From: Magallana gigas | Taxonomy: Eukaryota | Assembly: GCF_963853765.1 (NCBI RefSeq) | Contig: NC_088854.1 | Span: 1,798,001 to 1,862,000, forward strand | DNA length: 64,000 nucleotides | Reading direction: 5' to 3' | Part shown: positions 1 to 64,000 of the stretch, one piece after another | Layout: every line of letters begins with the position of its first letter | Numbering within the stretch: the stretch's first letter is position 1 | Translations under genes and position numbers: made by a program | Notes under the pieces: generated by a model | What the model was told of the DNA's origin: nothing | Seen by the model: only the letters and a program-made list of their open reading frames with translations | The model's database searches: none

Positions 1-447
1 CAAACAGACATCATACTACAGACATCAAACAGACATCATACTACAGACATCAAACAGACATCATACTATAAACATCAAACAGGCGTCATACTACAAACAT
101 CAAACAGACGTCATACTATAAACATCAAACAGACATCATACTACAAACATCAAACAGACATCATACTATAAACATCAAACAGACGTCATACTATAAACAT
201 CAAACAGACATCATACTATAAACATCAAACAGACATCATACTACAAACATCAAACAGACATCATACTATAAACATCAAACAGACATCATACTATAAACAT
301 CAAACAGACGTCATACTATAAACATCAAACAGACATCATACTATAAACATCAAACAGACATCATACTACAAACATCAAACAGACAGCATACTATAAACAT
401 CAAACAGACATCATACTATAAACATCAAACAGACATCATACTACAAA
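1..447. repeat. 25-bp minisatellite (CAAACAGACATCATACTAYAAACAT), about 18 copies, truncated by the window edge
   Basis: Unit recurs with period 25 from position 1 to about 447. Confidence 0.95.
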
Positions 448-754
448 GCATTACACATGTTTAAATCTTATACTTTTTTATGTTCAAATGTACGACAGTG
501 TAATTATGGATGAAAAAAAATTGAAGTTAAAGTGTTGAGACGCAATAATTTGCATTGATAATTTAGCAATCTGTAAACATGTACAACGGTCGTTCACAAT
601 GAATAAATTACGATAGGGCTGGCCTTAATACGTATTATCTCCCTTGTATGAGTGCTCGTAATTGGACGGTGCTGGTACCGGGGTCGAGAGAACTGAGAAG
701 CAGACCTCGGTCACATTGTAGGCTGTCACTATCCCCCCGTGAAGTCGTTTTACC

Positions 755-1537
755 ATGCTTCTATTTGTCCTGTTTTTACCACTGGTTGTCGGCGACTGTA
801 AGTTTTGTTTGGCGTATTTTCAAGTTATAGCGAAAATGTAGTATCTATTTCATGTTTATTTATTAAAAAAAAAAAGCAGCATATGTTTATAATTGTATTG
901 AATAAGGTATAACGATTGTATACTCTATATTTTTCTTTATGCATTAATTTTACATTTGGATATTATATGTATCATAATATATCATATTGTATTCAGATAA
1001 TTGGTATCATACTATGTATTACTATATATTATATTCTGTTGTTTCTCACCACAGTCCCATCTATGTAGCTGCATAACATATTTTTTCCGCAGCATATCAA
1101 CTTCCCACGCCATACCTGACCCTGAACGATAATAACGTGACGGAAGGACAACCAATCGCTCTCAGGTGTTCAATTTACTCCCCGGAACCCCAGCCGGTCA
1201 CGTGGTACTGGAGATGTGGCGACAGTAACATGACTGGGAATGCGTCTGTCGGCCTCCACGACACCGTCCTGACCTTCCCTTCCGACCGGAAGTACAATGG
1301 AGTGGTGTGTTACTGTAAAGTCAGGCCGAGCGCCGCCAACGACTCCTACAGCAAGATGTCCAATCACCTGACCATCAACGTCAGGTGTAAGTCCTGCCCA
1401 GTATAATTATGTTTATTCCTAACCCGAAAATTCAACCGATGATGTGCATTATTTTTACAATATATGTAAGCAATGGCACATTACAAAATTATCTTTATTT
1501 AAAATCAGTACCTGATTCTTGTATATAGCGCAGTGAC

Positions 1538-1605
<68 letters not shown>

Positions 1606-4406
1606 AACTATGTATCTCTCCTTTTTGGGATTATAAAAGCTTTCTTGTTTTCACCCTAAAATAATGCACGTCTTCGCCATCCTTATTTTATCTTTACTAT
1701 CCGCTACTATCGTAAAATAATTTGTGTCTGATAATTCAATTAAAGACAGATAGGCGAGTTACCTTATTAGCACAAAACATTCTTTTCAGATACTCCGCGC
1801 TCTATCCCTTTTCTAAACGCCTCAAACACAGCGGTTGTAGCGGGGGAGGAGATCACCTTGCAGTGTACCCTGGACACCCTGGGGAATCCCCCGGTCACGT
1901 GGACCTGGAAGTGTGGGCGGTACGCCGTATACAACCAAAGGACCGTCAACGTTAACGCCACGTCCAAACTGATCCTGAAAGGGGAACCGGATCTCAACAA
2001 CAAGGTGTGTCACTGCGTGGCCCGGAACTACTTTCTTCACTACGAGGCGGCGTCCAACGCAGTTTCACTCAGTGTGTACTGTACGTAGAATTTGACAGAA
2101 TATAATGATTATATCATGTCATTTTATGTGAATTATTGGGGTTTTTATTATTTCAAATGTTTTTTATTCAAATTCAAAGCATGAATTTCTGTTACTTTAA
2201 GATTTCCCTGACGAAAGGCCCCGGATAGACAATACACTTATAACCGTGGATCAGAACACCCCAGTAACAATTCGGTGTTATTTGTCCACGCGGGGAAACC
2301 CCCCGGTAGCTTGGCTGTGGTACTGTGACGACAAACTCCAGTCAAAGGGAGTCGGGAGCACTGGAACCTTGTCGACTCTCATGGTCATCGCAAAACTCAA
2401 GGACCACAACGCGGCGTGCCACTGTAGGGCGAAAAGCGATTCCCAGTGGGGCAGCTATGACAAAAACTCCTCAAAGGCAATCATCAATATAAAAAGTGAG
2501 ACATATCATCTTAAGTTCAGATCTATTTGTGTGTGCAAGTTCAAAATTACTGAATACTCCATATGGAGAAATCACGTACGCTTCATTTATGAGCTAACTT
2601 CCACGTGACACTGCTCTCATTAATATTCATGTCTTCAAATTGTCTCCATTACAAATCAAAATTACAAACAAAGATTTCTGACACAATTAGTTTGCAATGT
2701 AAACTCGGTAAATATATGAGGAACAACTTTACCTATGAGTGGCAAGTATTTTAAAAATAATTCCAAAGTCCCTTCCTGACGTCTTTCATCACTAAAACAC
2801 ACTCTATTCCTACAACGCTCCGCATTGATATTTCAGATTCAAAAGGAACCGCCATCTCAACCTTTCATGTAAACAAAGCAAGCACATTCCGATCCCAAAT
2901 GTTGTAAATGACAAACCCAAATGAGGAGAATATTTCCGAAATACTTATTTTTTAAATTTGTGGCTTTTTCATTCCTCTCTATGTGTTTTATTGTACTGAA
3001 ATTCGCCATTGTAATTATTTATAGCAATATGGCCGCTATGAAAATTAGTAAAATGTACACCATTTCTCCATATGCGATGTAAGACAACTGATAAGATATT
3101 ATTGTAACATCAAACAAGATACAGGCACGTAGCATCGTTTTTGAAAGTGGGGGGGGGGCCAGACCCATCCAAAAAATCTTGACAAGCAAAAGAAAAAAAG
3201 AGGGAAATTTAAAGTTTCCAAAAATCTTCAAAATCCTAATCCGTGGGGGGGGGGACTCAACTATACTTCCCCAAAAAAAAAGTCTTCCCTACCAAATTTT
3301 TCTTCCCTTCCAAATGATGCTACGTGCCTGAGATATACATCTTTTTCCGTAGACCTCGATCTAATTACCACGAAAAGTTCTGCAATCACCGCTGATGTGT
3401 TTGGTGCCGTGACCGGGATTGTGGTTCTTCTAATCATAATGGCTGGAATTGTTGTTGTTTTTCATCACAGAAAAATTACAGATATGAGTATGTATATACC
3501 TTTATTAATTACATTATTATCAACAAAAGGGATAGCAATGTATGTGAAAAATTAGATGTCTTGAATCTGTTTAATAAACGGTTAAACTTATCTCTTTGTA
3601 CCATAAATACTGCATAATATTGTATTATCTACTATCATTTAACTAAGATTAGTTTATTTCCAGGTAATCAGTTTTTGACAACTCGGAGGTATGAAATGTC
3701 TAATTACTATTCTAAACACAATAAAACCCAAAATTTTATTTATCTGTGAAAATCCTTCTGTTCTTACTTAATTTATTATTAATGGATATCAAAATAGAGA
3801 ATTGTTTTTAACCTTAAGCAGTCCATATATATACACTTATATCTCAATGGTTTGTTAATTTCCGGTACTCGTTCAATTTTTGTAAAATCAGTTTTATCAG
3901 AAATAAACTTAATCACGTTATTTCGTTCAAGAGACAATGATATGAGCTCAAGCGTTGGGCAAGACAATCTTAACTACAGAACCTTAAAGGAAGAGCAAGC
4001 CCATCCCACAGAATGATTTCATAAATCTATATTAAGGTACGTTGATCTTTCATTAAGAGCGTTAACTCTCATAAAAAAAATAAAGCGACTTCAATCACAG
4101 TTTTTTTTTGTTGAAACTCTCCATTTTAATCAATAATTTAGATTTGTTCAGTGAATCAGTAAAACAAAATTTCATTTGGGAAATATGTGAATGGCGCGAA
4201 AACATTCCTTCGTATTTTCTGAAGACAAAGAGCTCTTTAACATTGGCAAAAATAAAAGCTTCAAAAGTACACATACAAGTACTTGTTTTTACTTTTACTT
4301 TATTTACTTTTAATAATAGTACAAAAAACTTATTTTAATGTGGTCAGTAAAATTTATTTGATTGCACTTTTACAGGTTTATACAGACTGAGATATATGAG
4401 CAATGA
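755..4406 (+). CDS. Type I membrane Ig-superfamily receptor: signal peptide, 3 Ig domains, TM helix, short tail (~370 aa)
   Basis: Exons 755-797 (accATG, MLLFVLFLPLVVGD), 1093-1386, 1790-2080, 2202-2495 (each one phase-1 Ig exon with C...WxWxC...CxC), 3353-3487 (TM VFGAVTGIVVLLIIMAGIVVVF), 3664-3688, 4376-4406 (RFIQTEIYEQ*). All junctions GT-AG and in frame; AATAAA near 4551. Confidence 0.85.
1541..1603. repeat. (CT)n microsatellite
   Basis: Pure CT run in an intron of the Ig gene. Confidence 0.98.
3122..3330. mobile_element. 209-bp MITE with 15-bp perfect TIRs (CAGGCACGTAGCATC) and apparent 5-bp TSD AGATA (hAT-like)
   Basis: TIR at 3122 and its reverse complement ending at 3330; AGATA at 3117-3121 and 3331-3335. 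Confidence 0.8.
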
Positions 4407-4762
4407 AGACTGCAGAGAAATAACACTCGTTTTAGAAGACGTCTTTATTCAACATGTATCCGGGGACGCCTACGTTTTAATCACCAATTACTCCTTGATA
4501 AATGTTTAAACGGTTTACAAAATGTGTTATAATAAGATATCAGCATCTATAATAAAATTCTGTCGTAAACAGTGTTAAGTTTATACAATACATGTAATAG
4601 TATTCTTGTTTTGCTAACATCATCAAAAATTATATCAAATAATATGGATTAATGCACTAATACCTTTTTCAATAACAATCAATCTTATACTAAGAAAATC
4701 TGTTTATGCTTATTCCATGATACATGTATTAAGTTTGTTAAACATTGAAATTCAAGTCGAAG

Positions 4763-4764
<2 letters not shown>

Positions 4765-4805
<41 letters not shown>
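4765..4805. repeat. (CT)n microsatellite
   Basis: Pure CT run. Confidence 0.98.
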
Positions 4806-4808
<3 letters not shown>

Positions 4809-5186
4809 GGAAGATTACACTTAAGGACATGCAATATTTGCAATAAAATAAACTTTTAAAACAAGCATTATTCTTTTAATTGCAGAAATGATCAGCATGT
4901 TAACTGCAACTTTATGTAATTTACGTTAAATAAAAGTATGTTGTAACTATTAGAATGGGTTTATTGTATCACAGTATAAAACTTAATCTATGTTGGAAAT
5001 TGACTAGACTCTTTAATAAAATTTAAAAAAAAAAAGTGATACTAGGTTAAGAAATAAACGCTACAGAAGCGACCGAAAAGGGCGCTAAATGCAGTCATCC
5101 TTTGAACATCTTTTGTGCAGACATCGCTCACCAATTCTGACGGTGGTGACAGCGTTTTCAGGTAATTTTGGCATTATCTCGGTTTC

Positions 5187-6632
5187 TCATGAAAACTTTG
5201 GTATCTTAAGACTTGGGGTCCATTTGTATCCTAGAAGATCTGACACGCGACTAACCATTTCCAGCTTCCTATTCTCTGCGTTTAATTCCTGTTGTTCCCT
5301 CAGTTGTTTCTTCAACACTGAGACCATAACATAGGTTCCGTCTGCAGTTTTCACAACCACTTCATCCTCAGAAAATCGACCCTCGATGTTGTCCTCATCC
5401 TCCACATACACACTACTTCTCAAAACCTGGAAATTCGTCCATGAAGATGATCGTAACTCTGCCAAGCGTTCAACATTGCTACAGCTGATCTTTCCAAAAT
5501 AGAGAAAATTCCGGATATTAGGCGAGTTTTCTACCAAAGTGACAATCTCCCTTTCCAATTCGACATAGCCCCCCTTTCCGTGAGATTCAAAGCCTGCAAG
5601 TGTGTGTTTATACTTGTCTGTGATGTACTGAACAGTGGCCTCATCACAGCCGGAGTACTCCATAAACGTCAAAAAATGCACGGGACAGGCGGGTTTGAGC
5701 AGATTACACAACTCCAGGAGAGGGGCCTTAGACAAAATAGTAAGTGCAACCTGAACGCCAACGTTCCTCAAACTGAACTCTTCCCAAACCTTGTCAGGAA
5801 TTTCCGGGATTTGGAAGGCCTCGTCGTCACTGATGTAATTGACCAGTATGTGTAAACGTTGTAGCGACTGTCTACCCCTCGAGGACAACGCCTTCAGAAG
5901 ACCCTGGTCCACCATAGGCGAGCGCAGGGCCAGGTGTCTGAGGTTACAGAAATGGTGGACAAGGTTTGTTGTGTCGGCGGGCTGGAGGAGGATCGGCTGT
6001 CGCTCCGTCCAATCGCTAGCGTCCTCACAAAACAAGCTGAGCTCCTCAAGCTCTTTTAGTTTAGGGTTCAACATGGCCGCCTCAAAGATGTTTTCGTCTA
6101 TGTTTTCCAAGTTGCGGGGATACATTGGCCATGACACAATGTGTAGTTTCTTAAGACGAAATGCGTTCTTAATGAAATTTACAAGCGGAATTAAGTTTCG
6201 GCTGCAAGATCGCTTACCCTCGTAGTGGGAGACCGATGTAGCTGTTCCAACACGCAGCTTCAGAGATTCCAGTCGGCATTTGTTGGCAACTTCCGCAATG
6301 AGGTTGTTCCAATTCCCGAAGTCATCATCTAAATATCCGCTAATTACAATAGTAAGGTTTTGAAAATATTTCCCGAAATGTTTGACCAGTTGCATATTGC
6401 GTGCGGGCACTACAGACTGTTTGACCCAGCCGTAATTGGTCATATTCCCGATCAGGTACAAGGTCATCCGGCTCCACAGGGTGGGGTGGTGGAAGGCTTC
6501 GTTTAGCTTGGAACACGTGATAGAGACTTTGTACCTGGTTTTCAGGTCCAGGCGACTTAGTGTGTTGACCCAGATCATCGTCGGGAGGTCACTAAAGTCT
6601 GGGTCACACGGGCCGGTCTCACCGTCGGCCAT
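5187..6632 (-). CDS. F-box/LRR protein, FBXL3/FBXL21/FBXO39-like, single-exon CDS, 481 aa (copy 1)
   Basis: Uninterrupted ORF with N-terminal F-box (FSDLPTMIWVNTLSRLDLKTRYKVSITCSKLNEAFHHPTLW), LRR-like middle and C-terminal VSDLLGYKWTP. A splice acceptor 16 nt upstream of the ATG (AG at 6650-6649) implies a 5'UTR intron. Confidence 0.9.
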   Translation of the reverse strand: MADGETGPCDPDFSDLPTMIWVNTLSRLDLKTRYKVSITCSKLNEAFHHPTLWSRMTLYLIGNMTNYGWVKQSVVPARNMQLVKHFGKYFQNLTIVISGYLDDDFGNWNNLIAEVANKCRLESLKLRVGTATSVSHYEGKRSCSRNLIPLVNFIKNAFRLKKLHIVSWPMYPRNLENIDENIFEAAMLNPKLKELEELSLFCEDASDWTERQPILLQPADTTNLVHHFCNLRHLALRSPMVDQGLLKALSSRGRQSLQRLHILVNYISDDEAFQIPEIPDKVWEEFSLRNVGVQVALTILSKAPLLELCNLLKPACPVHFLTFMEYSGCDEATVQYITDKYKHTLAGFESHGKGGYVELEREIVTLVENSPNIRNFLYFGKISCSNVERLAELRSSSWTNFQVLRSSVYVEDEDNIEGRFSEDEVVVKTADGTYVMVSVLKKQLREQQELNAENRKLEMVSRVSDLLGYKWTPSLKIPKFS

Positions 6633-6818
6633 TATGTCTTGGAAGTCTCTGAATCAGGAGGAACTTTAAAGACGGCACTTAGTCATTTATTTCTGGCAAC
6701 CTTTCAAAACAAAACACGGAATATAAATATTGTTTGGTTACGCATGAAAAATACAGTTGATTTGGTAGATAATGGTGAACGCGAGTGAAAATCTACTTAT
6801 TTTATTGAATCAAATGTT

Positions 6819-6862
6819 ATGAGAGAGAGAGAGAGAGAGGGAGAGAGAGAGAGAGAGAGAGA
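6819..6862. repeat. (GA)n microsatellite
   Basis: GA run with one interruption. Confidence 0.95.
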
Positions 6863-8163
6863 GTTTGTTTACATGACTGTGTATCCTTGTACATATGTTC
6901 CTACATATATTCACAATGGATTTAGGTTATGTGCGAGTTCAAATATTATTGATATATTTAATCAACGATGAAAGGGAGAGAGAGAGAGATCATAAAAACT
7001 GTAGAGAAAGAGAGACAAACCTGGGTTAACGTGTATATCCTCGTACATAATTGTACATTTGTACGTAAATCAATACAGTACCTGTAATAATGGGTATTTT
7101 TAGAAGTCTATTTTTAATACTGACCACAAATCTCGATCTCGAAAACATTAGTTTAAAGGGACTTGTGGGGGGGGGGGGGGGGGGGGGGGGGGCTTCGTTG
7201 GGAAGGGGGTGTTTACCTTTGATATTAATAGTTATCGAGTTCCAAGCAGGAACTTCGCATCATAAAATAATTACACAAGAGAAAAGTTTGTTTATAATAA
7301 TCTTGTCCATTTTTACTTTGCATTCGTTAAAGTTTCAAATTGTATTTTTTAATGAAATGTCTATTAATTTTTTTAATTCATGTACTGTATATATAATTTT
7401 TGAGTTTGTATTCATTAATATGTGAATTCTGTATGGAATATACAAAAGTTGAATTCACATAAAAATTCATATGCATAACTGATGCAAACAGAAATATTGA
7501 ATACTGCAACGTTTGACATGTCATATAATTCATTGTTAAACAAAAAATGGTAAAATGAAATATTAAAATTTCCGATAAAATATGGCCTGTCCATTTTGTT
7601 GGTAAAAATTTAATAATAAAGATATATACACCTATGTCTGAAAAACAGTAACGAGCCATGTTAATTGTTTCATAGAATAGAATGAAATATTTTTGACAAT
7701 TTGGGTTTGACAAACCTTTGTAGAACTACACTTCCTTAAATTAATAAAAAAGACCTCTACTGTGCACAAAAGCCTGCGTGCAGTGTGTGGATATAACTTT
7801 AAATGTCTTACAAAATGTTTGGTAAATATTTATCTGATATACAAAAGAAAATTAGGTTAGTTTTAACAAGAGTACTTCTAGCTCTATAGACTACTATAGT
7901 ATCAATCCGATTGGTTCGTTATTTAGGTAAAACTTTGCAAATAAACCATAAGGTTTAACACCAAACCACAAAATAAATTATAAATATCATACATGTGTCT
8001 AACAATTCTAAAAAGAGTAAGATACAAGTTTGTAAAATTAATTGCTTCATTCTAAATATCAAAGTATGAGAATATCAAATGCATATAAGGTATATAAATG
8101 CAATAAAGTTAAATAATAATATGTACATTAGCACCTTTCATTTAATCTTCATTTATGCTTCAG

Positions 8164-9576
8164 TCACATATCACTGTCAGGAAACCACTTCCTCCCCAGC
8201 TTTTGTGACACCCTATCTATCATAATCTGTTCCTCTTCTCCGTTGCTAGTGATGGAAGTCTGCTCGTGAAATTTCAACATATTCACAAGAACGTATTCAC
8301 CGGAAGAATTTTTTGCAATGACTGTGTCCCCATCGATTTCCGGTTCGTTGGCATTCTTGGGGACCGTGTAAATGTTTTTTCTTGCCAAGTGTAACACCTG
8401 CCACTCTGCTCCTCTCAGTTCAGCCAGGTGTATGACGTGTTTTATGCTGATTTTCCCGCAGTAGACCAATCTGCACAACTGACTAGAACACTCCACCAAT
8501 GAAATAAGCTCCTGTTCAAAATCACCGTCCTCCTCATAATACTCAAATGTTTCTAAACTAGAAGTAAATGTATTGGCCAAATAGGCAACAAACTCTTTAT
8601 CGCAACGAACGAATTCTCCAAACCTGATATTGTACAGCGGACAGGAAGGGCGAAGGAACATTTCCATAGAGTGATGTGGTACCCGTGAAAGCACCAAAAC
8701 ATGGACTCGAACTTTGGTGTTATGGTTTGTGAAATCTCTCCAAACAGAATCCGTTATTTGGGGAATTTCAAAGCTTTCGTTTTGCGGAAGATAATTTATA
8801 GAAATCTTTAGCTGCTGAAGTCTTTGTCTGTCACCACATGACAGACATCTGATCAGATCCTCGCTTAGCATGGGTGACCTTAAGGCCAAATGAGAGAGAC
8901 TTTTGAAATGTTCCACCATCTTATGCGTCAGGTCGACAGGAAGTAACAGCGGTCTACGTTCAGACCATGCCACAGAATCACAATCAAAGATACTTAGTTT
9001 TGTCAGATTCCTTATTTTATCATTGTCCATGGCAGCCTGGAACACATTCTTGTCTGCTTTATTTAATGAGCTGGCAAAAGTTGGCCACGATTTTATAACA
9101 AGGGACTTGAGGTACAGTGAATTCCTCACCAAATCCACCATCGGTTTAATATTCTCAGTCAATGTTCTCATAACTCCACCTTTTGCGATGTTTTTCAATC
9201 CTCCAACATCAAATGTCAGACTACTGGCATTAAACCTCTTAATGTTGTCCGCTAACACCGTATTCCACTCCCCAAAGCTTTCGTCCAAAGGTGCCAATAC
9301 GGAAAACGTGATGTGGTGGAACATTCTCCCAAACTTCTGGACAAGGTGGAAGTTCCGCTGTGGTATATTAACCATATGCAAACTCCTGAATTTCCCTGAC
9401 CCTCCCTCTACAGTCAGTGTCACTGAACGCCACAGAGAGGGATGACTGAACGCCTCAAACACATTGGAGCAGACTAGGGAGGCGTGGTACCGGTCCTTGA
9501 GGGGCAAGTGCTCCAAAACTCGGACCCAGGCCACCACTGGCAGGGTGCCAAAGTCACACTCAGTGTCAACATTCAT
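8164..9576 (-). CDS. F-box/LRR protein, FBXL3/FBXL21/FBXO39-like, single-exon CDS, 470 aa (copy 2, tandem paralogue)
   Basis: F-box (FGTLPVVAWVRVLEHLPLKDRYHASLVCSNVFEAFSHPSLW). Collinear with copy 1 (e.g. LSHLALRSPM vs LRHLALRSPM). Ends VSQKLGRKWFPDSDM. In-frame TGA codons upstream support this start; acceptor AG at 9605-9604. Confidence 0.9.
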   Translation of the reverse strand: MNVDTECDFGTLPVVAWVRVLEHLPLKDRYHASLVCSNVFEAFSHPSLWRSVTLTVEGGSGKFRSLHMVNIPQRNFHLVQKFGRMFHHITFSVLAPLDESFGEWNTVLADNIKRFNASSLTFDVGGLKNIAKGGVMRTLTENIKPMVDLVRNSLYLKSLVIKSWPTFASSLNKADKNVFQAAMDNDKIRNLTKLSIFDCDSVAWSERRPLLLPVDLTHKMVEHFKSLSHLALRSPMLSEDLIRCLSCGDRQRLQQLKISINYLPQNESFEIPQITDSVWRDFTNHNTKVRVHVLVLSRVPHHSMEMFLRPSCPLYNIRFGEFVRCDKEFVAYLANTFTSSLETFEYYEEDGDFEQELISLVECSSQLCRLVYCGKISIKHVIHLAELRGAEWQVLHLARKNIYTVPKNANEPEIDGDTVIAKNSSGEYVLVNMLKFHEQTSITSNGEEEQIMIDRVSQKLGRKWFPDSDM

Positions 9577-10228
9577 GGTCGCACCTATTCATCATCAGAT
9601 GGACTGAAAAACACAAAGGAAACATTTATCAAACTTGATGTCTAAACATGACTGTACTCAGTCCACTGTCTTAGATTGCAATATTTTTAAAAACAGGAAT
9701 GGTAACGTAACTAACTGTCTTTGTCATGTTTGTTATCAAGTATTTAAAGATCAAGCTTTTGGAAATAAAACATTGTTTACAGTATGAGTGGGATGACTGT
9801 AGTTGAGCAGTGTTGAGCCCTTCCGGAGATATCTCGGTGTGGACAAGTCTTTTTTTTTTGCGCAAGATTGAGACCCAACAGGCCTATCATTACAACAGAG
9901 TTCCTATTATAAATACATGCATGTAACAAAATGTGTTTTCAAATTCTAGTGCCTCGATGTGATAACTTTTATCAGAGACATAAATAATATTATTGTTATT
10001 TATGTCTCTGCTTTTATAACCCAATCTGTCAGTCTGTTTCGGATAAGATTCTGAGATTGAATCGTTTCCGTAATAACTAGGCCTATAAAATAATGAATGG
10101 ATTGCCGCGATGCCACCTCTACTGAGTAAAGATATTTGTAGCATTGTTGTTTTGAGAAGTTCACGTTAACATGACTATTTCAGATACACAAGTAGTGTCA
10201 TTAATTAAGAGGTAACAAACATTCTTAC

Positions 10229-10289
10229 CATTTTGTTCGATCCGATGTTCGATTCACTCCCAGTCCCAGTCCCAAATTGCAGTTTTATA
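10229..10289 (-). promoter_or_regulatory. Candidate TATA box plus short first exon ending in ATG|GTAAGA, probable 5' end of F-box copy 2
   Basis: TATAAAA on - strand at 10289-10283; strong donor aaaATG|GTAAGA at 10228. Confidence 0.45.
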
Positions 10290-11338
10290 TGGCAGCATTT
10301 AGCATTTCACGCCCGATGTTATTAAAATGTGTGGTTTTTGTCAATGAATTGAATTGAATTGAAAATAACTCACACAAGAGACGTAATCCCTTTTGTGTTG
10401 TTATAGTGCATTTATTTATTTGCGAGCGTCTTATGTGCGTTCAATTTTATCTATAATGTCGGGACAATTTGAAGATTAAAAAGGAATAAAAAGCAAGGAG
10501 AGGCCAGTTAATCATGTTTACGAGTGTAAATTAATTTTGGGTTATTTTCACATTTTAGATGTCATTTGTATACAAGTCATTGCACGACTTTTTTTCCTCT
10601 CTTGGGGGTGGTTTTTTTTTTTAGGGGGGGGGGGTGCTTGGTCCATCTAGTGCGGGTTTTGTCCAGGGCGAGAGCTTTTCTCATAGTTATCAAAAACCCA
10701 AACTGTATTAATAAAAATGACTTTATTTACAAACTACGATTGACAGAATTCAAAAGCAAAGAGAATAAAGAAAATTAGATTTATGAATATATACTTCTTC
10801 TTTTTTTTATCAGAAACAACTCTACACATCACAAACCAGTTGATTTGAAAGAGTGTCATTTCTAAGGATTAGAAAACTAGTGTAGAAGGGCTGTTCGGAA
10901 ATTATTGAGACATATACTTTTATTTCCCCGTGAAAAAATAGACAAACCTTTGAAAATTCAACGGAAAATAAACCAAGATAAAATTTATTAATGTATTAAT
11001 ATGAAAATGTTCTAGCCCATGACATCATTTTGATCTCCCCTGGTGAGCTGACAATTAACTGACGTAGGTCCGGGAATCCGGAGCAAACTTATCGCGACGT
11101 CATTGTAACGCCTCTTATTGCTTCTATATCATAAACACCTTATAAAGGAACGGAAAACAGGAATTATTCTTTTCTTCTGGGTTTTTTTAGGAAGCAGCAA
11201 ATATTTACAATCTCTCCATACTTGGGGGTTTTTTGTGATCAAAATTCGAGTTATTGCTATTTGAAAGTCAGGGATGGGGTAATGGTAATTTGTAATGGTA
11301 ATTGAGTGTAATTAATTACAAATATTGATGAATTAAAA

Positions 11339-11854
11339 CAGGCTTGGGCGAATTACATTGTGTTATGCATTACATTACCATTACTTCATAAATTTGGCAT
11401 TAAATTACCATTACCATTATACTTGATTTTCTTGAAGTAATGCATTACATTACCATTACATGAGTAAAGTAATGCATTACCATTACCATTACTTTGTTTT
11501 AAAAAATCTAGTAATATGAACAATTTATGAAATTTTATAAATCTTTTTTAATACAACTAAAACATTTTTATTTCAAGAATTATTTCTTTCTTCTTTATAA
11601 TAAAGTTAATCAAATTCATTTTCAGCTATTCATTTATTCATCACATTTTTTAAAGTGAACATGCATAAATAAGCATAGTAATGCAAAGTAATGCCATGTA
11701 ATGCCAGCATTACACTAAATTTTGGAAAGTTATGAATTACATTACCATTACTTGTAATGCTAATTTTGTGGCATTACACATTACTAGCATTACTTTGAAA
11801 ACATGTAATGCATTGCAATGCATTACCATTACATTTAGCATTACCCCAAGCCTG
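11339..11854. mobile_element. 516-bp hAT-type MITE (TIR CAGGCTTGGG, 8-bp TSD AATTAAAA) nested in a related ATTAC/GTAAT-rich element starting at 11269
   Basis: AATTAAAA at 11331-11338 and 11855-11862; TIRs at both ends; host element begins CAGGGATGGGGTAAT. Confidence 0.88.
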
Positions 11855-12333
11855 AATTAAAAGTAATTGTGTAATTGAACAATCACATGTAAATGTAATT
11901 TCATTACTTTCAAAAAACCCATGTAATTCAAATTACTTTTCATTTACTTTCAATTACACACTGATGTAAATATAAATATGAATAAGAAAGCTGTCCACTA
12001 TTCATTGTCCCCCACACTTCCAATGGTACATAGGTATAAAACAAATATTAACTAGCATTTTTTTTACCTAATATACAGTCGTGTACATTTATTTATAATT
12101 TATTTTCAATGATTTACTATCTAATCATACGGTTCCCAAATTTGTGAATATCATATAAGTGTATAAACTATTATGTTATGCTTTTTAATTTGACCTAAAG
12201 CTTCAACTATGGCAAGTAATTGTAATTTAATTAATTACCTTTGAACGTAAGCGACCCCACCCCTGCCAAAAGTTTATCTGTATTGAGCACTTTATACATA
12301 GTGTCGATAAACCATCGATATCGTTTCACCATC

Positions 12334-12468
12334 NNNNNNNNNNNNNNNNNNNNNNNNNNNNNNNNNNNNNNNNNNNNNNNNNNNNNNNNNNNNNNNNNNN
12401 NNNNNNNNNNNNNNNNNNNNNNNNNNNNNNNNNNNNNNNNNNNNNNNNNNNNNNNNNNNNNNNNNNNN
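12334..12468. other. Assembly gap (135 N) inside an ATCGAT-rich repeat remnant
   Basis: Run of N; flanks carry repeated ATCGATATCG motifs. Confidence 0.99.
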
Positions 12469-13117
12469 TGATTAGACATCACACAATTGAGTTATCCATA
12501 TTGTACGTTGATATCGACGATATCGTATCGATATCGATTCGCATGTGTACAATGTAATCAAGAACTTACGAAATTTGTACCAGGCTTGTCTATAGTATTG
12601 TCGATATCGTGCTTATTTTGCAACTTAATAATGCCTGTCGATATCATCATTGTGTGTGTCATGTAAATTTTGAATTTACCGGATGGCAGTAAATACAAAA
12701 TTTACAAGTTGTCATGTTGTAAATTTTGTATTTACTTGCACTCGGTAAATTCAAAATTTACAACATGACATGTGTATGATTTCATCGATATCGAAATCGT
12801 AGTTGGCCTTTATTAATATAAAATATTTATATAATATTTGTATTGGATACCGTCGATATCGACAACAAAATTGGTCTTGGACGGATGGTCCTCCAACTCT
12901 TTGCATGTATATGTACAAGTTTGAATCATTTTTATCAGCCGAGGTCATGCCTGCGCTGGGCACCCCGACCGATGGCTTGGTTATCATATGTAACGTCCTA
13001 AACAAAATACTGTTTGTTGTGATTTCAGTCAAGATTCATTAAATACCATGGTATACCTTAATATACACCAAAGAAAAAACATGCAATACATTTCACAGTA
13101 ATATAAACGGTAAGAAT

Positions 13118-13630
13118 GTCAATTATTCTGTAACATTAGACAATGCAGCGGTTATTTATCCTCTAATAGACGGTATTGTAGCTGTTATTCATTCTGTAAC
13201 AGTAGACAATGTAGCGGTTATTTATCCTCTATTAGACGGTATTATAGTGCATGGTTATTCATTCTGTAACATTAGACAATGTAGCGGTTATTTATCCTCT
13301 AATAGACGGTATTGTAGCTGTTATTCATTATGTAACAGTAGACAATGTAGCGGTTATTTATCCTCTATTAGACGGTATTGTAGTGCATGGTTATTCATTC
13401 TGTAACATTAGACAATGTAGCGGTTATTTATCCTCTATTAGACGGTATTATAGTGCATGGTTATTCATTCTGTAACATTAGACAATGCAGCGGTTATTTA
13501 TCCTCTAATAGACGGTATTGTAGCTGTTATTCATTCTGTAACAGTAGACAATGTAGCGGTTATTTATCCTCTTGTAGACGGTATTGTAGCTGTTATTCAT
13601 TCTGTAACATTAGACAATATCGCGGTTATT
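13118..13630. repeat. 66/70-bp minisatellite, about 7-8 copies, with degenerate copies to about 13930
   Basis: GTTATTC anchors at 13184, 13254, 13320, 13390, 13460, 13526, 13592 (spacings 70 or 66). Confidence 0.92.
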
Positions 13631-13948
13631 CATCATACAGAAGAGGTGATGTACACGTTTTCATTTGGTAACACTAGGCAATGTTTTTTATTTTATAATA
13701 ACAAAAAGCATTGTACTGGTTATTCATTCTGGTTATTCAGAAAGCAATGTAATTCATTTTGTAACATTAGACAACGTGGTGGTGTTTATTCTATAACATC
13801 AGACACTGCAGTGGTTTTTCACTCTATAAGAATAGGCACTGTATTAGTGGTTATTCATTCTGCAAGAGTAGGCAATTTGACGGTTATTCATTCTGTCACA
13901 ATGGGCAATGTAGCAGTTATTTTGTCTGTGACATCAGTGGCTGTAATA

Positions 13949-16900
13949 TCAGGCAGTGAGGTGTAAATCCTGGTCCGGTGTGTGGTTTTTATTGAGGTCC
14001 TCCTGTGTTGGGTTTATACTGAGGTCCCCCTGTGTGTGGTGTTGATGGCTGCTGTGTGTGACATTGTGGAGATCTGAAGGAGACACCCTTCTTTTCTTCT
14101 CTCTGGAGTCGGGCCTTTTGGCGGCAGCAAATAGAAACCACCAACAACATCCCGTCACCACAAGCGCCGTGGCGACCCCAGCTATCGTCCCCAGTACTGC
14201 GGGCACTACCTTAAAGTCCTGGAAAACAAACCTTTTAAAATGAAGGCGATTCAACGACCGTCAATAACACATCACCGAAAGAACAGAAGTCTACTCACCG
14301 ACTTTTTGGAACCTATAAAAAAGGAAGAAAAAATATTCACATAAAACTGAACGTTTTAATATTTCATAAAAATACATTGCCATTAACTTGAAATTTTTAT
14401 AGTGTAAATATAAATCTCTATACGTAAACAATAATGTAATTGGATACTTGCCAACAGTTTGTATCTTCATTTCACAGTCGAGACCCGTAAAACCTGGAAT
14501 AAGTGTATCATAAAAACAATGCACATCACAATGATATTACATGTACTACCACTTCAAACCATTCTACCGGCTTAGAAATATCAGCAATATTAGTCTGATC
14601 AGGGGTCTTTGAAAGTGACAATGAAAAGGCCAAAAACAATTACATACCGTGCAATGAAAAATGTAAATCAGTTAATTTGTTTTTAATTCATTTTTTCTTG
14701 TTAAGGATTTTTAATTCATTTTTACTGTTCTTCCAGTACCTGAAGCGCATGCACAAATGTATAAGGTTCCGGTATCGACACAGGTTCCATTATTCTTACA
14801 TGGGAAGTCAGCACATGTCACTTCTGGAATCATCATAACAGCATATAATGTTAAATATTGTTTTAAAATTCGTACTGCTGAAATTATACTAAAACCGGAA
14901 AACGTTAATAAATAATTATACTGGTGTTGTACTTCTGGATTAATAATTGTAAATGTTCTGTTTTAATATCAACGATCCCATTTACATGTATTTTATACTT
15001 TAAATCAATTTGTAGTTTTACCTACTTCGTAGGTAGCTCTTTTGTTTATATTAAATATACTGAATGACTGCAACGACTATGGTAGTATAACCTACTGTGT
15101 GAGCAGTCCTTGGGTTTGAATCCATGGGGACACTTACAGGTCCACCTCCTGAAAAGATCCACACATTTCCCGCCATTTTGACACGTGTGCCCCCCACAGT
15201 CGTCCACATCTATAACAGGAAGGGACGGTAAAAGCACTTCTTGTTATATGCGACTGTCCAAACAAATCTTGTTGAGATGGTCAAAATAAATCTTCTTGTA
15301 CCAATTTCAATTATTGTTCTACACCCATCATACTGAGATTTTAAATATCAAATAAATACCAGTTTTATTGATGAATCAGTCAGAATCACTTTTTATGTTC
15401 ATAGATATACTACTTTTAATTACACAAATCTTGTACAGTATCGCTATTATATCATCCTAAACCCGTTTTACTGAAAATGATGAGAAGAGGTTATTAATTA
15501 ACTCAATTTTTCCTTTAGAGAACGTCTGTTAAAAGATTTTATTGAGTTTTTGTATACATACAAGGCTACGAAATTAAATGCGGCCATTCACAAAATCATT
15601 CATACTTGCCTAGCAATATTGCAGTGTAACAAAATCGGTCCGTTGTTACTCTACAAATAAAACGGGATCCAAGATGCGTTAATGTATAGTGTCCTTTCTG
15701 ATATATTTCATTTTGTCAAATAAAATATACAACATGACTAGTCATGTTGTATATTTTATTTGACAAAATGAAATATATCAGAAAGGACAATAGTAACAAA
15801 TATCCCTGTAGCTCACCAAATATTCAAGTACTAGGGTACTTAACCTTACATGAGCTTGCTGTCTTGCACGTTTAATCAATTATTTATAATACCTCTGTCA
15901 TCTAATCTTATTGAAAACTTTTTAACGAAATTAATGTTTATGAAATATAGAAAATAGAACATACTTGTATAAACATTTCGTTGTACAAATGAAGGCTATA
16001 TGGGTCATAACGTAATCCCATCCACATAATCGTTACCTACCCTTCAAAATTACGCCCCCATACACACAAAAGGGTGTCCGCGTATTGGCGCACATCATAT
16101 GAGCCCCAGACGTAGCGCGCTCGTCTGACGTCATCCCGGAAGTTACCTATCGTTCTATTCTCGTCATCCGGTAGGACGTTATAATTGACACCCTTAAAGA
16201 AACTGGTGATGAATGTTGTGTCACTGCAAAAATCAGATGGATTTAGAATTAGATTTGTAGCCTGTTTTCCGTATATATAGTTGTTCTGTTACTGTAATGT
16301 AAAGAGAGACAAGCGTGGTTCTTACTTGATGTTCGGCGACTGCATGTAGAACGCACCATTAAACTGCACGGATCCACCAGCATAGGATACCCGGAACAAG
16401 TTGGTGGGGTTGGGTACCACTCCGTCCACCCTCATTCCTAAGTCTCCGCAAGCCTGCTGTCTGACGATTGTCGTTATTGTAAACTGTGAAATATTCTGAA
16501 CAGAGTCAAAGACAAAGCTCCGATCATACCTTTGTAATCCATAGTGTACGACAAATTGCTAGGTTATATATCCGAACTGGATAGCAGATGGAGGTGGACA
16601 TTCACGTGTAAAAAGATTTACAAAAATGTAACTAGCAATTTTCACATGAAAATAAATCAAAATTCACGTCATTATTTGCGCGCATTTTTGCTTGAACTGT
16701 CGCACTTGGCATTCTGTGAACGTCTTAACAACGCGGTTGTGAACGTTCCTACATGACTGGGTATTTTGAACTGAACTGAACTTATTTAATTTACAATGAT
16801 TGATATACAAAGTTCTACTACTTATATTAATATCTCTCGTTGGCACGGATGTTAGCGCGAGGGGGTCATTGATGTGGGAAGAAACCGGAGTACCTGGAGA

Positions 16901-19778
16901 GAAGCGGGCGACCACCATGCCCTGTCACATACAACCCCTGTCGATCACGAGGATCGACCCGGGTCGCTGCGGTGATAAGCTAGGTATTTTGAACGCTCGG
17001 TACGTACCTGGCTGGGGATTTTGCTGATGGGTTTTCTGATGGACCGGACCTGGTCCCCCACGGATATTGTGTAATCCGGGTAATCCTCCACCATCACCGT
17101 GATGACGTACTTCCGGTTGGGTTCGTACCCATGCTGAGTTGTGGCGGGGATAGAGACAGAGCACGTCTCCTGAACAACGAGCACGGCTGTACATGTTATT
17201 TATGTTCAATATGATTTGGATATTTGTAATTTGACTCGTAAATAGTCAATAAAAACTATGTCATTGTCCTAATTATTAATAGCATGAGTTCCACTTCGAT
17301 GCAGTGTGCAGATTTTAATTTTAAAATTGTTAAGACAGGGAACACAAATTTAAAAATGAAGATTTGAAAACAACATACCCAGTTTAATGTGATGTTTGGG
17401 GCGTTTGTACAAGCGTTCCCGCACTCTTCAGGTGTGGCAAGGCGACATCTGACGGAGTCTGCATCCGGGTCCTCGGCGGGGATGTTGATCACAGTGGTAC
17501 AGCCAAATTGTACTCTGAGGGAGAATGGAGGGCAAGTTCCGTTTGTCATTTATATCTTCATATAGATCAACTGATTAACATGTTAGATTTACAAAGACTT
17601 GAGCACAGGCACCTGACGTTATAAATTCTCATAATAAAAGAAACATACCCACTAATATAAAGTACATAATAATACACTAGGTAGGGGGGCTTTTTTACCA
17701 TGAGAAATATATAAATAGCCAGGTACCTTTGGGCTTGAGCTTTTAAAAGCATAACCAGGTAGAACCATTTTAACAAGACCTTGGACTTTCAGTATAGGGC
17801 GCATCTTCCCAAGTCAAGGGTTTCTGATCCGCTAAGCTTTATGTAGAGCAGAGCGGATCAGAAACCCTTGACTTGGGAAGATGTATAGGGCGTAGTTATC
17901 TATTCCCTGCGTCAAAACAAGTTAAAAACAAGAAATCACATTGACGCAAGCGTCAAATGGGCCGCAAAAATATAATTGTTGTATGAATCATTGGTTGTTT
18001 AAAGAAAAACACACCAGAAAGAAGAAAATAAGAGTTGATTATACTAATTTTTTATGGTAAATTCTAATATACTTTCAGCAACTTGTTTTGAAGTTTAACA
18101 TTTTACTATTATCATAAAGAATCGATTTCGTTACTGTAAGCATTTCTAACGGCAAGTGTATGATCATTGCCATAGTATGAAGTAATGGAGAACACATTGA
18201 TTTGTACATTACTCTAATACAAAGTTCAGCTCATCATTTGAAATTTCTCTTGGAAATTATATATTTCAAACCATTTTGGTTTTTTTTGTTGCATTGTATT
18301 GAATGAAAACTTAATGCATTAGTTTAATATTTGATTTCAAGGGACCTCATAATAAAATGAAAATGGTTTAGTTCAAATTTTCCAGTCAATTCAAATTTTC
18401 ATTTCTGTCATATTCTTGCGTAAATAATTGATATACTGATATTTTCTACCACATTTTACATGGAAATATAATAAATACACACGCAAAGTCATTTTATTTG
18501 ACACGGCACATAGAAATTCAAATATATCATTTATATAAAATTGAATGACTTTCAGGTCTTTAGTATTTCAGGTCTTTAGTATGTACCGCATACCATTTTG
18601 AAAAGAATGAAGAACTCCGAAATTTTCCGAATAGATTATAGTCTCGATAAAAAGGTGCCAAATACGCCAATCTACTAAGTATGACCTACTTTTCATTTAC
18701 GACTAAAACAAAAAATATGTGATATTTTCCAAAAGGCATAAAACATATTTCTACATGCAAATTTACTTTTAATTCATAAAAATAAGCATAGTATTAATTC
18801 TACTAAAAAAGAACTATCCCGCAGAAACGCAGTAACAATATTTAAATGTGTATCAAATAACGGACCGCCTTCCGGCGGCCCGTAATGACGCGGTTTCAAG
18901 CGAAATATGCACCGATTGCGTAGTCTTAGCTTAAGGTGGCTCACTACACCGTGAAATGTTTTATCAAGTCAGTAAAAAATTACTTTATAATGATAGATAT
19001 CATAATGGATAAGAAGTATTTAAATCTAATAGGCCAAAAAAATGTGCAATTTTGGATGAAAAATTACATTTTCAAAAATTTAATTCAGTTAACATGAACA
19101 AAAGCTCCAGGCGGATTCGAACTCATGATCTGCGGTTCAGAAGCCCAATACTTTAGCCACTGATCTACGACGATATACAACCCCATCAAACGATATAAAC
19201 AGTTTAACAAAACATTTAAATCGCCATCTTAAGACGTAGTGTCTCAAAAAGTATAAGTGTGGATGTAGTGAGGAACCTTAAAAGCAAGACAAATCTTGTT
19301 GATTTCAAAAAGCCATGGCTGAGTGGCTAGCAATGAAACAGACAGGCCTACGTCACGTTGCTGTTTGACACAACTACCCAAAGTCCAAGCTCTTGTTAAA
19401 ATGGTTCTATTTACTGTGATTTTCAGATGTACAGTTCTGTAGTTCAGTGTTACGGAAACCCGGTCTAGGATACATTGAAGATGATTTTTAACAGTTTACC
19501 CTAATGTTGCCGGTACAGCAGATATGGGACTGGCATTCGGCACCCCAGTGTCGTTACGTATTCCAAAATCAAAAGCAGCTACCATCTTTCCCAGCCCTAA
19601 CGACGGGGCTAACACTTCATATCCCGATAATCTGAATTGGTAAATAATTCAATGCAAAAAAAAAAAAAAAAACGTCTTCAAAGGTAAACTACAAAAAAAA
19701 CTCAAGGTGAAAACAAGTAAGAGGGTAAATGTTCCTTTCATTTCATGTGAATTCGGACAGCTATTAGTATTCTTTATT

Positions 19779-19857
<79 letters not shown>

Positions 19858-22186
19858 TCAAGCAAATCTGTCAAAACAATATTATTTTATAAGATAGGAA
19901 ATTCAGTTGACCCACGTGACTTGGTAGGTATTATTAATTTCCATGCCGCTGTATAAGAAATATTGTTCGCCTTGTTCCCATCCTGACGTAACGTCATCGC
20001 TGACCGCAGTTAACGTGTAACTGACGTCATGTAAGTCTTGGTTGGCGGACTGACATCCGGTTGTGCAGCGCCACTTCAGGGAAGAGAGCGCTGGAGGTAG
20101 GGAGGAGAGGTAATTACCGACGTCCTGGGCTGAACATGGCTGTCCACAGGGCCCATACCCCCGCTCCCAGACCAGTCTGTAGGTCAGTCTCTGGAAAAAA
20201 TATAACACGGCCTGAACTGCCTGAGCTTGTTTACAGGGAGTTTGTGCTAAGGATTTGAATCACTTTTTTTTTAAATGTTGAAGGAAAAATCTAAATGGAG
20301 GAAAAACTCTTGATATACTAAAGTGTACCTCTGATGAAGAGCCTAATTTTTATTTTAATATGGGTTTATTTTGTACAAATATTAAATACTTTTGCAATTT
20401 AGTAATTTTTTTAATTTGGTCCAGATGCCTTCGATTTTGGAATATCAAATATGACACTATTAAATTAACATTTTGATTTCAACATTTTTCGCTTAAATTG
20501 AAAAATTTTAATTTTCAAGCATGCAGTTTTCTTCAAAAAAATATTGAGCACAGGCTTAACCAAACTTAATATTTTCATCAAACAAAGATGAATAAATTAA
20601 GGTCAAGATCAAGTAAATGAAAGGAGCCTACATGTTTCTGAAATTTGAGAAATGAATTCTTAAAACGGTGCTCCATAACAATGCAGTAAAACTCGGTTAT
20701 AGCGAATACCTAGGGACCAGTGGATTTACTTTGATATAAATGTAATTCGTTATATTTGTCTAAGGAAATCTTATTACATGTAATTGTTATGGAGAATTCG
20801 CAATATACATGTGATCTTCCATATGACTACCATTTGTGCTTATTGTGGCATGCAATAAAATATCTTCAGTAGAAACCTAAAATAACCAGGTGGTAAACTG
20901 AAGGATTTAAATGCAAATAAATTCATTCTAAAATTGTTCTAATTGGTAAAGGGAAAGGTTAGAAAACACTTCGATGTTAAAAAAAAATTCACTCGCTTGG
21001 GCCTATATGCGTAAATTCGTTATTTATATAACCGAGTTCGTTTTAACCGTAAAATTTTGCATGAATTTGGTAAGAATTTTGTCGGGGACTCCACAAAAAT
21101 TCGCGAATTCACTATGTACTAAACGAGTTTTAATATAGCGTGGTTTTATAACATGTATTAGAGCATAATTTTAAGATAAACACAATGAAAAGTCATTTTC
21201 ATTCAAATATGAAGGAATCCATCTACAAATCTTTGAGTTTTTACTGTTTTTAGCGAATGTAATATAATTACCCATAATGCCTACAATCTTTCTGAAAACG
21301 GCATTTAAAATGTTCTTGACCTTTTCTTCGGAATAATATTAAATTAAATAGGTATTGGGATTGCTTTAAATAGAATTTCCAAAGAAGTATTTTTTATTTT
21401 CTACACAATTCCCTTATAGTCATAAAATACGGGAAAAAAGAAACAAATCAATGATGACGTCATGATACATGTAGATAACACAGCAAAAAGATAAATAGTT
21501 TATTTACGTTTTAAAGTCGTTTTAAACTACTCTGAAAAACATGCAATCTAACGTGCCTGAAAATTTGTTCATAAAATGTTTTCCATATGGGATGCGAAAA
21601 AGCATTCTTTTACCAATTTATCCTCTGTAGTCATTTGTGTATTTTTGAAATAAGAGAGGGATTTGTATAAGCCTTTTGGCTTGTTTCCCAATCTTATTGT
21701 ATTTATGCCTAATATATGTACCTATTATTGTAAAATATCAATAAAATATTGTTTAAACTAAAAAAAAACTAAAAAATGAATATCATGATACCTGAAAAAT
21801 ACGTGTATCAAACTATCCATAATTTGTTACGTATTATAAGATTTCTAATGAATTCGCCTCAAATTTAATTTATAATGAATACTAGTATATTGATTTCTGG
21901 GGGTATTAAACGTCGCTGTTAGTGAGTTTTGCTGTAGCAAAAATTTGAATATGTTAGATTTCGTTGGTTTTTTTTTTAATATTCCAAAATTTAGACGATA
22001 AAGAGTTTACATAAAATATCCATCTTCTAAAAAAGAAGCACTTCGTTACCAGGGGGTACTTGTCTATATACTTACGGCAATCCTGTTATAGAAATAGCCA
22101 CTGATTGTTCCAGCGATCAGGTGCCCGTTGGTGCTGGAAATGATGAGACAGAGTAACAACTCGGCAATCAACAGGAATGTCCTCAT
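13949..22186 (-). CDS. Type I membrane protein: signal peptide, 'integrin beta-like/Sib-like' cysteine ectodomain, 2 EGF repeats, TM, short tail (~573 aa)
   Basis: 13 coding exons: 22186-22076, 20190-19916, 19631-19500, 17514-17379, 17169-17008, 16483-16326, 16223-16041, 15650-15610, 15209-15096, 14823-14740, 14493-14452, 14312-14299, 14218-13949; total 1722 nt with continuous frame. Motifs HLIAGTIS, RNDTGVPNASP, DPDADSVRCRLATPEECGNAC, DVDDC...CQNGGKC. TM VVPAVLGTIAGVATALVVTGCCWWFLF. Needs GC donors at 15609 and 14451. Confidence 0.85.
15690..15789. repeat. Perfect 100-bp palindrome (50+50 nt, no loop)
   Basis: Arms are exact reverse complements centred on GACT|AGTC at 15739/15740. Confidence 0.95.
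16772..16982 (-). mobile_element. 5'-truncated tRNA-derived SINE with V-domain-like core, (GTTCA)n tail and 12-bp TSD
   Basis: Minus strand shows B-box-like GGGTCGATCC and core TTCTCTCCAGGTACTCCGGTTTCTTCCCAC; TSD GGTATTTTGAAC at 16760-16771 and 16983-16994. Confidence 0.8.
17802..17883. mobile_element. 82-bp minimal MITE: 32-bp perfect TIRs, 18-nt spacer, 9-bp TSD TATAGGGCG
   Basis: TSD at 17793-17801 and 17884-17892; arms 17802-17833 and 17852-17883. Confidence 0.93.
17924..18886 (+). mobile_element. Possible Helentron-type non-autonomous element (HINE-like)
   Basis: Starts AAAACAAG with subterminal ATGGGCCGC; ends with GC hairpin CGGACCGCCTTCCGGCGGCCCG that contains the inverted copy. Confidence 0.4.
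18935..19277. mobile_element. 343-bp MITE with TTAA TSD and GGT(GG/TC)CTCACTACA TIRs (Kolobok-like), carrying a tRNA-like segment
   Basis: TTAA at 18931-18934 and 19278-19281; imperfect TIRs; A/B-box-like sequence on - strand at about 19103-19172. Confidence 0.8.
19782..19851. repeat. (GA)n microsatellite
   Basis: Pure GA run; explains the RE/SL repeat ORFs. Confidence 0.98.
20684..21135. mobile_element. Degenerate Tc1/pogo-like MITE (TIR CAGTAAAACTCG)
   Basis: CAGTAAAACTCGGTTATAGCGAA at 20684; imperfect inverted copy CGAGTTTTAATA near 21124. Confidence 0.5.
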
Positions 22187-24442
22187 TGGAAGATGCTGTG
22201 GAGTTCTCTAGGATATATATATTTCACATGAAAGTAAAAACTTTTTAAACCAAAAACAGGAGGAAAAGTGGATTTTGTGCTATCTATGAAAACCCTCCCA
22301 TAAATTTTCTTTCAAGACCAAATTTGTCTCCCCGAATCAATATTCACACTGGACAATATTTAATATCGTCTGTATACGGATGACCAGCCTTATCACTTGC
22401 AATATGGAAATCAAACAAAAGCTCTACCGGATAAACTCAATGGCACTCAAACGGCATGACCTCTACCGCTTTTTCTCAAAACATTCGCATATTCTCCATC
22501 TGTATACAAAGATTTCTTAAAAGTCTAGTTCATTTTATTGAACGCCTTTGGTATTCCTCAATAAGCGAAAGTTTATCTAGACCTAGTACTTTATCATACA
22601 CGGCTAAGACCCCGGTCAGGGGATGCTTTTTAGCGACGCTGGCTTTTGGATTGTCCGAGTCATGGACAGGATTAAGTCATTTAGACGTTTTATCACGTAC
22701 TTAGCCGTACCCTGCGACGCCAAAGCGGCGTATGAATGGTCAGTTCTGTGACCCCCGAAACTAAGCTCCAGTAGATATAGAAATCTTAGATCTTTTCAAA
22801 TAGAATAAATGCTATAATTTTGACGCAAACTACTACGGACGATGGATAGTCGGGTTATTTCAAAGAGTGTGGTGGCTATTTGTATCGAGGCAATAGGGGA
22901 AATTAAATATCCTCCAAGTGATATATTTCATGGCACATGTGTGCAAAATCTCATTTACAGTGTTATCTCTGACAAGTTATAAATTAATACGGTTAATAAA
23001 TTCGATCCTACCACAATTCAATGAGTATATTATGAAGTTTAGAGTTATTATGTAGCAAAGGAAAGGAGCGTACAATGTCTGTCGAATCCATCGCACCTAG
23101 GATATTTAAACGACTTATGTGCATCTCATATAATGGAATCTTACATTTGAAGGTGTGCACCACTACATGTATGATATAGAACTGAATTATCTGACCATTT
23201 ACACACATACATTTATACTTTATACTTTTCTTTTTAATTTCATTTCTATGATTATTTTCTTAACATTACAACGCGATATCAAACAATCTCTGACTGTGTT
23301 AGCGCTATTATTTATGAAACGTTATTTTGAATGGGCAAGATCATTTATGTATTTTTTATCGGGATCCGAAGAGTTTTAAATGTTTCCAAACTAATTCTAG
23401 ACCTATTACATAAAATTTTAAAAAATAATGTTTTACCTAAAAGGAAGCAAAAGCAAATTTAAAAAGAAAATTCCCTTCTGATTTGAACACCATCTCAATC
23501 GGGTGTCCTCCGCCTATCACACTGAGCTACGTTGACATATCCTAAATGTTGTGAATAACTTTTATAGTTTGACAAATATAACTAAATTTTTAAGTTTTTT
23601 TGTGAAAACCACGAATTTTGACCCATAATGGGTCTAGACCCCACTTAGATAAATCAATAATAACATTAAAAAAAAGTTATCCTTTTAATGAAAGTACTTT
23701 TAGGATAGAGTCTAGTCCCATTCATACCAAAATATCGCAATTTATGATTTATCACAGTAAATGGTCAAGATTTAGGCCAAAACGTCGTGTGGCTTAATTT
23801 GGAAACGATTATAATACTAGTATGAAAACACGTTATTGACACATGCATCGTGAAAGTTATAGCATAAATATTGTATACAAGCCAAGAATACATATTTTAT
23901 GTACATTCGAACAAGGTCTTTTTTATTGCTTCAAGTAGGGGATATGTAACGCCTTATACGCCCTTGCCCTTCAAAACTCATATATTTGTTTCTAACTTTC
24001 AATTACAGATAACCTCCAATGTTACTGAAGTTTAAAAGTGTACAAAAGTATTCAAAACATCCGCATAAATTTCAAGTCATAAGGAATGAAATACTTCTAT
24101 AGGATGGAGGGGTTGGTGGTCCCTATAGCTTCATGAGCGGATCCAAATTATCCTCCAGGGTGGGGGTGGGGCAACTAAACTACATGTATGTGGCCAGTAC
24201 TTCATGGCCGAATCTAGATTATCCCCCGGGGTTGGGGTAACTATACTATGTGGCTAGTACTTCATGGCCGTTTCTAGATTACCGGGGCGGGGGTAACTAT
24301 ACTATGTGGCTAGTACTTCATGGCCTGATCTAGATTACCCCACGGGGCGGGGGTAACTATACTATGTGGCTAGTACTTCATGGCCGGATCCAAATAACCC
24401 CACGGGGTGGGGGTAACTATACTATGATGGTAGTTTTTCATG

Positions 24443-27400
24443 GGCAATCAGTTTTTAGAACGCAGTTCGCAGTTCGCAATTGAATAGTGAACTGCGTTCT
24501 ATAGAACGCAGTTCGCAATTCAAAATTTAGTGCGATTGAATAGTGAACTGCGTTCTATAGAACGCAGTTCGCAATTCAAAATTTAGAATTCATATTTGGG
24601 GCCCGCTTGCCTTATATGCAATTGAATAGTGAACTGCGTTCTATAGAACGCAGTTCGCAATTCAAAATTTAGAATTCATATTTGGGGCCCGCTTGCCTTA
24701 TATGCAATTGAATAGTGAACTGCGTTCTATAGAACGCAGTTCGCAATTCAAAATTTAGAATTCATATTTGGGGCCCGCTTGCCTTCTATGCAATTGAATA
24801 GTGAACTGCGTTCTATAGAACGCAGTTCGCAATTCAAAATTTAGAATTCATACTTGGGGCCCGCCTGCCTTTTATGCAATTGAATAGTGAACTGCGTTCT
24901 ATAGAACGCAGTTCGCAATTCAAAATTTAGAATTCATACTTGGGGCCCGCTTGCCTTATATGCAATTGAATAGTGAACTGCGTTCTATCTAGAACGCAGT
25001 TCGAGTTCGAAATTCAAAATTTAGAATTCATATTTGAGGCCCGCTTGCCTTATATGCAATTGAATAGTGAACTGCGTTCTATCTAGAACGCAGTTTGCAA
25101 TTCAAATTTAGAATTCATATTTGGGTAGTTTTTAGCTCACCGAAACGAAGTCGGGGGGAGCTTATGCTATACCCTCGGCGTCGGCGTCACAATATCAAGT
25201 ATACGTAAATTAGTGGCCAATGAACCTATCAATACAAAATGTTTATTAAAATTGCACTTCAATGAATATTTAATTTCGTGGATCAACTAAACAATGATCC
25301 ACGAAATTCATATCCTTATCTAGTGACACACCAGTAACTATATTTTTATTCATATGCACTGATAATAAATGAAAATAATATATATATTTCAAAGTACATT
25401 TTATTTATTTTTTATCCATGCTTGCGTGCATGCATATTTCAGCATGCGCAGTCTAATATTTCCGGACACGACTTCCTACTAGACTGTGAAACTTGCAAAG
25501 TTGCGTTAGCGCGACGGCGTGTTAAGCAAAGTTGTGTTAGCGCGACGGCGTGTTGTGCAAAGTTGTGTTAGCGCGACGGCGTGTTGTGCAAAGTTGCGTT
25601 AGCGCGACGGTGTGTTGTGTACATGTGTTAGCGCAATGTCTCGTTTATCTGAACGCGATGTCGCGCTAATGCAAATGGCCCTATCCGGACACCATACAGA
25701 TCTCAAAAACTATAGATTACTGCATCACCAAATTTCACAGTGGTAGTGAAATACCACTAGTAGATGCCCCTGAAAATTTCGGTCCCAAAAAATGAATTGC
25801 GAACTGCGTTCTAGAACGCAGTTCACTATTCAATTGCATATAAGGCAAGCGGGCCCCAAATATAAATTCTAAATTTTGAATCGCGAACTGCATTCTAGAT
25901 AGAACGCAGTTCACTATTCAATTGCATATAAGGCAATCGGGCCCCAAATATGAATTCTAGATTTTGAATTGCGAACTGCGTTCTAGATAGAACGCAGTTC
26001 ACTATTCAATTGCATATAAGGCAAGCGGGCCCCAAGTATGAATTCTAAATTTTGAATTGCGAACTGCGTTCTAGATAGAACGCAGTTCACTATTCAATTG
26101 CATATAAGGCAAGCGGGCCCCAAATATATATGAATTCTAAATTTTGAATTGCGAACTGCGTTCTAGATAGAACGCAGTTCACTATTCAACAATTTGAATT
26201 GCGAACTGCGTTCTAGATAGAACGCAGTTCACTATTCAATTGCATATAAGGCAAGCGGGCCCCAAATATGAATTCTAAATTTTGAATTGCGAACTGCGTT
26301 CTATAGAACGCAGTTCACTATTCAATTGCATTTAAGGCAAGCGGGCCCCAAATATGAATTCTAAATTTTGAATTGCGAACTGCGTTCTAGATAGAACGCA
26401 GTTCACTATTCAATTGCATATAAGGCAAGCGGGCCCCAAGTATGAATTCTAAATTTTGAATTGCGAACTGCGTTCTAGATAGAACGCAGTTCACTATTCA
26501 ATTGCATATAAGGCAAGCGGGCCCCAAATATATATGAATTCTAAATTTTGAATTGCGAACTGCGTTCTAGATAGAACGCAGTTCACTATTCAACAATTTG
26601 AATTGCGAACTGCGTTCTAGATAGAACGCAGTTCACTATTCAATTGCATATAAGGCAAGCGGGCCCCAAATATGAATTCTAAATTTTGAATTGCGAACTG
26701 CGTTCTATAGAACGCAGTTCACTATTCAATTGCATTTAAGGCAAGCGGGCCCCAAATATGAATTCTAAATTTTGAATTGCGAACTGCGTTCTATAGAACG
26801 CAGTTCACTATTCAATTGCATATAAGGCAAGCGGGCCCCAAATATGAATTCTAAATTTTGAATTGCGAACTGCGTTCTATAGAACGCAGTTCACTATTCA
26901 ATTGCATTTAAGGCAAGCGGGCCCCAAATATGAATTCTAAATTTTGAATTGCGAACTGCGTTCTATAGAACGCAGTTCACTATTCAATTGCATTTAAGGC
27001 AAGCGGGCCCCAAATATGAATTCTAAATTTTGAATTGCGAACTGCGTTCTATAGAACGCAGTTCACTATTCAATTGCATATAAGGCAAGCGGGCCCCAAA
27101 TATGAATTCTAAATTTTGAAATTCTAAATTTTGAATTGCGAACTGCGTTCTATAGAACGCAGTTCGCTATTCAATTGCATATAAGGCAAGCGGGCCCCAA
27201 ATATGAATTCTAAATTTTGAATTGCGAACTGCGTTCTATAGAACGCAGTTCACTATTCAATTGCATATAAGGCAAGCGGGTCCCAAGTATGAATTCTAAA
27301 TTTTGAATTGCGAACTGCGTTCTATAGAACGCAGTTCACTATTCAATTGCATATAAGGCAAGCGGGCCCCAAGTATGAATTCTAAATTTTGAATTGCGAA

Positions 27401-27854
27401 CTGCGTTCTATAGAACGCAGTTCACTATTCAATTGCCTATAAGGCAAGCGGGCCCCAAATATGAATTCTAAATTTTGAATTGCGAACTGCGTTCTATAGA
27501 ACGCAGTTCACTATTCAATTGCATATAAGGCAAGCGGGCCCCAAGTATGAATTCTAAATTTTGAATTGCGAACTGCGTTCTATAGAACGCAGTTCACTAT
27601 TCAATTGCCTATAAGGCAAGCGGGCCCCAAGTATGAATTCTAAATTTGAATTGCGAACTGCGTTCTATAGAACGCAGTTCACTATTCAATTGCCTATAAG
27701 GCAAGCGGGCCCCAAGTTTGAATTGCGAACTGCGTTCTATAGAACGCAGTTCACTATTCAATCGCACTAAATTTTGAATTGCGAACTGCGTTCTATAGAA
27801 CGCAGTTCACTATTCAATTGCGAACTGCGAACTGCGTTCTAAAAACCGATTGCC
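24443..27854. mobile_element. 3412-bp Foldback-type non-autonomous DNA transposon with satellite-built inverted arms and 9-bp TSD
   Basis: Termini GGCAATC(A/G)GTTTTTAGAACGCAG at both ends; TSD TTTTTCATG at 24434-24442 and 27855-27863; arms of 86-bp units (left about 24443-25125, right about 25790-27854) in opposite orientation; no ORF. Confidence 0.93.
25495..25640. repeat. 31-bp GC-rich tandem repeat (about 4.5 copies) in the Foldback spacer
   Basis: GCAAAGTTGTGTTAGCGCGACGGCGTGTTGT at 25495, 25526, 25557 and onward. Confidence 0.9.
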
Positions 27855-29047
27855 TTTTTCATGGCCGGATCTAGATAATCCATGGAGTGGGGGTAACTAT
27901 ACTATGTGGGTAGTTCTTCAAGTGCGGATCCAGATAATCCAACGGGTGGGGGGTAAATATACTATGTGGGTAGTTCTTCATGGTCGGATCCAGATCATTA
28001 CCCGGAGTGGGTTGGAGTAACAATACTATAAATGAATTATTGGGTTTTAACATATTTCATTCTTTTGGATGTTGATGATAAGAGGATTGGGTACAAGTTT
28101 GTGAATCCTACAACGTTCTCCCCTTTATAGTTTTAACACAAAACAATATTTAATATCTAAAATATATACAAATTTACTAAAGATAATTAAAACAAGCAAA
28201 TAACCGAAACAACCACAGTTGATATATATATATATTTACAAAAACCACTTTAATGAATATTTTATAATTAAAATCAAATAATAAACGACATGCAATAATT
28301 CTTTATATAAACAATTGCACTATGGATTTTTTTCTCTGTACTAAACATTTGAGTCATTTATACCATTTCTTTATTTTTTTTTTCTAGGAGTAAAGAATTC
28401 TATCCAATCACATCCACTGGGACAAAAGACGATTTTTAGATGATCAATCTACACTTAGTGACGCTATGATTTAAACATATTTTATTGATTTGATATGAAC
28501 ATATTTCAAAGAAAACAAATTGTTCACGCACAAGTTCTGACAACTTAAATAACGAGGTCCTCACAATATTTTGTTGATACTCAAATGGATACTTTGATTC
28601 ATATTATAAATGAGTATATGTACTTTGCAGTATTGCTCTCAAATAGGCAGGTGCCATATAATGATAAATTTTATATTCTAAATACCTTATTTTGACTCAC
28701 CTATTTGTAAGCAATTCCCACCCAGTTTCATATTAATAAAAAGTGAATTAAATTTGATTTTTCCAAGGAAAAAAGGAAAATGGTCATAATTTTCCATGTA
28801 AATTAACATCAGTTTGTGCATTCCTTAGCAACAATTCTAACAAGTAAAACTGTGATCTTTATACATTGGTGGCAAGAGAATCACAAGATAGCGCTGTCTT
28901 CAGTGCCTAGGTACAATTCATTCAGAAAGGCAAGAATCAATCACTAAGTTACATGGACACATTTATTCACACATCTATTACAATCACATCTTATAACAGT
29001 CATATTGCACACAATGAAAGTCAATAACGGTAAACAATACAACAGTT

Positions 29048-31414
29048 CTATCCAGTGAGATATTTTCTTCCATACAGCTGAACTTTTTTCTCAAAAGCTG
29101 GTGAAACAATGGGTTTGTTGATTTCATAAAATGGGTTCATGGAATGCTGCAAATAAGATATTTCATTGAGAAAACTCAATAAAAAACAAAACTTATGTCT
29201 AATATTTTTTCCCATCTTATTTCTTAATTAAGGTAATTTAATGGTTGGGTTTAATTTCCAAAAACATTCCTACCTTGATATACATCTCGTATGTCTCAGT
29301 GAAGAAATTCTTAATACCATCTTCATTTTTCACATCATGTAACATCATAAATCTCATTCCTATCACTTTGTTAAGCAGCATAACTTTGTGCCAATGTAAA
29401 TTCAACATAAGTCAAGAGTCAGCACTATTCATGCCTTATTCACAGTTACTGAATTTCCAGTGTGTTTATTAATGCAGAAAAATGGGAGTGGGTTAAATTA
29501 AAATGAAAATCCATTAATAATCTTACAAATTAACACTACCAAGTACTGTAAATACCTAATTAAACATGAGGAGTGAATATCCATGTTAAATCGCGAGAGG
29601 CGCATCTTGCAGATTTTAAAATCTCGCTTTTATTTTTCTGACAGATGTAAACTAATGAAACTTTGATAAAATTCTGGTGTTCGCGATTTTATCTCTGCGC
29701 GATTTGATGCAAAAGGGTTAAATTGCAGAATTAAATACTCGCAAAAAATAAGGAATCTACAGTATTAAATTTCAAATGCATAACTAATTAATTTTTCTTT
29801 CTTGAAAATTATAATTTTAAAGATTTCCTCTGTAAATGTAATGTTCTAATTTAAGGAAGGGTCACACACAGACAGTAGCCTGCACATACAGTAAGATCAT
29901 AGGAAGGATACTGCTTGCGGTGACGAAGGCGGACACGAACCACTCATTAAACTTATCCACGATTTTGAGGTACATATTATTGGTGGTCCACACTTGTTCA
30001 TCTACCAGGTCCAGCGCCTCATGAGCTACGAACTGGTTCAGGTGTCTGTGGTCATCCTTCTGCGAAAAACAAAACAAGCTGCCTCTAAAAGTATTCTAAC
30101 AGCTTGTAACAATACTAACGTACATGTCATCATGTACTCGTACAACGTGAATGTGTTAGATTTACACCAATCTGATCATACCAAAAAACCAATTATATTG
30201 AACTGAATATTTTAATTAGCACTTATGAATAAAACATGTGTGATGTGATAAAAATCAGCTTTGATCCAACATTAGTTTGTCACTAGACAGCTTCCCAACA
30301 AAATTTAATTCATTAATCAAATTTAATTAATATTAACAGTTGATTGAGAAAGAGAAAATTAAAGAACTAAAGTACTGTCGGCAGTTCATTTTATTGATTA
30401 TTATCAATTTTAAAATTAACGATATGTTATTTTGCCTTGCACGTAGTTTCTAATCTGTATTTGAATTTCGCACATTTTTATAATATGAATTCTGGAACTT
30501 TTCTGACAAGAATTTCGAGAAAACCCCATATGAATCATGTTGTGTAATATTTAAAGATAGAATTTATTCCATCAAACTGTTTATCAGTAATCTAAATGTT
30601 TCTAAAAATTGTAAACATCTGGATCTAAGCAATATTGAACTCTAGTCTCGTACAACCAGACGCTCGGCTGTCTCCTTCAATATCCGACAAACAGAGAGAC
30701 TCACTGTTTGTCAGAGATTTATGGAGACAGCCGGGCGTCTGGTTGAACAAGACTATATTTAACTCTGGAGTAGGAATACACGGAACTACAAAAAAAAATT
30801 CAATTGTTTGTACTATATAAAATCTGACTATTTTCAAGGTATTTATAAATACGTTTCTTTTAAAAACAATGGTACAGCATACAGTACACCGAATTTATCT
30901 ATTATTTTCAAGATCTACGTCTTGTCAGCGGTGATGATTTGTGCTTAGGTCCAAACACTGTTTCACTTTCGGTTTGCCAGAGTAACTGCATAGGAGAGTT
31001 GATTAAAATCAACTCCCAAAAATCTATATCTTAAAAGCCCAGATTTTCAATTTGTTATGTATAGATAATAAAAAAGTGCTCTTTTAATCCACTTATTATT
31101 TTTCAAACATTCATCATCAATTTTTTGCTTTCTTAAATGGTGTTACATTTGAATGGCGGTGAGTTTGTATAGGGGTACAAAACTTTGGTTGTGAGGGAGC
31201 TGACAACATGGAGATGATGGACAATGGGAAGAGTTGTCTGTAATTCCTGCTTTGCTCACGTCAGTAAATGTCTCACTGTAAATCATATTATCATTTATTT
31301 CTTCAGAACAAAAAGTACCTTCGGTTCAGCTGCCCTGTTTGGTGGACAAAACTCCATCTCAAAAATTGGATTGTCCAGGTGTCCAACAATTACAAAGTAA
31401 TAATTTCCCGACAT
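29048..31414 (-). CDS. TRAPPC2: Trafficking protein particle complex subunit 2 (sedlin), about 141-142 aa
   Basis: Exons 31414-31319 ([22 protein letters not shown]), 30059 or 30056-29912 ([23 protein letters not shown]...[20 protein letters not shown]), 29359-29274 ([19 protein letters not shown]), 29146-29048 ([22 protein letters not shown]). These are classic sedlin motifs. Confidence 0.97.
29546..29762. mobile_element. 217-bp TA-TSD MITE (CTGTA...TACAG) inside the U12 intron of TRAPPC2
   Basis: TA|CTGTAAATACC and GGAATCTACAG|TA; a deleted, inverted copy of the same family lies at about 57357-57487. Confidence 0.75.
30643..30755. mobile_element. 113-bp MITE with TAG...CTA termini, ~33-bp TIRs and ~10-bp TSD (AcademH-like)
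   Basis: TAGTCTCGTACAACCAGACGCTCGGCTGTCTCC and its inverted copy; flanks TATTGAACTC and TATTTAACTC (one mismatch). Confidence 0.75.
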
Positions 31415-32699
31415 GATAAACGATGTGCTCTATTGATTGGAGATTCTGGTTTACTTACAGCCTCATTAAATCTGGAAAACATAAAGAAAATTATTCACTT
31501 TTAAAAATATAAACACCAGATGTCAAAACTATACACTGAAAAAATAATATTTATGTTCAAATATATTTCCACAGGCTGTTCATAAATGATCTTTTATCAT
31601 AAAGAGATAAACGTGTGCGAGACTCGTATCACTTAAAACCGTAAATGCAAATGATAAAGTCGTCATACAACGTTTTGAAAGTCATTATTGACAGATGCTG
31701 ACAGAATCGTTACGCTGTAAGATATCAGAATGATCGACTACGCAGCTGTCAATTTCCATTTATTTTGTTTTCAACTGTTCAAGCGTCTTTTTGTTTATCG
31801 TGTACTGCAAAAGTTATTTATTCATGTACCATTTATCTAAATTTCATCAAATATACTTGAGCAGAATTATATAGATTATACAAATAAATTAGTGAATAGT
31901 GATTACCATGTTTACGCCCTCAAACCATCGAACTTACTGAAGAGAAAACTCGAAATGAATTTTTTTTTTACTGTAATTCCGATCCCGATTGTAATTGGCA
32001 TCTAGTTTATGATCTTTGAAATCTTTATCTAAATCTAAAGTTAAAGTCATTTTACAATAACCCATTTGTGACAACCCTCTTTCTTTTATGAAATTTCTAA
32101 AACAAAAAAACCCCTCAGCTTTAAAATAAGTACATCATTAAAAGATTAAAATAATATTTTAAAATCAGGCAATATTTACCTTTCTACAAATGGAAAAGTT
32201 GGAGAGGAAGGAGACGGCAACAAGAATCAGGATGATAAGCAATGGAATGAGGAAGCCTAGAATTGTGAGCATCCTGAGAAGTCTGGGGAGAAAAGACGAT
32301 CGCAATCTGTTACATTTGTTGGGCCTCGTACATCAGAGGACAATTTTTTAAAACTTGCCTGGAAAAAAGAAACATCCCCTTTGCAGAGACTGTATGGAAT
32401 TACAGTGTATTTAGCAAAGGAGTTGCATACTACCTAAGCTTCAAAGTTCTTTTCTATAAGTAAGTTTAAGCTTAAGGTAAAAATTTGCTTTGATAAAATT
32501 GGGGGATAGGCTAGCTCTCTGTCCACTCCCATTACTTTGTGCCTGCACTAAATACATTCACAAAGCTATATCACATATTAATTACGGATAGACATGGTAT
32601 ACACAATAAATGGATGCAGGGAACACGACTATAAATCCCGTAATACAGACACATGGAGAATGATTAGACTAAAGAGGGGACCCAGAAAAAAAAACCCCA

Positions 32700-33290
32700 T
32701 AAAACATGGATAGAGTATAAACCCAGAACATATGGAACATGTATTGGGCATAGACACTTGGAACATGGATATGACATAACCCAGAACATAGACACCTGGA
32801 ACATATATAGCTATATAGGGCATTAACCCAGAAAATAGACACTTGGAACATGGATAGGGCATAACCCAGAAAATAGACACTTGGAACATGGATAGGGCAT
32901 AACCCAGAACATAGACACTTGGAAAATGGATAGGGTATAAACCAAAAAAATAGACACTTGGAACATGGATAGGGTATAAACAAAAAAAAATAGACACTTG
33001 GAACATGGATAGGGTATAACCCCCCCCCCCAAAAAAAAAAATTAGACACTTGGAACATGGATAGGGCAAAACCAAAAAATAGACACTTGGATCATAGATA
33101 GGGTATATACGAAAAAAAAATAGACACTTGGAACATGGATAGGGTGTAAAAAAAAAAATAGACACTTGGAACATGGATAGGGTGTAATCGAGAACATGTA
33201 CACTTGGAACATGGATAGGGTATAATCCAGAACATAGACACTTGGAACATAGATAGGACATTAACCCAGAAAAAAAATCATTTAATATGA
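32700..33290. repeat. 38-39-bp minisatellite (ATAGACACTTGGAACATGGATAGGGCATAACCCAGAAC), about 15 copies, with variable A-tract
   Basis: Period 38 (32835 to 32873); degenerate CTTGGAACA copies continue to about 33690. Confidence 0.92.
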
Positions 33291-33295
33291 ATAGG

Positions 33296-33353
33296 GCCAT
33301 ATCTTTAGTATTTTCCATTGAATCGATTCAATTGAAAATACTAAAGATATGGC
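33296..33353. repeat. 58-bp near-perfect palindrome (one mismatch)
   Basis: GCCATATCTTTAGTATTTTCCATTGAAT-CG-ATTCAATTGAAAATACTAAAGATATGGC. Confidence 0.9.
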
Positions 33354-63000: not shown

Positions 63001-63368
63001 CCTACACGATCAGGTCACATAATATAACACACTGACTGAGAAAGTCTGACACTGAGGGCATGTTTTCATACTGACAAACATAGGAATCAGAATGTGCACA
63101 GTGAGATCACGAAAGACCAAAACAATGAATCAGTCTGACATTATCATGATTTCCTCAGCAGACTGACTGAAATTGCATTTAGGATGAATTACTTATTGAA
63201 ATAAATATGGCTTATGTTTGGCTATTATTTTTAGGAAAGAGATGATGAGTTTGCCAATGAAGTAAGGATCCAAGATTCTGAGGATAAAGATGATGATACA
63301 GAATCACCCTACAAGAATGCTCCTGTACAAATACAGCTAGCTCCTAGTGAGACCAAGCCCTTCACAAG
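41588..63368 (+). CDS. PCM1: Pericentriolar material 1 protein (centriolar satellite scaffold); 33 coding exons in window (~1860 codons), 3'-incomplete
   Basis: Starts MATGG; has QIVGRLMQIRDYIKQA, KGRQAALLAIQ, MLREELRQKKRELEAIM, TMATWGGST, DFSLFETLRESIYSEVATLISQNENRPHFLIELF and PCM1_C-type PKIDTQQLDQQIKGIMKEVIP...CGEDLLVDMSEALFNELAFFKLM. Exons: 41588-41737, 42327-42563, 43182-43370, 43503-43601, 43717-43809, 44097-44228, 45425-45682, 46157-46261, 47106-47199, 47288-47412, 47839-48064, 48198-48339, 48475-48636, 48836-48991, 49195-49419, 50564-50687, 50925-51072, 53494-53671, 53952-54079, 54326-54499, 54697-54740, 55057-55234, 55338-55962, 56056-56105, 56273-56462, 56576-56816, 56949-57050, 57144-57335, 57831-57995, 58270-58505, 60002-60140, 60329-60478, 63235-63368; phases all compatible. 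Confidence 0.95.
44944..45006. repeat. (GA)n microsatellite
   Basis: GA run in a PCM1 intron. Confidence 0.97.
45636..46020 (+). repeat. 85-bp tandem repeat (about 5 copies) duplicating a PCM1 exon end and donor
   Basis: ATCCAG anchors at 45642, 45727, 45802, 45887, 45972. Confidence 0.92.
46371..46971. mobile_element. 601-bp MITE with 3-bp TTA TSD and G(G/A)CCA termini (Zator- or PIF/Harbinger-like)
   Basis: TTA|GACCATAAAAAAATTAATCTCTTGGTTCTCAGGCC and inverted GGCCTGAGAACCAAGGAATTAATCTTTAATGGCC|TTA. Confidence 0.75.
49445..50227. mobile_element. 783-bp MITE with TTAA TSD and RGTAGTCC termini (Kolobok-like)
   Basis: TTAA|AGTAGTCC at 49441 and GGACTACC|TTAA at 50228. Confidence 0.7.
51113..52015. 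repeat. 56-bp minisatellite, about 16 copies, starting 40 nt after a PCM1 donor
   Basis: Unit GTTGGCTAACACACACTAACCAGTGTCATGATATAGCCACACCAGTGTTTCTGTAT. Confidence 0.96.
52105..53458. mobile_element. 1354-bp non-autonomous DNA transposon, 13-bp perfect TIR CAGGGTTGGAAAT, 7-bp TSD TGATTAT (hAT/P-type)
   Basis: TGATTAT at 52098-52104 and 53459-53465; GC-rich subterminal GCCCG motifs. Confidence 0.85.
58487..59382 (+). repeat. 33-bp tandem repeat (about 27 copies) containing a PCM1 exon end and 5' splice site
   Basis: Unit AAATACGAGGGCAGAAA|GTAAGACAATCTGACA; remnant units at 59605-59660. Confidence 0.96.
59385..59602. mobile_element. 218-bp TA-TSD MITE (CTGTKGAATCATTA TIR) inserted in the 33-bp array
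   Basis: TA|CTGTGGAATCATTAGATTTCGTGG and CCACGAATTTTAATGATTCAACAG|TA; the array resumes afterwards. Confidence 0.85.
60480..62975. repeat. 15-bp C/A-rich minisatellite of about 2.4 kb (CAA[T/C]CTCACCC[C/G]AC[A/T])
   Basis: Begins directly after the donor AAG|GTACCTCACCCCACAC; regular from about 60598. Confidence 0.97.
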
Positions 63369-64000
63369 GTAACTCATTATATAACACCTGTACAATATCA
63401 CCTACACAGATACACCGGGTAACTCATCCAATAACACCTATAAAATATCGCCTGTACAGATACAGCTAGCTTCTAGTGAGACCAAGCCCTTCACAAGGTA
63501 ACTCATCATACAACACCTGTACAATATCACCTACACAGATACACCCGGTAACACATCATATAACACCTGTACAGTATCACCTGTACAGATACACCCGGTA
63601 ACTCATCATACAACACCTGTACAATATCACCTGTACAGATACACCCGGTAACTCATCATACAACACCTGTACAATATCACCTGTACAGATACACCCGGTA
63701 ACTCATCAAATAACACCTGCGCAGTATCACCTACACAGATACATTGGGTTACTCATCAAATAACACCTGTACAATATCACCTATACAGATACACCAGGTA
63801 ACTCATCAAATAACACCTGTACAGTATCACCTGTACAGATACACCCGGTAACTCATCAAATAACACCTGTACAATATCACCTATACAGATACACCAGGTA
63901 ACTCATCAAATAACACCTGTACAATATCACCTATACAGATACATTGGGTAACTCATCAAATAACACCTGCACAGTATCACCTACACAGATACATTGGGTA
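63369..64000 (+). repeat. 50-bp tandem array plus a duplicated PCM1 exon end and donor (63451-63506)
   Basis: Exon tail CCTGTACA(A/G)ATACAGCTAGC...CACAAG|GTAACTCAT is repeated 129 nt downstream; ACACCCGGTA period 50 (63541, 63591). Confidence 0.93.

What the first reader, a model, noticed from the sequence alone, without database searches (positions are those of the whole stretch)
24443..27854. Foldback transposon whose arms are satellites of an 86-bp unit with a 26-bp perfect palindrome
Seen: exact 9-bp TSD, mirrored termini, about 6 full units in the left arm and about 21 in the right in inverted orientation, each containing GAACTGCGTTCTATAGAACGCAGTTC, and no coding capacity. Known: Drosophila FB and sea-urchin TU elements have modular repeat-built arms and ~9-bp TSDs. 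Inference: a mobile satellite with symmetry at three scales (palindrome, tandem unit, kb-scale inverted arms) that can seed satellite DNA, extrude cruciforms, and form ~700 bp of dsRNA if transcribed. It lies 1.2 kb past the TRAPPC2 stop and 2.3 kb upstream of the Sib-like ATG.
Basis: partly seen in the sequence, partly recalled or inferred. Interest (0 to 1): 0.8.

Follow-up and report, generated by a model that had tools for sequence, protein, structure and literature searches.

The report
Oyster foldback transposon carrying CgiSat25
This 3.4-kb stretch is a real, recently inserted, gene-less hairpin-shaped ("foldback") DNA transposon of the Pacific oyster whose two arms are arrays of the published satellite CgiSat25; it is a new example of a known kind of element, and this scan already reported the same family at another locus.

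Summary
Window 24443-27854 is bounded by a perfect 9-bp duplication (TTTTTCATG) and by 141-nt termini that are 99% complementary. The left arm has 8 and the right arm 25 palindrome-bearing 86/88-bp units in opposite orientation, around a 667-bp non-coding middle. Removing the element and one duplication copy restores a 60-bp host minisatellite unit in register.

It is one copy of a family with about 209 termini (roughly 100 elements, 0.5-12 kb) across the chromosomes. Of 25 complete copies, 21 have perfect 9-bp duplications. Their shared middle segment is 99.2% identical (median), so the family is young. None encodes a transposase.

The repeat unit is identical to the published satellite CgiSat25, which the 2021 satellitome paper lists only with a Repbase 'NonLTR/R1' hit. 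Longer copies also carry a CgiSat37 array in a 2.7-kb centre that the window copy lacks.

The most likely mechanism is cut-and-paste by a Mutator/foldback-type transposase supplied in trans. This rests on duplication length and architecture only, because no partner was found.

This scan already reported the family at C2:13.18 Mb (s1-375661). Read-based tests (empty alleles, long reads, RNA) could not be run. Verdict: new member of a known kind, moderate interest.

The parts
24434..24442 (.). Left copy of the 9-bp target-site duplication TTTTTCATG
   Evidence: Read directly; confirmed identical to the right copy.
24443..24583 (+). Left terminal inverted repeat. A 14-nt terminus-specific cap (GGCAATCAGTTTTT) is followed by a half-palindrome, a CGCAGTT heptad slippage and truncated 56-bp units. 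Positions 34-88 of the terminus are identical to the first 55 nt of the monomer.
   Evidence: I22: 141 nt, 99% complementary to 27714-27854; alignment of terminus to monomer; the 27-nt terminus occurs 102 + 107 times in the genome, control 0.
24443..25125 (+). Left arm: 8 palindrome-bearing units of CgiSat25 (6 full 86-bp units, with the 88-bp variant at the inner end)
25126..25792 (.). Non-coding middle domain. The junction at 25188/25189 is where other copies hold a further 2.7 kb (CgiSat37 array plus AT-rich sequence).
   Evidence: junction with TC microhomology; no ORF of 60 aa or more, no Pfam hit; 98.4-99.5% identical to 15 other copies.
25494..25619 (.). 31-bp minisatellite (4.1 copies) inside the middle domain, also present in the other copies
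25793..27854 (-). Right arm: 25 palindrome-bearing units of CgiSat25 in inverted orientation. The inner part holds the 88-bp variant with a 404-bp higher-order repeat; the outer part holds the 86-bp variant. It ends in the right terminus ...CTAAAAACCGATTGCC.
27855..27863 (.). Right copy of the 9-bp target-site duplication TTTTTCATG
24187..24433 (.). Host 60-bp minisatellite, left part (the insertion target)
   Evidence: period 60, 4.3 copies; register restored after excising the element; unique to this locus.
27864..27995 (.). Host 60-bp minisatellite, right part

Best explanation
Window 24443-27854 is one copy of a young, non-autonomous foldback-type DNA transposon family of the Pacific oyster.

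Structure. Each element consists of a 14-nt terminal cap (GGCAATCRGTTTTT) followed almost at once by arrays of the 86/88-bp satellite CgiSat25. The arrays run in opposite orientation in the two arms, around a non-coding middle. The window copy is a 3.4-kb short form. It lacks the 2.7-kb centre, including a CgiSat37 array, that most copies carry. This is most simply an internal deletion at a 2-bp (TC) microhomology.

Insertion. The element inserted into a 60-bp host minisatellite by a cut-and-paste reaction that makes 9-bp staggered cuts.

Inferred, not shown:
- The enzyme is a Mutator/foldback (MULE/NOF-type) DDE transposase supplied in trans.
- The reiterated palindrome-bearing units act as extra binding sites or simply as the hairpin-forming arms.
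- The number of units per arm changes quickly by unequal exchange and slippage. This would explain the 8 versus 25 units and the 404-bp higher-order repeat here.

Consequence. The family is the vehicle that scatters CgiSat25 over all chromosomes.
For: Shown at this locus:
- Exact 9-bp TSD and 141-nt, 99% complementary termini.
- Excising the element plus one TSD copy restores the 60-bp host repeat in register.

Shown for the family:
- The 27-nt terminus occurs 102 times forward and 107 times reverse, against 0 for the control.
- Of 25 complete copies (0.54-9.9 kb), 21 have perfect 9-bp TSDs with unrelated sequences and 2 are near-perfect.
- The shared 606-bp middle segment has a median pairwise identity of 99.2% across 16 copies.
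- No ORF of 150 aa or more was found in 20 long copies, except a nested LINE with RT and endonuclease domains.
- Small copies are pure hairpins with only 2 nt between the arms.

Shown for the satellite:
- The 88-bp unit equals the published CgiSat25 consensus. The central 177-bp unit matches CgiSat37.
- The monomer marker gives 1118 exact hits genome-wide. The first 100 listed all lie inside elements bounded by family termini, and the 25 complete copies hold 495 of them.
- The palindrome hairpin folds at -19 kcal/mol, z = -5.8.

From the literature:
- Foldback elements have long repeat-built TIRs. Most are assigned to Mutator on the basis of 8-10-bp TSDs, often without a known partner (Tetris, PMC4079207).
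Against: - No transposase partner was found. None of 81 PF10551 (MULE) hits lies within 10 kb of any listed terminus. The 14-nt cap occurs outside the family only 11 times against 3 in the control. The superfamily assignment therefore rests on TSD length and architecture alone.
- Two of 25 copies have unrelated flanks (L004, L037), probably recombinants.
- No read-level evidence was available: no empty allele, no long-read check of arm lengths, no RNA.
- Whether the window copy lost the 2.7-kb centre or the other copies gained it is not settled.
An autonomous copy among the uninspected 5-9.5-kb elements is not strictly excluded.
Confidence: 0.85

Rival explanations
1. It is a foldback element but not of the Mutator/FB superfamily. 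It would be mobilised by another DDE transposase that makes 8-9-bp duplications (for example Merlin), or by an undescribed enzyme.
For: No MULE-domain hit lies near any terminus, and no other element shares the 14-nt cap. The foldback architecture is known to arise independently in different superfamilies (Galileo belongs to P; discussed in PMC4079207).
Against: A strict 9-bp TSD in 21 of 25 copies is the Mutator/Drosophila-FB value. P/Galileo gives 7-8 bp. Most other superfamilies give 2-8 bp (established knowledge, not tested here). Intact MULE transposases are abundant in this genome (81 hits, many with open frames over 900 aa).
Confidence: 0.2
2. The window copy is the ancestral form, and the 2.7-kb centre with CgiSat37 in the other copies is a later insertion (a Helentron-type non-autonomous element) into a master copy. 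On this reading the window copy is not a deletion derivative.
For: CgiSat37 is listed as Helitron-related, and Helitrons insert without a TSD. The boundaries are clean and identical in all copies examined.
Against: Fifteen of 16 copies with this middle segment carry the centre, and the window copy is 98.4-99.5% identical to them. A single microhomology-mediated (TC) deletion is therefore more parsimonious. The boundary bases (…GCGTC|CGAACC … AAAATC|ACAAT) do not show the canonical Helitron 5'-TC…CTRR-3' between A and T (the Helitron rule is from general knowledge).
Confidence: 0.25
3. It is not a mobile element at all, but a local inverted duplication of a satellite array or an assembly artefact (for example chimeric foldback reads).
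For: Inverted tandem arrays are error-prone in assemblies, and no reads could be examined.
Against: The same capped architecture recurs at about 100 sites on all large contigs, with site-specific 9-bp duplications. The host minisatellite register is restored exactly on excision. Only the exact number of units per arm could be an assembly error.
Confidence: 0.02

Closest known systems
Tetris foldback transposon of Drosophila virilis (Dias et al. 2014, PMC4079207)
   Same: Non-autonomous. [quoted passage not shown] The middle domain is non-coding and variable. TSDs are 8-10 bp. The partner transposase was not found, and Mutator was proposed from TSD length.
   Different: Tetris has an 866-bp unique terminal domain before its 220-bp repeats, and only 3 complete copies were found. 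Here the unique cap is only 14 nt and the unit is 86/88 bp with a 26-bp perfect palindrome. About 100 young copies exist. No large standalone arrays of the satellite appeared among the 100 monomer sites inspected.
Drosophila melanogaster FB (foldback) elements / FB-NOF
   Same: The arms are built of short tandem repeats reaching almost to the termini. The TSD is 9 bp. Many copies consist of arms only. Size is very heterogeneous. (General knowledge; the FB literature is cited in PMC4079207.)
   Different: FB repeats are 10/20/31 bp and unrelated in sequence. Some FB copies carry NOF with a transposase gene. No coding copy was found here.
CgiSat25, satellite DNA of Crassostrea gigas (Tunjić-Cvitanić et al. 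2021, PMC8268682)
   Same: The 88-bp arm unit is identical to the published consensus. The satellite is reported on all 10 chromosomes in short scattered arrays, as expected from dispersed elements.
   Different: The paper lists it only in tables, with a Repbase similarity 'NonLTR/R1', and gives no carrier element, TIRs or TSD. Here it forms the arms of a TIR transposon.
Helentron/Helitron-carried satellites of oysters (Vojvoda Zeljko et al. 2020, PMC7492417; PMC8268682)
   Same: Satellite-like arrays are dispersed across the oyster genome inside non-autonomous DNA elements. The longer copies of this family even contain one such satellite (CgiSat37) in their centre.
   Different: Helitrons have no TIRs and make no TSD. 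This family has 141-nt inverted termini and 9-bp TSDs, so the dispersal mechanism differs.
Foldback family carrying CgiSat33 in the same genome
   Same: Gene-less foldback transposon whose arms are a published oyster satellite with no previously known mobile carrier; partner enzyme unidentified (not re-tested here).
   Different: That family has GAGG...CCTC ends, a 7-bp TSD and a 105-bp unit. This one has GGCAATC ends, a 9-bp TSD and an 86/88-bp unit. They are independent families, probably of different superfamilies.

Membership tests
Foldback-type DNA transposons (structural class) | Long terminal inverted repeats made largely of tandem repeats | tested here: met
   Arms of 0.68 and 2.06 kb made of 86/88-bp units in opposite orientation, with inverted matches up to 484 nt at 97%.
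Foldback-type DNA transposons (structural class) | Target-site duplication flanking dispersed copies at unrelated sites | tested here: met
   9-bp TSD here; 21 of 25 complete copies have perfect 9-bp TSDs of different sequence; empty site reconstructed.
Foldback-type DNA transposons (structural class) | Variable or absent non-coding middle domain; strong size heterogeneity | tested here: met
   Copies range from 543 bp to 12.2 kb. Small ones have 2 nt between the arms. The middle has no ORF or Pfam hit.
Mutator/MULE superfamily (including FB/NOF) | TSD of about 9 bp (8-11) | tested here: met
Mutator/MULE superfamily (including FB/NOF) | An autonomous relative encoding a MULE DDE transposase and sharing the termini | tested here: inconclusive
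   The genome has 81 PF10551 hits, but none lies within 10 kb of a listed terminus. The 14-nt cap occurs outside the family only at near-chance level. The termini of the MULEs could not be fetched.
CgiSat25 satellite | Monomer sequence matches the published 88-bp consensus | tested here: met
   The TRF consensus of 26193-26593, rotated, equals the sequence in Data S1 of PMC8268682. The 86-bp units differ by the 2-nt spacer in the palindrome.
Helitron/Helentron-associated satellite carriers | No TIRs, no TSD, insertion at a fixed dinucleotide | tested here: not met
   The element has 141-nt inverted termini and a 9-bp TSD.
Galileo-like (P superfamily) foldback elements | 7-8-bp TSD and CA.../...TG type termini | tested here: not met
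   The TSD is 9 bp in 21 of 25 copies and the termini are GGCAATC.../...GATTGCC. The family criteria are from general knowledge and PMC4079207.
microRNA precursor families (Rfam) | Score at or above the family's gathering threshold | tested here: not met
   The best hit is mir-5014 at 55.9 bits against a threshold of 101. All 29 hits are below threshold and track the palindromic unit.

The most novel reading that the evidence does not exclude
The family is currently mobile in oyster populations, so this copy would be an insertion polymorphism 2.3 kb upstream of one gene and 1.2 kb downstream of TRAPPC2. It would be driven by one of the giant NOF-type Mutator transposases present in the genome, recognising the palindrome reiterated in every CgiSat25 unit. 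That would make CgiSat25 a 'satellite of transposase-binding sites' that spreads only by transposition. Together with the CgiSat33 family, it would show that foldback elements, and not only Helitrons, build the scattered oyster satellitome.
Probability: 0.25. Interest if true: 0.6.

Novelty: new member of a known kind. Interest (0 to 1): 0.4.

Why it matters
Oyster satellite DNAs are unusual in being scattered in short arrays over all chromosomes, and published work attributes this mainly to Helitron/Helentron carriers. This family shows a second route. A catalogued satellite (CgiSat25, so far labelled only with a Repbase 'NonLTR/R1' similarity) is, as far as sampled, carried in the arms of a young TIR foldback transposon with 9-bp duplications. 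That corrects the annotation of CgiSat25 and explains its presence on all ten chromosomes.

About 100 near-identical copies with very different unit numbers offer a natural series for measuring how fast tandem arrays expand and contract inside a mobile element. For this locus, it places a 3.4-kb hairpin-forming insertion in the 3.4-kb-wide space between two genes. That is a candidate structural polymorphism, but no effect on either gene has been shown.

Tried and rejected
- **Reads.** There is no test of empty-site alleles, long-read architecture or transcription.
- **Partner by domain.** 81 MULE hits (PF10551) were found, none within 10 kb of a listed terminus.
- **Partner by terminus.** The 14-nt cap with non-family continuation gave 11 hits against 3 in the control. 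One of them is a family member with an indel, and none is near a MULE hit.
- **Coding capacity.** The only long ORF in 20 long copies is a nested LINE. There were no ORFs of 150 aa or more in the ends of 18 further loci. The element's own short ORFs gave no Pfam hit.
- **Paralogous empty site.** The host 60-bp minisatellite is unique to this locus, so I used the internal register instead.
- **RNA families and tRNA.** Only sub-threshold miRNA-like hits caused by the palindrome, and no tRNA.
- **Other collections.** The palindrome pattern has 0 hits in metagenome contigs.
- **Literature by sequence string.** 0 papers. 'Foldback' together with 'Crassostrea' returns only papers citing Tetris.
- **2024 five-oyster satellitome paper.** It has no text supplements held and does not mention CgiSat25.
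- **Internal monomers as alternative ends.** Rejected, because every copy, including the 0.5-kb ones, ends in the same 14-nt cap, which is absent from the monomer.
- **Repbase/Dfam.** Could not be consulted.
Full report
**Observation**

The element begins GGCAATCAGTTTTTAGAACGCAGTTCG and ends with the reverse complement of the same motif, with one A/G difference. It is flanked on both sides by TTTTTCATG. The outermost 141 nt of the two ends are 99% complementary (I22), and arm-to-arm inverted matches reach 484 nt at 97% (I1).

Tandem Repeats Finder gives a left array at 24531-25125 (period 86, 6.8 copies). The right array at 25793-27724 has periods of 86 and 88 and a 404-bp higher-order repeat present three times.

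Anchoring on the palindrome, I count 33 units, 8 on the left and 25 on the right:
- 21 have the perfect 26-bp palindrome.
- 11 have a 28-bp variant with a 4-nt spacer. These lie at the inner ends of both arms.
- 1 has a 24-bp variant.

The palindrome extends imperfectly to 44 nt and folds as single-stranded DNA at -19 kcal/mol (z = -5.8). No ORF of 60 aa or more lies inside, and the two longest short ORFs have no Pfam hit.

**Insertion at this locus**

The element sits inside a 60-bp minisatellite (24187-24443 and 27858-27995) that is unique to this locus. Deleting the element and one copy of the 9-mer joins the two halves into a complete 60-bp unit in register with its neighbours. This is direct internal evidence of an insertion that duplicated 9 bp of target.

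- Sedlin/TRAPPC2 exons lie on the minus strand, with the stop codon 1.19 kb to the right of the element.
- A signal-peptide-like first exon starts at 22186 on the minus strand, 2.26 kb to the left. I did not test what that gene is.

**The family**

The window is G000:C2:1798001-1862000 of a 564-Mb assembly. Earlier notes of this scan call it the Pacific oyster, and the exact match to a published C. gigas satellite agrees.

- The 27-nt terminus, with up to 2 mismatches, occurs 102 times forward and 107 times reverse, against 0 for the control. That implies roughly 100 elements on all large contigs.
- A subfamily has TTTTTGG instead of TTTTTAG in the terminus.
- I assembled 25 complete copies from fetched loci, 543 bp to 9.9 kb long, plus a 12.2-kb copy fetched in two overlapping loci (L043, L051). 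Of the 25, 21 have perfect 9-bp duplications of unrelated, moderately AT-rich sequence (69% AT). Two are near-perfect and two have unrelated flanks.
- The small copies are pure hairpins with 2 nt between the arms.
- Arm sizes vary from 0 to 56 full units and are often very unequal.
- The 606-bp unique middle segment is 98.1-100% identical between 16 copies, median 99.2%. The family therefore amplified recently, while its arrays changed length quickly.
- None of 20 long copies has an ORF of 150 aa or more, apart from a nested non-LTR retrotransposon with endonuclease, RT and zf-RVT domains in the 12.2-kb copy.

**What the repeats are**

The 88-bp consensus of the right arm, rotated, is identical to CgiSat25 in Data S1 of Tunjić-Cvitanić et al. 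2021 (PMC8268682). That paper lists CgiSat25 as 88 bp, 0.03% of the genome and present on all ten chromosomes. It gives a Repbase similarity 'NonLTR/R1' and says nothing more about its organisation.

Most copies of the family have an extra 2.7 kb in the middle. This includes 6-7 units of a 177-bp repeat that matches CgiSat37, a Helitron-related satellite. In the window copy this centre is missing, and the sequence passes from ...GGCGTC to ACAATATC... at 25188/25189 with a 2-bp TC overlap. I read this as an internal deletion. The alternative, that the others gained an insertion, is kept as a rival.

The terminus itself is almost entirely satellite. Positions 34-88 equal the first 55 nt of the monomer, and positions 15-33 repeat the half-palindrome with a CGCAGTT slippage. 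Only the first 14 nt are specific to the ends.

The monomer marker GGGGCCCGCTTGCC has 1118 exact hits in the genome. The first 100 listed, on C1 and C2, all lie inside five elements bounded by family termini. My 25 complete copies hold 495 of the 1118. As far as sampled, CgiSat25 therefore lives inside this transposon.

**Mechanism**

*Shown:* insertion with a 9-bp duplication; inverted capped termini; many young dispersed copies; no coding capacity.

*Inferred:* cut-and-paste by a trans-acting DDE transposase of the Mutator/foldback group. The 9-bp duplication and repeat-built arms are the hallmarks of Drosophila FB and of Tetris, and that literature assigns such elements to Mutator on the same grounds (PMC4079207).

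I could not find the partner:
- The genome has 81 MULE-domain hits, many in open frames of 900-1500 aa, but none lies within 10 kb of a listed terminus.
- The 14-nt cap outside the family occurs only 11 times against 3 for the control.
This is a lead only, and I did not test it.

**Comparison and novelty**

The closest described element is Tetris of D. virilis, followed by Drosophila FB. The element differs from the Helitron/Helentron carriers that dominate the oyster satellite literature, because it has TIRs and a TSD. It also differs from Galileo-type foldbacks, which have a 7-8-bp TSD.

In the searchable literature no paper links foldback elements to oyster satellites or contains these sequence strings. 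Repbase and Dfam could not be checked.

This scan had already reported the same family at C2:13.18 Mb (s1-375661). That copy is my L038, which I confirmed to have a perfect TSD, 22 + 22 units and the CgiSat37 centre. A different foldback family carrying CgiSat33 has also been reported.

The present finding is therefore a confirmed, well-formed copy of a family that is new to the literature I could search but not to this scan, and of a known kind.

Noticed in passing
G000:C2:4546034-4634566 (loci L061-L065): Seven right-hand termini of the family, all on the same strand, are spaced 11.6-24 kb apart. The five loci read share the same flanking sequence (97-100% identical over 1.2-3 kb). One insertion has therefore been amplified as part of a host tandem duplication of about 11.6 kb.
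   Followed up: partly
L043:4782-8531 (G000:C4, inside the 12.2-kb copy): An intact 1249-aa ORF of a non-LTR retrotransposon (endonuclease, RT, zf-RVT) is nested in the CgiSat37-bearing centre of a family copy. Nested LINE/foldback composites of this kind might explain the odd Repbase label 'NonLTR/R1' given to CgiSat25 in the 2021 paper.
   Followed up: partly
window 24187-24443 and 27858-27995: A 60-bp minisatellite (about 6.6 units after excising the element) found nowhere else in the genome by BLAST; origin unknown.
   Followed up: partly
genome-wide, e.g. G000:C2:563708-564467, C4:56767341, C4:56849139: A subfamily has termini reading GGCAATCGGTTTTTGGAACGC (A to G at position 15 of the terminus). 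A second subfamily (L035, L058/L059, L061-L065) has arms that lack the GGGGCCCGCTTGCC part of the monomer.
   Followed up: no
window 32629-33318 (minus strand): A 229-aa ORF and several overlapping ORFs with a reiterated ...YPCSKCL...IHVPSVY... motif. This is probably another tandem repeat read as protein.
   Followed up: no
window 24600-27600: Rfam covariance models for several miRNA precursor families (mir-5014, MIR4208, mir-753) score 25-56 bits on every CgiSat25 unit. All are well below their gathering thresholds. This is a hairpin artefact that could cause false miRNA calls in oyster annotations.
   Followed up: yes
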